This document shows, piece after piece, positions 1-64,000 of a DNA stretch of 64,000 nt (positions are counted from its first letter, which is position 1; each line of letters begins with the position of its first letter). The stretch covers positions 192,028-256,027 of the forward strand of contig JBGSNU010000005.1 in the NCBI GenBank assembly GCA_041739415.1, written 5' to 3'. The notes beneath the pieces were generated by a model. It worked only from the letters and a program-made list of their open reading frames with translations. It had not been told where the DNA came from and made no database searches. Source of the stretch: Bdellovibrionales bacterium (lineage in GTDB: Bacteria > Bdellovibrionota > Bdellovibrionia > Bdellovibrionales > UBA1609). Both the position numbers and the translations under genes were made by a program.

Positions 1-1
1 G

Positions 2-589
2 CACACTCTTTCCGAAATTTTGAAATCTGAAAGCACAAGTCGCTCGGTTTTCGAACAGTTGCAAAAATGGGCGCGTGAAAATCCGCTCAACGGTCTGACT
101 GAAGCGAAAGTGACCATTGTCAAAAATGCTGAGTTTGATGATTACAATGTCACAGTGGAGACAACTAAGTTTGGTTACATGCAGACAACGGTTTTCGACC
201 GTCACTTAGCAGAGTCTTTGGAATGGAAGGAGTTGAGTGAACTGTGGAACAGCTTTCATAATTTGGCTCCTCTCCCCATGCGCTTGAGTGCACAAGATCC
301 AACGGAAGAGGCACAGGAGTTTACCGACTACGTCAGCTTCTACAATCACGTTATGGAGATTGGTAAAAAGGGCATCTATGTCCAGCGATACAAGGGTCTT
401 GGAGAGATGAACCCTGAGCAGCTGTGGAGTACAACTTTGAATCCAGAGAACCGTAATTTGCTGAGAGTTTCAATCGGCGATGCGCTTGCTGCGGATGAAA
501 CATTCAGTATCTTGATGGGTGAACAAGTTGAACCGCGGCGCAAATTTATTCATGACAATGCGCTGTTAGCTAAAGAACTCGATGTTTAG
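2..589 (+). CDS. gyrB: DNA gyrase subunit B, C-terminal fragment (gene begins upstream of the window)
   Basis: The frame is open from the window edge. C-terminal GyrB signature [25 protein letters not shown]...[11 protein letters not shown]. gyrA follows 11 nt downstream. Confidence 0.95.
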
Positions 590-600
590 TCGATTAGGGT

Positions 601-3063
601 GTGGCCATGGAAAATGATGTAAATAGAATTTCAGATGTCGACATTAACAAAGAGATGCGAGAGGCCTACCTCCAGTACTCAATGAGCGTCATCGTCGGAC
701 GGGCCTTGCCAGATGTGCGCGATGGTCTAAAGCCCGTGCATCGTCGAGTCCTATACGCGATGAACGAACTGAGTAACACTCACGACAAGGCCTATAAAAA
801 ATCAGCCCGTATCGTCGGGGATGTTATTGGTAAATACCATCCACATGGCGATATGGCTGTGTACGATACGATTGTTCGTATGGCTCAGGACTTTTCACTC
901 CGCTATCCCTTAGTCGACGGCCAAGGTAACTTCGGTTCTATTGATGGGGACGCGCCAGCCGCGCCTCGATACACAGAAATCCGTATGACCCAACTGGCCG
1001 AGGAGTTGTTGGTCGATATCGAGAAGGATACGGTTCCTTTCGGTTGGAACTATGACGACTCTTTACTCATTCCGCACGTCCTCCCTGCAAAATTTCCGAA
1101 CTTGTTGATTAACGGTAGTGCTGGAATTGCTGTGGGCATGGCCACGAATATTCCGCCGCACAATATGAATGAAGTGATCGATGCTTGTATTGCACTGATT
1201 AAAGAGCCAACTATTCCAATAGAGGATTTGATTCGAATTATCCCGGGGCCAGACTTCCCAACAGCCGGAGTCATTGCGGGTGTGGCGGGCGTGATTCAAG
1301 CCTACAAGACTGGTCGAGGGGTTATCACCTTGAAGGCTGTGGCTGAGATCGTTCCTAAGAAGGATCGTGAAGAAATCATCGTTACTGAAATCCCCTACCA
1401 AGTGAATAAGGCGAAGCTCATTGAGAGCATGGCAGATTTGGTAAAAGACAAGCGCATTGAGGGGATTTCAGATATCCGCGATGAATCTTCGCGTGAAGGT
1501 ATGCGAATCGTAATTCTCCTGAAGCGCGGAGAAAACGCGCAAGTTATTTTGAATCGTCTGTATAAATTCACCCAATTGCAAGTGAGCTTTGGAATTATCA
1601 TGTTGGCTCTGGACAACAGAAACCAGCCAGTCGTTTTTAATCTCAAGCAAATGCTTGAAGCCTTTTTAGCTCATCGCAAAGATGTCGTAACTAGGCGCTG
1701 CATTTTTGAACTCAAAAAAGCTGAAGCCCGTGCGCATATCCTGGAGGGATTGAAGAAGGCGCTGGATCAAATAGACGCAGTGATAGCGACGATCCGAGCT
1801 TCAAAAGAGGCGGACATTGCCAAACAAAATTTGATAGCTCAGTTTGGATTTTCTGAAAAGCAGTCGCAGGCCATTTTAGATATGCGCTTGCAACGCTTGA
1901 CGGGGCTCGAGCGACAGAAAATCTTAGATGAGCTGGAGGAAATTCGTAAACGCATTGCTTGGTTGAGGCAAGTGCTGTCGAATGTAGATGAAATATACAA
2001 AATCATTGTACAAGAGTTAGAAGATGTAAAAGCCGAGCACGGCGATGTGCGCCGCACCCGAATCGAGCGCTCGAATGAGGAGTTGCAACTTGAGGACCTC
2101 ATTGCCAAAGAGGAAATGGTCGTATCTATGACCCACTCTGGCTACATCAAGCGTATTCCTGTCGATGAGTATCGCCTACAAAAGCGTGGGGGTAAGGGAC
2201 TCAAGGGCGCAGAGCAACGTGACGAAGATTATGTACGCCGCGTGTTTTCAGCCAACACTCACACTATGATCTTGTCATTCTCTGACCGCGGAAAACTGTA
2301 TTGGACAAAGGTACACGAGCTACCCCTGGGATCTCGCACGAGCAAGGGCAAAGCAATCAACAATGTTGTTCAACTAGCCAGTGGCGAGAGTATTCGCGCG
2401 ATTTTGCCGGTCGAAGAGTTTACCGAAAGTAGCTTTATCGTGATGCTGACTGAGAAGGGCATTATCAAGAAGACGACCTTAGGCGCGTTTTCCCGACCTC
2501 GTCCCAGTGGCCTCATTGCATTGACCATTGAGCTTGAGGACAACTTGATTGATGCGAAAGTGTCTAATGGCAAGGATGATATCTTTATTGTCACCAAAGA
2601 GGGCATGTCGATTCGGTTTGATGAAGACGATGTCCGAGCGATGGGGCGCGCGGCTCGCGGAGTCAAAGGAGTTAATCTCGCCTCGAGTGACAAGGTGGTT
2701 GGACTAGAAGTAGTGGCTAAGGACAGCAAAGAGACAATTCTGATTGTCACAGAGCATGGCTTTGGTAAACGCACAGTGATCGATGAATACCGCTCACAAA
2801 GTCGCGGCGGAGTAGGACTCATTACCCAAAAGACAACGGACAAAGTGGGTTTTGTGGTTTCAGCTCGTTTAGTGAAAGATCAACATCAAATCTTGATTAA
2901 CACGAACAGTGGTCAATCCATAAGAATGCGTTGCTCAGATATCTCAGTCATCAGTAGAAACACTCAGGGCGTAAAACTTATGAACCTAAATGAAGGTGAA
3001 TTTGTTACGAGTGTCGCACTCCTTGAAGAAGACGATGTTCTTGTTGAAGGTGCCGAGACTTGA
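601..3063 (+). CDS. gyrA: DNA gyrase subunit A
   Basis: 820-aa ORF. N-terminus [38 protein letters not shown]-like GKYHPHGD, and active-site Tyr context [10 protein letters not shown]. The start is either GTG 601 or ATG 607. Confidence 0.97.
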
Positions 3064-3872
3064 AGTTTATGCTGCGGATCGTGCTTTTTGCGGCTCTGCT
3101 TCAGGGCTGCTCAGGTTGCACCTTTCGCTTTGATTGGGTCGATCAATTGCGTGCAGAGCGGGCGCTTGTTAGACAAGACTACTCTGAGGCCATTCGCCTA
3201 TTAGAAAAAATCATGAAAGCCGACCCTGATACCGAACGCGCTCTTTCGGCCTCGAGAATGGCTGCGCCGATTGCGCATATTCAGACAAAAAATTATGCGA
3301 AGGCGGTGGAATTCTATAAGCATATCGTTCTTCGCTCACAAAGTGCCGAAGAGAGAAAAACGGCACAGCGATTCATTGCCCAAATTCAATTTGAAAATCT
3401 ACACGAATACGATCATGCCGTATTGGAATATGAGCGGCTATTGAATTTAGAATTAACAGCCAGCGAACAGTTTCGCTACCGAATGAATTTGGCTAAGGCC
3501 CACTTCAACCTGAACAACATTGGCCAAGCACTTACAGAAATCGACGTCATCTTAAAAAAATCTAAATCACCGGATGAAATCTTTGAAGCGAAGGTCCTCA
3601 AGGCCAATACAGAGGTCTCCGCCAAGCGACTCAATGAATCGGTGGCCCTTTGGCAGCAGATCATCCAGGAGTTTCCAGAGAAGGCGAAAAAAGAAAACAT
3701 AGCTCTGAATCTGACGGTTGTTCTGGAGGAGCTCGGAGAATTCGAAAAGGCGATTGAATTGTTGGTGGCGATGCGAGAGGGCTACCCCCAGCGAGATTTT
3801 TTGGATCTTCGAATCCAGCGTTTAAGAGAACGTCGAGACAACCAACCGGGGGCACATGGTCTCAAAAGATAA
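3060..3872 (+). CDS. TPR-like lipoprotein, function unknown
   Basis: Signal plus lipobox (LFAALLQGC). The rest is helical-repeat sequence. Its start overlaps the gyrA stop (TTGA). An alternative ATG lies at 3069. Confidence 0.7.
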
Positions 3873-4098
3873 AAATTCCGGCAAAAAAGGCCTCGTTTTT
3901 ATGGGAGTGGCATTTGAGCTTGTGGGAATGTGCTTTGGCGGATACTTTCTCGGCGAGTATATCGATGAAAAAATGGGTTGGAAGAACTGGGCGGCCACTT
4001 ACCTGGTCCTCATCCTCTTGGTGGGATGGTTTGTTCATCTCATTTACCTTCTTCGTCGATTTGAAAAGGATGTAGAGGATTCAAAACCCCAATCTTAG
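3856..4098 (+). CDS. AtpZ/AtpI-family small membrane protein (ATP synthase operon gene 1)
   Basis: 80 aa with two predicted TM helices (GVAFELVGMCFGGYFLGEYID ... YLVLILLVGWFV). It sits immediately upstream of the atpI-like gene and atpB. Confidence 0.65.
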   Translation: MVSKDKNSGKKGLVFMGVAFELVGMCFGGYFLGEYIDEKMGWKNWAATYLVLILLVGWFVHLIYLLRRFEKDVEDSKPQS

Positions 4099-4111
4099 AC
4101 AACTTCTGGTA

Positions 4112-4453
4112 GTGCAGCTGGCCTTGGGTGGGTGTGTGGCAGGGCTAGCTCTTGCATACCATAGCTTTGAACTCGGCGTATCCGCAGCACTAGGAGCTGC
4201 TCTGATGGGGCTGAATGTGGTCCTTTTGGGTTGGAGCTGGGCGAGACTATTGCAAAAGAAATCAATTGCATGGACGGTCATGATCATTGTAATCAAGTAC
4301 GCGGTTTTGTTAGGTTCAATTTACATTTTGGCCCAAGAGTCCTGGTTTATGCCTCTCGGTGTAGCCTTGGGTATTGGGAGTTTTGTAATGGCTGCCCTTC
4401 TTTTTGGGCTATTTGATCGCCGGAAAGTGTTAGGTAAAATTGGTTCATTTTAA
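4112..4453 (+). CDS. atpI: ATP synthase protein I-like membrane protein
   Basis: 113-aa hydrophobic protein with 3-4 TM segments, directly upstream of and overlapping atpB. The call rests on position and topology only. Confidence 0.55.
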   Translation: MQLALGGCVAGLALAYHSFELGVSAALGAALMGLNVVLLGWSWARLLQKKSIAWTVMIIVIKYAVLLGSIYILAQESWFMPLGVALGIGSFVMAALLFGLFDRRKVLGKIGSF

Positions 4454-5141
4454 TTGGATGCAGCTTGTTCCCGGAGTCACTCACCACAATGTGCACGTGG
4501 CTACGGGTCTAGCTGTAGGCGGGCTTTTGGTGATGGGTGCAGCAGCTGGCAGACTAGCTTTGGGTCGCGGAGAAGCGGCAGTCGCTCCGGCCTCGCGATT
4601 TTCGCTCAAGGGAGTATTTGAGCTGATTTTAGAGTTCATTGTCGGCCTAGCGGATATGATCATTGGTGAAGCGGGCCGAAAATTTGTCCCCATGTTTGCA
4701 GCTATTTTCCTGTTTGTTTGGTTTAACAATTTGAGCGGACTTCTGCCGGGGATGACGCCTGCAACGGACAATATCAACACCACACTGGCTATCGGGATAT
4801 TCTCTTTCGTGATGTACAATTTCTACGGTATCAAAGAGCATGGGCTTGCCTATTTTAAGCACTTTTTAGGGCCGCTTCTTCTTCTCGCTCCGCTGATGCT
4901 TCCGATTGAGCTCATCGGGCATGCTGTGCGCCCCCTCACACTTGGCCTGCGATTGTACGGAAATATAATGGCCGATCACACCGTTGTAAGTGTTTTCGTT
5001 GGCATGTTTGAAAATCTTTGGTTTATTCCAATACCAGCTATTTTTTATGGAATGGGAATCTTTGTAGCATCGATGCAGGCCTTTGTTTTCACGATGCTCT
5101 CAATGATTTACGTTTCAATGGCAGTTGCGCACGATCACTAA
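4440..5141 (+). CDS. atpB: F0F1 ATP synthase subunit a
   Basis: Polytopic protein carrying the conserved a-subunit motif LGLRLYGNIMADH (essential Arg). The start is ambiguous: TTG 4440 or ATG 4458. Confidence 0.9.
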   Translation: MVHFNWMQLVPGVTHHNVHVATGLAVGGLLVMGAAAGRLALGRGEAAVAPASRFSLKGVFELILEFIVGLADMIIGEAGRKFVPMFAAIFLFVWFNNLSGLLPGMTPATDNINTTLAIGIFSFVMYNFYGIKEHGLAYFKHFLGPLLLLAPLMLPIELIGHAVRPLTLGLRLYGNIMADHTVVSVFVGMFENLWFIPIPAIFYGMGIFVASMQAFVFTMLSMIYVSMAVAHDH

Positions 5142-5187
5142 CCCCAAGCAGTAACACTTAAAGTTCAGCAAAAGAGGAGAATCTAGA

Positions 5188-5502
5188 ATGAAAAAGGCAA
5201 CGTTTGTATCTTTGGCCGCGATGTTGGTTTCCACACAGGCATATGCTCAAGCAGCGGAAACAGCCAATGCAATGGGCGATAAAGGTTTGTATGCACTCGG
5301 TCTGGCAATCATGCTTGCTTTAGGTGCGTTTGGTGCAACTTCTGCACAAGGGAAAGTTGGAGCTGCCGCAATGGACGGATTGGCTCGTAACCCCCAAGCA
5401 CGCGATAGCATGTTTGTGCCCATGATCGTTGTTCTGGCTCTTATCGAATCTTTGTTCATCTTGACTTGGATTGTAGCCAACACGATGTCAGGCAAAATCT
5501 AG
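5188..5502 (+). CDS. atpE: F0F1 ATP synthase subunit c with an N-terminal signal-peptide-like extension
   Basis: Glycine-rich helix 1 (LALGAFGATSAQGKVGAAAMDGLARNPQ) and helix 2 with the ion-binding carboxylate (VVLALIESLFIL). Strong RBS AAGAGGAG upstream. Confidence 0.92.
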   Translation: MKKATFVSLAAMLVSTQAYAQAAETANAMGDKGLYALGLAIMLALGAFGATSAQGKVGAAAMDGLARNPQARDSMFVPMIVVLALIESLFILTWIVANTMSGKI

Positions 5503-5523
5503 TTTTTACGAACAGCAAAAACT

Positions 5524-5565
5524 AAAGCCGTAATTGGAAATCCAATTGCGGCTTTTGCCTTTTTT
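5524..5565 (+). terminator. Intrinsic terminator after atpE
   Basis: Hairpin AAAGCCGTAATTGG-aaat-CCAATTGCGGCTTT followed by a T-rich run (tgcctttttt). Confidence 0.75.
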
Positions 5566-5569
5566 GGCC

Positions 5570-6940
5570 CTAGAGCATAGGTTTAACTATGGCCTCAAAT
5601 TGTTGTTGTATGCGCTTGAGTCCATCGGGAGTAGACGACTCAAAGCGTAGGACCAAAACAGGCTGAGTATTTGAGGCCCGTGCAAGCCCCCACCCATCAC
5701 TAAAACTCACCCGAATTCCATCAATCAGATTGGTTTTATACTGACTAGACGGAGCCATAAATTTCTCTTTAAGGGCCGCAACGATCAAATGTTTCTTTTC
5801 TTCTGTCGTATCAATTCGAATTTCTGGCGTGCAGTGTGATGGAGGAAGCTCGGCAAGTAGCTCTGGAATCGTCTTTTTCGTGCTCGCCAATATCTCAATG
5901 ACTCGAAGGCCTGCATAAATAGCGTCGTCGTAGCCGTAGTTTCGGTCAGCAAAGAAGATATGTCCGCTCAACTCCCCGCCAAAAGGAGAATGTTCAAGCT
6001 TCACCTTTTCTTTGATGAGGGAGTGGCCGGTTTTCCACATGATGGGAACGCCACCTTTATTTCGGACAAAATCGTACATTCGATCCGAACATTTGACATC
6101 TCCAATGATTTTGCTGCCAGGAGCCTGCTTGAGAATGGCCGACGAAATTAAGACCATCATCTCATCGCCTAAGACAAATCTTCCTTGGTGATCGACCAGT
6201 CCAATTCTGTCCGCATCACCGTCGAATCCAATTCCCACCAGAGCCTTCGTGCGGAGCACCTCTGACTTCAGAGCCGTCAAGTTCTCCTCAACGGTGGGGT
6301 CTGGATGATGATTGGGGAAATTTCCATCAGGTGTCTCAAACAGAATTGTGGGTTTTAAGCCGATAGCTTCAAACAGTCTTCGAGCGATGATTCCTGCGGC
6401 GCCGTTGCCACAGTCCAAAACGACGGGCAAATCTTTTAGATGCTTAAATTCCTCTCGATACCTCTCCACGTAGGGCGTGAGAATATCAATGTGCTCTTCA
6501 CTGCCTGGGCCAGTGGTGTAGTCGCCAGAGTTGATGATTTTCTCTAGACCCTTGATCTCGTCTCCAAAAATTGTCGTCTTGTTCAATGAAATTTTGAAGC
6601 CGTTGTATTCGGGTGGATTGTGCGAGCCGGTTACCATAATGCCGCCAACAACCTTATCCACTGTAAAAGTTGAGAAGTAGCTGATGGGTGAGGTGATTAA
6701 ACCAAGGTGGATGACATGGGCCCCCGCCGACATGAAACCTCTGGCCAGAGCCAAAGCAATTGCGGGGCTTGAGAGGCGGGCATCATAACCAAGAGTCAAA
6801 TGAGGCTGAGCCTGACCCGTTTTACGGCGCACGTGGGTGACAAAAGCCTTGCCCAGATGAAATGCAAAATCGAGGTCAAAGTCAGATTCATAGACTCCAC
6901 GAATGTCATATTCGCGAAAGATAACGGAGTTCATTTTCAT
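5570..6940 (-). CDS. Phosphomannomutase/phosphoglucomutase (alpha-D-phosphohexomutase family)
   Basis: 456 aa. Active-site phosphoserine loop GIMVTGSHNPPEYNGFK and metal loop GFDGDADR. ATGA overlap with pdxA upstream. Confidence 0.9.
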   Translation of the reverse strand: MKMNSVIFREYDIRGVYESDFDLDFAFHLGKAFVTHVRRKTGQAQPHLTLGYDARLSSPAIALALARGFMSAGAHVIHLGLITSPISYFSTFTVDKVVGGIMVTGSHNPPEYNGFKISLNKTTIFGDEIKGLEKIINSGDYTTGPGSEEHIDILTPYVERYREEFKHLKDLPVVLDCGNGAAGIIARRLFEAIGLKPTILFETPDGNFPNHHPDPTVEENLTALKSEVLRTKALVGIGFDGDADRIGLVDHQGRFVLGDEMMVLISSAILKQAPGSKIIGDVKCSDRMYDFVRNKGGVPIMWKTGHSLIKEKVKLEHSPFGGELSGHIFFADRNYGYDDAIYAGLRVIEILASTKKTIPELLAELPPSHCTPEIRIDTTEEKKHLIVAALKEKFMAPSSQYKTNLIDGIRVSFSDGWGLARASNTQPVLVLRFESSTPDGLKRIQQQFEAIVKPML

Positions 6941-7923
6941 ACTGGCCCCTTATTTACTAACCGTATAGCTGTGAGCAGAGCATCCCGCATGGATCCATGC
7001 TCGGCCATATTTTGTCCAAAAATATCCTTTGCGCAACCATGGTCAACACTTGTGCGCACAAAGGGTAAGCCAAGCGTAACATGCACGCCACTTTTAAATC
7101 CGTGGGCCAGTTTAAACGGGATGAGCCCCTGATCATGATAAAGCGCCAAATAAACGCCCACGCGCTTGGCAATGTGTGGCAAGAAGGCTGAGTCAGGGAC
7201 TAGCGGGCCGAGGATTTGATCGACGTAGGCTCTAGACGTTGCAAATTTCTTGAGGCCGACCTCTTCGCTGCCAATCAAGCCGTCTTCACCGGCGTGTGGA
7301 TTTAGACCCAACAATCCGATGGGCAATCGCCGACGTGAGGCTGAGAGGGTTGAGCGTAAAGTCTTAGCCGCGGCAAAGGCCTTGGCGAGAAGCTCTGGGT
7401 TTAAAGACTGGATGGCGTCTTTAAGCGGCTTGTGTCCAGTCGCTAAAACCACAGAAAATTCTGTGCCGACAAAACCCATAAAAAGCGCCGGTGATTTTGC
7501 AATACGTCCTAAAATTTCTGTATGGCCCAAGTCTTTGAGATGGGCGGCTACGATGGATGTCTTTGAAAGAGGTGCAGTGACTAAGGCCGCAAACTGTCCA
7601 CTTAAACAAAGGCGCGCCGCCTGCTCAATCCAAATGGGCGGCAAGTGCTGCGAGCGAACTTCAATTAAATGAGTCGACTGATAGCCGAGCTTTGCGGCGT
7701 CTTCAAGGCTAATGACCGTGACGCGTTTAAACTTTCGGTCCACCCGCTGCTCTAGCATTTGATAAAATCGACGCTGCTGAGGTATATCTACGGCCGCCCG
7801 CACGACCACAAACTGAACTCCAGGTCTCGGCCCAAGATCTGCCAGGGCCTTTGCCGTAACCTCCCAACCGACCCCGTCAAGATCGCCGGTGGTAATTATG
7901 ATCCGAAGTCGTTTAGAAGCCAT
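6937..7923 (-). CDS. pdxA: 4-hydroxythreonine-4-phosphate dehydrogenase
   Basis: PdxA motifs GLNPHAGE and TSVDHGCAKDI. N-terminus MASKRLRIIITTGD matches the PdxA length. The longest ORF would start at 7947. Confidence 0.88.
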   Translation of the reverse strand: MASKRLRIIITTGDLDGVGWEVTAKALADLGPRPGVQFVVVRAAVDIPQQRRFYQMLEQRVDRKFKRVTVISLEDAAKLGYQSTHLIEVRSQHLPPIWIEQAARLCLSGQFAALVTAPLSKTSIVAAHLKDLGHTEILGRIAKSPALFMGFVGTEFSVVLATGHKPLKDAIQSLNPELLAKAFAAAKTLRSTLSASRRRLPIGLLGLNPHAGEDGLIGSEEVGLKKFATSRAYVDQILGPLVPDSAFLPHIAKRVGVYLALYHDQGLIPFKLAHGFKSGVHVTLGLPFVRTSVDHGCAKDIFGQNMAEHGSMRDALLTAIRLVNKGPV

Positions 7924-8893
7924 TGATTCGGATAAAGGCCTCATCACGCCGTTGGGTTAACCATTGTCTAAACTGACGCTTAAAAGCGTCGCCATAAAGA
8001 ACTCGGCGGATATCCTCACGCTCTTCATCCAGCTTGGGATCTGATATCAGGGTTTTTTTGTTTACCTTAACGATTTGAAATCCAGACGAGGTCCGTAAGA
8101 CTTCGCTATATTCTCCCGGCCCTAATTTGCGTACAGCCTTGTCAATTTCTCCAATCATCTCACCGGCACGAAAGGTTCCGAGCGAACCACCCTTGCTGAA
8201 GTTTCCGTCCTCACTAAACTGCTCAGCTAGCTTTTCAAAAGATTGACCAGACTTTAGGCGCTCCCAAACGGCCTGTGCTCTGGCGCGCGCGGCCTCGGCT
8301 CCGCCGTTCTTAGGGTTCAGAAAAATATGGGACAGGGAGTACTCAAAAATTTGAGAAGCTGAAGGACCTTTTTTTGCCATGTAATAGCTGCTGATGTCCT
8401 CGTCTGAAATGCGAATCTTTGAGGTGATCTCGCGCTCTATCAAACCCTGTCGCTCCAGACTTGTTTTAATAAAGTCTTGGTAATCCGACATGGTTACACC
8501 CTTTGCCTTCAGCGCCTCTTGCAACTGCTGCCGAGAGATGTTGTTGTTTTTGGCGATGGTCCGAATCTCCTGCTCAACGCGCTCAATAGTGACTTCCATG
8601 CCCTTCCGCTTAACTTCAGAGTCAATCAAGCTTTCATCGATCATCTCATTCAAAAGAGCATTGCGATCTTTCAAAAGCGTTTGTGGATCGACTAGCTTTA
8701 AAAGGGCGTCATCAACGAGGCCCCCATTCTGCAACTTTTTTCTAAATTTTTCGGTGTCAGAGAGAGTGATGACCTGGTCGTTGACGATGGCGACGATCTT
8801 CTCAACGACTTTTGCCTGAAGCGGAAGGCTAAGCGTCAGACTTACGAATACAACAAGTTGGTAAATAGCTCGGGGGATCAATGATTTTTTCAC
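7913..8893 (-). CDS. surA: SurA-like periplasmic chaperone / parvulin-type peptidyl-prolyl isomerase
   Basis: Signal peptide, a SurA N-terminal-type helical domain and one PpiC/parvulin domain (GGSLGTFRAGEM...GFQIVKV). The conserved surA-pdxA adjacency is present. Confidence 0.75.
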   Translation of the reverse strand: MKKSLIPRAIYQLVVFVSLTLSLPLQAKVVEKIVAIVNDQVITLSDTEKFRKKLQNGGLVDDALLKLVDPQTLLKDRNALLNEMIDESLIDSEVKRKGMEVTIERVEQEIRTIAKNNNISRQQLQEALKAKGVTMSDYQDFIKTSLERQGLIEREITSKIRISDEDISSYYMAKKGPSASQIFEYSLSHIFLNPKNGGAEAARARAQAVWERLKSGQSFEKLAEQFSEDGNFSKGGSLGTFRAGEMIGEIDKAVRKLGPGEYSEVLRTSSGFQIVKVNKKTLISDPKLDEEREDIRRVLYGDAFKRQFRQWLTQRRDEAFIRINGF

Positions 8894-9843
8894 TGCGCTT
8901 TTGTCTCCACTTTTAAGGCATCAATGAAAGCTTGGTCCTTGTAGACCCGAGCTTTCCGCGTTTGCTGCTCTAGCCATGCAAGATAGAGGGATTGTTCATT
9001 TTTTTCCATTAAAATGCGCCTTACCTCGGTCTTAGATTCCGCGTATCCCCGAACACGTGAGGGGCGACGCGAAACCAACTCAAATATGTGATATCCAAAC
9101 GCACTCTTCAGTATCGGGCTGCGCCGACCCACCTTCATGTGAAAGGCAGGCTCAAAGACATCCGAAAGACCCTTCTCGATCCAACCGACATTTCCACCCC
9201 GCGGTCCCTCGGGTGAAATTGAGTATTTTTTGGCGAGCGCGGTCATGGAGGTCCCCTTTTTTAACTCGGACTCCATAATTTTTGCATCGCTTTCGGTCTC
9301 TACTAGGATTTGCCGAATCTGTGCAGACTCCTTTTCTGAAAACTGCGCCTTATTGTTGTCGTAAAAATCTTGAAGCTCTTGCTCTTTTGGCTCTTCTGTC
9401 GCCTCAAAAATTTTTTGCATGACGAGCTTTTGCAGCAGCGACCCCTGCAAGCGTTCTCGCCACTGACTAAATGTGAGACCTTCCTCGGCAAAGGCCTGTT
9501 GAAAAGCCAAATCGTCGGGATACGACTTTTGTATTTGTTGAACTTGTGCCTCAACGTCCTCAGCTTTAAGCATGATGCCATTGTCTTTTGCCCAAGCCTC
9601 AATCAGCGCTTGTACAATAAAATCCTCGACGATTTTAGCTTTGATCACCTTCACCAGTTTTGGATCTTTTGCTGCAAGCACATCATGGTCTTTTAAACGA
9701 TGGGCGAGTTCTTGGGCGTACTGTTGTCCGTTCATCTGCCGTCCGTTGACGTCGAGGATAGCCTTCTGGCCCAGCGGAGGCCTCAACCAATCGCACGATG
9801 TTAGGGCCAGCGTGAATAGCAACATGGCGAAGCGAACAGGCAA
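8890..9843 (-). CDS. PpiC-type peptidyl-prolyl isomerase lipoprotein (PrsA/PpiD-like)
   Basis: Lipobox LALTSC and a C-terminal parvulin domain (GGNVGWIEKG...FGYHIFEL). 4-nt overlap with the surA-like gene. Confidence 0.75.
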   Translation of the reverse strand: MPVRFAMLLFTLALTSCDWLRPPLGQKAILDVNGRQMNGQQYAQELAHRLKDHDVLAAKDPKLVKVIKAKIVEDFIVQALIEAWAKDNGIMLKAEDVEAQVQQIQKSYPDDLAFQQAFAEEGLTFSQWRERLQGSLLQKLVMQKIFEATEEPKEQELQDFYDNNKAQFSEKESAQIRQILVETESDAKIMESELKKGTSMTALAKKYSISPEGPRGGNVGWIEKGLSDVFEPAFHMKVGRRSPILKSAFGYHIFELVSRRPSRVRGYAESKTEVRRILMEKNEQSLYLAWLEQQTRKARVYKDQAFIDALKVETKAQ

Positions 9844-9867
9844 GGTCGACCTCCGATGACAAGCCCT

Positions 9868-10509
9868 CTATCGTAGGTTTTCTGCGGCGAGCTTGCAAGC
9901 CTTAGCGATGTCTTCAGTCAAGCGATGGACGAGCTCGGGGCTTTTGGGATCCATGGACTTGGTTGCGACCTCCCATGGCTCAAGAAAATGCACATAAACT
10001 TTCGCAAACGGCCTTGGCAGGCGGGCTTTGTTCCACGATTTTTCAAACACGATGCTCTTGGAGGCCACCGCCCCCACAGGTACGATCCGCGCAACACCCA
10101 ACCGCGCCAGCTCAAATACTCCCGGTTTAGGAACATGCAGTGGACCCTTTGGTCCATCGACTGCAACTGAAGCTCGAAATCCTTGTTGCAGGAGCCGAAT
10201 CAGTCCCTTGAGAGCCGTGATTCCACCGCGGGTCGAAGAGCCACGGCTGGTGGCTCCTCCAAGGCGACGGATTAAAAAATCAATAAGTTCGCCATCTCGA
10301 CTTGTCGAAGTCATGGTGGCGATTCGATAGGATGTGACTAGAGGGAGAATACAAAGTTCGTCGCCATGCCAATGCGCAAAGATGAGTCGCTCTCCTCGCT
10401 CTTTCGCCTTAATAAGTTCGGGCGGCTCGTAGGTTCGGATTCTCCAAGAGCGAGTCCAGGCCCAAAAAAACCACCAAGCGAGCCATGGCAAAACGTTCTG
10501 GCGAAACAT
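9868..10509 (-). CDS. DUF374-family (lysophospholipid acyltransferase-like) protein
   Basis: 213 aa with the pattern FAHWHGDE ... TSTSRDGELI...RGSSTRGG..AL...VAVDGPKGP, which is typical of DUF374. Recognised from memory of the family. Confidence 0.6.
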   Translation of the reverse strand: MFRQNVLPWLAWWFFWAWTRSWRIRTYEPPELIKAKERGERLIFAHWHGDELCILPLVTSYRIATMTSTSRDGELIDFLIRRLGGATSRGSSTRGGITALKGLIRLLQQGFRASVAVDGPKGPLHVPKPGVFELARLGVARIVPVGAVASKSIVFEKSWNKARLPRPFAKVYVHFLEPWEVATKSMDPKSPELVHRLTEDIAKACKLAAENLR

Positions 10510-10511
10510 TT

Positions 10512-11480
10512 CTAGCGTTGCAGAGCCTTGTTAAACTCCTCAGTCAGTTTCGGCACGACCTCAAAAAGGTCTCCGACGATTCCATAGGTGGCCTTTTGAA
10601 AAATAGGTGCCTCTGGATCCTTATTGACGGCAACAATAACTTTACTCGCACTCATCCCGGCCAGATGTTGGATGGCTCCCGAAATTCCTACAGCGATGTA
10701 AAGGCTGGGTGCCACAGTCTTACCGGTTTGACCCACTTGCATACTATGCGAAACCCACCCGGCATCAGCTACTGCGCGTGAGGCGCCCACAGTCGCCCCG
10801 AGTGAAGTCGCCAGATCCTCCAAAAGCTTAAAGTTGTCTGCATTCTGAAGGCCTCGCCCACCTGAAACTATAATATTCGCCTCTGTTAGGTCGACCTTTG
10901 TGGAACCGCCCTTAACCAACTCTTTGCACTGCACCTTTCCAGACACAGTGGGTGCCGGAATCTCTTTTACCTCTGCTACCAAGGTCGTATTGCTTTGGCC
11001 GAGGGGAAGCTGATTCGGTCGCATCAAGATGAATTTTAGGGGGCTATTTACAAATTCAACTTCAGCCGTGCACTTACCGGCAAATAGGGGTCTGCGCGCT
11101 TTCACGTCGGTGGCCGTCAGTGTCAGTGTTGTGCAATCGTTGGCCAAGCCGCTATTGTATCGTGCCGCCACTCGAGGAAACAAATCGCGAGTCATCGAGC
11201 TGCTCGAGGCCAAAACAAGATCCGCACCTGACTGCTGGATCATGGAGTGCACCACCTCAGCGAAGCCTTCTGAGTTGTAGTGCTTCAGTGAAGCCGCTTC
11301 GCAGACGTAAGCCATTTTAGCGCCGGAGTGTGCGGCCTTTTTTGCCAGCTCCCGCGCGTCGCTCCCGATGGCGCCAACAATCACTTCGCGACCTGAGTTT
11401 TGAGCCGCATTTAGCAGCTCTAGGCTCCCCTTTTTAAGATCTGTGCCATTGCCTTCGATAAATACAAATACTTTACTCAT
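10512..11480 (-). CDS. etfA: Electron transfer flavoprotein subunit alpha
   Basis: C-terminal FAD-binding region ADAGW...[26 protein letters not shown]. The ATG at 11480 is preceded by GAGGAG. The longest ORF extends to 11510. Confidence 0.92.
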
Positions 11481-11490
11481 TGGTTGCTCC

Positions 11491-12264
11491 TCACAAAACT
11501 TTTGCTTCATCCATTAATAGGCGCACTAATTCTTTGGCTTGAGTTGCGGCATCGCCGGTCAGCATTTTTACTTTTGGCTTTTCCGGCGGCAGTTGAAAGT
11601 CCTTCAGGCGAATTTTCATCTGCTCTTGGTTCAGCCCAAGATCGGCCAGGGCCACCTCTTTCAGTGGTTTTTTCTTGGCCTTCATTATTCCTGGGAGGCT
11701 GGCGTAACGGGGAGAATTGAGACCCTTGTTGGCGGAAATTACACACGGCGTTTGTATTGCGTGAATCTCGCGAGCACCGCCCTCGACCTCTCGCTCAACC
11801 ACAAAACCATTGTCAACCGTCACCTTCGTTGCAACGGTAACGTGAGGAATATCTAGAAACTCGGCAACCATTTGGGGAACACTTGCGGCGTTGTCGTCAA
11901 TCGCCAGCTTGCCTGCGAAAATCACGTCAAAAGACCCCTCATTTTTAATTGCCGCAGCTATGGCCTTAGCAGTCCAATATGAGTCGAGTGATTCGTTTGT
12001 GTCGACCACGACCGCATCGTCTGCTCCCATGGCCATTGCTGTTCTAAGCGCATCGGTGACTCGACCCTTAGGGCCGACGCTCACGACGGTCACTTGTCCC
12101 TGGCCCTTAGCCTCTCGCAACTTCAAAGCTTCTTCTATCGCGAGTTCATCGTAGGGGTTGATCACCCACTTTAGTCCCGCCTCTTCGATACCCGACTTGT
12201 CAGGCCGAAGTTGAATGCGGGACTCAGTGTCCGGCACCTGTTTTAAACAGACAAAAATTCTCAT
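11491..12264 (-). CDS. etfB: Electron transfer flavoprotein subunit beta
   Basis: N-terminus MRIFVCLKQVPDTE...INPYDELAIEEALKL is characteristic of EtfB. It lies directly upstream of etfA. Confidence 0.92.
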   Translation of the reverse strand: MRIFVCLKQVPDTESRIQLRPDKSGIEEAGLKWVINPYDELAIEEALKLREAKGQGQVTVVSVGPKGRVTDALRTAMAMGADDAVVVDTNESLDSYWTAKAIAAAIKNEGSFDVIFAGKLAIDDNAASVPQMVAEFLDIPHVTVATKVTVDNGFVVEREVEGGAREIHAIQTPCVISANKGLNSPRYASLPGIMKAKKKPLKEVALADLGLNQEQMKIRLKDFQLPPEKPKVKMLTGDAATQAKELVRLLMDEAKVL

Positions 12265-12402
12265 TTAATACTCTCCGCGTTAACGAGGACATTCATCTTA
12301 TACGAGTCATTGATCCTTTGTTTCTTCTTGGTATATAGTTGAAAGTCAATCGATAGTCATCAGAGGTTAACTCTTAGGATTACTTAACGGGCGCTGTCGC
12401 GA

Positions 12403-13143
12403 GTGAGCCACTTGGGAGCGGCAGTTGAGTATCGAGCTCAGAACAAGGTCGTCAAAATGCAAAATCAATCTGGGTGCATGAAAAGTTTAGGTCCATGGTT
12501 GAGATCCAACATTGGTCGCAAGCAACTTATTGGGATTACAGGGTTGGGCCTCAGCGGATTTGTGCTCACGCACATGCTGGGCAACATGCTTATTCTAGTG
12601 GGCCCTAAGGCTTACAATGAGTATGCCCACGCTCTCATCACCAATCCCCTTTTGATTCCGGCGGAGATCGCTCTTCTAGCGATGTTTGTCGTGCACATGG
12701 TTCTAGCGATGTTAATGGCTTTGCAAAGTCGTCGCGCGCGAGTCACTCAGTATGCGGTTGCCGCACACGGGCCGAAGGGCACGTCGATTGTGCAAAAGAG
12801 TCTTTGGGCCCAAGGGCTTTTGATTTTAGTTTTCATGATTCTTCATTTGATCACGTTTAAGTACGGCACGGTTTACATGGCAGATTATGGCAACGGAGAA
12901 ATTCGTGACCTCCATCGGCTCGTCATCGAGACGTTTCAAAGCCCGATTTACTCAGCCTGGTACATTGTTGCTGTGGCCGTCCTTGGCCTGCATTTGAGTC
13001 ATGGCTTTGGATCCACCTTTCAGTCCTTAGGATTGCACCATGTTCGCTTACAAAAACCTTTGCGGACCCTGAGCATCGTCTACGCATTGATCGTGGCAGC
13101 AGGTTTCATTTCACAACCGCTTTATGTACTGTTGAATCAATAA
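12403..13143 (+). CDS. sdhC: Succinate dehydrogenase/fumarate reductase cytochrome b subunit (single-subunit, b558/type-B style)
   Basis: Five predicted TM helices with conserved His residues (LTHMLGNM, VVHMVLAM, ILHLITF, GLHLSHG). It precedes sdhA/sdhB and there is no separate sdhD. The likely true start is ATG 12457 or 12478. Confidence 0.85.
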   Translation: MSHLGAAVEYRAQNKVVKMQNQSGCMKSLGPWLRSNIGRKQLIGITGLGLSGFVLTHMLGNMLILVGPKAYNEYAHALITNPLLIPAEIALLAMFVVHMVLAMLMALQSRRARVTQYAVAAHGPKGTSIVQKSLWAQGLLILVFMILHLITFKYGTVYMADYGNGEIRDLHRLVIETFQSPIYSAWYIVAVAVLGLHLSHGFGSTFQSLGLHHVRLQKPLRTLSIVYALIVAAGFISQPLYVLLNQ

Positions 13144-13155
13144 CCGAGGCACCTT

Positions 13156-15090
13156 ATGGCAGACGCAAAATCGACTTTGGATTCAAATGCTCCCACCGGG
13201 CCCATTGAAAAGCGCTGGGATTCACATAAGTTCAACATGAAGTTGGTGAGCCCCGCCAACAAAAGAAAACACACGGTCCTCGTTGTAGGGACAGGTTTGG
13301 CGGGTGCATCTGCAGCTGCAAGCTTGGCCGAGCTTGGCTACAAAGTGAAGGCGTTTTGCATTCAGGATTCAGCACGACGGGCGCACTCGATTGCCGCGCA
13401 AGGTGGAATCAACGCCGCAAAGAATTATTCGAATGACGGTGACTCTGTTTACCGGCTTTTTTACGACACAGTTAAGGGTGGAGACTTTAGAGCGCGTGAG
13501 TCTAATATTTACCGCCTTGCTCAAGTCTCGACTTCGATCATCGATCACTGCGTAGCTCTTGGCGTGCCGTTCGCGCGGGAGTACGGGGGGCTGTTGGACA
13601 ATCGATCGTTTGGTGGAACTCAGGTCTCACGCACATTCTATGCTCGAGGTCAGACGGGGCAGCAGCTTCTCCTTGGAGCTTACTCGGCTTTGAATCGGCA
13701 AATTGATAAGGGCGAAGTCGAGATGCTGGCTCGGCGTGAAATGCTCGATTTGGTATTGGTGAATGGCGTAGCTCGGGGAATCACCGTGCGCAATGTAGTC
13801 ACCGGCGAAATTGAGTCGCATGCGGGCGATGCTGTGGTCTTGTGTACGGGTGGATATGGCAACGTCTATTTTCTCTCTACGAATGCGATGAATTCAAATG
13901 TGACAGCGTCGTGGCGCTGTCATCGCAAGGGCGCGTTTTTCGCCAACCCTTGCTTCACTCAGATTCATCCCACATGCATTCCACGATCTGGCAGTTACCA
14001 GTCTAAGCTCACTCTGATGTCTGAGTCGTTGCGCAACGACGGACGAGTTTGGGTGCCAAAGGAGAAAGGCAACAAGCGCCGCCCCCAGGACATTCCAGAG
14101 TCTGAGCGAGACTACTATCTCGAGCGAATTTATCCGAGCTTTGGCAATTTGGTTCCAAGGGATGTGGCCTCCAGGCAGGCAAAATTCAGAGTCGATGAAG
14201 GCCGCGGTGTCGGCGCCACTGGAGAGGCCGTGTATTTAGATTTTGCAGATGCAATTCGGCGATTGGGCAAAGATGCCGTGGCAGAAAAGTATGGCAATCT
14301 CTTCGACATGTATCGACAAATTACAGATGAAAACCCCTACGAGCTACCAATGCGGATCTTCCCCGCGGTCCATTACACGATGGGCGGCCTTTGGGTGGAC
14401 TACAATTTGATGAGCACTATTCCGGGCCTTCATGTTTTGGGTGAGGCTAACTTCTCTGATCATGGAGCAAATCGACTCGGCGCCTCGGCCCTCATGCAAG
14501 GCCTTGCGGACGGGTTTTTTGTTATACCCTACACGCTGGGCAATTACCTTGCCTCGACGACTTTGCCCAAGGTCGATACAGCTCACGATGCTTTCAAGGC
14601 CAGCAAAGAAGAGGTTCGATTGCGCCTACAAAAGATGTTGGGGATCAAGGGCACGCGAACCGTCGATGATATTCATAAAGAGTTGGGCAACATCATGTGG
14701 AACCACGTGGGCATGTCTCGCAATGCAATTGGTCTGAAGTCTGCGATTTCTGAAATTGGGCAGCTGAGACAGCAATTTTGGAATGATGTGAAAATATCGG
14801 GCGAAGCCAACTTCAAGAACAGTGAATTGGAAAAAGCTGGTCGAGTCGCAGACTTTTTAGAGTTGGGTGAGTTGATGGCAGCAGATGCGCTCAATCGAGA
14901 GGAATCCTGTGGCGGACACTTTCGCGAAGAGTATCAAACACCAGATAACGAAGCTTTGCGCGATGACACTAAATTTTCGCACGTTTCCGCTTGGGAGTTT
15001 GGTGGAACACCAGACAAACCGAAGTGGGATGAGCATTGTGAGCCATTAAAGTTTGAGTACGTGCACCCCAGTCAGAGAAGTTATAAATAA
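13156..15090 (+). CDS. sdhA: Succinate dehydrogenase flavoprotein subunit
   Basis: Dinucleotide fold [14 protein letters not shown], covalent-FAD His context [14 protein letters not shown], and HYTMGGL. Confidence 0.96.
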
Positions 15091-15105
15091 AAGCCTTTTC
15101 AATAG

Positions 15106-15885
15106 GTGGCGGCCATGAAAGAAAAATCAGCAGGGATGAATTTAAAACTTAAAATCTGGCGTCAGGCCGGACCCGACGTTGCTGGAGAGTTTTTTGAATT
15201 CAATGCCAAGGGCATTCACGGAGACATGTCGTTTTTAGAAATGCTAGACGTGGTCAACGGAGAAATTGTCGCTTCAGGTGGGACCGCCGTAGAGTTTGAT
15301 CACGACTGCCGTGAGGGAATCTGTGGCTCGTGTTCGTTGGTTATTAACGGCAATCCCCACGGCCCTCAAGTGGCGACGACAACTTGTCAGCTGCACATGC
15401 GTAAATTCAAAGACGGTGACGAAATTGTAATTGAGCCCTTTCGTGCGAGGGCCTTCCCCATTGTGCGTGACTTGGTGGTAGATCGGTCGGCCTTTGATCG
15501 AATTCAAAGAGCCGGCGGCTTTGTGTCTGCAAACACTGGCGCCGCCCCTGACGGCAACGCCATACCTGTCCCCAAGGCAAACGCGGATCTTTCCTTTGGT
15601 GCCGCAATTTGTATTGGCTGCGGTGCGTGTGTTGCCGCCTGTAAGAACGCGTCCGCATCTCTTTTTGTATCGGCCAAGCTCTCGCACCTCGCCCTGTTGC
15701 CACAGGGCCAGGCGGAGCGCGACGCGCGTGCTTTGCGCATGGTGGCACAGATGGATGAGGAGGGCTTTGGGGGTTGCAGCAACACGGGGGCGTGTTCTGC
15801 TGTCTGCCCAAAAGAGATTAGCCTTGAGAATATAGCCCGAATGAATAGAGAATTTTCTCGCGCTGCCGCGAAGCGACGCGAATGA
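15106..15885 (+). CDS. sdhB: Succinate dehydrogenase iron-sulfur subunit
   Basis: Three Cys clusters: [20 protein letters not shown] and [12 protein letters not shown]. The start is GTG 15106 or ATG 15115. Confidence 0.95.
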
Positions 15886-15904
15886 TAGAAATTTAAGCAA
15901 TTTC

Positions 15905-15926
15905 TAGGGCCGCGGGATCGGCCCTA
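15905..15926 (+). terminator. Stem-loop after sdhB (possible terminator, no U-tract)
   Basis: Perfect 8-bp stem TAGGGCCG-cgggat-CGGCCCTA, 20 nt after the sdhB stop. Confidence 0.4.
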
Positions 15927-16287
15927 CCCATAGTGTTCTAGACCTTTGGCCCAACCACCCATAGCTAGTTATGAACATCTACCCCCAGGTTTATCCACAT
16001 TTTTTGCCTCAGTTTCGAATTGGAACTGGACCTAGGTCTGTCAGCAACCAACGATTTTCGTTTATCAGCAATACAACAGATTGCATTTTTGATTTTGGTG
16101 CCTAGGCGAAGAGTGTGGGATTTGAATCTCTTCTTTTAACCATAAAAAAATATTCATTGCACCTAAAGTCGTGGCTGGTACCATTTTGGAACTGAAACGA
16201 AAAGGCGCTGATGGATCAGCAATCCCATCATGGATGACGGGGCTACTCTTCAAAAAATTTTAGCTGTTCAATGACGAACGGAGGACT

Positions 16288-17937
16288 ATGCGACAGGGAT
16301 ACGTCACTAGCTTCAGTGTAATTTTATTAACCGCTCTGACTTTGAGCACACAGGCGCGCGCGGAAACTCATCCAGCCGTTCCCGGTCAATATATAGTGAA
16401 AGTTAAAGGCACCAAATTGTTTGCATCGACAGGTGCAAAGCAGATTATGGGCGCGAGAGTTTTGGAGTCAATATCTCCCGACCTAGGCTTGGTTCTAGTT
16501 GAACGTCCAATTGTCGAAACTGCAGCTTCTGTTGTTGCAACTCTCTCGCAAGACCCCTCTATAGAATATGTTGAACCCAACTATATCTATTCAGTCGTGG
16601 GGACCGAAGTTTCAATGCCCGCAGAACCAGACTTTGGTCGCCTTTGGGGTTTAAAGAATGAAGGTCAAGTCACGAGTGGTGACCAAGGGTCGATAACCGG
16701 CACAGCAGGAATCGATATTGGTGCGATTGAAGCGTGGAAGATCCAAACAGGCTCACGAGATGTGGTTGTTGCCGTCATTGATACTGGAGTCGACTATCGA
16801 AATCCAGATTTAGCTGCCAATATTTTTATAAATGAAGCCGAGGCCAATGGTGTTGCGGGTGTTGACGATGATGGAAACGGATACGTTGATGATGTGCACG
16901 GCTACGACTTTGCCTACAACGATGCAGATCCCATGGATGACTTTGGTCATGGAACGCACGTTGCTGGGACCATCGGCGCAGACGCTAGCAACGGCACTGG
17001 TATAGTTGGCGTAGCGTGGAAGGTTTCAATCTTACCCGTGCGGTTTTTAGACTCCAGGGGAAGCGGGACTTTGGCGAACGCCCTCAAGTCAGTCGACTAC
17101 GCAACCAAAATGCGCGTCACTATTATGAACAACTCTTGGGGCGGCGGCCCATTTAGCCAGGCCTTACTCGACTCTATCGTAAAGGCAAAGGACCAAGGCA
17201 TTCTCTTTGTCGCCGCCGCTGGGAACAACGGCAGTAACAACGACAAAACACAGTTCTACCCAGCCAATTATCAAGTGGATAACGTAGTATCTGTAGGAGC
17301 CGTCGCACCAACGGGCAGGCTCGCTAGTTTTTCAAATTACGGGTTAACAACTGTTCACGTTTCTGCACCGGGTGTAAATATTCTCAGTCATAACACCCAA
17401 GGCTTAGCTGCGTGGTCAGGAACTTCAATGGCTGCGCCCCACGTCGCCGGCATAGCGGCTCTGCTGTATTCACACGAGCCACTAACTTACTTGCAAGTCA
17501 AAGATCGAATCATGCGGACGGGGTTGCCCATTCCCACCCATAGTGGTCGAACAATCACAGGTCGAATTGCGAGCGCGCACTATGCCTTGTTGAACACGCC
17601 TCCGCCAGAGAATGCAGACGATCCGTCCAAGTGGCCGAAGGATATGCAGAGTGTATCGACTGAGCACCCCTATCCCAATGCGACTAAGCGCGAGTGGACA
17701 TTCAAAGTGCCAGGTGCAACTCGTGTGGCTTTGCACTTTTCGAAATTTGAAACCGAAGCACAGTATGATGTGGTTGAGTTTCGTGATTCAACCGGAAAGT
17801 CGCTTGGCACACTCAGTGGTGAGGCCAGCAACTCGTTCAGTCCCGTGGCTGAAGGGGACACCATTGTGATGTCACTGACCAGCGATGGGTCGGTAAATAA
17901 ATACGGTTTTGATGTAACTGGCGTTGCCTACAAATAG
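16288..17937 (+). CDS. Secreted S8 subtilisin-like serine protease with a C-terminal CUB-like beta-sandwich domain
   Basis: Signal peptide (..TQARA), an inhibitor_I9-like propeptide, and the catalytic triad VAVIDTGVD / HGTHVAGTIGA / GTSMAAPHVAG. The C-terminal ~105 aa are CUB-like. Confidence 0.9.
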   Translation: MRQGYVTSFSVILLTALTLSTQARAETHPAVPGQYIVKVKGTKLFASTGAKQIMGARVLESISPDLGLVLVERPIVETAASVVATLSQDPSIEYVEPNYIYSVVGTEVSMPAEPDFGRLWGLKNEGQVTSGDQGSITGTAGIDIGAIEAWKIQTGSRDVVVAVIDTGVDYRNPDLAANIFINEAEANGVAGVDDDGNGYVDDVHGYDFAYNDADPMDDFGHGTHVAGTIGADASNGTGIVGVAWKVSILPVRFLDSRGSGTLANALKSVDYATKMRVTIMNNSWGGGPFSQALLDSIVKAKDQGILFVAAAGNNGSNNDKTQFYPANYQVDNVVSVGAVAPTGRLASFSNYGLTTVHVSAPGVNILSHNTQGLAAWSGTSMAAPHVAGIAALLYSHEPLTYLQVKDRIMRTGLPIPTHSGRTITGRIASAHYALLNTPPPENADDPSKWPKDMQSVSTEHPYPNATKREWTFKVPGATRVALHFSKFETEAQYDVVEFRDSTGKSLGTLSGEASNSFSPVAEGDTIVMSLTSDGSVNKYGFDVTGVAYK

Positions 17938-17952
17938 GCTATCATGATTTTA

Positions 17953-17980
17953 CGCCCACATTTTTCGTAAGATGTGGGCG
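17953..17980. terminator. Hairpin between the convergent protease and hydrolase genes
   Basis: Perfect 9-bp stem CGCCCACAT-ttttcgtaag-ATGTGGGCG. It lies 15 nt after the protease stop and abuts the hydrolase stop. Confidence 0.55.
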
Positions 17981-18853
17981 CTACTTTTGCCGACTCAAAA
18001 ACTTTTCAATTTTCAGATTCACAAGCTCCGGCATATCAAGTTGCGTGCAGTGTGAGCCATAGGGCACCATAAAAAAATCGCTGCCCTTTATCATTTGGTG
18101 CATTTCTTCTTGATGCTTCTGTGGGGTAACAGAGTCTTGTTTGCCACCGATGATAATGGTGGGAACTAGGATGCGGCCAAGTACCGATCGGCCATTGTAA
18201 TTCAACATACTTTGGAACAATTCAATAAACGCACTTAGGTCCAAACTCGAAATTCCTCGAGCATAAATTTCAATATCCTTTAGGCTGGTGAGTTTGATAT
18301 TGAATCCCCCCGCCATTGCGCTCAACTGAATGGCTAGAGGATTTTTCACAGCCGCTCGAAACAAAAGAGACAGTGTTTCGGGCAAAGTCTGATAGCCAGT
18401 CTTAAATAGATTAAAAAAGTTTTGCGTGAGATCGGTGCCAAACATCCCGCTCAATGGATTTTGAGAAAAGCCATTGATGAAGACGAGGCTTTGCACTCGT
18501 TCCGGATACAAATCATAATAGCGAATTAAGAGCTCAACGCCAAAGCTGTGCCCCCACATACTGGCTTGAGGTAAATCAAGATGGTTCATCAAGCTCGTGA
18601 TATCTTGGGCCATGGCATCAATACTTAGATTGTCGCGATTCTCTGGAATCTCTGACCTATGGTGCGCCCGATAATCATATACAATCACTTTATGTGTCTT
18701 CGAAAAGTGCTGAATTTGGTGGTGCCAGTGGTTGATCACGCAACCGATACCATAGTTCAATACAATCGGCGGCCCCTCGCCGCGAGCTTCGTAGTAAATG
18801 CGGGTTCCATCAAAACTTCGGAACGTGCCAACATCCTTGTTCACTAAATTCAT
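17981..18853 (-). CDS. Alpha/beta-fold hydrolase
   Basis: 290 aa. HG oxyanion region (VLNYGIG), nucleophile elbow GHSFGV and a C-terminal His (YGSHC). Confidence 0.8.
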   Translation of the reverse strand: MNLVNKDVGTFRSFDGTRIYYEARGEGPPIVLNYGIGCVINHWHHQIQHFSKTHKVIVYDYRAHHRSEIPENRDNLSIDAMAQDITSLMNHLDLPQASMWGHSFGVELLIRYYDLYPERVQSLVFINGFSQNPLSGMFGTDLTQNFFNLFKTGYQTLPETLSLLFRAAVKNPLAIQLSAMAGGFNIKLTSLKDIEIYARGISSLDLSAFIELFQSMLNYNGRSVLGRILVPTIIIGGKQDSVTPQKHQEEMHQMIKGSDFFMVPYGSHCTQLDMPELVNLKIEKFLSRQK

Positions 18854-19707
18854 TCTATAAAGCCCACTTCGATCAAAGTTTCATGAATCCCAATTGTATC
18901 TCCCACACGCAGCAATTGTCTGTCTATAGGACGCCCGTTTAAAAGGACAAGATCTTTTTGGGTTGTCTCAAACCAAACGCCCACATCATCTGGAATAAGC
19001 TCAAAGCAAAGTGCTGGCGCCCCGGGCTCTAGAATGGGTAGATCCATCGAGGCCGCCCCAACCTGCCTTGGTCCGTAGCCCAGTACCCAGTGAGAGTTAA
19101 TTTGCAGACCGCGCACAAAGTCCAAAACAACGGCGGGCTGGAGTGGGCGCACCTCGCGAGGCCTGACCTTCATAAGTGGATGGTTCTTTTCAAGAAACTC
19201 CACAAGAATTTCATTCCAAATTCGCGTTTTCGGTTTGGGCATTACAACGGGAGACGCAACCTCCGGAATCACCTCGGGTACAGGCATTGCGGGGACCTCG
19301 ATTGGTGGCGTGGCGGCCTGTGGAACTGCGGACGTCAGGTCGGGCGGGACCTCAGGTGTCGGTGGCACGGGGGGGGGCACTATGAGAGGGGCTCCAGGCT
19401 GAGTCTCCTCAAGGCTTTCATCAACCATTTCAACGACTTCAAACTCTAGGTCGCCTATTGAAAAGGTCATTCCAAGGGAGAGAATGAAAGACTCCTGCCT
19501 CTCTCCGTGGATGCGCACTCCATTCTTAGATTTATTGTCTTCTATGCACCACTCGCCGGAGTTGCGTCGCAAAATTCGGGCGTGAATGGAAGAGGCCTTT
19601 GGGTCCGCAGTGACCACATCGCCAAGCCGTCCGAGCGTCAGCCCCTCCCGAATCTGAAAAACCTGATTTAATAGGGCACCGGTTAGCCCCTTAATGGCCC
19701 AATTCAT
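18850..19707 (-). CDS. FHA-domain protein (N- and C-terminal FHA-like modules joined by a proline-rich linker)
   Basis: N-terminal FHA pattern LTLGRL.....SS.HARI......W.IED..SKNGV..... A PxxP-rich middle. The C-terminus VLLNGRPI...LRVGDTIGI is also FHA-like. Confidence 0.7.
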   Translation of the reverse strand: MNWAIKGLTGALLNQVFQIREGLTLGRLGDVVTADPKASSIHARILRRNSGEWCIEDNKSKNGVRIHGERQESFILSLGMTFSIGDLEFEVVEMVDESLEETQPGAPLIVPPPVPPTPEVPPDLTSAVPQAATPPIEVPAMPVPEVIPEVASPVVMPKPKTRIWNEILVEFLEKNHPLMKVRPREVRPLQPAVVLDFVRGLQINSHWVLGYGPRQVGAASMDLPILEPGAPALCFELIPDDVGVWFETTQKDLVLLNGRPIDRQLLRVGDTIGIHETLIEVGFIE

Positions 19708-19861
19708 ACTGCCTCACTCAAAGCTCAATATTCACACGTCCGGCTCCAGAAGATAAGTCCGGCTTTCGCTTGTCGGGGTCCAAACCCCATGCTAAAGCCT
19801 TGAGAACGAAAATACTCCTTGCTCCACCTTTGGTTGGGGCTGAAACCGAAAGGACGCCCAA

Positions 19862-20389
19862 ATGGCTGGTTCCAGCGCGAAAATACTGCGTAAATACGAA
19901 CTTATTGTTATTTTACACCCCGATGTGTCTGAAGAAGACCAAAAGACGTTGTTTCGCAAGAATCGCGAGATCATCCAGTCATTCGGTGGAACCATTAACC
20001 ACCTCGACACCTGGGGCAAGCGTAAGCTCGGCAACCCTATCGATCGCATCACTCGCGGCAACTATTTTCACATGACCTACGAAGGTGAGGCCGGCGCGGT
20101 GGCAGAGCTTGAGCGCACCATGCGGATTAACGATCAAGTTTTGCGCTTTCAGCACACTCGCCTTGATGATCGAATCAGCCTAGCCAAGTTCGTTGAAAAA
20201 TTTAGAGACGCTCTTGTTGAAACAGCCAACCGCGAGCGAGAGCGTGAGATTAAAAATCAGCAGCGCAAAGCGATGCGAGCCGAAGGCGCTCGTTTTGGCG
20301 GTGGTGACCGTGGCGATCGCGGTGGCGGCGACCGAGATCGTGGCGACCGAGGCGGTGATCGTGGTGAACGCGGCTCCTTCCGCGGGTAA
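19862..20389 (+). CDS. rpsF: 30S ribosomal protein S6 with a long C-terminal charged/DRG-repeat tail
   Basis: S6 core RKYELIVILHPDVSEED......G.I...D.WGKRKL.Y.I (about 100 aa). A ~70-aa extension ends in GGGDRGDRGGGDRDRGDRGGDRGERGSFRG. Confidence 0.93.
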   Translation: MAGSSAKILRKYELIVILHPDVSEEDQKTLFRKNREIIQSFGGTINHLDTWGKRKLGNPIDRITRGNYFHMTYEGEAGAVAELERTMRINDQVLRFQHTRLDDRISLAKFVEKFRDALVETANREREREIKNQQRKAMRAEGARFGGGDRGDRGGGDRDRGDRGGDRGERGSFRG

Positions 20390-20395
20390 TAAGGC

Positions 20396-21280
20396 ATGGT
20401 TAACCTTCGAAACGTGCTCCGCAATTTAAGTTTGGTGATGGTGGCAGTGATGCTCACCACATTAACTTATATTTTGGGTGCTCCGTTTCTTAAGGTGCTG
20501 CGGCGTCGAATGGGCCGTGTGGCTTATTGGACTGTCTTCACAATTATTTTTGTGGCGATCTTTTCACTCAAGGCCCAACTTCTAGCCGTGGCGTTTTATA
20601 GCATGGTTGTCTTGGTGGGTGTTTTTGAAGAGTTTGAGGAAATGGGACTCAATTTTCGCGTCAGCGGATTTTTTACTCTCCTCATCAATTCCCTGCTGGC
20701 TGCTGGTGCATTTGCCCTCTGGGTCTTTTATTCGGGGCCAAAGTGGAGTCAGATTCTCCGCACTAATATTGAGGCTATGGTTAAGCCTGTCATTGAGTTG
20801 AATCCTCGCTTTCAAATGGACGTGAATGAACTCATACTTCAATTGCCATCGATTGCCGTAATCGCTTGGGCTGTATCTATTTACTTAGCTGTGTTTTTAG
20901 AAAAGCCCTCAGGGCTCGCAAATGTTACCCAGCCGCCACTAAGGCCTCAACTGAAGCAGTTTGCCCTGCCAGATGCTTGTGTCTGGGTTTTTACCGCGGC
21001 GCTGTTGGGCGCCTTTGGAAACTTTGGTTCAGAGTGGTATGAAGCCCTCTCCGTGAATGTTCTGAACGTGTGCTTCTTGCTTTTCTTTTTCCAAGGAATT
21101 GCGGTCGTAAGCCGATATTTCGAATCGCTCCGGATGACTTTGTTCTGGCAGTGGATTTTAATGTTCTTTATTGTGGTGCAGTTGTTTTTGTTGGTGAGCG
21201 TGATTGGTCTTATGGACTATTGGTTGAACTTCAGGGCCCGGCTAGAAAGACGGTCTGAACAATTCAAAAGTGAAACTTAA
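20396..21280 (+). CDS. Polytopic inner-membrane protein (possibly DUF2232/YybS-like)
   Basis: 294 aa with 7 or more hydrophobic segments. It lies between rpsF and rplI, as yybS does upstream of rplI in Firmicutes. The family assignment is tentative. Confidence 0.6.
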   Translation: MVNLRNVLRNLSLVMVAVMLTTLTYILGAPFLKVLRRRMGRVAYWTVFTIIFVAIFSLKAQLLAVAFYSMVVLVGVFEEFEEMGLNFRVSGFFTLLINSLLAAGAFALWVFYSGPKWSQILRTNIEAMVKPVIELNPRFQMDVNELILQLPSIAVIAWAVSIYLAVFLEKPSGLANVTQPPLRPQLKQFALPDACVWVFTAALLGAFGNFGSEWYEALSVNVLNVCFLLFFFQGIAVVSRYFESLRMTLFWQWILMFFIVVQLFLLVSVIGLMDYWLNFRARLERRSEQFKSET

Positions 21281-21314
21281 ATTGTATTGCTAAGATTAAT
21301 AGTGAGGGAGAGTT

Positions 21315-21761
21315 ATGAAAGTCATTTTACAGAAAGATGTTAAGGACCTAGGTAAAGTCGGTGATTTGGTAAATGTGAAACAAGGCTACGCACGTAACTT
21401 TTTGTTTCCCCGCCAGCTGGCCTTAGTTGCAACAGAAGCCAAGCAGCACGAGTGGACGCATTTAAACAAGATGGCCGAGATCAAAAAGAAGAAGGCCGTG
21501 TCGGGTCGAATGGAGACTATCTCCAAGATGCAGGGTTTGACTCTTAACTTTAAACTCGAAGCTGCTGGTGAGTCAGAAAAGTTATTTGGTTCTGTCACGG
21601 CCATCGATATTTCTCGAGAGCTCGAGCGACAGGGTTTTTCTGTTGATCGTCGCGACATCCATATTGAAGAATCGATCAAGCAACTTGGGCAGCACAAAGT
21701 ATTTGTTCGCATGGGAGAAGGTCTTCAAGCCGAGCTAGCCGTGGTCGTCGAAAAAATCTAG
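21315..21761 (+). CDS. rplI: 50S ribosomal protein L9
   Basis: N-terminus [36 protein letters not shown] is the L9 signature. RBS GAGGGAG. Confidence 0.96.
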
Positions 21762-21777
21762 TAGTGAAATCCCTTAA

Positions 21778-21810
21778 GCCTCGAGCCATCTGGATGTCGA
21801 GGCCCTTTTT
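21778..21810. terminator. Intrinsic terminator after rplI, shared with the convergent small ORF
   Basis: GCCTCGA-gccatctggatg-TCGAGGC followed by CCTTTTT. Confidence 0.75.
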
Positions 21811-21811
21811 C

Positions 21812-22006
21812 TCACCGAAGGGTGCGCTTAGCCTCGCTAAGTACTTCAATTAAATAGCTCGCTGCAATTTCGCGAAGCTGGTCTAACGAAATTTCATTCA
21901 CTGATAGCCCTCGAGACTGGATGAGTCGATCCAGCTCTTGCTTTAAGCTAGCCTCAGGTAAATTGGCTGATTCGATGACTGTGTCAATGAGCTCTTTTCC
22001 ATCCAT
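21812..22006 (-). CDS. Small acidic hypothetical protein (64 aa) downstream of dnaB
   Basis: The ATG at 22006 is preceded by GGAAGGGG. The product is helical and acidic (MDGKELIDTVIESANLPEASLKQELDRL...). I recognise no family. Confidence 0.5.
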   Translation of the reverse strand: MDGKELIDTVIESANLPEASLKQELDRLIQSRGLSVNEISLDQLREIAASYLIEVLSEAKRTLR

Positions 22007-22182
22007 GGATTGTTGCCCCTTCCTAGGTTCATAAGATGACTCTCTGTCACCGGCACATAGGTTAATTGAAAGTGGCAATTGGCCTAGGGGTACCGCTGGA
22101 AGCTCATCTGGTACTCATCTTTGCGTGAATTGGTAGGCAAAGGAAAGGCTGAGATCACTCCCAAGTCCTTTGGCTAGCTCAG

Positions 22183-23601
22183 TTAAGATCTGCCGGCTCC
22201 GGGTGCAAAATTATAGACTTTGCCTTCGCGTTTGGCTGGGCCCGAGCTAGGCTTTGGCGCTTCAGGCATGGGTGGGTTTGGGCCACGCACGAGGTTCTCA
22301 AAAACTCCGTATTCTGGAATCCAGCGCAACTTCACGGTGTCTGTAGGACCGTTACGCTGTTTACCAATAATAATCTCAGCTACGCCCTTGATCTCAGGAT
22401 TGTCGCGATCGTAATAGTCTTCGCGATAGATCATCATAATGACATCGGCATCTTGCTCAATCGAGCCCGACTCTCGTAAATCCGAGAGCATTGGGCGCCG
22501 ATCTGATCGGCCCTCAACGCCTCGATTTAACTGTGCTAGCGCGATCACTGGAACCTGAAGCTCCTTGGCAATCGACTTCAATAGCTTTGAAATCTCAGAC
22601 ACCTCACGTTCGCGGCTCTCCATCTTATTCTTCATACTCATCAACTGGAGGTAGTCGATCATGATCATATCTAGGCCATGCTGCGCCTTCATGCGACGTG
22701 CTTTGGCACGAATTTCAAATGGAGAGATACCGGAGCTGTCGTCTATGAACAGACCAGTGTCACTGATTGAGGCTGCGGTATTTATAAGCCGAGGCCAGGC
22801 GCGGTCATCAATTTTTCCGACTCGCAGATCCGAGAGGCCGATTTTGGCAGAGGAGGCCAACATCCTTACCATCACTTGCTCTTTGCCCATCTCCACGGAG
22901 AAATAGGCCACTTTCTTTTTGTCATTGAGGGCCGCGTGCAGCGCGATATTTAGAGACAATGCCGTCTTACCCATTGAGGGCCTTGCTGCGAGGATCGTGA
23001 GTTCACCGGGGTGGAATCCAGCAGTCAAATCATCGAGCTCAGTGAAGCCGCTCGAAACGCCCGTCACCATGAGCTGACTCGCGTAGAGGCTCTCAATCTT
23101 CTCCAAGCTGAGTTTAACCAACTCGCTGGCATCGGTTAGGCCGACGCTAACCTTGCTTTCGGCAAGTTGAAAGATCTTCGCTTCAATATTATCCAAGAAT
23201 GAATCAATATTTTCGTACTCTTGTGAATAGGCCTTATCGACAAAATCCTGGCTGGAGTGAATGACCTTACGGAGGAGTGACTTTTCACTAACAATCTTAG
23301 CGTAAGAAGTGATGTTGGCTGTAGACGGCGTTTGCTCAGCCATCTCGGCGAGATAAGCAGCACCGCCAATACTTTCAAGCTCTCCCCGCTCGAGCAGGAG
23401 ATTTGAGACGGTCAGAAGATCGGCGGGCATTTCACGGCGGTGCAACTCACGAACGGCCGAGTACACTTTTCGATGCGAGGGCTTATAAAAATCTTCTTCG
23501 ACCAAAAGCTCAGAGACTTCGTCCCAAGCTTCTTGGTCGAGCATAAGCCCACCAAGAATGGATTTTTCTGCTTCGAGATTTTGTGGTGGCAAACGATCCA
23601 T
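22183..23601 (-). CDS. dnaB: Replicative DNA helicase
   Basis: N-terminus PPQNLEAEKSILGGLM and Walker A ARPSMGKTA, plus IMIDYLQLM and ALAQLNR. Proline-rich C-terminal tail of about 35 aa. Confidence 0.96.
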   Translation of the reverse strand: MDRLPPQNLEAEKSILGGLMLDQEAWDEVSELLVEEDFYKPSHRKVYSAVRELHRREMPADLLTVSNLLLERGELESIGGAAYLAEMAEQTPSTANITSYAKIVSEKSLLRKVIHSSQDFVDKAYSQEYENIDSFLDNIEAKIFQLAESKVSVGLTDASELVKLSLEKIESLYASQLMVTGVSSGFTELDDLTAGFHPGELTILAARPSMGKTALSLNIALHAALNDKKKVAYFSVEMGKEQVMVRMLASSAKIGLSDLRVGKIDDRAWPRLINTAASISDTGLFIDDSSGISPFEIRAKARRMKAQHGLDMIMIDYLQLMSMKNKMESREREVSEISKLLKSIAKELQVPVIALAQLNRGVEGRSDRRPMLSDLRESGSIEQDADVIMMIYREDYYDRDNPEIKGVAEIIIGKQRNGPTDTVKLRWIPEYGVFENLVRGPNPPMPEAPKPSSGPAKREGKVYNFAPGAGRS

Positions 23602-23706
23602 CGGTCCTCGCGCCTAATTAATAACAGCTCGCCAGAGTGGTGTGCGGGCCAAATCCAAGGTGGAGTGCAACGAAAACCCGCTGATGTAAATTAATGGCGA
23701 ATAGAT

Positions 23707-24021
23707 CTATAGGTTCGGTTTGTTTCTAGCGCGGATTTTGTAACTATCAATCTTTTTCTTCAAGGTGTTTCGATTGATACCGAGCATCTTGGCCGTCTTT
23801 ACCTGATTGCCATTGTAGACGCCGAGAGCCAGCTCGATGAGGGGTTTTTCAACCTGCTCCAAAACAATTTTATGTAGTCCATCTAGCTCGACTTGAGCTT
23901 CGTGTTGCTGCTGAAAGAGCACCTCAAGCTTGCTGCGCACCAATTTCTCAAGACTTACAGTCTGAAGATTGGCAACGAGTAGACCATCTGGATTGTTGTT
24001 GGCAGATTGAACCGTTTGCAA
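23707..24021 (-). CDS. fis: Fis-family nucleoid-associated DNA-binding protein
   Basis: 104 aa. The C-terminal HTH VEKPLIELALGVYNGNQVKTAKMLGINRNTLKKKIDSY closely parallels E. coli Fis ([38 protein letters not shown]). Confidence 0.8.
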   Translation of the reverse strand: MQTVQSANNNPDGLLVANLQTVSLEKLVRSKLEVLFQQQHEAQVELDGLHKIVLEQVEKPLIELALGVYNGNQVKTAKMLGINRNTLKKKIDSYKIRARNKPNL

Positions 24022-24071
24022 AAGAACCCCCCTAGGCGAGTGACAGGTTCTAAGTGATAACTAGCGCAGGG

Positions 24072-24806
24072 TCAAACTCCACGCGCATCGGCTGACCAAA
24101 TATATTTATGAAGCTGGACCTGCATCCTCGCGCGTGAGCCTGACTGCAGAATTTTTTCTGCTAACCACCGCTCATCGGTGATTTTAAATGATGGGCTGTA
24201 TAAAACGTTTGATTTTTTAAAAAGTTCATTTTTCTCAGCAAACTGCTCTGACCAGGTAAAGTCACTCTCTGAACAGATCACAAATTTGAATTCAGTTGCA
24301 GCATCTGCCAACAAAACATTTTTTGTATTGAAGGCGTGCGGTGCTCCGCTGTCCGGAGTCTTAATATCGATTATTTTTTTAACTCGTGGGTCCACGTTCG
24401 TGCAATCTTTGTCACCACTTGTTTCAAGTGAGACTCGGTAGCCGAGGTCGCAAAGTTCTTTTAGAAGAACAAAACTCGCAGCCTGAAGAAGGGGCTCGCC
24501 GCCCGTCAGACAAACGAAGCGCGAATTGTATTTAGCAACCTCATCTAAAACGTGCTGGACCGACATCGCGTGACCTTCGTAATAAGCATATTGCGTGTCA
24601 CAGTACGTGCATCGCAAATGGCAGCCCGATGTGCGCACAAAGACTGTGGGGTGCCCCACCCAAGAGGATTCTCCCTGAATGCTAAAGAAAATTTCATTGA
24701 TTTTCAGGCTCAGTTCCAATCCAACACCTTTTTGACTTTGGTCCAATAGACCCTTACTACAGGCTCTTTGGGAAATCCAGACTTTCAATCCCAATTTCGC
24801 TCCCAT
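24072..24806 (-). CDS. queE: 7-carboxy-7-deazaguanine synthase (radical SAM)
   Basis: INEIFFSIQGES...G.PTVFVRTSGCHLRCTYCDT (CX3CX2C) and CLTGGEP. The longest ORF is given. TTG 24719, preceded by AAAGGTG, is the more likely start. Confidence 0.85.
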   Translation of the reverse strand: MGAKLGLKVWISQRACSKGLLDQSQKGVGLELSLKINEIFFSIQGESSWVGHPTVFVRTSGCHLRCTYCDTQYAYYEGHAMSVQHVLDEVAKYNSRFVCLTGGEPLLQAASFVLLKELCDLGYRVSLETSGDKDCTNVDPRVKKIIDIKTPDSGAPHAFNTKNVLLADAATEFKFVICSESDFTWSEQFAEKNELFKKSNVLYSPSFKITDERWLAEKILQSGSRARMQVQLHKYIWSADARGV

Positions 24807-24817
24807 AAACTGTCGTA

Positions 24818-27193
24818 ATGAAACGTTTATTCGAAAAATATGGCGATGACCTCAGAGGACTCTTCTGGCTGTTTTTGGGAGTTTTTTTGAGTGCGTCGCT
24901 CTTTAGCTATTCGCCACTCGACAGCTCATTCAATTCGATCACGCTCGGTGGCCGACCACAAAATCTCTGTGGTTACATTGGGTCGTTTATTAGCGATCTT
25001 TTGTACCAAGGCTTTGGCGTTGGCGCCTGGGTATTTGTTTTTGCGATGCTTCGGCTCAGCTACCGAAGCTTTATCGAATCCCATCCCAAGCGGGAGAAGC
25101 GGCATTGGTGGATCGATGGAATTCTCTTGGGCTGCGTGATTTGTCTGACAAGTCTTTATTTCGGCGATGTTCGAGTGTTTGGTGGGCAAATTCGGCTCGG
25201 TGGTTGGGTGGGCCACTTTGTTACTAGCGGGATGGTTGGAGCATTGAACCGTGTGGGATGGGCAATTTGTCTTTGGACCTGCCTGGCCGGTCTGATTGTC
25301 CTGTATGTGGACCGTCCAATTGCATCGATGCTGAGCCGTCCCTTTGACCAAATAATGACCACTATCGAAAATTTAAAAGCGGCGACTCAGCGGCTTGTGC
25401 TTTGGGTCGGTCAAAATCGTCGACCCAGCAATGGGCAAATCTCTCGCCCGAAAAATTTAGAAGTAGCTCCCAAGGCGGGGTTCTTTAAAATACGAACCGA
25501 GGCCAAAGTCACTGTGGATAAGACCGTGCCCGAGGAGGACTTTTTAAGTGAGCCAGTGGGGGGCGATGAATTTTCACTCGGCGCACCCATTACAGGCTTT
25601 CTCAAAGAGCAAATTAGCGCCCACAAAAAGACCACACGCCCAGCGCTTAGCATCTCGAGGCGAGTGGCCAACTGGGAGCTCCCGAAGCTATCTTTACTTG
25701 AGGATCCGCCTTCGACCCGCGCTCGGCTAGATGAGCGAGAAATTAAAAACAAGGCACGGTTGCTTGTTGAAAAGCTGGGTCAGTTTTCAGTGCGCGGTGA
25801 AGTGGTGGGCATCAAGCCAGGGCCAGCCGTTACGATGTTTGAATTCAAGCCAGCGGCAGATGTCAAAATCAGTCGTATCACGGATCTTGCCGACGATCTC
25901 TCGTTGGCTTTGAGTAGTGAGTCGGTGCGGATCATTGCACCCATTCCTGGGCGAGATGTGGTGGGGATAGAAACTTCAAACTCCACTCGTGAGGCCGTGT
26001 TTGTGAAAGAAATTGTCACACAAGAGCCCTTTTGGAATGAGGATTGCAAGCTGCCGCTGGCACTTGGTCGAAAAGCCGACGGTGAGCCCCGTATTGTAGA
26101 TCTGCGCAAGATGCCACATCTGTTGGTCGCAGGCTCCACGGGGTCAGGTAAGTCGGTGTTTATTGTCTCCATCATTACGGGCCTTTTGTTTCGGCACTCA
26201 CCAAAGACGCTCAAGCTTATTTTGGTTGATCCAAAGCAAGTGGATCTTGCGGCCTTCAACGATTTACCGCATTTGATCATGCCCCCAATTCGCGAAGCAA
26301 AAAAAGCCGTCGGGGCCTTGCGCTGGGCGATTCGCGAAATGGAAAAACGCTATCGATCTATGTCGAAATTTGGAGCGCGAGGCCTAGAGTCTTTCAACGA
26401 GACGGTTGCAGATCTCGCGATTGAAAAGCAGCAGGAGCATGCCGCAAAAAATGATGCATTAGAGGGGCGGTTTCATCCTGAATCTTATTACTTTCAGCCC
26501 CTACCGTACGTCGTCATTGTTGTAGAAGAATTTGGTGATCTGATGTCTGTGGATAAAATCAACGTTGAACAAGCCGTGGTTCGGTTGGCGCAAATGGCGC
26601 GTGCGTGTGGCATACACTTGGTGTTGGCGATGCAAAGTCCGCGGCGCGATGTTGTCACCGGCTTAATCAAAACCAATATACCCGGGCGAATTAGCTTTAA
26701 GGTGGCAAGCAAAATGGACTCTCGCATTATTTTGGATGAGGGTGGCGCAGAGCGACTGTTAGCTCGAGGAGACATGTTGTTCTTGGCGCCTGGAGTATCT
26801 AAGCCAGAGCGGCACCATGGGCCCTTTCTATCAGAAGAAGAAATTCGCGCGGTCGTCGATTCGTGGAAGTCGCAGGGTGAACCCGAGTACGATGCGTTGG
26901 CTATGAAGGCGATTGATGGTTCTGGCGGTGGTTTTGAGTCTGATCGCGGTGATTCGGCAAACTCGGCTTCAGAGTTTGAGGATGGCGATGAAATCAAAGA
27001 CGATCGATATGATGAAGTCCTGGAGTGGGTGGCCGCGCAAAAAGAGGTGAGCGCTTCGTTACTCCAGCGCAAATTTCGACTGGGCTACCCGCGGGCGGCA
27101 CGAATGATTGAGATTTTCGCGACCGAGGGTGTGGTAGGGCCAGCGAATGGGTCAAAGCCTCGCACGGTCTTGGTGCGCGAGCTTCCTCGCTAG
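24818..27193 (+). CDS. ftsK: DNA translocase FtsK
   Basis: N-terminal TM helices, a linker, and a motor domain with Walker A AGSTGSGKS and VVIVVEEFGDLM. C-terminal gamma winged helix SASLLQRKFRLGYPRAARMIE. Confidence 0.96.
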   Translation: MKRLFEKYGDDLRGLFWLFLGVFLSASLFSYSPLDSSFNSITLGGRPQNLCGYIGSFISDLLYQGFGVGAWVFVFAMLRLSYRSFIESHPKREKRHWWIDGILLGCVICLTSLYFGDVRVFGGQIRLGGWVGHFVTSGMVGALNRVGWAICLWTCLAGLIVLYVDRPIASMLSRPFDQIMTTIENLKAATQRLVLWVGQNRRPSNGQISRPKNLEVAPKAGFFKIRTEAKVTVDKTVPEEDFLSEPVGGDEFSLGAPITGFLKEQISAHKKTTRPALSISRRVANWELPKLSLLEDPPSTRARLDEREIKNKARLLVEKLGQFSVRGEVVGIKPGPAVTMFEFKPAADVKISRITDLADDLSLALSSESVRIIAPIPGRDVVGIETSNSTREAVFVKEIVTQEPFWNEDCKLPLALGRKADGEPRIVDLRKMPHLLVAGSTGSGKSVFIVSIITGLLFRHSPKTLKLILVDPKQVDLAAFNDLPHLIMPPIREAKKAVGALRWAIREMEKRYRSMSKFGARGLESFNETVADLAIEKQQEHAAKNDALEGRFHPESYYFQPLPYVVIVVEEFGDLMSVDKINVEQAVVRLAQMARACGIHLVLAMQSPRRDVVTGLIKTNIPGRISFKVASKMDSRIILDEGGAERLLARGDMLFLAPGVSKPERHHGPFLSEEEIRAVVDSWKSQGEPEYDALAMKAIDGSGGGFESDRGDSANSASEFEDGDEIKDDRYDEVLEWVAAQKEVSASLLQRKFRLGYPRAARMIEIFATEGVVGPANGSKPRTVLVRELPR

Positions 27194-27289
27194 AGGGCAG
27201 CCAAAAGGGTTGAGATACTATCCTGCCGTTCTGTCCGATGGGCATTGGCAATAAGATACGTCGTCCTCTATATTTTTATTTTCCCTCCG

Positions 27290-27317
27290 TTGACGGGCTG
27301 TATTTTTTGTATATACT
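27290..27317 (+). promoter_or_regulatory. Putative sigma70-type promoter of brnTA (leaderless configuration)
   Basis: TTGACG (27290-27295), a 16-nt spacer, then TATACT (27312-27317). The brnT ATG is 7 nt after the -10 and has no Shine-Dalgarno. Confidence 0.5.
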
Positions 27318-27324
27318 ATAAATC

Positions 27325-27615
27325 ATGAAGTTTGATTGGGACCCTTCTAAGGCTGAGTCTAATAGAAAAAAGCACCACATCAGCTTTGAACTGGCTATTA
27401 CTGTTTTCGATGATCCCTATGCCTTGATTGCGCCGGATCCCAAGCATTCTGCTTCTGAAGCTCGTGAATGGATTATTGGAGAGTCTGACCGAGGTGTTGT
27501 GGTGGTCGTATTCACCAGACGACTAGAAGGAAAACTCTATCGCATTATTAGCGCTAGGCGCGCAAACCTCCGAGAAAGGAAACTGTATGAAGAATTCAAA
27601 AGACTTTCCCTTTGA
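27325..27615 (+). CDS. brnT: BrnT-family (DUF497) ribonuclease toxin
   Basis: 96 aa. MKFDWDPSKAESNRKKHHISFELAITVFDDP........E.R...IG......VVVVVFTRR....RIISARRA is the DUF497/BrnT pattern. Confidence 0.85.
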   Translation: MKFDWDPSKAESNRKKHHISFELAITVFDDPYALIAPDPKHSASEAREWIIGESDRGVVVVVFTRRLEGKLYRIISARRANLRERKLYEEFKRLSL

Positions 27616-27856
27616 AAAGGCCCGTCGCATTTCTAGTAAGGAAGTAGCGTCTGCAAGGAAGGCGCTTGAACTCAAATCAGGCAAAAAAAGACAGAGCCGC
27701 GGGCGTCCTGTTAAATCTGAAGAAGAAAAGTTTGTCCCGACATCGATTCGACTTCATCCAAAAATATTGGAATGGGCGAAGCGCGAAGCTAAAAAACGTG
27801 GCTGCGGTTATCAAACGATTATAAATGAAATTTTACTTGAGAAGGCAGTTAGCTGA
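27587..27856 (+). CDS. brnA: BrnA-family antitoxin (RHH/CopG-like)
   Basis: 89 aa. It overlaps brnT by 29 nt. The C-terminus TSIRLHPKILEWAKREAKKRGCGYQTIINEILLE matches the BrnA ribbon-helix-helix pattern. Confidence 0.8.
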   Translation: MKNSKDFPFEKARRISSKEVASARKALELKSGKKRQSRGRPVKSEEEKFVPTSIRLHPKILEWAKREAKKRGCGYQTIINEILLEKAVS

Positions 27857-28052
27857 ACCTTATCTCAGTCACTGGCACTTAAGTCCGAAAAATTCGAGGT
27901 CTTGAGTTAAGCGCAATCTTTGCGAGTTCGGCTGGTCCATTTTATCTAAATAAGGTCAGCGAGTGTTCGATGTGAGGCGCTCCCCGGCTGTCCCAAAGCT
28001 TGTTCAAATGGATCAGTCGTGATACTCCATCTGGCAAACCTGGAGGGGTTGG

Positions 28053-28988
28053 GTGAAGTCAGTTTATTTATATGTTTTTGTAGTTGTTGGGCTTACCATA
28101 AGTCCTATCGCTAAAGCAGACTTTGTGGAGTCCAAGCTTCTTCGTCTGGATGGGTCGGAAATCACATTTTACCTGGATCAGCCCAATTCGGGACCATTTT
28201 CTCTTATTCTTTTTCTCCAAGGTTCGGAATGTCATTCCGTTATGGGCAGAAATAATATGCCCTCGAATCCGGCGCAGATGTTTGGTGCGGGCTTTCTGAA
28301 GATAGAAAAGTATGGAATCACTAGTTCTCAGAACTCCAAAAATGACGTAGACAATTGCACTCCTGAGTTTTTGCGACAAAACACTCTTGACCAGCGAACT
28401 TTAGACGCTCTCAAAGTCATTTCCCGACTGAGAACCCAGCTAACGAGGTGGAATCACAAATTACTTATTATCGGAGGATCTGAAGGTGGGATGTTAGCAC
28501 CAATTCTAGCATCATTGATCCCAGAAACTGAAAAAGTTGCTATGCTCGTTGCAGGAAACGGTCGAACAATGTTGGAAGATACGCGCGAAGCGCTTGCCTT
28601 AACTGCGCAAAAGCATGGTCTTGGCGACAATGAAGTTGCCCAACTTCTTGTTGAGTACGACCTAACGACTGCTGAAATCAAAGTCGATCCAAGTCCCAAC
28701 AAAATGTATCTCGGTCATCCATATCGTTGGTGGAATTCTGTTCTTTGGATAAAGCCGGTCAACTGGATGTTGGATTTAGCGATTCCGCAACTACTCATTC
28801 ACGGCACTGCGGACATCTCGGTCCCTGTGGCAAGTGCTCATGCTACCGTAGATGCCTTCCTTACGGCGGGCAGAAACAATCTCACCTACTGGGAGGCCAA
28901 AGACTGCGACCATGCATTGGTGGACAGTCGGGGCACCAGCCACAAGACGGATTACTTACATAAAGCCATACAGTGGCTGCTCCAGTGA
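28053..28988 (+). CDS. Secreted alpha/beta hydrolase (S9/dienelactone-hydrolase-like)
   Basis: GTG start after GGAGGGG. Signal peptide (..ISPIAKA), nucleophile elbow IIGGSEGG, and C-terminal D/H residues (HGTADISV ... DCDHAL). Confidence 0.75.
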   Translation: MKSVYLYVFVVVGLTISPIAKADFVESKLLRLDGSEITFYLDQPNSGPFSLILFLQGSECHSVMGRNNMPSNPAQMFGAGFLKIEKYGITSSQNSKNDVDNCTPEFLRQNTLDQRTLDALKVISRLRTQLTRWNHKLLIIGGSEGGMLAPILASLIPETEKVAMLVAGNGRTMLEDTREALALTAQKHGLGDNEVAQLLVEYDLTTAEIKVDPSPNKMYLGHPYRWWNSVLWIKPVNWMLDLAIPQLLIHGTADISVPVASAHATVDAFLTAGRNNLTYWEAKDCDHALVDSRGTSHKTDYLHKAIQWLLQ

Positions 28989-29016
28989 TACTACATTTTG
29001 CGATCGGAACAGATTG

Positions 29017-29991
29017 ATGATATGCCGAACTCACATTCTTCTGGGCAGATCTGTGGCAAATAATTTAATTTTCAGCGTAGCTTTTGCAATCAGCTTCTTA
29101 GCGTCGTCACCGGCCTGGTGCAGTACAGGCGGGACAGCTTTTCAAATGATGGATAATCGAATTTTCACAAGTGTTTGGATCAATGGAAAAGGACCTTTTC
29201 GATTTATCTTCGATACCGGCGGAAACAATTCGATGACCTACGATTTAGCAAAGAAACTGGGGCTGACGGTCAAGCAGCTTGGAGATGGATCGGGGGCGGG
29301 CCCTGGTAAACAACCGATGGGTGGGACAGAAGTAGGTGCATTTCGGGTGGGTAACATTGAATTGAAGAATCAAGAATTTATTGTTTTAGATTATTCGAAA
29401 ATTCAGAAAGCATTCAATTTTCCCGCCTTAGATGGCATTTTTGGTCTAGAGATTCTGCAAAAATACCTGACCCTGATCGATTACGAAAGAAATCAGATGA
29501 CGTTCTTCAGTAATCTTCAAGACTTCGACAAAAAAGGCTTTGAGAAAGTTGGAGCCAAACTCTTGTTTGATAAGCCTTTTATCAAGTCTACCATCAATGG
29601 TTTGGAAGCAAATATGTTGATTGATACAGGGGATCGGTCGGCGCTGACGGTCACTAGGGGTTTCCTAAGAAATCCCAAGATTGAGCGTATTTTCATTGGA
29701 AAACCCGAGACTCTGACCGGCCAAGGGATTGGCGGCCCGATCTTGGCAAAAGTTTCGACTGTCGATCATCTAAAAATTACCAATAACATATTTTTGAAAA
29801 GTGTTGTTGTACGTGCGCCTACAGCCGAGGGAGGCTTTAACGCAATTCCTGAGCTCGATGCTAGCATTGGAAATGAGATCTTGAAACAGTTTTCGGTGGC
29901 TTTTGACTACAGAGGTGGCGCCATCTTTTTCGCAAAGAATAAAAATTTCGGCGCACCGACTAAATCCTACGAGGTTCCAAATCCGCAATAG
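29017..29991 (+). CDS. Secreted tandem retropepsin-like aspartyl protease (two DTG lobes)
   Basis: Hydrophobic N-terminus (LIFSVAFAISFLASSPAWC). Two aspartyl-protease motifs, FRFIFDTGGNNS and NMLIDTGDRS, each followed by a GIFGLE/IGNEIL-type flap or dimer-interface region. The longest ORF (from 28852) overlaps the upstream gene and was trimmed. Confidence 0.7.
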   Translation: MICRTHILLGRSVANNLIFSVAFAISFLASSPAWCSTGGTAFQMMDNRIFTSVWINGKGPFRFIFDTGGNNSMTYDLAKKLGLTVKQLGDGSGAGPGKQPMGGTEVGAFRVGNIELKNQEFIVLDYSKIQKAFNFPALDGIFGLEILQKYLTLIDYERNQMTFFSNLQDFDKKGFEKVGAKLLFDKPFIKSTINGLEANMLIDTGDRSALTVTRGFLRNPKIERIFIGKPETLTGQGIGGPILAKVSTVDHLKITNNIFLKSVVVRAPTAEGGFNAIPELDASIGNEILKQFSVAFDYRGGAIFFAKNKNFGAPTKSYEVPNPQ

Positions 29992-30201
29992 AGTTCAAAG
30001 CCACTGGTGGAACCATCGTTAAATGCACACGAGCAAACGACTTGGTAACATCGGCTTGAAGACTGTCGAGGCCGCTTACCTGACCTTAGGTAAATCTCGC
30101 AAAATATCTGTCGGAGTGGTCATGTCTGCAGTCGTGTTTAGACCGCGCCCTACATCTTAGGGATTGATTTTGCGAGCAACGACTGGTCAATTAGCCAGTA
30201 A

Positions 30202-31062
30202 ATGCGAATGTTATATGGAGCCGTCCATTTATTTTTATATTTTGTTTTTGCCCACCCGGCAGGTGCGGCGGCCCCTCAGGTCTTGCCGCCCGCATTGAAG
30301 GTGGCGGATGCCATCGAACAGTCGCAAAAATTTATGCTGGAGAAAAACCGACAGAAAGCCTTGCAGGTGCTCAATCAGTCGCTGGAGGGCTTGCCCCAAA
30401 AAAGTCGTAGCCGGGCGCGGTTGCTTGAATCTGTCCAGCAGCTGTCGAGCACGTTCTTTACGGACAAAGGGCAGCGACTTTTTGAGGCGGCCCAATCTTC
30501 AGTCTTTGAAAACCCCGAGGTGGGGATGGCGCGCTACCGAGAGGCTTTGGCTTTAGAAGATAACAACCTGTTGGTACTTATGGCATTGGCGCACGCGCAG
30601 TTGGCCAAGCAGGATTGTAGTGGCGCGCTCCAGACACTCGGTTTAGCCCGGCAGTTGACGGCGCATTTGCAAGAGCCACAGTTGCTTGAGATGCAGGCCT
30701 ACATTTGCGCGGGTAACTACGAGATGTTTCGCGAGCGATTTAAGCAGCTTTCGGTTGTGGATAAAAATTTAGAGTACTTCGCCCAATATCTTTCGGCGCT
30801 GGATCTGATTCAGCAAAAAATGTGGCAACGTGCGCACGGGCTGTTGATTCGTGTCACCGAGTTGCGCCCAGATTTTCCCGAGGCGTATTCGGCACTACAC
30901 AAAGTTCAGCGCGAGCTCGGTGAGCGAGAGAATGTATTTGGCGAAAACTATTTGAAACTCTGTAAAGCGGTCACTGTGCGCGAGCGTAAGCTTTATAGTC
31001 TTGAGCCCAGGCTGTGTGTTCACACAAAGGAAGTTGCGAATGAATTGGAAGCCAAAGACTAA
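30202..31062 (+). CDS. Secreted TPR-like helical-repeat protein
   Basis: Signal peptide (..AHPAGAA). All-helical repeats with TPR-like A/L/Y spacing. Confidence 0.65.
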   Translation: MRMLYGAVHLFLYFVFAHPAGAAAPQVLPPALKVADAIEQSQKFMLEKNRQKALQVLNQSLEGLPQKSRSRARLLESVQQLSSTFFTDKGQRLFEAAQSSVFENPEVGMARYREALALEDNNLLVLMALAHAQLAKQDCSGALQTLGLARQLTAHLQEPQLLEMQAYICAGNYEMFRERFKQLSVVDKNLEYFAQYLSALDLIQQKMWQRAHGLLIRVTELRPDFPEAYSALHKVQRELGERENVFGENYLKLCKAVTVRERKLYSLEPRLCVHTKEVANELEAKD

Positions 31063-31282
31063 TTTGTTAGTCGTTCTGTTTATGACAATAGTCCTTGTGG
31101 GCGCGGGTGGCTGTGGCGTCAAGGGTGACCCACTCCCGCCCGAAAAACCGACGGAGCTTGGCAGAGGCCGGCCAAACTATCGGCGAGCCACACAGGGCCT
31201 CAATTTAAAGTCTGTGCCCGATCCGAAAGAGCGATCAGATGAGAGCCTAGAGGAGGGAGAGGAAGATGCAGAAGACGAATAA
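31040..31282 (+). CDS. Small lipoprotein, LptM/YifL-like
   Basis: ATG 31040 after AAGGAAG. Lipobox LVGAGGC followed by GVKGDPLPPEKP, compared with E. coli YifL/LptM ..LTGCGLKGPLYFPP. Acidic tail. It lies directly upstream of a dap gene, as in many bacteria. Confidence 0.6.
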   Translation: MNWKPKTNLLVVLFMTIVLVGAGGCGVKGDPLPPEKPTELGRGRPNYRRATQGLNLKSVPDPKERSDESLEEGEEDAEDE

Positions 31283-32162
31283 ATTGTTTAACGGAGCAAT
31301 CACCGCAGTCGTTACTCCATTTAAGCGCGGCGATTTCGATCGCCCCTCGTTTGTAAAACTGCTGCACCAGCAAATGGCGCAAAACATTGATGGCGTAGTT
31401 ATTAACGGCACCACAGGCGAGAGCCCCAATCTAAAGCTAGATGAAATTAAGACGATGTATGACATCGCACGGGCGGAGGCGCGGGGCACGGGCCTGAAAG
31501 TGATTGTTGGCACCGGCTCAAACTCAACGCAGAAAACCTGTGAACTGAGTCAACTGGTCAGTGCTTGGGCACCGGAGGCGCTGTTGGTTGTTGTGCCCTA
31601 CTACAATCGTCCACCTCAGCGTGGGATGGTTCAGCACTTTCAAGCGGTGGCGCAAGCGGCGAGCGTCCCGATAATTCTATACAACGTTCCCTCCCGAACA
31701 GTGGCGAACCTCGATCCTCAGAGCGTGATTGAACTTAGCCACCACAAGAATATCTGCGGGATAAAAGATGCAACGGGCGATATGCGAATTCTGCAAGAGA
31801 TTATCAACGGCGTGCCTTCGGATTTTTGTTTGCTGTCTGGCGATGATGCCTCGTGCGTGGAGTTCGTGTATGGTGGTGGCGATGGCGTGATTTCAGTGAG
31901 CTCACATTTGATCGGGCGAGAAATGAAGGACGCGATGGCCCGGGCTAAGTCGGGTGAGGCCGCGGCGAGCTCCAGCTACAGATTGCAATATCAAGAGTTT
32001 ATGCGGCTTCTTTACATTGAGGCCAACCCCATCCCCGTCAAAATGGCTCTGCATTGGTCTGGGATACTTGAGTCACCGGAGTTGCGTTTGCCTTTGGTGG
32101 CATTGGATAAAAAATTTCACGGAGAATTTAAAGCGTGTCTAAAAAATCTCAAAAAATTATAA
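31266..32162 (+). CDS. dapA: 4-hydroxy-tetrahydrodipicolinate synthase
   Basis: GAITAVVTPF, INGTTGESPNL, PYYNRP, and the Schiff-base Lys context ICGIKDATGD. Confidence 0.95.
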   Translation: MQKTNKLFNGAITAVVTPFKRGDFDRPSFVKLLHQQMAQNIDGVVINGTTGESPNLKLDEIKTMYDIARAEARGTGLKVIVGTGSNSTQKTCELSQLVSAWAPEALLVVVPYYNRPPQRGMVQHFQAVAQAASVPIILYNVPSRTVANLDPQSVIELSHHKNICGIKDATGDMRILQEIINGVPSDFCLLSGDDASCVEFVYGGGDGVISVSSHLIGREMKDAMARAKSGEAAASSSYRLQYQEFMRLLYIEANPIPVKMALHWSGILESPELRLPLVALDKKFHGEFKACLKNLKKL

Positions 32163-32845
32163 ACGTCGCTCTCAGTGGAGCGCGTGGCCGCATGGGTGCA
32201 GAAATTCAATTGCTCGCCTCAAGCGACTCCGGCGAAGCGCAAATCGTCGTCAAGGCGGAGATCAATCGGGCGCAGGATTGGAAGCGCCTCGATTCGGAGG
32301 CCGCAGATCTGGTCATAGACTTCTCAAATCCGAGGGGCGCGCTCAAAGCACTAGAGTGGGCGTTAGAAAACTCAAAGCCTATCGTTTGTGGAACAACCGG
32401 CTTGGCGAAGGCGGAGCTTCGGCGCTTTCAATCGGCAGCACGTAAAATACCCGTGCTCTACTCCGCCAATATGAGTCAGGGAATTGCGGCGTTGAACTCC
32501 ATGCTCCGCAGTCTTCAGGCCCTGCCCGGCTGGGACTTTCAGGTGGATGAAGTGCACCACAGTCGGAAAAAAGACCGCCCCAGTGGCACTGCCCTATTGT
32601 TGCAAGACGTCGCACAGCGGGCTGTGGGTAGAAAGCTGCCTCCGCCCAACTCTATTCGAGGCGGCGGCGTGCCTGGAATTCACCAAATCTGGGCCATGGG
32701 GCCAGAAGAGATGCTGGTCTTGCAGCACACAGCATTTCAGCGGGCGGTTTTTGCTCGGGGGGCGTTAGCGGCGGCTCGGTGGTTGTTTGACAAAAATACC
32801 GCTGGAATTTATGACTTATCCGATCTTTATCCAATTCATTCATGA
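32135..32845 (+). CDS. dapB: 4-hydroxy-tetrahydrodipicolinate reductase
   Basis: GTG start after GGAGAA. NAD(P) loop GARGRMG and catalytic region EVHHSRKKDRPSGTAL. Confidence 0.92.
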   Translation: MSKKSQKIINVALSGARGRMGAEIQLLASSDSGEAQIVVKAEINRAQDWKRLDSEAADLVIDFSNPRGALKALEWALENSKPIVCGTTGLAKAELRRFQSAARKIPVLYSANMSQGIAALNSMLRSLQALPGWDFQVDEVHHSRKKDRPSGTALLLQDVAQRAVGRKLPPPNSIRGGGVPGIHQIWAMGPEEMLVLQHTAFQRAVFARGALAAARWLFDKNTAGIYDLSDLYPIHS

Positions 32846-32857
32846 GAAGGGTGTTCC

Positions 32858-33511
32858 ATGCAATTTTATATCGACTCAGCTGATATCGAAGAAATCCGCC
32901 AAGCCAATAAGCGAGGTTGGGTCGATGGCGTAACGACCAATCCCACTCTCGTAGCGAAAGTTGGCCGCAAAAATGAAGATGTGATTCGAGACATCTGCAA
33001 AGAAGTTAAGGGTCTAGTATCTGCTGAGGTTTTGAGCCTCGAGGCAGACGAGATGGTTCGCGAAGGTTTGGCCTTGGCTAAAATCGCGGACAATGTGGTT
33101 GTGAAGATTCCCATGTGCGAAGAGGGTCTAGTGGCTGTTCGGCGCTTAGCGTCTGAAGGCATTAAGACAAACGTGACGTTGATCTTCTCACCCCTGCAGG
33201 CCCTCCTCGTGGCAAAGGCCGGTGCCACCTTGGTTAGTCCGTTTGTGGGCCGTCTCGATGATATCTCAACTGACGGCATGGAGTTGATTAGTCAGATTAC
33301 TCAAATCTATGAAAACTACGATTTGGATACTCAAATTCTAGTCGCGAGTATTCGTCATCCCGTGCATGTTTTGCAGTCCGCCCTGATTGGCGCAGACATT
33401 GTGACCTGCCCCTACAAAGTTATGCAGCAACTTGTGAATCATCCGCTCACTGAAAAGGGAATTTCTCAGTTTCTGAAGGATGCACAGGCCAACAAACAGA
33501 ACAACAAATAG
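32858..33511 (+). CDS. tal: Transaldolase / fructose-6-phosphate aldolase family (short, subfamily 3B)
   Basis: 217 aa. [13 protein letters not shown]......[11 protein letters not shown], Schiff-base Lys in VVVKIP, and SPFVGRLDD. Confidence 0.92.
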
Positions 33512-33577
33512 GCTAGATCACGGGCAGAAGGCTCCTACCATCGCACGAAACGGGTTCGAGTCGAGGAAGGATAGCGA

Positions 33578-34054
33578 ATGGTTGTTCAGTCTGCTCTAAT
33601 GGTCTTTTGTCGTGTGGTTATTCTATCGGTTATAACTGGCTGCTCGATTCTTGGGTCGGGCCGCTACACAGTCAGAGTCACAGAATTAAATCACCCACTG
33701 CAGCTGTTACAAAAGTTGGTTGTAGAGAGCTTGCCGAGAGGCCATAGAACCAACAGCCCAAACGGTCGCGAGTTTATGTCTAAGTATTACCAAGTTATTA
33801 AGGGGAGTTACAAAGACGCTGAGGACTCCGTTGATCGGTTTTATGCCCACGTTGCGATTCTTGGCGATCGCCGGCCCTATGTCATTGAGATCAAAGTTCT
33901 TCAAGAAGAACGCGTTTTACAGGGGGAGTCCGTTGGCTATGAGCGGGTTGGCTATAGCTTGCGACTAGCCAAAGAGCTGGAAAAGACCATCCGCCTTCGA
34001 CTCACCAAACGTCGTGAAGATCTTAACATCATTGACGATTTTCGAGCATTCTAG
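33578..34054 (+). CDS. Lipoprotein, function unknown
   Basis: RBS GAGGAAGGA and lipobox SVITGC. 158 aa with no family recognised. Confidence 0.6.
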   Translation: MVVQSALMVFCRVVILSVITGCSILGSGRYTVRVTELNHPLQLLQKLVVESLPRGHRTNSPNGREFMSKYYQVIKGSYKDAEDSVDRFYAHVAILGDRRPYVIEIKVLQEERVLQGESVGYERVGYSLRLAKELEKTIRLRLTKRREDLNIIDDFRAF

Positions 34055-34093
34055 ATAGACTACTCATGCTTGGTCACGGTTGGAACTTCAAGG

Positions 34094-36175
34094 ATGAGGA
34101 TGCCGCCTTTGCAGAGAATACTCTCGGTTAGAAATCCAAATGCCTTTTGGTCCCGCATCGTTGCGGTTTCTGTTTTTTTATTTCCACTCTCGCTCCAACA
34201 CTTAGATTTTCGTGCCACATTTTTATCGGGCTTATCCGTATCTGCGCACAAAGCTTCGCCTGCCTATGCTGCGTTTCAAGATTTGCATGAAGACTACGAC
34301 TCGACCGGCCTGACTTTCCCCGAAAATGCGCAGCAGCTTATGTCTGGCTCGCCCTTCGATTTTGATCGAGCCATTCAATCGCAACCGACTGTTCGCCAAA
34401 TCACCTTGGCAGGAATGAACATTCGGAGCCCACCTCCCCGCCCAATATATGTTGCAGGCGAAGTTGCACGCGCGCCGGTGGCAGTGGCCCTTCCCCCTAG
34501 GGCAAAGCTCCAGGATATGGGGCGCGACCAATTGCCTTTGAACGAGCGCAGAGCGCAACTCCTGGCGGAGCTCGAGGGTGAAAATTGGAAGGTGCCTTCG
34601 GTGGCGACCGCGGTGCAAGAGCTCCTCGGGAAGCATGTGCAGACGTCTCCAACGCCAGCCACCCGAATTGTGCAAAATCCGGGTGCGGTCATCCGCCGAG
34701 TGGAAGCGCCCACTTTAGCTGGAGCTTCGTTGCCCACGGGAGTGGTGTTGGCAGGACAAGTGGAGCTCACTTTAGGACTGGCCGCTGTGGGACCCGAAAC
34801 TCCAATTACGGTCAAGCGTGTTTACAACGGTAAAAAATTTGAAGAGGGCAGGCTATGGGTCACCGAGGGCCGATTTGAGATTCGCGTGAGCGAGCCCGTG
34901 GGACATCTGGTCGCCGAGTTAAAGACCCTGAACGGCACAGTGTTGGGCCAAGGCGAATACAGTTTAGTAAATTTGGCGAAGTCTCGGCCGCAAACTAAAC
35001 AGATCAACGGACTCAGAATTGAGCTTAGACCAACCGCTGAGGTGGCGACGCTGTTTGCGACGGGCGATAAGTCCTATGGAGATCATCGAGTGGCGCACAC
35101 TTCAGCTCGCGTGGAGATTGAGGCGCACTCGGATCCGCAAAAGGTGAATGAAGAAGGCATTGTGAGAGATCACTCGCTTAATCGTGAATCTTCATTTGTA
35201 GCTCGGGCCACGGCAAAGGATCACTGGCCGTCCATAGTTGTGGGTCAAGCGCAGGTTCCCCACGAGATTCGCGTCTTCTCCAATAAAATGATCGGTGCAC
35301 TTATTGATTTGAATCTTTCTGGAATAGAGCGAAGAGAGGCGCACCAGCTTGGAATAGTTTGGGGAAAAGTTACGCGCAAAGGTAAGGTCGTGGCCGGAGC
35401 GCAGGTCCAGTTGGCCGGGGGATTAAAGCCCATCTACTTTAATGAAATCTACCTGCCAGATTCTAAGCTAACTGCGACCGGCGCCAACGGCATGTTCGCT
35501 TTTGTTCGAGTTCCACCCGGAGTTCAAGCTCTTCGAGTCAATGCAGACAAGAGCTGGATACCCGCGCAGATCTTTGCCAGCGAGAATAAACATGTCTCAT
35601 TTGTCGATGTCGAAATTCGCGAAAAGGTGGCCACCCAGCTTCGAATATTTGATGGATTTGAAGTGGCAAAGCCAGTGAGCGCGAGTGTCCGACTCGTGGG
35701 GGACGAAGCCAGTCTCGCCGTCAATCAAGAAGACATGGTTGAGTTAAGCGTTGCAGGCAATCCCTATTTGCTCGAGGCCGAGGCGAAGGGCGATTATTTG
35801 GTGTCTCGCGTGACGGTTGTGGGGGCACCACACACGGTGTATCTGCCACTCTTTACCCGCGCGTGGGTGAATGGATTTTTGGTGGCTAAGGATGTGAGCC
35901 AGCGCCCCGATCGAGGCATCGTGATTGGGTTGGTTGATGAGTTGGTGAATGGCGTGGAGCTGACCGGCTATGCGCGTGATGAAAAGATGCAAATTTTTTA
36001 CTTCGATGCGCAGGGAAATCCGCGGCAAATTAAAATGGAAGCGGGAGTTGGCGGCGGGTTTTTCATTGCCAATGCGCCGAATGGTCTACAGACATTATTT
36101 ATACATAGTGATCGAGAGATCTTCAGCCAAACAGTAGTTGCTGAGCCCGAAGTTCTACAAGTCGTTACACATTAG
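34094..36175 (+). CDS. Large envelope protein of unknown function with carboxypeptidase-regulatory-like beta-sandwich segment(s)
   Basis: About 690 aa with an N-terminal hydrophobic anchor (FWSRIVAVSVFLFPL). Segments such as TATGANGMFAFVRVPPGVQALRV resemble CarboxypepD_reg folds. The start is uncertain (34070, 34094 or 34100). Confidence 0.6.
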   Translation: MRMPPLQRILSVRNPNAFWSRIVAVSVFLFPLSLQHLDFRATFLSGLSVSAHKASPAYAAFQDLHEDYDSTGLTFPENAQQLMSGSPFDFDRAIQSQPTVRQITLAGMNIRSPPPRPIYVAGEVARAPVAVALPPRAKLQDMGRDQLPLNERRAQLLAELEGENWKVPSVATAVQELLGKHVQTSPTPATRIVQNPGAVIRRVEAPTLAGASLPTGVVLAGQVELTLGLAAVGPETPITVKRVYNGKKFEEGRLWVTEGRFEIRVSEPVGHLVAELKTLNGTVLGQGEYSLVNLAKSRPQTKQINGLRIELRPTAEVATLFATGDKSYGDHRVAHTSARVEIEAHSDPQKVNEEGIVRDHSLNRESSFVARATAKDHWPSIVVGQAQVPHEIRVFSNKMIGALIDLNLSGIERREAHQLGIVWGKVTRKGKVVAGAQVQLAGGLKPIYFNEIYLPDSKLTATGANGMFAFVRVPPGVQALRVNADKSWIPAQIFASENKHVSFVDVEIREKVATQLRIFDGFEVAKPVSASVRLVGDEASLAVNQEDMVELSVAGNPYLLEAEAKGDYLVSRVTVVGAPHTVYLPLFTRAWVNGFLVAKDVSQRPDRGIVIGLVDELVNGVELTGYARDEKMQIFYFDAQGNPRQIKMEAGVGGGFFIANAPNGLQTLFIHSDREIFSQTVVAEPEVLQVVTH

Positions 36176-37566
36176 GTCCGCGGGCGACGGCGCGTGTCTT
36201 GCGTGCCGATCTGGCGTAAAACCCTATCTTTGTAACCGGGAGGCAAGTGCAGATTAAAACCCCTTGGCAGGTACGCATTACGCCGAATAGCTAAGCGCAA
36301 ATCCAAATTATATCGTAAAAGTTCAGCGCTAGGCAGGCCAGTGATCTTTTCGAGGTAGCGGACACGAGTTTTTCCAGCCAGCTTTAAGGTCTCGATTCTT
36401 TGTAGGGGCTCTCGTGGCGTGTCCTTAAAGAGGAGTTCATTGTACTTTTCAGCGTAGAGTGCAGCCAAAAAGCAGGTGTAAAAATTCGATGAGGCAAATT
36501 TAAAGTGTCCCCCGTGGTAGCGCTCGATGATCTCGTGCAGCTCTCGTGAGCGGGCACGCTTGATCGCCGTTTGAATATTGCCAATTCCGTGATTGTACGA
36601 AGTGATCGTAAGCGGCCAGGATTTCATGGCGCGATAGTATGAGCGGAGCAGGCGACCGGCGGCGGCGGTGGCTTTGATGGGGTTGTTCCGCTCGTCAATA
36701 TTGTCGCTAACAATCATATAGGCTTTGCCTGTGCGAGGCATAATTTGCCAGATCCCACTGGCGCCGACTTTTGATCGCGCGTCTTCGTTGAAGCTGCTCT
36801 CGACAAAAGGCATGCGGGTCAACTCGGTTGGGAGCCCCAGCCTTTTAAACTCTTCCTCCATATAAGGAATGTATTTACTGCTGTTGATAAGTCCGCGCTC
36901 AAAAAAATCGCGTTGCCCAAGCTGACTGCGCACGTTTCGAGCGGCAGTTAAAATCACCTTCCGTCGGGGGCCAGGCACGGCCTTTAGGGTCTCAAACAGT
37001 TCTTGTTCAAGTGCGGGAAGTTTGGCGTAGCTTTTCCGTTTGGCGAGTCGGTAAAGAGCTGCGCGGATATTTTTTGTCGTCGCACGACCGAGCTTCTGTG
37101 AACGATCTCGCCTCAGCCACTTGGGGCCCTTGCTATTTTGCAGAAGGTCAGTGGTGTCTACCACCTTAAAGACAATCCAAGGGTAAAGCACGTGGTGCAC
37201 AATGTGATGGGCCTCGCCATAGCGTGTGTAGATGTCGAACCAAAATGCAGTTCTTTGGCGCAAGCCCTCGTGGATTTTAAACTCGGGTGAAATTCGATTG
37301 CTGGAGTCACTGAGGATCTTATCTCGAAGGGCGGGCCAAGCTGCTGGAGACTGTAGCGTTGGGGGCTCCGTTCGAATCGGCGAGCTGCCTTGCCCTTGGA
37401 TGGCATTGAGAGGAAAGGACTCAGAAGGAATTTCTGGCGAAAACTCAGAGCGGTTTTCTGTGGGAGTCATCTCGTTTGAGTCGCGGATGATAGAACTGTG
37501 CCCTACAGGCAAACCCACAAAGAGAATTAAGGCAAAAAAATTAAAACGGAAGAGCTCCCACAGCAT
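36172..37566 (-). CDS. Membrane-bound lytic murein transglycosylase (MltD-like, SLT domain)
   Basis: Signal peptide. SLT catalytic region MPFVESSFNEDARSKVGASGIWQIMPRTG (catalytic Glu-Ser). C-terminal LysM-like segment. Confidence 0.85.
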   Translation of the reverse strand: MLWELFRFNFFALILFVGLPVGHSSIIRDSNEMTPTENRSEFSPEIPSESFPLNAIQGQGSSPIRTEPPTLQSPAAWPALRDKILSDSSNRISPEFKIHEGLRQRTAFWFDIYTRYGEAHHIVHHVLYPWIVFKVVDTTDLLQNSKGPKWLRRDRSQKLGRATTKNIRAALYRLAKRKSYAKLPALEQELFETLKAVPGPRRKVILTAARNVRSQLGQRDFFERGLINSSKYIPYMEEEFKRLGLPTELTRMPFVESSFNEDARSKVGASGIWQIMPRTGKAYMIVSDNIDERNNPIKATAAAGRLLRSYYRAMKSWPLTITSYNHGIGNIQTAIKRARSRELHEIIERYHGGHFKFASSNFYTCFLAALYAEKYNELLFKDTPREPLQRIETLKLAGKTRVRYLEKITGLPSAELLRYNLDLRLAIRRNAYLPRGFNLHLPPGYKDRVLRQIGTQDTRRRPRT

Positions 37567-37789
37567 GACCTAACACACAGCAAGATACGAGCCAGCCTTA
37601 GAGGTGGTTTATATAGTATAATCAGTACCTTACGCGTCACGCCTAGCCTTAAATTGTCACAGGCGATACAAAATAAAGGCTCCTGTTCTCCCATGGGGCG
37701 GGGAATGACCCGGGGCGAGCCTGAATGCAAATGGCTTCCCTTTAGATTCGAGATGGGTTTAAATTTTGAGGAATTTGAGTGGAGGACAC

Positions 37790-37990
37790 ATGTCAGACGA
37801 ATTGGTTTTAGTTGTTACCAGCAAAGTGAAGAAATTTATTAAAGAAGCCGGTGGATGCAATACATCAGCGGAGACCGTGGATGTATTGAGCAAAGCGGTA
37901 GAGCGTCTTTGCCGAAAAGGTGTGGACAGTGCGAAAGCTGATGGCCGAAAGACCGTCATGGCTCGCGACATCGTAATCGACCATCTCTAG
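37790..37990 (+). CDS. Bacterial histone-fold DNA-binding protein (Bdellovibrio Bd0055/HBb-like)
   Basis: 66 aa: MSDELVLVVTSKVKKFIKEAGGCNTSAETVDVLSKAVERLCRKGVDSAKADGRKTVMARDIVIDHL. It aligns with archaeal HMfB helix by helix, including the L2 motif GRKT(V/I)..(R/E)DI. SD GGAGG lies 4 nt before the ATG, and a strong terminator follows. Confidence 0.9.
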   Translation: MSDELVLVVTSKVKKFIKEAGGCNTSAETVDVLSKAVERLCRKGVDSAKADGRKTVMARDIVIDHL

Positions 37991-38020
37991 AAAAGACTTC
38001 AGATTTGTTCAGTGAAAAGC

Positions 38021-38048
38021 GGAGCCTTTGCGGGCTCCCCTTTTTTTT
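38021..38048. terminator. Intrinsic terminator after the histone gene, shared with convergent ligA
   Basis: GGAGCC-tttgcg-GGCTCC followed by CC plus T8. It is 30 nt after the histone stop and 9 nt before the ligA stop. Confidence 0.8.
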
Positions 38049-38056
38049 GGTGCGCC

Positions 38057-40240
<2,184 letters not shown>

Positions 40241-40287
40241 TTATGGATAAAAATCGGGTTGGCGATTTCAAATCCGAGAGGAAAATC

Positions 40288-40572
40288 ATGATTTCAGAAA
40301 AAGAAGTGACTCGTGTGGCGCACCTCGCCCGACTGTCGCTGACTGAAGATGAGGCGAAGGCACTTGCTCTTCAACTCAGCAGTGTCCTAAAGAATTTTGA
40401 CCAAGTCTCTAAAGTCGACACTCAGGGCGTGGAGCCACTGGTGACGCCGACTGAGATCGAGCAATTTTGGCGGAATGACGCGGCTGAAGTTTGGGAGAGC
40501 GTGGAGTCTGCTATGCAGAATGCGCCCGAAGCCGTCGGCAATTTATTTAAAGTTCCTCCTGTGGTGGGCTAA
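40288..40572 (+). CDS. gatC: Asp/Glu-tRNA(Asn/Gln) amidotransferase subunit C
   Basis: MISEKEVTRVAHLARLSLTEDE is the typical GatC N-terminus. RBS GAGAGGA. The longest ORF from 40225 was trimmed. Confidence 0.9.
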   Translation: MISEKEVTRVAHLARLSLTEDEAKALALQLSSVLKNFDQVSKVDTQGVEPLVTPTEIEQFWRNDAAEVWESVESAMQNAPEAVGNLFKVPPVVG

Positions 40573-40573
40573 C

Positions 40574-42046
40574 ATGAATATTTTAACCAGCAGTCTAAAA
40601 GAGATTCGCGATGCAGTTCGCAACCGATCAGTCTCGGCTCGTGCTGTGACCGAGGCCTACTTTGGCCAAATTGAAAAATGGAATGGCAAGCTCAATGCTT
40701 ATATTACGCTCAACGAGCGCGCCGTCGATCAAGCCGCTGAAATTGATCGTCGCCTGGCTAAGAACGAAGATCCGGGTGCATTGGCAGGTGTACCGATCGC
40801 TATAAAGGACATGTTGTGCACTAAGGGCCTGCGCACGACCGCGGGTTCTAGAATTTTAGAAAATTTTATTCCGCCGTTTTCGGCGACAGTTGTCGAGCGC
40901 TTGGAAAGAGCGGGCTCCATCAATCCCGGCAAAACCAACCAAGATGAATTTGCGATGGGCTCGAGCTCAGAAACCTCGGCATTTGGAATCGGTCGCAATC
41001 CCTGGAACTTAGATTATGTGCCGGGCGGCTCGAGTGGCGGTTCTGCGGCTGCAGTTGCCGCTGGTATGGCAAGCGCCTCGATCGGCACAGACACTGGGGG
41101 CTCGATCCGTCAGCCGGCCAGCTTTTGTGGAGTTGTTGGTATCAAGCCGACGTATGGGAGGGTGAGTCGCTATGGCATTGTCGCGTTTGCCTCGAGCTTA
41201 GATCAAGCCGGACCCATGACTCGAACGGTAGAGGATGCCGCTCTTGTGCTCGAAGCGATTTCTGGTCATGACAAGTTGGACGGCACCACTGCCAGCAATC
41301 CTGTGCCGAAGTGGAGTGAGCAAATCCGGCACGATCTGAAGGGCATCAAGGTTGGTCTACCCAAGGAGTACTTCTCAGACACCCTTCAGGACGAGATCCG
41401 CGACAGCGTTGACCGAGCGATCGCATCCGTGAAGAGCGCCGGTGCGGAGATCGTTGAGATCTCTTTGCCGCTCACTGAAATGGCCGTACCGATCTACTAC
41501 TTGATCGCGACCAGTGAGGCCTCGAGCAACTTGGCGCGCTACGATGGTGTTCGTTATGGCCATCGAGCTGATTTCAGTCGTCATGCAGCTGAAGACTTGG
41601 CTGAATTTTATAGTCGCACTCGCGGTGAGGGCTTTGGCCCTGAAGTGAAGCGAAGAATCATTTTGGGCACTTACGCTTTATCGAGCGGCTATTACGATGC
41701 CTATTACAAAAAAGCCTGTCAGGTGCGTCGCTTATTGCGCGACCAATTTCAGCAGGCGTTTCAACAGTGTCAGCTCATCATGAGTCCGGTAACGGCCTCG
41801 CCAGCCTTTAAGATTGGCGCTCGCATTTCGGATCCGCTACAAATGTATCTAAACGATATATACACGACTTCGGCTAACTTGGTGGGCATTCCAGGGATGA
41901 GTGTTCCCGCTGGATTCACCAATGACGGATTGCCAATAGGAGTGCAGCTTTTGGCCGATCATTTTCAAGAACAACATCTTTTCAATGCTGGCGCAGTGAT
42001 TGAAAAAGACCTCGCGTTAAAGGAGTTGCCGAATGTCTTACAATGA
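40574..42046 (+). CDS. gatA: Asp/Glu-tRNA(Asn/Gln) amidotransferase subunit A
   Basis: Amidase signature GGSSGGSAAAVAAGMASASIGTDTGGSIRQPASFCG. The ATG is 1 nt after the gatC stop. Confidence 0.95.
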   Translation: MNILTSSLKEIRDAVRNRSVSARAVTEAYFGQIEKWNGKLNAYITLNERAVDQAAEIDRRLAKNEDPGALAGVPIAIKDMLCTKGLRTTAGSRILENFIPPFSATVVERLERAGSINPGKTNQDEFAMGSSSETSAFGIGRNPWNLDYVPGGSSGGSAAAVAAGMASASIGTDTGGSIRQPASFCGVVGIKPTYGRVSRYGIVAFASSLDQAGPMTRTVEDAALVLEAISGHDKLDGTTASNPVPKWSEQIRHDLKGIKVGLPKEYFSDTLQDEIRDSVDRAIASVKSAGAEIVEISLPLTEMAVPIYYLIATSEASSNLARYDGVRYGHRADFSRHAAEDLAEFYSRTRGEGFGPEVKRRIILGTYALSSGYYDAYYKKACQVRRLLRDQFQQAFQQCQLIMSPVTASPAFKIGARISDPLQMYLNDIYTTSANLVGIPGMSVPAGFTNDGLPIGVQLLADHFQEQHLFNAGAVIEKDLALKELPNVLQ

Positions 42047-43466
42047 TTGGGAGCCCGTGATCGGCCTCGAGATCCATGCGCAGCTGTCCACGCAGAGTAA
42101 AATGTTTTCGCCAGATGCCAACCAGTACGGCGACGGCGACAACGTCAACGTTCACCCCGTGAGTCTCGGCATGCCCGGCGCACTGCCCGTGATCAATCGC
42201 AAGGCTGTTGAGTTATCTGTTCGAATGGGTCTGGCGCTCAACTGTAAAATTCGAAAGCGCTCGGTGTTTGCTCGCAAGAACTACTTTTATCCAGATCTTC
42301 CCAAGGGCTATCAGATTTCTCAGTTTGACGAACCGCTGTGTGAAAATGGCTTTGTCGATTACTTCCTCGAGGGCGAGATTCGCCGAGTCGGGATCACCCG
42401 TGCGCACATGGAGGAAGACGCTGGAAAATCCCAACACCAAGGTGAATACACACTGATCAATCTCAATCGAGCAGGCGTGCCCTTGCTGGAGATTGTGTCA
42501 GAGCCTGACATCCGAAGTCCCGCCGAGGCTGCAGAGTACGCCCGCACTGTGCGGCGAATTTTGCGCTACCTAGGTGTATGCGACGGCAACCTAGAAGAGG
42601 GGTCCTTGCGCTGTGACTGCAACGTCAGTGTCAGAAAAAAGGGTGAGCCCAAGTTTGGTACTAAGGTCGAGCTCAAGAACATCAACTCCTTCCGCTTTGT
42701 CGAGAAGGCGATTGAGTACGAAATCCATCGACAAATCGACAGCCTCGAATCCGGCGAAAAGATTTTGCAAGAGACCCGCTTGTATGATCCTGCAAAGAAT
42801 CGCACCTTCGCCATGCGTTCAAAAGAAGAAGCCCATGACTATCGGTATTTTCCAGACCCCGACATTCTTCCAGTCCGTCTAGATGATCAGCAAATTGAAA
42901 AAATAAAGGGAGAATTGCCGGAGCTACCCCTAGCACGAGCGCAGAGGTTTCAAACTGAGTTTCAGCTGCCCGCGTATGATTCATTTGTGCTCACCACCGA
43001 ACGCGCCCTGGCCGATTATTTTGAGAGCGTTGCTCGCCAGGCACAAAATCCAAAAGCGGCTTCGAATTGGGTGATGACCGATCTTTTGCGTGAGCTCAAC
43101 GAGGCTCGTCTCGACATCGAAAAATCGCCCATCTCCAGTGAAGACCTTGGTAATCTCGTGCGGATGATCGATAGCAAAGAGATCTCAGGGAAAATGGCCA
43201 AAGATGTATTTATGGAGATGTGGAAGACATCCAAGTCACCGGCCGACATCGTGAAAAATCTTGGTATGAGTCAGATTACCGATGTGGGTGCCATTGAAAA
43301 AATCGTCGACGATGTCATGAGTGCCAGCGCTGCGGCAGTGGCCGATTATCGAGGCGGCAAGGTAAAACTTTTTGGCTTTTTCGTTGGGCAAGTCATGAAG
43401 GCCTCAAAGGGTCAGGCGAATCCAGAGATGGTGAATCAGATTTTGACCTCAAAGTTAAAAGGATAA
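42033..43466 (+). CDS. gatB: Asp/Glu-tRNA(Asn/Gln) amidotransferase subunit B
   Basis: WEPVIGLEIHAQL, FARKNYFYPDLPKGYQISQ, and a C-terminal YqeY-like tail. Confidence 0.95.
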   Translation: MSYNDWEPVIGLEIHAQLSTQSKMFSPDANQYGDGDNVNVHPVSLGMPGALPVINRKAVELSVRMGLALNCKIRKRSVFARKNYFYPDLPKGYQISQFDEPLCENGFVDYFLEGEIRRVGITRAHMEEDAGKSQHQGEYTLINLNRAGVPLLEIVSEPDIRSPAEAAEYARTVRRILRYLGVCDGNLEEGSLRCDCNVSVRKKGEPKFGTKVELKNINSFRFVEKAIEYEIHRQIDSLESGEKILQETRLYDPAKNRTFAMRSKEEAHDYRYFPDPDILPVRLDDQQIEKIKGELPELPLARAQRFQTEFQLPAYDSFVLTTERALADYFESVARQAQNPKAASNWVMTDLLRELNEARLDIEKSPISSEDLGNLVRMIDSKEISGKMAKDVFMEMWKTSKSPADIVKNLGMSQITDVGAIEKIVDDVMSASAAAVADYRGGKVKLFGFFVGQVMKASKGQANPEMVNQILTSKLKG

Positions 43467-43470
43467 GGTC

Positions 43471-44373
43471 ATGCGTGTTGCTGCGCTCGACCTTGGTTCA
43501 AACACGACGTTGCTGTTGATTGCTGAAGTCAACAACGGGCAGATCAAGGTATTGGTGGATGAGGCCCGAGTGACCAAGCTAGGTCAGGGCGTTCAGGCTA
43601 GTCGACGCTTTCATCCTGAAGCGCTTGCGCGGATGCGCGTCTGTCTGAGTGAGTATCAAGCACTCATTGAAGCCCACAGGTGTGACAAGGTGATTGCCGT
43701 TGCGACGAGCGCCGCACGAGACGTGGGTAACGGCATTGAACTCGTCCAAATTGGCGCTGAGCGCGGTATTCCAATCCAAATTATCTCAGGGCAAAGCGAG
43801 GCCGAGCTAACCTTTAGAGGAGCGCTCTTTGATCGTGGCGACACGCGTGGGAGTGCCGTCATAGATGTTGGCGGTGGTTCTACGGAGATTATCGTTCACT
43901 CGAATGAGGGCGTGCGAGGGATCAGTGTGGATGTCGGAAGCGTTCGGCTCACCGAGCAGTTTGTGACGACTGATCCCATTTCACCAGCGGAACTGTCCAG
44001 CCTCACTCGACATATTGACTCAGCATTCAATCGAGTCAAAATCCCCACCGGAGTCTTAAAAGGTGCTTTCGCTGTTGCGGGCACGCCGACCACTCTGGCC
44101 GCCCTTGCGCAACAGTCCGAGTATTCGGAAGAGATTGTGCACTCGTACAAGCTATCTGTGCCGTTGATCCAGACCTGGTGCGATCGTTTGGCTCAGTTGA
44201 GTGGTCAAGAGCGTCGCTCTTTGCCGGGGATGCAACCGGGGCGTGAAGATGTGATAGTTGCGGGCACAGCCATCTTGCTGGGTGCCGCCAAAGCGTTAAA
44301 CGTCAGCGAACTCACCGTTTCTACGCGAGGTGTACGATACGGAGTGGCTTTGACTGCCGGAGAATTCACTTGA
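43471..44373 (+). CDS. Ppx/GppA-family phosphatase (single N-terminal ASKHA module)
   Basis: VAALDLGSNTTLLLIAE and DVGGGSTE motifs. 300 aa, so it lacks the HD-type C-terminal domain of long Ppx proteins. Confidence 0.85.
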   Translation: MRVAALDLGSNTTLLLIAEVNNGQIKVLVDEARVTKLGQGVQASRRFHPEALARMRVCLSEYQALIEAHRCDKVIAVATSAARDVGNGIELVQIGAERGIPIQIISGQSEAELTFRGALFDRGDTRGSAVIDVGGGSTEIIVHSNEGVRGISVDVGSVRLTEQFVTTDPISPAELSSLTRHIDSAFNRVKIPTGVLKGAFAVAGTPTTLAALAQQSEYSEEIVHSYKLSVPLIQTWCDRLAQLSGQERRSLPGMQPGREDVIVAGTAILLGAAKALNVSELTVSTRGVRYGVALTAGEFT

Positions 44374-44879
44374 GGCTCCTGGCATATTTGGCCTTTGCCG
44401 CATCGACTCCCACGGCCTGCGTGAGCGCTGAGGATTTAGCCAAGCATTTTTCGAAGTGTCAGTTTTTTTTAAACCAAACGAAAATCGAAGCCTACATAGC
44501 CGATACCAATCCAAACCGCTCACGAGGACTGATGCATGTGACCTCACTGCCCTCGAACACCGGAATGCTTTTTGTTTTTGAAGAGTCGCAACACCTCAGC
44601 TTCTGGATGAAGAACACGCGGATACCTCTGGCGATTGGATTTTTTGATGCCGGCTCCAAGCTCGTCGATATTCAAGAGATGTCAGTTCCAAACTCGGTCT
44701 TGGAAGTCACGCCGGTCTCCTATCAAAGTCGAGTGCCCGCCGTGCTGGCGTTAGAAATGAATCGCGGCTGGTTCACAAAAAACAAAATAGAAAATGGTGC
44801 TAAGCTAAGACTAAGCGGGCCCTGCTCTTCTAAGCTATTGGCCGTACAGCTTCAAACCGCGCAAAAAGCTCGACATTAG
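44370..44879 (+). CDS. DUF192-domain protein (secreted or lipoprotein)
   Basis: RSRGLMHVTSLPSNTGMLFVFEE....FWMKNTRIPLAIGFFD matches the DUF192 core. The TTG start overlaps the ppx stop. Confidence 0.75.
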   Translation: MRLLAYLAFAASTPTACVSAEDLAKHFSKCQFFLNQTKIEAYIADTNPNRSRGLMHVTSLPSNTGMLFVFEESQHLSFWMKNTRIPLAIGFFDAGSKLVDIQEMSVPNSVLEVTPVSYQSRVPAVLALEMNRGWFTKNKIENGAKLRLSGPCSSKLLAVQLQTAQKARH

Positions 44880-45005
44880 ACCAGGGTATTTAAACACTTC
44901 CGGCCACGTTGACCTTCGTCCGGCAGTAAGAATTAGTGTTTCAACTGTATTCCACAGTGTGCTGTAATCAAGTTGGGTCGAAGGTTAACAACAGAGGTAT
45001 ACGTC

Positions 45006-46358
45006 ATGTTCAGGAAGTATGTGATTATCTCCCTTGCAGCGAGTTTGGTTTTATTGACCAACTCTGCTTGCACCTCCAAAACAGCCACGGATGAAAGCGC
45101 TGATGTAGAGGAAATATCGGACTCAGGAGATGAATCTCTTGAGACCGCAGAGGCAACAGAAGACAACAGTGACTTAGAGGATCTCGAGGGTGGAGAAAGC
45201 GCTGACGGCGCTGTCGCAGATTTAGGCGATGACGAAAGCTTGTCGTCGGATGAGACTTTACCCGACGAGGCTGCGCCGTCTACTGATGTGGCGCAGTCCG
45301 ATGATTTAGGAGGTGACCTAACTGAGACACCTCCTGCGGATCCAGCAGCCGAGCCGACTCCCGACTCTGGCATGGCTGCGATGGATACTGCACCTGAAAC
45401 TGGAGAAGTGGCAACGAGTGAACCAGTGGCAGATCCCATGAGCGATCCGCCAATTGACTATAGCTCCCCTGCTCCTGAGGAATCCATGGCTGAGAGTGCG
45501 CCCGTAGCGCTGCCCTCACTTAAAAAGATCAACTCGCAGCCCTATCGTCAGGGCAAGATTTTAGTAAATGCTGTTTATTTGGCTAGACAGGGAGACACGG
45601 TTGAGACGATAAGCCAGAAGGTTTATGGTTCGCCGGATAAAGTCACCGAGATTTGTAAGATCAATTCGTACAACTGCTCGCGTGGGATTAAAGTGGGAGA
45701 CAAGTTCTATTACAACTCTCCACAGCGACCAGATGACGAGTCGACAGTTAAGACGTTTTATGAAGATGCTGGAGTTGCTGCGCAAACGTATACGGCTCAA
45801 TCAGGTGACAACATTCGCAAAGTTGCTAAAACGTTGCTTGGGCACGATCGCAGTTGGATGGAGTTATGGGCCACCAACGACGTCGAATCTAAGGGCGATT
45901 TAGATGAGGGCACGCAGCTCCGCTATTGGCCAGCCACCGATGCCGCTCCAGTTGAACAAACTTTCGCAGGCAACGACGCTCCACCTGCGCCACCGAGTGA
46001 AGTAGAAGAGGTTCCACCGCCGGCCCCAGATCAAGCGATGCAGCCGCCACCAGATCAAGGAATGCCGATGCCTGACCAGGCGATGAATGACATTCCTCCG
46101 CCACCAGATCTGCCACCTCCCCCGGATACGCAGGCAATGGGTTCAGTGGAGCCGCCACCACCGCCTCCTCCAAATGATCCACCCCCACCGATGGATACAT
46201 CGATGGAAGATGGTGGTCAGGACCCAAATCAGACCATGGCTTTAGGTGTGGGAGCGATTCTTCTCTTGGCCGCTGCTGCGCTATTTATTTCAGTACGTAA
46301 AAAACGAGCGCGTCGACACATTGATTTCAACACATCCACTCAGACGCAAATCGATTAG
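45006..46358 (+). CDS. LysM-domain envelope protein with acidic and polyproline low-complexity regions and a C-terminal TM anchor
   Basis: Lipobox LLTNSAC. D/E/S/T-rich region of about 150 aa. Two LysM-like modules (YLARQGDTVETISQKVYG; YTAQSGDNIRKVAKTLLG). PPPP-rich segment. C-terminal TM helix followed by KKRARR. Confidence 0.75.
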   Translation: MFRKYVIISLAASLVLLTNSACTSKTATDESADVEEISDSGDESLETAEATEDNSDLEDLEGGESADGAVADLGDDESLSSDETLPDEAAPSTDVAQSDDLGGDLTETPPADPAAEPTPDSGMAAMDTAPETGEVATSEPVADPMSDPPIDYSSPAPEESMAESAPVALPSLKKINSQPYRQGKILVNAVYLARQGDTVETISQKVYGSPDKVTEICKINSYNCSRGIKVGDKFYYNSPQRPDDESTVKTFYEDAGVAAQTYTAQSGDNIRKVAKTLLGHDRSWMELWATNDVESKGDLDEGTQLRYWPATDAAPVEQTFAGNDAPPAPPSEVEEVPPPAPDQAMQPPPDQGMPMPDQAMNDIPPPPDLPPPPDTQAMGSVEPPPPPPPNDPPPPMDTSMEDGGQDPNQTMALGVGAILLLAAAALFISVRKKRARRHIDFNTSTQTQID

Positions 46359-46374
46359 CGTCTAAAAGCAGAAA

Positions 46375-46404
46375 GGGGTACCTCGACTAGCGAGAACCCC
46401 TTTT
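46375..46404. terminator. Intrinsic terminator after the LysM gene
   Basis: GGGGTACCTCG-acta-CGAGAACCCC followed by TTTT. Confidence 0.7.
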
Positions 46405-46433
46405 CAGCGTTTTCGATCTTCGTTCAGGTTGCG

Positions 46434-46805
46434 TTAACCTGCACGACTAAAAATGTCTTCTAATATATTGCGACGAAACTCGCGCCGATTCTGGACGAAG
46501 TACATAAGGTCATCGACAATCTGAGTGTCGCGCTTGTTGAATGGCTGAAAGGCTAAACCGCAACCACCATCGCTTCGCCACACAATAGTGGCGGCCATTT
46601 TGCGCCGGCGCTCGCTGACAACAAATTCAATGACAACTTTGTCGTCGGGCGCGAGGTCAAGGGTATCTGTCTCTAAGAAGGCTCCAGTGAGACTGATATT
46701 CTTAAGGACGCCCTTTATATTTTGCCGGCCATAGCTCCTGCGGTACTCAATCTGCATTTGCAGTGGAATTCGGGGAGCCGGGATGCTGTTTTGTTTTGAT
46801 TCCAT
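46434..46805 (-). CDS. PilZ-domain protein (putative c-di-GMP receptor)
   Basis: The ATG at 46805 is preceded by AGGAGA. PilZ-like motifs PRIPLQMQIEYRR and LKNISLTGAFL. The longest ORF extends to 46889. Confidence 0.65.
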   Translation of the reverse strand: MESKQNSIPAPRIPLQMQIEYRRSYGRQNIKGVLKNISLTGAFLETDTLDLAPDDKVVIEFVVSERRRKMAATIVWRSDGGCGLAFQPFNKRDTQIVDDLMYFVQNRREFRRNILEDIFSRAG

Positions 46806-46975
46806 CGGGTCTCCTGTCGACATGTAGAAAGATCGGCAAGTTTGGGAAAAAGTTAAGGACAGGTCGCAGATTAGGGCGCTTGGCGTCACGTCTCAGGCGT
46901 CTTTTGAAGCACTCGAGTGTCAAATTAGGACATGAACATCAAAGATTATAAAATGAGACACACCATTCAGGCTAT

Positions 46976-47005
46976 TTGACAAAGCCCCCAGAATCCTCAT
47001 AAATA
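46976..47005 (+). promoter_or_regulatory. Putative rho promoter
   Basis: TTGACA (46976-46981), a 17-18 nt spacer, then ATAAAT/TAAATA (46999-47005). This would give a 5' UTR of about 200 nt. Confidence 0.4.
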
Positions 47006-47207
47006 GAGGCAGATCAGCAGTAATTTCACTATACCTGACGAAATCAAGTCGGTGTCTCAACTCGGTACAAAGACACAGACCGCGCTGAAAGTTAAACCAA
47101 ACCGAAAACTTTTGCTCTCCCACATTCATTAAACTCAAATTAAAGACAGAGACATTTGGAAGACTCAAAACCAACCCAACCAGCAATAATCTCACGAGGA
47201 CAAGTCT

Positions 47208-48899
47208 ATGGATGAATCAACGAAACCTGCGGGTGGCGAAGGCGCTCCAGCCCCAACGGCTCCCACTGATGCCAAAGCCCCGAGCGCACCCACGGCCGGC
47301 CAACAAGTTCGAGAAGAACAATCCGGTGGCGGTGAACAACGTGATGGTGGTCGCCGACACTTTAAGCCCCGCTCCAATAACAGCGGTGGTGGTGGCGGGC
47401 GTGGTGATCACCGTGGCGGTGGAGGCGGCAAGCGCCCCTATCAAAATTTTAAGAACCGCGACCGCGGTGATCGGGATCGTGGCGGCGAGCGAAATGACAA
47501 CCGCGATCGTGGCGAGCGCAATAACGGCGGCTATCAACACGGCGGCTATCATAATGAGGGTCGTGGAGATATTCCAGTCGAAGAAACACAAGTTGAAGAT
47601 TTAACGCCGGTCGATCTCTCTGAAATCAATCTCACAGAGGAAGAGCGAAAAGAGCTCAACTCCAAAAATCTAAAATCAAAAGACATTCGTGAGCTCACTC
47701 AGCTAGCACTCAAGCTGAAGATTGAAAACGCAGCCGGCCTTCGTCGCCAAGATATGGTCTTTGAGATCCTCAAACGCGCCGCTCAGTTGGGCGATATTTT
47801 TGGCAATGGAGTTCTAGAAATTCTGCCAGATGGCTACGGCTTTTTACGATCACCCGATTACAACTATCTGCCAGGTCCGGATGACATCTACGTTAGCCCC
47901 TCGCAAATACGACGTTTTGGTCTTCGCACGGGCGACACAGTTAGCGGAACTGTTCGACCACCTAAGGACGGAGAGCGATACTTTGCGTTACTGAAAGTGG
48001 ACACGCTCAACTACGAGCCTCTTGATAAAGCCAAAGATAAAATTCTGTTCGACAATCTCACGCCGCTCTACCCGAATGAGCGCCTAAGACTTGAGTACGA
48101 CCCAAAAGACACCACCACTCGAGTGGTCGATTTGATGGCACCGCTCGGCAAGGGCCAGCGGGCATTGATCGTGGCGCCGCCTCGTACAGGTAAAACAGTG
48201 TTGATGCAAAATATTGCCAATGCGATTGCGGCAAACCATCCTGAGGTCTTTCTCATCGTCCTATTGATCGATGAGCGTCCAGAGGAAGTGACCGATATGA
48301 CCCGCACCGTGAAGGGCGAAGTCATCAGCTCTACCTTCGATGAGCCACCGACTCGGCACGTACAGGTTTCTGAAATGGTGATTGAGAAGGCCAAGCGATT
48401 GGTCGAGCACAAACACGATGTGGTGATTTTGCTAGATTCCATCACGCGGTTGGCTCGAGCCTACAACACGGTCGTGCCACCATCGGGCAAAATTCTCTCA
48501 GGCGGTGTGGATTCAAATGCTCTCCATAAACCGAAGCGCTTCTTTGGTGCAGCTCGTAACATCGAGGAGGGTGGCAGCTTAACGATTATCGCGACGGCCC
48601 TCATCGACACGGGCTCGCGTATGGATGAAGTCATCTTTGAGGAATTCAAAGGGACTGGTAACTCTGAGATTCACCTGGACCGTAAACTCATGGAGAAACG
48701 TATTTTCCCATGTATGGACATCAACAAGTCGGGCACGCGCAAAGAGGATCTACTCATTGAGAAAAGTGAACTCAATCGCCTGTGGATTCTTCGCAAAGTG
48801 TTGGCGCCTATGAACGTAGTCGATAGCATGGAGTTTTTGTTGGACAAGCTGCAACACGCAAAGACCAACGGCGACTTCTTGGGATCAATGGGCGGGTAG
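47208..48899 (+). CDS. rho: Transcription termination factor Rho with a ~150-aa N-terminal disordered RG-rich extension
   Basis: From about residue 150 onward it is colinear with E. coli Rho ([33 protein letters not shown], Walker [29 protein letters not shown]). The N-terminus is [17 protein letters not shown]...[20 protein letters not shown]. Confidence 0.96.
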
Positions 48900-48912
48900 T
48901 TGCGAGACAGCA

Positions 48913-49980
48913 ATGTTTGAGAAGTTAAACGAAGTTGAAAAGCGATTTGAGCAGGTGCAACAGTCCTTGATGGAGCCAGGAGTGGCTAACCATCAAGAGC
49001 GCTATCGCAACCTCATGAAGGAACTCTCTGACCTCGAAGAAGTCGTTGGGACGTTTCGTGAGTTTAAAAAGATCCGCTCAGATCTGACGGGCAATCGATT
49101 GATTCTCGACACTGAAAGTGACGAGGAGATGCGCGCGTTAGTCAAAGAAGAGATGGGTCCACTCGAAGCGAAGCTGCTAGACCTCGAGGAGCAACTCAAG
49201 ATTTTGCTTCTGCCCAAGGATCCCAATGATGACAAAAACATCATAATGGAAATTCGAGCCGGTGCCGGCGGTGATGAGGCGAGTCTTTTTGCCATGGAAC
49301 TCTTTCGCGGATACTCCCACTATGCGACGACACGGGGCTGGCGCGTGGAAGTGATGTCTATTTCTGATGGGAATGTGGGCGGATACAAAGAGGCTATCGC
49401 CATGATTTCTGGCGAAAAGGTCTATTCGCTTTTGAAATATGAAAGTGGAGTTCACCGCGTGCAGCGAGTTCCCAAAACAGAGACTCAAGGGCGCGTTCAT
49501 ACCTCCACCGTTACCGTTGCGATCATTCCTGAAGCAGAAGAGACCGAAGTAAAAATTGAATCGAAGGATCTGCGAATTGATGTGATGCGAGCGAGTGGTG
49601 CCGGTGGACAGTCCGTTAACCGAACAGAGTCAGCGGTTCGAATCACGCATCTACCAACCAACACCGTAGTTTACTGTCAAGATGGCAAGTCCCAGCACGC
49701 CAACCGAGACAAGGCAATGAAAGTGCTTTTCTCTCGATTGAAACAAATGGAAGAAGACAAAGCCCGACAAGTGGCCTCAGATGCCCGCCTCTCACAAATT
49801 GGGACTGGCGACCGATCCGAGCGAATCAGGACATACAATTTTCCGCAATCCCGAATCACAGATCATCGGATTGGCTTGACCATACACTCACTCACTGAAG
49901 TTATGAACGGTTCGTTTGATCCGCTGATCAATCCACTTGTGACGCACCACCAGGCGGAACTCTTAAAACAAAGCTTATGA
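48913..49980 (+). CDS. prfA: Peptide chain release factor 1
   Basis: GGQ motif ([10 protein letters not shown]) and RF1-type tripeptide region [16 protein letters not shown]. Confidence 0.95.
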
Positions 49981-50831
49981 CGCTCGCAGAGCTTGAGCTT
50001 GAAACTCGAACAAAATTAAAAAATGCCAAGCTAGACGATCCTGCGTTTGAAGCTCGGCAGCTTTTAATCGAACTCTTGCAGATCGAGGCGACAGATCTTC
50101 TGTTAAAATCCGAGCAAGTGATGAGCTCGAGCACAATCGATCACGCGCGTGAGTGGACTAAAAAGCGCTGCGACGAATTTCCGTTGGCCTATCTTTCGCG
50201 CCGACGCGGTTTTTACAAACACACATTTTATGTTGAGCCAGGAGTATTGATCCCGAGGCCTGAGACGGAGCTCTTGGTGACTCATGCCTTGGCAATTGTG
50301 CAGGCCCGGCAACCCCCCGGCGACATTGCGTTTGCGGATTTAGGCTCAGGTAGTGGTTGCGTGGGACTCAGTGTCTTGAGCGAACTGCCGAGCTCTTCGC
50401 GACTGTATGCTGTGGATGTCTCGCCGCAAGCGATTAATGTCACTCGCAAAAATGCGGAGCAGCTCGGTTTGTCGGGGCAGGTTCAATGCATAATGCAAGA
50501 TGCAGTGACGTGGACCCCACCCCAACCGCTAGATTTTGTATTGGCAAATCCGCCGTACATTGCGGTCGGCGATCCGCAACTTCATCCAGCGGTAGAAAAA
50601 TATGAGCCAGCACTTGCACTATTTGCGGCAGCGGATGGATTTGAGTTTCTTAACTCCTGGGCCGAGTGGAGTGCCCGCCACCTTCGCCCAGGCGGCTTTG
50701 TAATCTTTGAAATCGGTTCTGGTCAAAGTGCCCGCGCTCAAGACATAATGGCGAGCAATGGATTCGTTTCTATTCAGAGTTTTCAAGATCTAGCCGGGAT
50801 TAAACGCGTGATTCACGGCCAAAAATTATAA
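49977..50831 (+). CDS. prmC: Release-factor glutamine N5-methyltransferase
   Basis: ATGA overlap with prfA. SAM motif DLGSGSGC and the catalytic NPPY (LANPPYI). Confidence 0.9.
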
Positions 50832-50847
50832 TCAAAGTGAGTGATTT

Positions 50848-52101
50848 ATGGACAAGATGATTGTTAGAAGTGGCACACAGCTCAACGGTGTAACCTTTGC
50901 CAGCGGTTCAAAAAATTCTGCCTTGCCTTTGATTTTTTCGACATTGCTCGCGGATGGGGAGCACGTTTTTCACAACGTGCCCGATCTTGTTGACGTAAAA
51001 TCAGCGTGCTCGCTTCTTGAAAACTTTGGCTGCAAGACATCCTACAAAGATCACACTTTGCGTATCCATGTGGATGGGCTGAGCACATTGGTGGCTCCCT
51101 ACGATATTGTTCGTAAAATGCGCGCCAGTATTCTTTGCCTGGGTCCGTTGCTGGCTCGGTTTCGTGAAGCCAAGGTGAGTTTGCCCGGTGGTTGTGCCAT
51201 CGGCACGCGTCCCATCGATTTGCACTTAGATGGGATGAAGGCCATGGGGGCAGAGATTGAAGTTGAATCTGGCTATGTCTTGGGACGGACCTCACATTTG
51301 CAGGGTGCGAAAATTTTGTTTGAGGCTCCAACAGTTGGCGGCACTGAGAACATTATGATGGCAGCAACCTTGGCTCGCGGTGAAACCGTGATCGAGAATG
51401 CCGCCAAAGAGCCTGAAATTGTCGACCTAGCGGCCTACCTTAATAAAATGGGGGCAAATGTAAAGGGCGCGGGAACAAGTATCATCACCATAGTGGGAGT
51501 GGATAAACTTCGCGCTACCGAGCACACAGTGATTCCAGACCGAATCGAGGCTGGAACTCTATTGATTGCAGGAGCGATTACTGGCGGCAAAGTTACTGTG
51601 GAGAAATGTCGACCACAAGATTTAGAGGCTCTAACTGCAAAAATGCGTGAGGCTGGCTTTACGATCACCGAGGGCTCCGACTCATTGACCGTGCATCCGT
51701 GTAAACAGTGGAAGGGTGTAGATATCACGACCTCGCCCCATCCGGCTTTCCCCACGGACTTACAAGCACAGTTCATGGCGCTTATGACTCAAGCCCATGG
51801 CACGAGCGTGATCACCGAGACTGTCTTTGAAAACCGCTTTATGCATGTGCAAGAACTTGTGCGGCTCAACGCCGACATCACTCCCAAAACCCGAGTTGCT
51901 GTCGTTCGTGGTGCGCCGGGTAAGTTAATGGGCGCTCCTGTTATGGCTACGGACCTTCGAGCTAGCGCTTGTCTGGTGCTGACGGGGCTAGTGGCAGAAG
52001 GAGAAACCGTGGTGAATCGAATCTATCACCTCGATCGGGGCTATGAAAACATCGAAGGTAAGCTCACTAAGCTTGGTGCAAATATCGAGCGCGCCAAGTA
52101 G
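50848..52101 (+). CDS. murA: UDP-N-acetylglucosamine 1-carboxyvinyltransferase
   Basis: GSKNSALP, the active-site loop LPGGCAIGTRPIDLH (Cys), and DRGYE at the C-terminus. Confidence 0.96.
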   Translation: MDKMIVRSGTQLNGVTFASGSKNSALPLIFSTLLADGEHVFHNVPDLVDVKSACSLLENFGCKTSYKDHTLRIHVDGLSTLVAPYDIVRKMRASILCLGPLLARFREAKVSLPGGCAIGTRPIDLHLDGMKAMGAEIEVESGYVLGRTSHLQGAKILFEAPTVGGTENIMMAATLARGETVIENAAKEPEIVDLAAYLNKMGANVKGAGTSIITIVGVDKLRATEHTVIPDRIEAGTLLIAGAITGGKVTVEKCRPQDLEALTAKMREAGFTITEGSDSLTVHPCKQWKGVDITTSPHPAFPTDLQAQFMALMTQAHGTSVITETVFENRFMHVQELVRLNADITPKTRVAVVRGAPGKLMGAPVMATDLRASACLVLTGLVAEGETVVNRIYHLDRGYENIEGKLTKLGANIERAK

Positions 52102-52116
52102 ATCGGTGCTTTAGGC

Positions 52117-52151
52117 AAAAAAAGCCCGAGTTCGGGGGGCCGAATCGGGCT
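52117..52151 (-). terminator. Intrinsic terminator (minus-strand orientation) between the convergent murA and a small secreted-protein gene
   Basis: On the minus strand: AGCCCGATTCGG-cccc-CCGAACTCGGGCT followed by T7. Confidence 0.7.
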
Positions 52152-52223
52152 ATGGAGTTCTAGAGTGGACAGGATCGGGGGGAGGCGGCCCACTAGAGAA
52201 TTTCAAATCCAAACAAAAATAAA

Positions 52224-52655
52224 CTACAAGAGCTCAGCACCTTGCACTTCTATTGCAAAGTCAAAGTTTTGAAACTTAATCGTATACGACTTAGCGGACT
52301 CAATCTCAACTCGCGCGGCTCGCACTAGGGTCTGCATATTTACTGAAGTGTTAAAGTCGTCGACGCGAGCTATGCAGTTGTCGAGGGGCATGGTCGAAGA
52401 CATGTGGATGACCAGTTGCTCAGGGGCTGCGGGGTTTTGGATAAGGCTCGCAGTGGGTTGACTGTGGCAGGGGTTAGGAATACTTCCCCACACATTAAGG
52501 ACGGGGCCAGAGGAGCTAACGGTGACATCATGGATTTTTACAGGGCTTTGATATTGTGAAGGAAAGTAAGCAGCAAGCGTTGAGGCATTTGCATTCATAA
52601 AACCAGAGATCAACAAAACAGAAACTATGTACGCAGCAATCACTAATGGCTTCAT
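52224..52655 (-). CDS. Small secreted protein, function unknown
   Basis: 143 aa. Signal peptide (..GFMNANA) and a beta-rich mature part. No family recognised. Confidence 0.6.
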   Translation of the reverse strand: MKPLVIAAYIVSVLLISGFMNANASTLAAYFPSQYQSPVKIHDVTVSSSGPVLNVWGSIPNPCHSQPTASLIQNPAAPEQLVIHMSSTMPLDNCIARVDDFNTSVNMQTLVRAARVEIESAKSYTIKFQNFDFAIEVQGAELL

Positions 52656-52921
52656 AAAATCTCCTGGGCTTTCAATTCGTTCACTCTACAACCAGACTAT
52701 TAGCAAGGTCAGTGCCAGCTCTCACGGGCTTGCCATTTGGATCTGACGGATGGCGTGGTTCCAAGTTGAGTCTAGAAATTTTATATTAAATTGAATTTAT
52801 CAGTGATTTCAATATTTTAGAGAATCGCCCCAAGACGCAACCAAAACCCAGGTTGGAACTACCAGAAGCTAGCCTTGGCCTAGGCGTTTATTCAAAATAC
52901 GGATACGATGAATGAGGATTT

Positions 52922-55729
52922 ATGGGTGACGGCAATAAAAAATGGATTATTCGAGAGGCCTCAGGGCGAATAGTTGGGCCTTTCACGACAGAAAAGGTTC
53001 TCTATAAAATAGGCCGAGGGGAGCTCTCGGGCGACGAAGCGATTTCCCATTACCCTGGGGGTAAATGGATCCCTATTACGCAAGATCCTCAGTTCTATGA
53101 CAAATTGCTCGATATTTTGGCTGTTAATCCTCGGGGCGGAGTTGAAGAGACCACCGAGATTTTTGAGCAGACCCAGGCCTTTTCGCAAGACTCCGCCGCG
53201 GATACGGGTGAGGATGAGTTCGCATTTGCAAAACACAGTGTCGCGCGCGAGAAGGCACCAATCGACTCTGGCGCGGACACAGACCCCCACCTAACACAAA
53301 CTCGCTCTCGTGTGGATGACATTGAACTTATCGACACACGTCCAGAGATCTGGCGTGGGATATTGAAACGCGCAAAAATTCCGGCCCTGGTTGGAGGCGT
53401 AGCCCTGACATTGGCGGCGGTGTTGTACTGGAGCGATGAACCTCCGGTTGAGCGAATTCACTTGTTAGCGCCACAAAGGGGCCTCTCGCAGCTAGAGGCC
53501 AGTGCATTGAGCGACCGCAAAAAACAAGGCGCCACTGCCTTTGTCGAGGATACTTTTCAAAGCTACCTGCGATCACAGAATGAGTTTGTTCATATCGTTG
53601 AGCGAAACAACAAAGACGCAGAATCTATGGCCCTACTTTGCTTAACCTACTTGCAGCTGTGGCCGTACTCGCATCAAGATTCAAGTGACAGTCGAGCGCT
53701 GGCCACGGTTGTGCAGATGTCATCAGCGGTTGATCCAGCGGGGCTTCACTCGGCGACCTGTCGAGCGGTGGACCTCATTGTTCGCTCCCGCTTTCCTGAA
53801 GCGATGAGCTTGGTCGATTCCGTTTTGGAAACGCGAGCGAGCAGTCACCCTCCAATCATTTTTTATTTTCTAAAAGGCTTATTGTACGCAGGGGGGACAG
53901 AACACTCGGCGGCAGTCGGCTATTTACAAAGCAGTCAGCAGTTATGGCCACAGTGGGTGTTGCCGTATTCGCTCGAAGCTTCTGTACAGGCAAGGCTGGA
54001 GCAGTACAGTGAGGCCGCAAATCTGTATCGCCGCATTCTGCAGACCAACTCTGAGCACACGGTTTCACGCATTGAGCTGGGCTTATTGGAGTACAAACAT
54101 TTTAATCAAATCGAACAGGCAGAGCGCAATCTCCACCAGGCCATAGACCACGGCCGCGCTCCCAGTGGCCTAGTTTCTCGCGCGTACTTTGGCTTGGCAG
54201 AAATTCATCTCAAAAGAGGTGATCAAAAGGGTGCACTCAAATATGCACAAAAGTCGTTTTCTCTAAATTCAGGCAATACACCGGCCAAAAACCTCATTGT
54301 TCAGCTGGGGGGAATTGAAAAACTCAGAGGCACAAAGGTCAAAGGCCAACAGTTGGTTTTTGAAGGAGATCAATTTTTTCGCGAGGGCGATTGTGCTGCG
54401 GCTCAAGCCCATTTTAAAGCTGCTTTTGAAGAGGATCCAAAAAATGCCATGGCCGCGCTAAAGGCTGCTCGGTGCTTGTGGCAACTGAGCTTAAGCACTG
54501 AAGCTGTCGACTGGTTAAATAAAGCCATCAGGTCTGATTCCAAGTTGCTTGAGGCCTATGTGCTGATGGCAGACTACCAATCGCAGCGTTACAATTTTCA
54601 GGCAGCCGGTCGAGTGTTGGAGACCGCTTATCGCGTCAATCCCAAAAGTTATGAGGTGCTTCGAGGCTTTGCAATGGTTGAGCTGCGTCGAGGCAATGCC
54701 AGCGGAGCACTCACTTATGGGCGGCGCGCTCTTGCCCTCTATGAGCACGACGTTGAGACACAAATTTTGCTGTCTCAAATCAGTCTCAATCTGCGCGACT
54801 TCAAAATGGCCTACAACTATGCAGCCAAGGCCGTCGAAATCGATATCAATCATCGTAAGGCCCAGATTACCTATGCCCAGGCCTTAGCTGGCTTACAGGG
54901 TGTCGACGTTGGGCTGGATTATATGATGAAGCTCGTAGGCAATTACTCGCACGTTATGGAGTATCGCCTCGCCTTGGGGAAGATGTTGTTATCCGACGAG
55001 CGCTATCGTCAAGCGGAGGAAGTCTATCGGCAAGTCATTAAGCTTGATGAGAAGCCCAAAGAGGCGTACGTCGAGCTTGCAAAGGCCATTTGGGCGGAGT
55101 CTCGACAACCTGAAGCACTTCGTCTGTTGCTTAAAGCTGCAGTTTTGGATCCTGCAGACGCTGAGCCATTGTTTGTCTCTGGAACCATTTACTTAGAGAT
55201 GCTTCGTCCAGCTGAGGCACGGCTCCAATTCACCCGAGTCTTGACCATCAACAAGCTCTACCCGCGCGTGCAATATCAGTTGGGTCGCGCGGCCTTGATG
55301 TTAAATGATCCGAAAGAAGCCTTGGCCGCGACCGAGCGCGAAAAGTTAGCAAACCCAAACTTAGCAGATGCCTATTTACTGGCGGCTGAGGCCCATACGC
55401 TACTCCAACAGTACAGCAGTTGCGCCAGTGAATACCAAAAGGCCATTAAGCTCCGGCCGCAGCAAGCGACGATCTATATCAGGTTAGCCCAGTGCTACAG
55501 AAAGCGGGGCGATCTCGAAGCTGCGGCGGCAATGCTTAACGTGGCTGCCAGCCAAGAGTCGGGGATTCCAGATATCTACAAAGAGCAGGGGGCCATTTTT
55601 GAATCGAAGGGGGACCTCGTCCGTGCCATTGCGGCTTATCAGCAGTACTTTGTGTTGAATCCCGAGGCTGCAGATCGCCAGTTGATCGAAGATCGAATTT
55701 CCGCTTTACAGCGGGGTCAAAGACCTTAA
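52922..55729 (+). CDS. GYF_2 (DUF4339)-like N-terminal domain fused to a long TPR array, with one TM segment
   Basis: N-terminus WIIREASGRIVGPFTTEKVLYKIGRGELSGDEAISHYPGGKWIPI. A hydrophobic segment (IPALVGGVALTLAAVLYW). About 700 aa of TPR-type repeats. Confidence 0.8.
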   Translation: MGDGNKKWIIREASGRIVGPFTTEKVLYKIGRGELSGDEAISHYPGGKWIPITQDPQFYDKLLDILAVNPRGGVEETTEIFEQTQAFSQDSAADTGEDEFAFAKHSVAREKAPIDSGADTDPHLTQTRSRVDDIELIDTRPEIWRGILKRAKIPALVGGVALTLAAVLYWSDEPPVERIHLLAPQRGLSQLEASALSDRKKQGATAFVEDTFQSYLRSQNEFVHIVERNNKDAESMALLCLTYLQLWPYSHQDSSDSRALATVVQMSSAVDPAGLHSATCRAVDLIVRSRFPEAMSLVDSVLETRASSHPPIIFYFLKGLLYAGGTEHSAAVGYLQSSQQLWPQWVLPYSLEASVQARLEQYSEAANLYRRILQTNSEHTVSRIELGLLEYKHFNQIEQAERNLHQAIDHGRAPSGLVSRAYFGLAEIHLKRGDQKGALKYAQKSFSLNSGNTPAKNLIVQLGGIEKLRGTKVKGQQLVFEGDQFFREGDCAAAQAHFKAAFEEDPKNAMAALKAARCLWQLSLSTEAVDWLNKAIRSDSKLLEAYVLMADYQSQRYNFQAAGRVLETAYRVNPKSYEVLRGFAMVELRRGNASGALTYGRRALALYEHDVETQILLSQISLNLRDFKMAYNYAAKAVEIDINHRKAQITYAQALAGLQGVDVGLDYMMKLVGNYSHVMEYRLALGKMLLSDERYRQAEEVYRQVIKLDEKPKEAYVELAKAIWAESRQPEALRLLLKAAVLDPADAEPLFVSGTIYLEMLRPAEARLQFTRVLTINKLYPRVQYQLGRAALMLNDPKEALAATEREKLANPNLADAYLLAAEAHTLLQQYSSCASEYQKAIKLRPQQATIYIRLAQCYRKRGDLEAAAAMLNVAASQESGIPDIYKEQGAIFESKGDLVRAIAAYQQYFVLNPEAADRQLIEDRISALQRGQRP

Positions 55730-55738
55730 AATAAAAGC

Positions 55739-56035
55739 ATGGCAAACCTTATGGACAATGTCCAAGATCGCTTTAGAACATCCTCGAGTACTCTCATTCT
55801 GCTCAGCGCTCGCCTGTTGTCTGGATTGTTTCTTGGGCTTTGTATGGCCCTTATTGGACAAGAGATCATTGGCTATGCGTCACTATCCTTCGTCTTTGTA
55901 TTGGTGGCATTTACTTCTGTTGTGATGCGGATCAGTCGCAATTGGAGCTGGGCTTATCTATTCATCTTCAACTTGATTTGTGTCTTGATCGGTCTTCTTC
56001 TGCGCATGTACATTCTCTTTGCACCCACTGCATGA
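55739..56035 (+). CDS. Small membrane protein (98 aa, 3 TM)
   Basis: Hydrophobic ORF tightly packed between the TPR gene and serS. No family recognised. Confidence 0.5.
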   Translation: MANLMDNVQDRFRTSSSTLILLSARLLSGLFLGLCMALIGQEIIGYASLSFVFVLVAFTSVVMRISRNWSWAYLFIFNLICVLIGLLLRMYILFAPTA

Positions 56036-56044
56036 GGATGACAT

Positions 56045-57358
56045 ATGATCGACATTAAATCCCTTGAACAAACTGAAGTGAATTCTCTCACGGGACTCAC
56101 GTATCGTGAAGAGTACAAACGATCGCTAAAAAACCGTGGTGCTGACACCTCTGTCATCGATAAAATTTTGCAGATAAACGCCTCGCGCCGACAAGTGATC
56201 ACTCAACAAGAGGGTTTGCGAGCCCAGCAGAACAAAGTGGGCGAGGAGATCGCTCGTCGTAAGCGCAACAAAGAGGATGCGTCCGAACTGCTTTCTGAAA
56301 TGCAGGGGATTTCATCTAAGGTCAAAGAGTTAGAGCAAAGCGTTTCTTCAATTGAAGCTGAGCTCAACAGCCTCGCGCTCGTTCTACCCAACCTGGTCCA
56401 TCACACGGTTCCCGTGGGTGAGTCTGAAGAAGACAATCAGTTGGTTCGAGCCTCTGGTGTGAAGCGTGAGTTTAGTTTCAAGCCAAAGGAGCATTGGGAG
56501 ATCGGTGAGAATTTAGGAATTATCGATTTTGAGCGCGCGGCCAAAGTGACTGGAGCTCGTTTTGCCTTTTTAAAAGGTGCAGCGGCCCAATTGGAGCGTG
56601 CACTGCTGCAGTTCATGATGGATTTGCATTCGCGCGAGCATGGTTACAATGAGATGATTCCGCCTTTTATTGCAAACTCTCAAGCCTTCGTTGGGACCTC
56701 GCAGTTTCCAAAGTTTAAAGAAGATGTGTTTCACCTGGAGGGCACGGATTTTCATCTGATTCCCACCGCTGAGGTTCCGGTCACCAATTATTTTGCTTCT
56801 GAAATTTTGCGAGAGAGCGACTTGCCTATAAAATTTGTGGCCTATTCTCCCTGCTTCCGCTCAGAGGCTGGAAGTTATGGCAAAGACACGCGAGGTCTGA
56901 TTCGACAGCACCAGTTTAACAAAGTGGAGCTGGTGATGTTCGCTCATCCCGATAAATCTTTTGAACTCCACGAGCAATTGACCACTCATGCAGAGCGCGT
57001 TCTGCAGCTGTTGGAGTTGCCCTATCGAGTGATGTGTCTGTGCACCAAGGATATTGGCTTTGGCGCAACCAAGTGCTTTGACCTCGAGGTCTGGCTACCC
57101 GGGCAGCAAGCCTACCGAGAGATCAGCTCCTGTTCAAACTTTGGAGACTTTCAGGCGCGACGTGCCGGGATCCGATTTAAGTCAGATGCCCCCAAGGCGA
57201 AAACACAGTTTGTGCACACGTTAAATGGTTCGGGCCTGGCGATTGGGCGCACTCTCATTGCTGTGTTAGAAAATTATCAGCAAGAGGATGGCTCCGTGAT
57301 TGTTCCAAAAGTTTTGCAGCCCTATATGGGCGGACTTGCCAAAATAGAAAAAAAATAG
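56045..57358 (+). CDS. serS: Seryl-tRNA synthetase
   Basis: N-terminal coiled coil. Class II motifs ([21 protein letters not shown]; [18 protein letters not shown]). Confidence 0.96.
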
Positions 57359-57379
57359 CCTTAGCTCGGTTCGGAGTGG

Positions 57380-57889
57380 TTAGGAATTGTCACGTAGGAT
57401 TTGGGCATCGAGGGCGTCGAACTCGAGTTCAGTTCGGTTGATCAAGGCTCTTTCAAGGGCGTTCAGTTGTTCAAGAGTGGCTCGGCTGCCGTCTCTATTA
57501 AAAATGTTTAGCGCGCTAGCATAAACATCTTGGGCCTCTGCGGGAGTCTGAATCAACCCAGCCACTTCTTCGATCGGCAAATTGTTAGATCTTGCGTGTT
57601 CGATCGCCTCCCGCACAATTGGACTACCACATCTCGCGCCGATCTCGTTCTCAGCCATTGCTTTGTTCGCGAGCTTACAAATTATCCTGAGCTCAGCGCT
57701 ATTTAGACTGCCGTTGGCCATTCCGATTCTAATCATGGCCAGTGTCATGACGGCGTAATTGTACTCGCGGCCCTCGAGTGCCAATTGTTCAAAGCGAATG
57801 TTGGTGGCCGCAGCAGGCTCAGCAAAACTTGCCGCCAAAGATATGCAAATGCCGAGTGTGGCCAGGCGCTTTTTTAATAAGTTATGCAT
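57380..57889 (-). CDS. Secreted helical protein, function unknown
   Basis: 169 aa with a signal peptide (..ASFAEPAAA). No family recognised. Confidence 0.55.
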   Translation of the reverse strand: MHNLLKKRLATLGICISLAASFAEPAAATNIRFEQLALEGREYNYAVMTLAMIRIGMANGSLNSAELRIICKLANKAMAENEIGARCGSPIVREAIEHARSNNLPIEEVAGLIQTPAEAQDVYASALNIFNRDGSRATLEQLNALERALINRTELEFDALDAQILRDNS

Positions 57890-58276
57890 ATCCCACTCCT
57901 TGGCGAAAAGTGTCGGTACGGCAGTGAATTGGTCCTCGATAAATTCAATGCAGAGGCTGTGCCAGAGGGGCCGAGCGGCGAATCGTGCTCACGGACCGGG
58001 CTAAACATCTGAAAATTAGAAGTTTTTTTGAAAAAGTGAAGGTCGGCTCCGCGCCTCCCCAGGAGTGGACGAGAATTCAGTGACACCAAATGCGGGCACC
58101 CGCAAGAGCGACCAGTCAGTAGTGCCACGTGCAGCGAAAGGCCGGCAGCGCTGAAAAATTGCCCATCATTCGATCCGCGCGGGTTATTCTAGAATGAATT
58201 GAATTTTAAGATGGCATTTTAAGTGCAATCTGGTTCACTTAGGTTGGCTTATAAATCCGGCTTCAAAGGAGTATTT

Positions 58277-58822
58277 GTGTTTACTTTTGCGCGAGAAATC
58301 TTTCTATTTGCGACGCTGGTTCTATCTATTTCAACTACGGCAAGTGCTGCTCCCCAGACAGTTCCTTTTGTGGACTTAAGTCGGTATGCGGGCAATTGGT
58401 ATCAGATTGCCAACGTACCGATGTTTTTTGAAGGTGGAGTTTGTGCGTGCGCAAAGCAAAAACTAACGCCAGCTGAAGCCGGAGTAATCAAAGTTTACAA
58501 CTCATGCAACAGCGGCACGCCTCAAGGTCGACTGCGAGACATTAGCGGCGAAGCTTACAATGACGACCCTGCAACCAACGCCAAATTTACTGTCGACTTC
58601 AATCTTCCGTTTAAGGGGACTTACTGGATTGTAGGATTGGACGCGGAATATCGATACGCGGTTGTGACTGACAAGAATGGCTCCTCACTTTACATCCTGT
58701 CGAAGACTCCAACATTGGCTACGGAGCTGTATGAAGAGGCGGTAGCGATTGCAGCGGCGCAGTCGTTGAAGGTGGAGCAACTGCGAGTCACCGAACACCA
58801 AGGCTGCCAGTATCCAGAATGA
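58277..58822 (+). CDS. blc: Bacterial lipocalin (Blc-like)
   Basis: GTG 58277 after AAGGAG. Signal peptide. Lipocalin SCR1 YAGNWYQIA, plus YWIVGLDAEYRYAVV and LYILSKTP. Confidence 0.85.
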   Translation: MFTFAREIFLFATLVLSISTTASAAPQTVPFVDLSRYAGNWYQIANVPMFFEGGVCACAKQKLTPAEAGVIKVYNSCNSGTPQGRLRDISGEAYNDDPATNAKFTVDFNLPFKGTYWIVGLDAEYRYAVVTDKNGSSLYILSKTPTLATELYEEAVAIAAAQSLKVEQLRVTEHQGCQYPE

Positions 58823-58979
58823 TCACTAGCTAGGCTGTCTCAAATTCGCTCCTAGGTCGATGGAGTATGTCTATGCGCTCGGAAGGCGTATGATTTTGGA
58901 GCGCAGAACCCTCGTAAGTGTCTCGATTTGGTAGATAATCTCTATTTGTATAGAAGGTGCGCGTTGCGCTCTCTACAAT

Positions 58980-60494
58980 TTGAGGATGAGTCGAACTCTA
59001 TTTAAGGCTGCGCCGTATCTGTTTGCATTGTCTTTTGTCATCCTAAGCTTTCAAAATTGTAGCGCTGGCTTTGAGTCCAGTCGAGGTACGAGCTCGTCCC
59101 TGGGGACCGATCCAGCGCAGGAGCTCGGAGAAGATGTAGACCCTGCTCCACCTGAGGATTTGGATCTCCCGGGCGAAGTGGTGGTGAACCCAACTCCAAC
59201 TCCCACTCCGGCCCCGCCGCCAATGGAAGGACTAGCCGCGCCTGACTTTGGCTTGGACGAGACAGTGTATGGCAACTTGCGAAAGGTAACCGTGGGGCAA
59301 GCCAGCGGCACGGATTATAAGACAATCAGTGCGGCTGTGGCCAATGTTTCCCCTGGGACAGTTGTTGTTGTTGAAGATGGGACCTATAGAGAGGCTGTGA
59401 CCATCTCGGTCGGTGTGAATGCGCGACTAAAGGATCTGTCCTCCGCTCGACCCCTTATCCTAGTTGCGCGAAATCCTCACAGAGCCATTTTAATGGCGCC
59501 GACGCAATCAAATGGATTTTATTTACTAGTGAGCTATGTTCAGGTCCACAATTTTTCTATTCTCTCCGGTACCCCTGGCGTAGACACTGCCCCTATTAAG
59601 GTCATTGGTGCCGGTGGCACTCTAGAAGAATTTGCCAACCGTCGGCGACACATTGTAATTGCAGGCAACAAAATCGACACCTATGAAAGTCAGCGGGGCC
59701 AAGACATACTGAAGATTGCCTCGGTCGATCAAATCCGAGTTTTGGGGAATTTGTTTGCTGGAAAGTTTCGTGAAGATGGAGTCGACCACGTGAGTGTGAC
59801 CAACTCCAAGGTTATGTACAACACCTACATCGGCGAGGCAATGAATGGGTTCTCGTGCAAAAGCGGCACCCAAGACGTTATATTTTCACACAATGATTTA
59901 GCCTTCACCAACTCTCGGTCGAAAGGCGATTCAGGTTGGAAGGATAGCACGCGCATTGGCGGAATCGGATTCTCCCATGTCGACCGTGCTCGCCCAGAGG
60001 AGATACGTAAGACTGAGGCGACGCGAGTGATCTTTGAGCGAAACGTGATCCGCAGCAAAACTCAATTTGCACTAATTATCACAGGTGCAGAATCGAATGT
60101 GATTCGTCAAAATTACTTTGCGCCACAGGGGACAATCATGGGCGGCCTGACTCCCCCAGAAGCGATTTTGAACTCGGCCCATTCTCCTTCGGGCAGATAT
60201 TTGAATGATCCGATAACGATTCCTGGCTGGACACTCCCTGGCAGGCCAGATTCAGAGGCCGTCGGCCATCGAGATTCTGGCAAAAATTTGATCGAGAATA
60301 ACATTTACGATGGATCGGTAAAGACTTTTCACCGCGGGGGCCAATCTGTTCGCCTCATCAACGGTCTTTCGATAGATCAGCGGGCGGGCAACGTTGAGCG
60401 AAACAATCGACCGGGGACAATGGCTGACGTCGACTGGAGCTTCGGAGTGAGCGCCTACGATAAAAGCTACATATATAAACTGCTCAAATTGTAA
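58980..60494 (+). CDS. Secreted or lipoprotein right-handed beta-helix (pectate-lyase-fold) protein
   Basis: N-terminus ..VILSFQNCSAG, a Pro/Thr linker (NPTPTPTPAPPP), then periodic ~22-aa hydrophobic repeats with N/G turns (..VIAGNKI.., ..VLGNLF.., ..VMYNTY.., ..IFSHNDL.., ..FERNVI.., ..IRQNYF..). Confidence 0.7.
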   Translation: MRMSRTLFKAAPYLFALSFVILSFQNCSAGFESSRGTSSSLGTDPAQELGEDVDPAPPEDLDLPGEVVVNPTPTPTPAPPPMEGLAAPDFGLDETVYGNLRKVTVGQASGTDYKTISAAVANVSPGTVVVVEDGTYREAVTISVGVNARLKDLSSARPLILVARNPHRAILMAPTQSNGFYLLVSYVQVHNFSILSGTPGVDTAPIKVIGAGGTLEEFANRRRHIVIAGNKIDTYESQRGQDILKIASVDQIRVLGNLFAGKFREDGVDHVSVTNSKVMYNTYIGEAMNGFSCKSGTQDVIFSHNDLAFTNSRSKGDSGWKDSTRIGGIGFSHVDRARPEEIRKTEATRVIFERNVIRSKTQFALIITGAESNVIRQNYFAPQGTIMGGLTPPEAILNSAHSPSGRYLNDPITIPGWTLPGRPDSEAVGHRDSGKNLIENNIYDGSVKTFHRGGQSVRLINGLSIDQRAGNVERNNRPGTMADVDWSFGVSAYDKSYIYKLLKL

Positions 60495-61099
60495 TTTACA
60501 GGCCAGCTTTGATAAACCGCTGCAGTAGAGTAGCGAATCCAGCCATCCTTTGAGTGAACAGTTTGTTCGTAGAATCTAAGCAGCGAATGTTCGTTGACCA
60601 AAAAGGTCAAGTCGGCGGCTTCTCCCATCCCACCGATTACAATTTGAAATCGACCGTGGACCAATCGAGTGATATATCCACTGAAAATTCTGGTGCCAAA
60701 AGTAACCGTCTCGGTTGTTGACCAGTCTTTGTAGATATCTCCATTTGTCTCCAACTCAGGAACACCGCCCGCGGCAGAGAAGATCAGGCGCATATTTTGG
60801 TTCAGGGCCATCGCATTGGCTCGAACCTGGGTGGGAAGAGCCGTTACATGACCCGCACGTCTGCACTGGAACCAACGATTTTGGGCTTTGCGACAACTGT
60901 ATCCTCGCGACTTCAGCTGCTCGATTCGAGCGCGCCCCGCCTCGTTTAGCGAGCTGACATTCACATATTCGATGGCTGTGAGGAGCTCGATTTGATCTGT
61001 GAACTGGTATTCACCCTTGGGAATAAAAGGCGTGACACTCATCTCTGCCAAGACGATTTGGGAACTGAACAGGAATCCAACCAGTAGGCCAACAAACAT
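60467..61099 (-). CDS. Secreted protein, function unknown
   Basis: The ATG at 61099 is preceded by AAGGAG. Signal peptide (..SSQIVLA). The 3' end overlaps the convergent beta-helix gene by 28 nt. Confidence 0.55.
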   Translation of the reverse strand: MFVGLLVGFLFSSQIVLAEMSVTPFIPKGEYQFTDQIELLTAIEYVNVSSLNEAGRARIEQLKSRGYSCRKAQNRWFQCRRAGHVTALPTQVRANAMALNQNMRLIFSAAGGVPELETNGDIYKDWSTTETVTFGTRIFSGYITRLVHGRFQIVIGGMGEAADLTFLVNEHSLLRFYEQTVHSKDGWIRYSTAAVYQSWPVNYNLSSLYM

Positions 61100-61226
61100 C
61101 GTAGGCTCCTTAAAGAACATCAGCCCAGCATGGGCGAATGCTAGCATTCTGGAGTGAACTCAGCGGCAGTTCAACACCTCTGCCTAAGATCGCGCGAAGT
61201 GTCGATAATCTTAAGAGGCACTCGGC

Positions 61227-62684
61227 TTATTTGAGGGGACGTCTTGGCGCTTGTTCCCGAATAATATCGGAATCAGTCGCGAGGTGCCATTGGTGTCCTC
61301 CGTCGGAAGATTTGAGCATCGCCGTTCGACTGAACTGCGGCACATTTGCATACCCCGGATGAAGGCTCCAGCGGCTGTAAGTCAGGTAGAGATTGTCACG
61401 TCGATCAACCGTAAGATGTTGATAGTAAATGAAATACCCATACATGTTTGGATACACCAAATTTTTGGGAGGCGACCACCCCTGCCCATCGAATTTTTGG
61501 TATGCAAGAACGCCCAATTTGGTCGAAATCCATCGACGATACACTGCGTGGAGGTTATCGCGCGAGTCCGCGATCAATGAAATATAGGTTTGCTCGTCGG
61601 TACTCCCCATGGTTTGGGGTTCGCTCCAACTCGAGATGGATTCGCGACTGAGCGAATAGGTGTGCTTCATAACTCCGCCATGTGCGCCAGAGATAATATG
61701 CAAAACCCCCGTTGACGTCATGGTCATCCCAGGCTGATTGTGACTGTCGTTTGCTGGATAAGTATGAGCGACAATTTTTTTGGAAAACGTGCGAGTCGAG
61801 ATGTCATATAGGGCCACAACCGTCGGCGAGCCAGCGGTGAGAGACCTGGTGCCCTCAATCCAGGTGACATAGATTCTATTGCGGTACCGAACAACGCGGG
61901 CAGAGCCACCGCTATGAGCCCCAATTCCCAGGACAGATGACGACAGTGGAAGGTAGCGGTGAGTTTTCACGCCACGGCTGTTTCGCGTGACAATCATCAG
62001 TGAGAGCGGACCAATTTGATCAAACCGGTCCGTCGCCCTTAGCCCAACCCGCCCGGTTCGGTAATGCATAAGTATTGCTGGCATATTGCCTGAGATTGCC
62101 GCCGGCGAAAAGTTGCGCGAGATTTCTACGTCGCTCGGAAATTCACAAGTGCCTGTATAATTGTATCGCGACGGGCAGCGGTGCTTAACAAACTCAGATT
62201 CGCGCGCCACCAAATAACTTGACCAAGTTGCGCCTGTATCTGCGGTCCACAAAAGGATCCAAGCGCGCTCTGTGGTAGCGGCTAACGGGGCTTGAACGAC
62301 CACGCCCATCAACGTGAAGTACTCATCGGCCAAATTGAATACGCCCGACGTATTTCGCCTCCCGCTACCCCCAATGGTCGACTTGATAATAGTCCCCGCC
62401 GGGAAGTGTTTTAAGATTGCGGATCCATAGGGGCGCTTCCGAAGGCCAGATCTGTTAAAGTGCTCGAGCACAAAAGGTGGGACTTCATGGGGATTTTCAC
62501 TGCGTCCACGAAAAAACGCATGATTTGTGCTGCTAAAAGCGGGCAGATTTACGGTGTAGCTAGGGCTCCAGTTGAAGGCCGCGCGCTCATTTGCATGCAG
62601 AGAGGGCATTTGAATAGGGGCATGACCTTGCTGTGCAAACGCTTTGAATTGTCCCAAAACGAGACATAAAATTAGAGCTTTCAT
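61227..62684 (-). CDS. Secreted BNR/Asp-box beta-propeller-like protein
   Basis: Signal peptide (..FKAFAQQ). Asp-box LKSSDGGHQW near the C-terminus. Repeated ..D....H.VY../..D....YLTY.. strands resemble the BNR_4-type family. Confidence 0.65.
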   Translation of the reverse strand: MKALILCLVLGQFKAFAQQGHAPIQMPSLHANERAAFNWSPSYTVNLPAFSSTNHAFFRGRSENPHEVPPFVLEHFNRSGLRKRPYGSAILKHFPAGTIIKSTIGGSGRRNTSGVFNLADEYFTLMGVVVQAPLAATTERAWILLWTADTGATWSSYLVARESEFVKHRCPSRYNYTGTCEFPSDVEISRNFSPAAISGNMPAILMHYRTGRVGLRATDRFDQIGPLSLMIVTRNSRGVKTHRYLPLSSSVLGIGAHSGGSARVVRYRNRIYVTWIEGTRSLTAGSPTVVALYDISTRTFSKKIVAHTYPANDSHNQPGMTMTSTGVLHIISGAHGGVMKHTYSLSRESISSWSEPQTMGSTDEQTYISLIADSRDNLHAVYRRWISTKLGVLAYQKFDGQGWSPPKNLVYPNMYGYFIYYQHLTVDRRDNLYLTYSRWSLHPGYANVPQFSRTAMLKSSDGGHQWHLATDSDIIREQAPRRPLK

Positions 62685-62865
62685 ATCTGATAAGAGGTTG
62701 CAATCTGGTCGCCATGCGCCGGAGAGCCTGTTGGCTGGATAGGTGTTTAGAGATCAACCAATTGTAGATCCTCAGGACAACGACTTTAATAGCGCGGGGG
62801 TTTGCGCCTTCCCCCTTGGGTTCAGTTTTTGCAAACGCTTAAAGTTAACTGTCGAGGGGGATTTC

Positions 62866-64000
62866 GTGACGCTTTCTGTATGCGACAAAATCAAATCTAT
62901 TATTGTGGCAGGGTTGCTGTTTGAGATGCCTCTCGCTTCCGCTACCATAACTGGCGCAGATATCGACAGCGCGCGGAGTCTCTTAATCGTAAATTCCGGC
63001 ACACTGAACAACCTAAATCAATCTTTTGATTTTGGAGTGCAGCTCGGTCGCCTAGGGGAATACAACCGTTTGCTGTTCCAAGATCGTCTCCCCAGCTGGA
63101 GACGTGCCTGGACTCCAGGACGATTTGTCGAGAATGCATTCAGTGTTGTCTACAATGAACAGCTTGCCCATCAGGCAAGTCCTCCCAGGCAAAAGCTCGG
63201 CGGGAACATAGGCCGTTACCGCTTTATGGATTCGATCTTTCGCAATTGGATGCCCGCCCCACAGCTCGCCATGGTGCAAACTGTGGCCGGATTGAGAAAT
63301 GGACCATTTCGTCTCATAGGTATAGTAAATCGCATGGATTTAGCCGGTGACTTCGATGATAGAGGGTCATCTCCCCCAACTAACGAGCCCCGCTCGATGG
63401 GTGAATTGCACCTGACTTATGGGCTCGTAGATAGTTCCTATGAGCGAAAGACCGGTCAAGCGTTTCCAATGACATTTGTTATTGTCTACCGACTACCCGC
63501 TCTCGCGTGGGGACCGGCAGGTTTGGCGATTGATTCTTCACTGACTCAGGGTGAGATTGCAGCCAGGCCATGGGCTTGGAAGCACAAAATGGCGAACTGG
63601 GCATACTTGTGGAGAGACTTGTCCCGGTATCCGCTCAATTCGGCGGAATACAATAATAGACTTAGAGTTCTCTTATCGAAGATTGTCAGACCTGAGAACT
63701 TTCTTCACTTGCGCAGTAACACCAAGGTAAACGATCAAGAACATGAGTTGCGTGAATGGTATATGCTTCAGTTGACCCAAACACTCATTATTCGGCGACC
63801 GAGAAATGAGCCGTACAAGTGCGCTGCCCAATCCCCCGACCTAACAAATATCATCAACGTCAACTGGCGTTGGCAAGATCAAGATTTAGACATGCGAACT
63901 CGCGATTCTCAGTATCGACGGTTTGATGGGCTGAACGGCTATGGAATCCCGAGAGACAATGTATCGCCACTATTGCTTGGTAGAGCTTCGTACCCTGGCT
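62866..64000 (+). CDS. Secreted hypothetical protein, 5' part (runs off the window end)
   Basis: Not in the supplied ORF track because there is no stop codon. I translated by hand from GTG 62866, which follows GAGGGGG. The frame stays open to 64000 and begins with a signal-like N-terminus (IIVAGLLFEMPLASA). Confidence 0.6.
   Translation, partial: MTLSVCDKIKSIIVAGLLFEMPLASATITGADIDSARSLLIVNSGTLNNLNQSFDFGVQLGRLGEYNRLLFQDRLPSWRRAWTPGRFVENAFSVVYNEQLAHQASPPRQKLGGNIGRYRFMDSIFRNWMPAPQLAMVQTVAGLRNGPFRLIGIVNRMDLAGDFDDRGSSPPTNEPRSMGELHLTYGLVDSSYERKTGQAFPMTFVIVYRLPALAWGPAGLAIDSSLTQGEIAARPWAWKHKMANWAYLWRDLSRYPLNSAEYNNRLRVLLSKIVRPENFLHLRSNTKVNDQEHELREWYMLQLTQTLIIRRPRNEPYKCAAQSPDLTNIINVNWRWQDQDLDMRTRDSQYRRFDGLNGYGIPRDNVSPLLLGRASYPG

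Follow-up and report, generated by a model that had tools for sequence, protein, structure and literature searches.

The window, that is, the whole stretch of 64,000 nucleotides of a Bdellovibrionales bacterium analysed here, carries a genuine and strongly conserved copy of the bacterial histone gene Bd0055/HBb, which is an expected find and represents no new kind of chromatin protein. The coding sequence of this Bd0055/HBb orthologue occupies positions 37790 to 37990 of the forward strand (66 codons plus TAG) and was recognised from sequence, profile, structural and evolutionary evidence. Its product very probably belongs to the 'bacterial dimer' class, and would be a non-wrapping nucleoid protein that binds DNA independently of sequence and is abundant, essential, HU-like and DNA-bending. 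The 'bacterial dimer' category, an alpha3-truncated family, was defined by sequence clustering (PMC11390915). Its characteristic features were found in the window protein, including close similarity to HBb, a short alpha2, a one-turn alpha3, an S-K pair at the start of alpha1 and the lack of tetramer residues.

The 66-residue product (MSDELVLVVTSKVKKFIKEAGGCNTSAETVDVLSKAVERLCRKGVDSAKADGRKTVMARDIVIDHL) is read on the forward strand from an ATG at 37790 to a TAG stop codon at 37988-37990. The same coordinates and peptide had been given in a preliminary description of this DNA and match the re-translated open reading frame exactly; the gene had also been described there as stand-alone, and a single-domain, monocistronic unit was indeed found. 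A mechanical list of open reading frames opens the frame eight codons earlier, at a TTG at 37766, and the Shine-Dalgarno sequence sits inside that extension. This sequence (GGAGGA, 37781-37786, forward strand, read directly from the DNA) lies 3 nt 5' of the ATG, and GGAGG is found at the same place in orthologues. Since the equivalent ATG behind the same GGAGG is the gene start in 79 orthologous loci, position 37790 was accepted as the real start. A terminator scan identified an intrinsic terminator at 38021-38048 (forward strand), composed of the hairpin GGAGCC-TTTG-CGGGCTCC followed by CC and eight T residues. The GC-rich stem-loop (38021-38038) is located 31 bases past the histone stop codon, and the whole element separates the histone gene from the convergent ligA gene and is terminator-like on both strands. 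Hairpins of -8 kcal/mol or lower followed by a T-run within 120 nt past the stop were present in 67 of the 79 orthologous loci, with stem sequences unrelated to one another.

Profile and sequence searches support this assignment well beyond chance. The Pfam histone profile PF00808 (CBFD_NFYB_HMF) matched residues 12-61 with 22.5 bits against a gathering cut-off of 21.4 (E = 1.4e-4), a marginal pass, and the significant histone-profile match anticipated in the preliminary description was thereby obtained. The NCBIfam model NF043032 (archaea_histone) scored 30.7 bits, below its curated cut-off of 50, and the DUF1931 pseudodimeric histone-fold family (PF09123) scored 16.6 bits, below its gathering threshold of 21.8. 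Most relatives of the window histone have no precomputed Pfam match. When PDB sequences were searched with phmmer, the best two matches were both B. bacteriovorus histone constructs (8FVX/8FW7 and 8CMP/9EZZ/9F0E), with E = 2.2e-28 and 85% identity over residues 6-66 (61 aa). The next matches were far weaker, namely HTkC (6.5e-6), HMk (9e-5), Leptospira HLp (0.016) and HMfB (0.29). Global alignment to the 64-aa Bd0055 gave 53 of 64 identical residues (83%) with one 2-residue gap in the N-terminal tail. These values agree with the earlier proposal of a close but non-identical Bd0055/HBb orthologue, as well as with the statement that the family is already described, Bd0055/HBb having been published. 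A family HMM was also run against 1249 six-frame segments of the window (stop-to-stop, at least 30 aa), and the window histone was the sole match (3.6e-43); no second histone-fold gene of the Bd3044-like kind was detected in the six-frame window search with the family HMM and HMfB. No record of the exact protein sequence was found in the contig index. Identity to the best relatives reaches 95% over residues 6-66.

At least 1083 relatives were recovered from 5.8 billion protein clusters. Among the best 120 of these clusters, identity ranged from 80 to 95%, the proteins were mostly 64 aa long, and many of the names were blank, 'hypothetical protein' or the JGI name 'histone H3/H4'. In a scan of one genome per species, a relative was found in at least 251 species-level genomes, and the 80 loci examined all came from Bdellovibrionota, nearly all of them labelled Bdellovibrionales, Pseudobdellovibrionaceae or Bdellovibrio; a histone of the Bd0055 type has been reported in 67% of Bdellovibrionota genomes (PMC10627809). 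Compared with 75 orthologues, the gene has a median pS of 0.79, at which synonymous sites are saturated, and a median pN of 0.089, and dN/dS is about 0.04 where dS is finite. Purifying selection on the histone gene is very strong. Across loci the histone is 80-95% identical, as against 47-76% for the neighbouring LigA and 41-79% for GatA. The gene order is conserved as well, with the histone gene on the plus strand, convergent ligA on the minus strand and gatCAB on the plus strand; ligA was present in 72 of the 80 loci, complete Bdellovibrio genomes among them, and gatC/gatA in most loci that reach far enough. In the nearest clade, a divergent gene for an SLT-domain transglycosylase stands upstream of the histone gene. 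In its gene content (gyrA, dnaB, ftsK, ligA, gatCAB, rho and serS) the whole window is ordinary core chromosome, and the host, a member of the Bdellovibrionales other than B. bacteriovorus, has a GC content of about 50%.

The fold was predicted with an AlphaFold2 monomer model built from 49 relatives (mean pLDDT 77.7, moderate confidence), to which secondary structure was assigned by DSSP. The model consists of alpha1 (residues 11-21), alpha2 (residues 26-50, 25 residues long) and an alpha3 of one turn (residues 58-60), so that the alpha1-L1-alpha2-L2-alpha3 layout expected from the sequence was recovered, with a short alpha3. In a Foldseek search of the PDB, the top five matches were HBb/Bd0055 chains (probability 1.00, TM about 0.58 to the crystal chains), followed by HTkC and then by eukaryotic, archaeal and Leptospira histone chains. 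The sequence motifs named in the preliminary description, namely a basic alpha1, T/S in loop 1 and GRKTV..RDI in loop 2, were also present. Residues reported in the two structural papers were mapped onto the window protein, in which numbering equals that of HBb plus two.

Helix alpha1 (37820-37852, forward strand) was placed by the model and by HBb mapping; it begins at S11-K12 of the DNA-contact turn T10-S11-K12 and bears K14 and K18, the counterparts of these contact residues in HBb being T8, S9, K10, K12 and K16. Loop 1 (G22-C23-N24-T25, 37853-37864, forward strand, from the model and HBb mapping) is predicted to contact the DNA backbone through N24 and T25 together with the adjoining S26 and A27. 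By hand alignment with FIKEAGGCNTSAET, N24 takes the place of the archaeal 'sprocket' arginine (Arg19), and bacterial singlet histones lack the sprocket Arg (PMC10627809). Helix alpha2 (37865-37939, forward strand; from the model, HMk alignment and residue mapping) is about one turn shorter than in archaeal histones, seen as a 4-residue gap in the alignment to archaeal HMk 1F1E, and holds the dimer-core residues L33, V37 and L40, the invariant C41 and the non-tetramerising S47 and A50. Loop 2 (D51-G52-R53-K54-T55-V56-M57, 37940-37960, forward strand, from residue mapping and alignment) bears the RKT DNA-binding motif together with D51, which reinforces the RD clamp; G52, R53, K54, T55 and M57 are invariant in 49 sequences, and D51 and V56 are at least 90% conserved. 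The one-turn alpha3 (A58-R59-D60) and the extended C-terminus (I61 to L66) occupy 37961-37987 of the forward strand according to the model and mapping, and the chain ends six residues past D60. From HBb mapping, R59 would act in DNA contact, D60 in the RD clamp, I61 in the dimer core and I63 as a non-tetramerising residue.

The functional residues of HBb proved to be retained almost without change. All residues of the first DNA interface (HBb K12, T23, S24, A25, K52, T53 and R57) and of the second (T8, S9 and K10) are kept, as are the contacts observed in molecular dynamics (N22 and K16) and the RD clamp with its extra aspartate (R51, D58 and D49). In the dimer core, HBb V11, L31, I35, L38 and I59 correspond to V13, L33, V37, L40 and I61, the only change being I35 to V. 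Ser47, Ala50 and Ile63 are equivalent to HBb S45, A48 and I61, the positions that keep Bd0055 from wrapping; Bd0055 could be made to wrap DNA only after these three had been converted to archaeal residues (PMC10627809). The positions diagnostic of face-to-face (FtF) histones, six and two residues before the R of RxT, are Ser47 and Asp51 and not Arg and Asn. The 30 invariant and 10 near-invariant columns in the alignment of 49 relatives include the published residues except V37 and S47, which fall in variable columns; T10-S11-K12, K14 and K18 are invariant in the alignment, and R53-K54-T55 and D60 are invariant in the 49 relatives. Because all published contact, clamp and core residues are kept, the protein appears equipped for dimer formation and DNA binding, and because the archaeal and FtF tetramer residues are missing, it is expected to remain a dimer without nucleosome-like wrapping.

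Upstream of the gene, comparison across loci revealed a conserved block (AAATGGCTTCCCTTTAGATTCGAGATGGGTTTAA..., 37729-37770, forward strand) that is a candidate core promoter or operator. Of the 15 loci of the nearest clade, 14 contain a match to its first 35 nt and 13 a match to a 13-nt core, and each of the 15 has at least one of the two. Within the window the block occurs once, against 0.04 occurrences expected by chance. Its onset lies 61-73 nt 5' of the histone ATG (94 nt in one locus), and this spacing is held even in a locus with a deletion between the block and the SLT gene. The constant distance to the ATG suggests that the block belongs to the control region of the histone gene; a role as activator site of the divergent SLT gene is less likely, since it is the spacing to the histone ATG, not that to the SLT promoter, which is maintained. 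No promoter was detected by a sigma-70 consensus scan of 37400-38200, and a search by eye for -35/-10 hexamers in the block ended only in poor matches or in a spacing of about 13 nt. Sigma-54 patterns occur three times in the window against 1.9 expected, which is not above chance; what speaks for the pattern at 37579-37594 is solely its cross-species conservation. A structured RNA leader or riboswitch was not supported, as the fold of the 156-nt leader compared with shuffles gave z = 0.04 and Rfam yielded no match in the whole window at gathering thresholds or in 37400-38200 at E up to 1.

Two cysteines had been singled out in the preliminary description as a distinguishing trait of this protein, and on this point it was not upheld: C41 corresponds to C39 of Bd0055, and C23 is the state of the family majority. 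All 79 species-level genomes and all 120 nearest clusters have Cys at the position of C41. The position of C23 is Cys in 57 of the 79 genomes and in 117 of the 120 clusters, the alternatives being Met (as Met21 in HD100), Tyr and Phe. From these alignments, Cys appears to be the majority state and Met21 of HD100 the exception. C41 adjoins the core residue L40 and lies on the i/i+4 line of L33 and V37. Exchange of C23 with Met, Tyr and Phe, together with the position of C41 beside the alpha2 core, suggests that both residues serve hydrophobic packing rather than thiol chemistry. The cytoplasm is a reducing environment. In view of this, of the alternation at C23 and of the proximity of C41 to the core, the inter-dimer disulfide raised earlier is unlikely. 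A more far-reaching reading, in which the cysteines would make most Bdellovibrionales histones redox-sensitive and the upstream block would control dosage, is improbable. Under that reading, nucleoid compaction would shift between attack phase and growth phase through, for example, oxidative cross-linking or metal binding, the Met of the HD100 model protein would mask the thiol property, and the 42-nt block would provide dedicated dosage control in the form of late-growth-phase control or autoregulation.

The N-terminus had also been said to differ from that of Bd0055. It does, and the real difference is an insertion of two residues that is absent from about 200 relatives. The two codons (GAATTG, 37799-37804, forward strand) encode E4-L5 in the N-terminal tail and were located as the gap in the global Bd0055 alignment. 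The family norm is 64 aa (75 of 79 species-level orthologues), and no E4-L5 insertion was found in the 79 loci or the 120 protein clusters, which together make up the relatives just mentioned. Among the sequences compared, the insertion is the only peculiarity of the window histone. N-terminal tails are swapped between dimers in the filament of Hocher et al., and deletion of the tail in Bd0055 left its non-wrapping behaviour unchanged (PMC10627809).

What such a protein does has been studied in B. bacteriovorus HD100, where Bd0055 is the 12th most abundant protein, ranks at the top of the nucleoid fraction, could not be deleted and is probably essential (PMC10627809). HBb is a dimer by SEC-MALS, and DNA bending was observed in tethered-particle, circularisation and MD assays (PMC11317129). 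By analogy with HD100, two chains of the window protein would form an obligate handshake homodimer through V13, L33, V37, L40 and I61. One DNA interface would be built at L1-L2 from K14, T25, S26 and A27 of one chain with K54, T55 and R59 of the other, and a second from T10, S11 and K12 in the first turn of alpha1. The homodimer would touch only the DNA backbone, at the minor groove, and bind independently of sequence; DAP-seq of HBb likewise gave no sequence preference and no motif (PMC11317129). The R53-D60 clamp, reinforced by D51, would keep loop 2 in position. The archaeal four-helix bundle would not be formed, its His, Phe and Leu being replaced by A50, S47 and I63, nor would the face-to-face tetramer, whose Arg and Asn are replaced by S47 and D51. 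In the cell, the protein would be an essential and abundant component of the nucleoid, comparable to HU, each dimer bending DNA by roughly 80 degrees, and dense end-on coating of straight DNA would arise only locally, at very high occupancy. The signs of abundance and essentiality are only indirect, namely the strong Shine-Dalgarno sequence, the conserved terminator, a dN/dS of about 0.04 and the highest conservation in the neighbourhood.

The binding mode in vivo is disputed in the literature, with end-on coating (PMC10627809) set against bending (PMC11317129). Hocher et al. described end-on coating of straight DNA from crystals and AUC (PMC10627809), and Hu et al. reported a second DNA interface, HU-like compaction, ring closure and a bend of about 84 degrees in simulations (PMC11317129). 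The same protein might work mainly as a nucleohistone filament that sheathes straight DNA with about one dimer per 2.5 bp, the dimers standing end-on via the single L1-L2 interface and polymerising through contacts between basic ridge and acidic underside and through exchange of N-terminal tails. Crystal 8FW7, AUC with more than 60 dimers on 147 bp and EMSA ladders were obtained for Bd0055 (PMC10627809), and the L1-L2 interface residues are all kept in the window histone. Against these stand the second interface, compaction and ring closure of Hu et al., who also found no MNase protection and a different crystal packing (PMC11317129). The N-terminal tail that would stabilise the filament is less conserved than any other part of the protein and here contains the insertion, and its removal from Bd0055 did not change the non-wrapping behaviour (PMC10627809). 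Coating of a whole genome of a few Mb at that density would moreover need more than one million dimers, an implausible number for a small cell. The filament is unlikely as the main mode, and on this stoichiometric reasoning bending is favoured as the prevailing mode, with coating as a local state of high occupancy.

Other readings depart further from HBb. A wrapping histone, whether built as tetramers and hypernucleosomes of the archaeal type or as the face-to-face tetramer known from Leptospira HLp and Thermococcus HTkC, would share its histone fold, RKT motif and RD clamp with the window protein; of the corresponding matches, that to HTkC is weak but significant (6.5e-6) and those to HLp (0.016) and HMfB (0.29) are non-significant. 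It is nevertheless very improbable, given Ala50 for His49 and Ser47 and Ile63 for Phe and Leu, the same three residues that needed converting in Bd0055, Ser47 and Asp51 at the FtF positions R48 and N52 (logo numbering), an alpha3 of one turn, and an NCBIfam archaea_histone score of 30.7 against the cut-off of 50. Equally remote is a sequence-specific regulator of the NF-Y/CBF type, acting for example on the neighbours or on its own promoter. The Pfam family is shared with NF-YB/C, and a gene-specific conserved block of 42 nt lies just upstream; opposed to this are the HBb structures and MD, which show backbone contacts only, and DAP-seq without a motif (PMC11317129), the window protein has neither an extra domain nor a partner gene, and a structural role is in keeping with both the 80-95% identity and the orthologue's very high abundance. 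That the frame is a chance ORF or a decaying copy without functional product may be suspected because short ORFs are frequent (1249 window segments of at least 30 aa) and no canonical promoter was found, but it is refuted by the selection analysis (dN/dS about 0.04 with saturated synonymous sites), and conservation of start codon, Shine-Dalgarno sequence and terminator, with a match to a solved structure at E = 2e-28, leaves this reading practically no probability.

Among known systems, the closest is Bd0055/HBb of B. bacteriovorus HD100 (UniProt Q6MRM1; PDB 8FVX, 8FW7, 8CMP, 9EZZ and 9F0E), from the same bacterial order. The two proteins agree in every DNA-contact, RD-clamp and non-tetramerising residue and in having a short alpha2 and an alpha3 of one turn, and both are encoded by single-domain monocistronic genes followed by convergent ligA and then gatCAB. 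They differ in length (64 aa in HBb, 66 aa here), in the N-terminal tail (MAEVLVV in HBb, MSDELVLVV here) and by eleven substitutions from HBb to the window protein (A2S, E3D, L14F, K18A, Q20G, M21C, I28V, I35V, Q37R, L40R and E44D), none of which, apart from the conservative I35V, affects a published contact residue. The DNA upstream of the gene shows no sequence relationship to the corresponding region in genomes of Bdellovibrio sensu stricto. The FtF alpha3 histones HLp of Leptospira perolatii (PDB 9QT0-2) and HTkC of Thermococcus kodakarensis (PDB 9F2C; 40% identity, E = 6.5e-6) resemble the window protein in the truncated alpha2 and alpha3, the RKT motif, the RD clamp and a singlet of about 60 aa, whereas their stable tetramers wrap about 60 bp via Arg and Asn, where Ser47 and Asp51 occur here as in HBb. 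With the archaeal nucleosomal histones HMfA/HMfB and HTkA (PDB 1A7W and 5T5K) it shares the fold topology, a presumed handshake dimer, L1-L2 minor-groove backbone contacts, a GRKT(I/V) loop 2 and the R-D clamp. Unlike them, it has an alpha2 that is four residues shorter and an alpha3 of one turn instead of three, and it lacks His49, the sprocket Arg19 (Asn24 here) and the four-helix-bundle tetramer, so that no hypernucleosome is expected. HU/IHF are functional analogues only, being small, basic and abundant homodimers that bind non-specifically and bend DNA; fold and ancestry are unrelated. HBb resembles HU in tethered-particle assays (PMC11317129).

The significance of the window histone is modest, as it adds one more orthologue, with an exact sequence that had not been recorded, to a family characterised structurally and genetically in 2023-2025, of which most Bdellovibrionota are expected to have a member. 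A Pfam pass by 1 bit, failure against NCBIfam and the NCBI name 'hypothetical protein' indicate that the Bd0055/HBb family, at the edge of profile detection, is probably under-annotated. The histone promoter does not have a sigma-70 look and is marked by a conserved, clade-specific block. The model protein of HD100 is atypical at position 21 (Met in place of the usual Cys), and caution is advisable in generalising its biochemistry. The natural 2-residue insertion in the tail offers a ready variant for probing tail exchange in the disputed filament.

The 66-aa histone encoded at 37790-37990 (+), an orthologue of Bd0055/HBb of Bdellovibrio bacteriovorus HD100, exceeded the Pfam cut-off by 1 bit only and did not reach the NCBIfam cut-off. 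Precomputed Pfam domains are missing from most of its relatives. Three NCBI records among its 120 best matches bear a name, and in each case this is 'hypothetical protein'. The histone family of the Bd0055/HBb type is barely detectable with standard annotation profiles.

Upstream of the histone gene, the divergent SLT-domain transglycosylase gene (36172-37566, -; start at 37566) is preceded by a putative sigma-54-type element, TGGCTCGTATCTTGCT (37579-37594, -), and lacks a Shine-Dalgarno sequence. On inspection by eye, TTGCT and the GG-N10-GC spacing of this element were present in 16 of the 16 aligned loci, and a stricter TGG pattern matched ten of them. In the window, as in five of the loci, the -12 C and the ATG are 14 nt apart, a spacing which implies that the mRNA transcribed from such an element would be nearly leaderless. 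An IHF-like site, AATCAGTACCTTA (37620-37632, +), is located about 55 nt further upstream. The same intergenic region contains a second conserved motif, (GCCC)TAAATTGTCAC (37650-37661, +, within 37650-37728). Downstream of this motif every relative has GC-rich hairpin-like segments, which differ in sequence from one relative to another; folding of the window's own segment was not unusually good.

Two other sigma-54-like sites were recorded in the window. A 143-aa ORF (52224-52655, -) is preceded at a distance of 47 nt by a perfect sigma-54 promoter consensus, CTGGCACTGACCTTGCT (52702-52717, -). This ORF, whose N-terminus resembles a signal peptide, is equipped with an AGGAG of its own and is located within an otherwise 'empty' gap of 820 nt. 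The other match, TGGCGACCAGATTGCA (62699-62714, -), precedes a gene for a BNR-repeat protein (61227-62684, -). Its end is 15 nt away from the ATG of that gene (62684), and this position suggests a very short leader, as at the SLT-domain gene.

A 158-aa ORF (33578-34054, +) had no Pfam match. Its last 18 or so codons, together with the adjoining intergenic bases (...LTKRREDLNIIDDFRAF*, approximately 34000-34080), are 80-90% identical across loci at the DNA level, compared with 65-72% in the flanks of these loci. The Rho termination factor (47208-48899, +) comprises 563 aa and its Rho_N domain begins at residue 155, so that, relative to E. coli-type Rho with its roughly 420 aa, the protein is extended at the N-terminus by about 150 residues.

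The window also contains gyrA (601-3063), an S8 subtilase with a CUB domain (16288-17937), dnaB (22183-23601) and ftsK (24818-27193). In B. bacteriovorus HD100, gyrA is presumably close to dnaA; if the gyrA-dnaA proximity of HD100 applies here, the histone gene would, like Bd0055, be situated near the replication origin.
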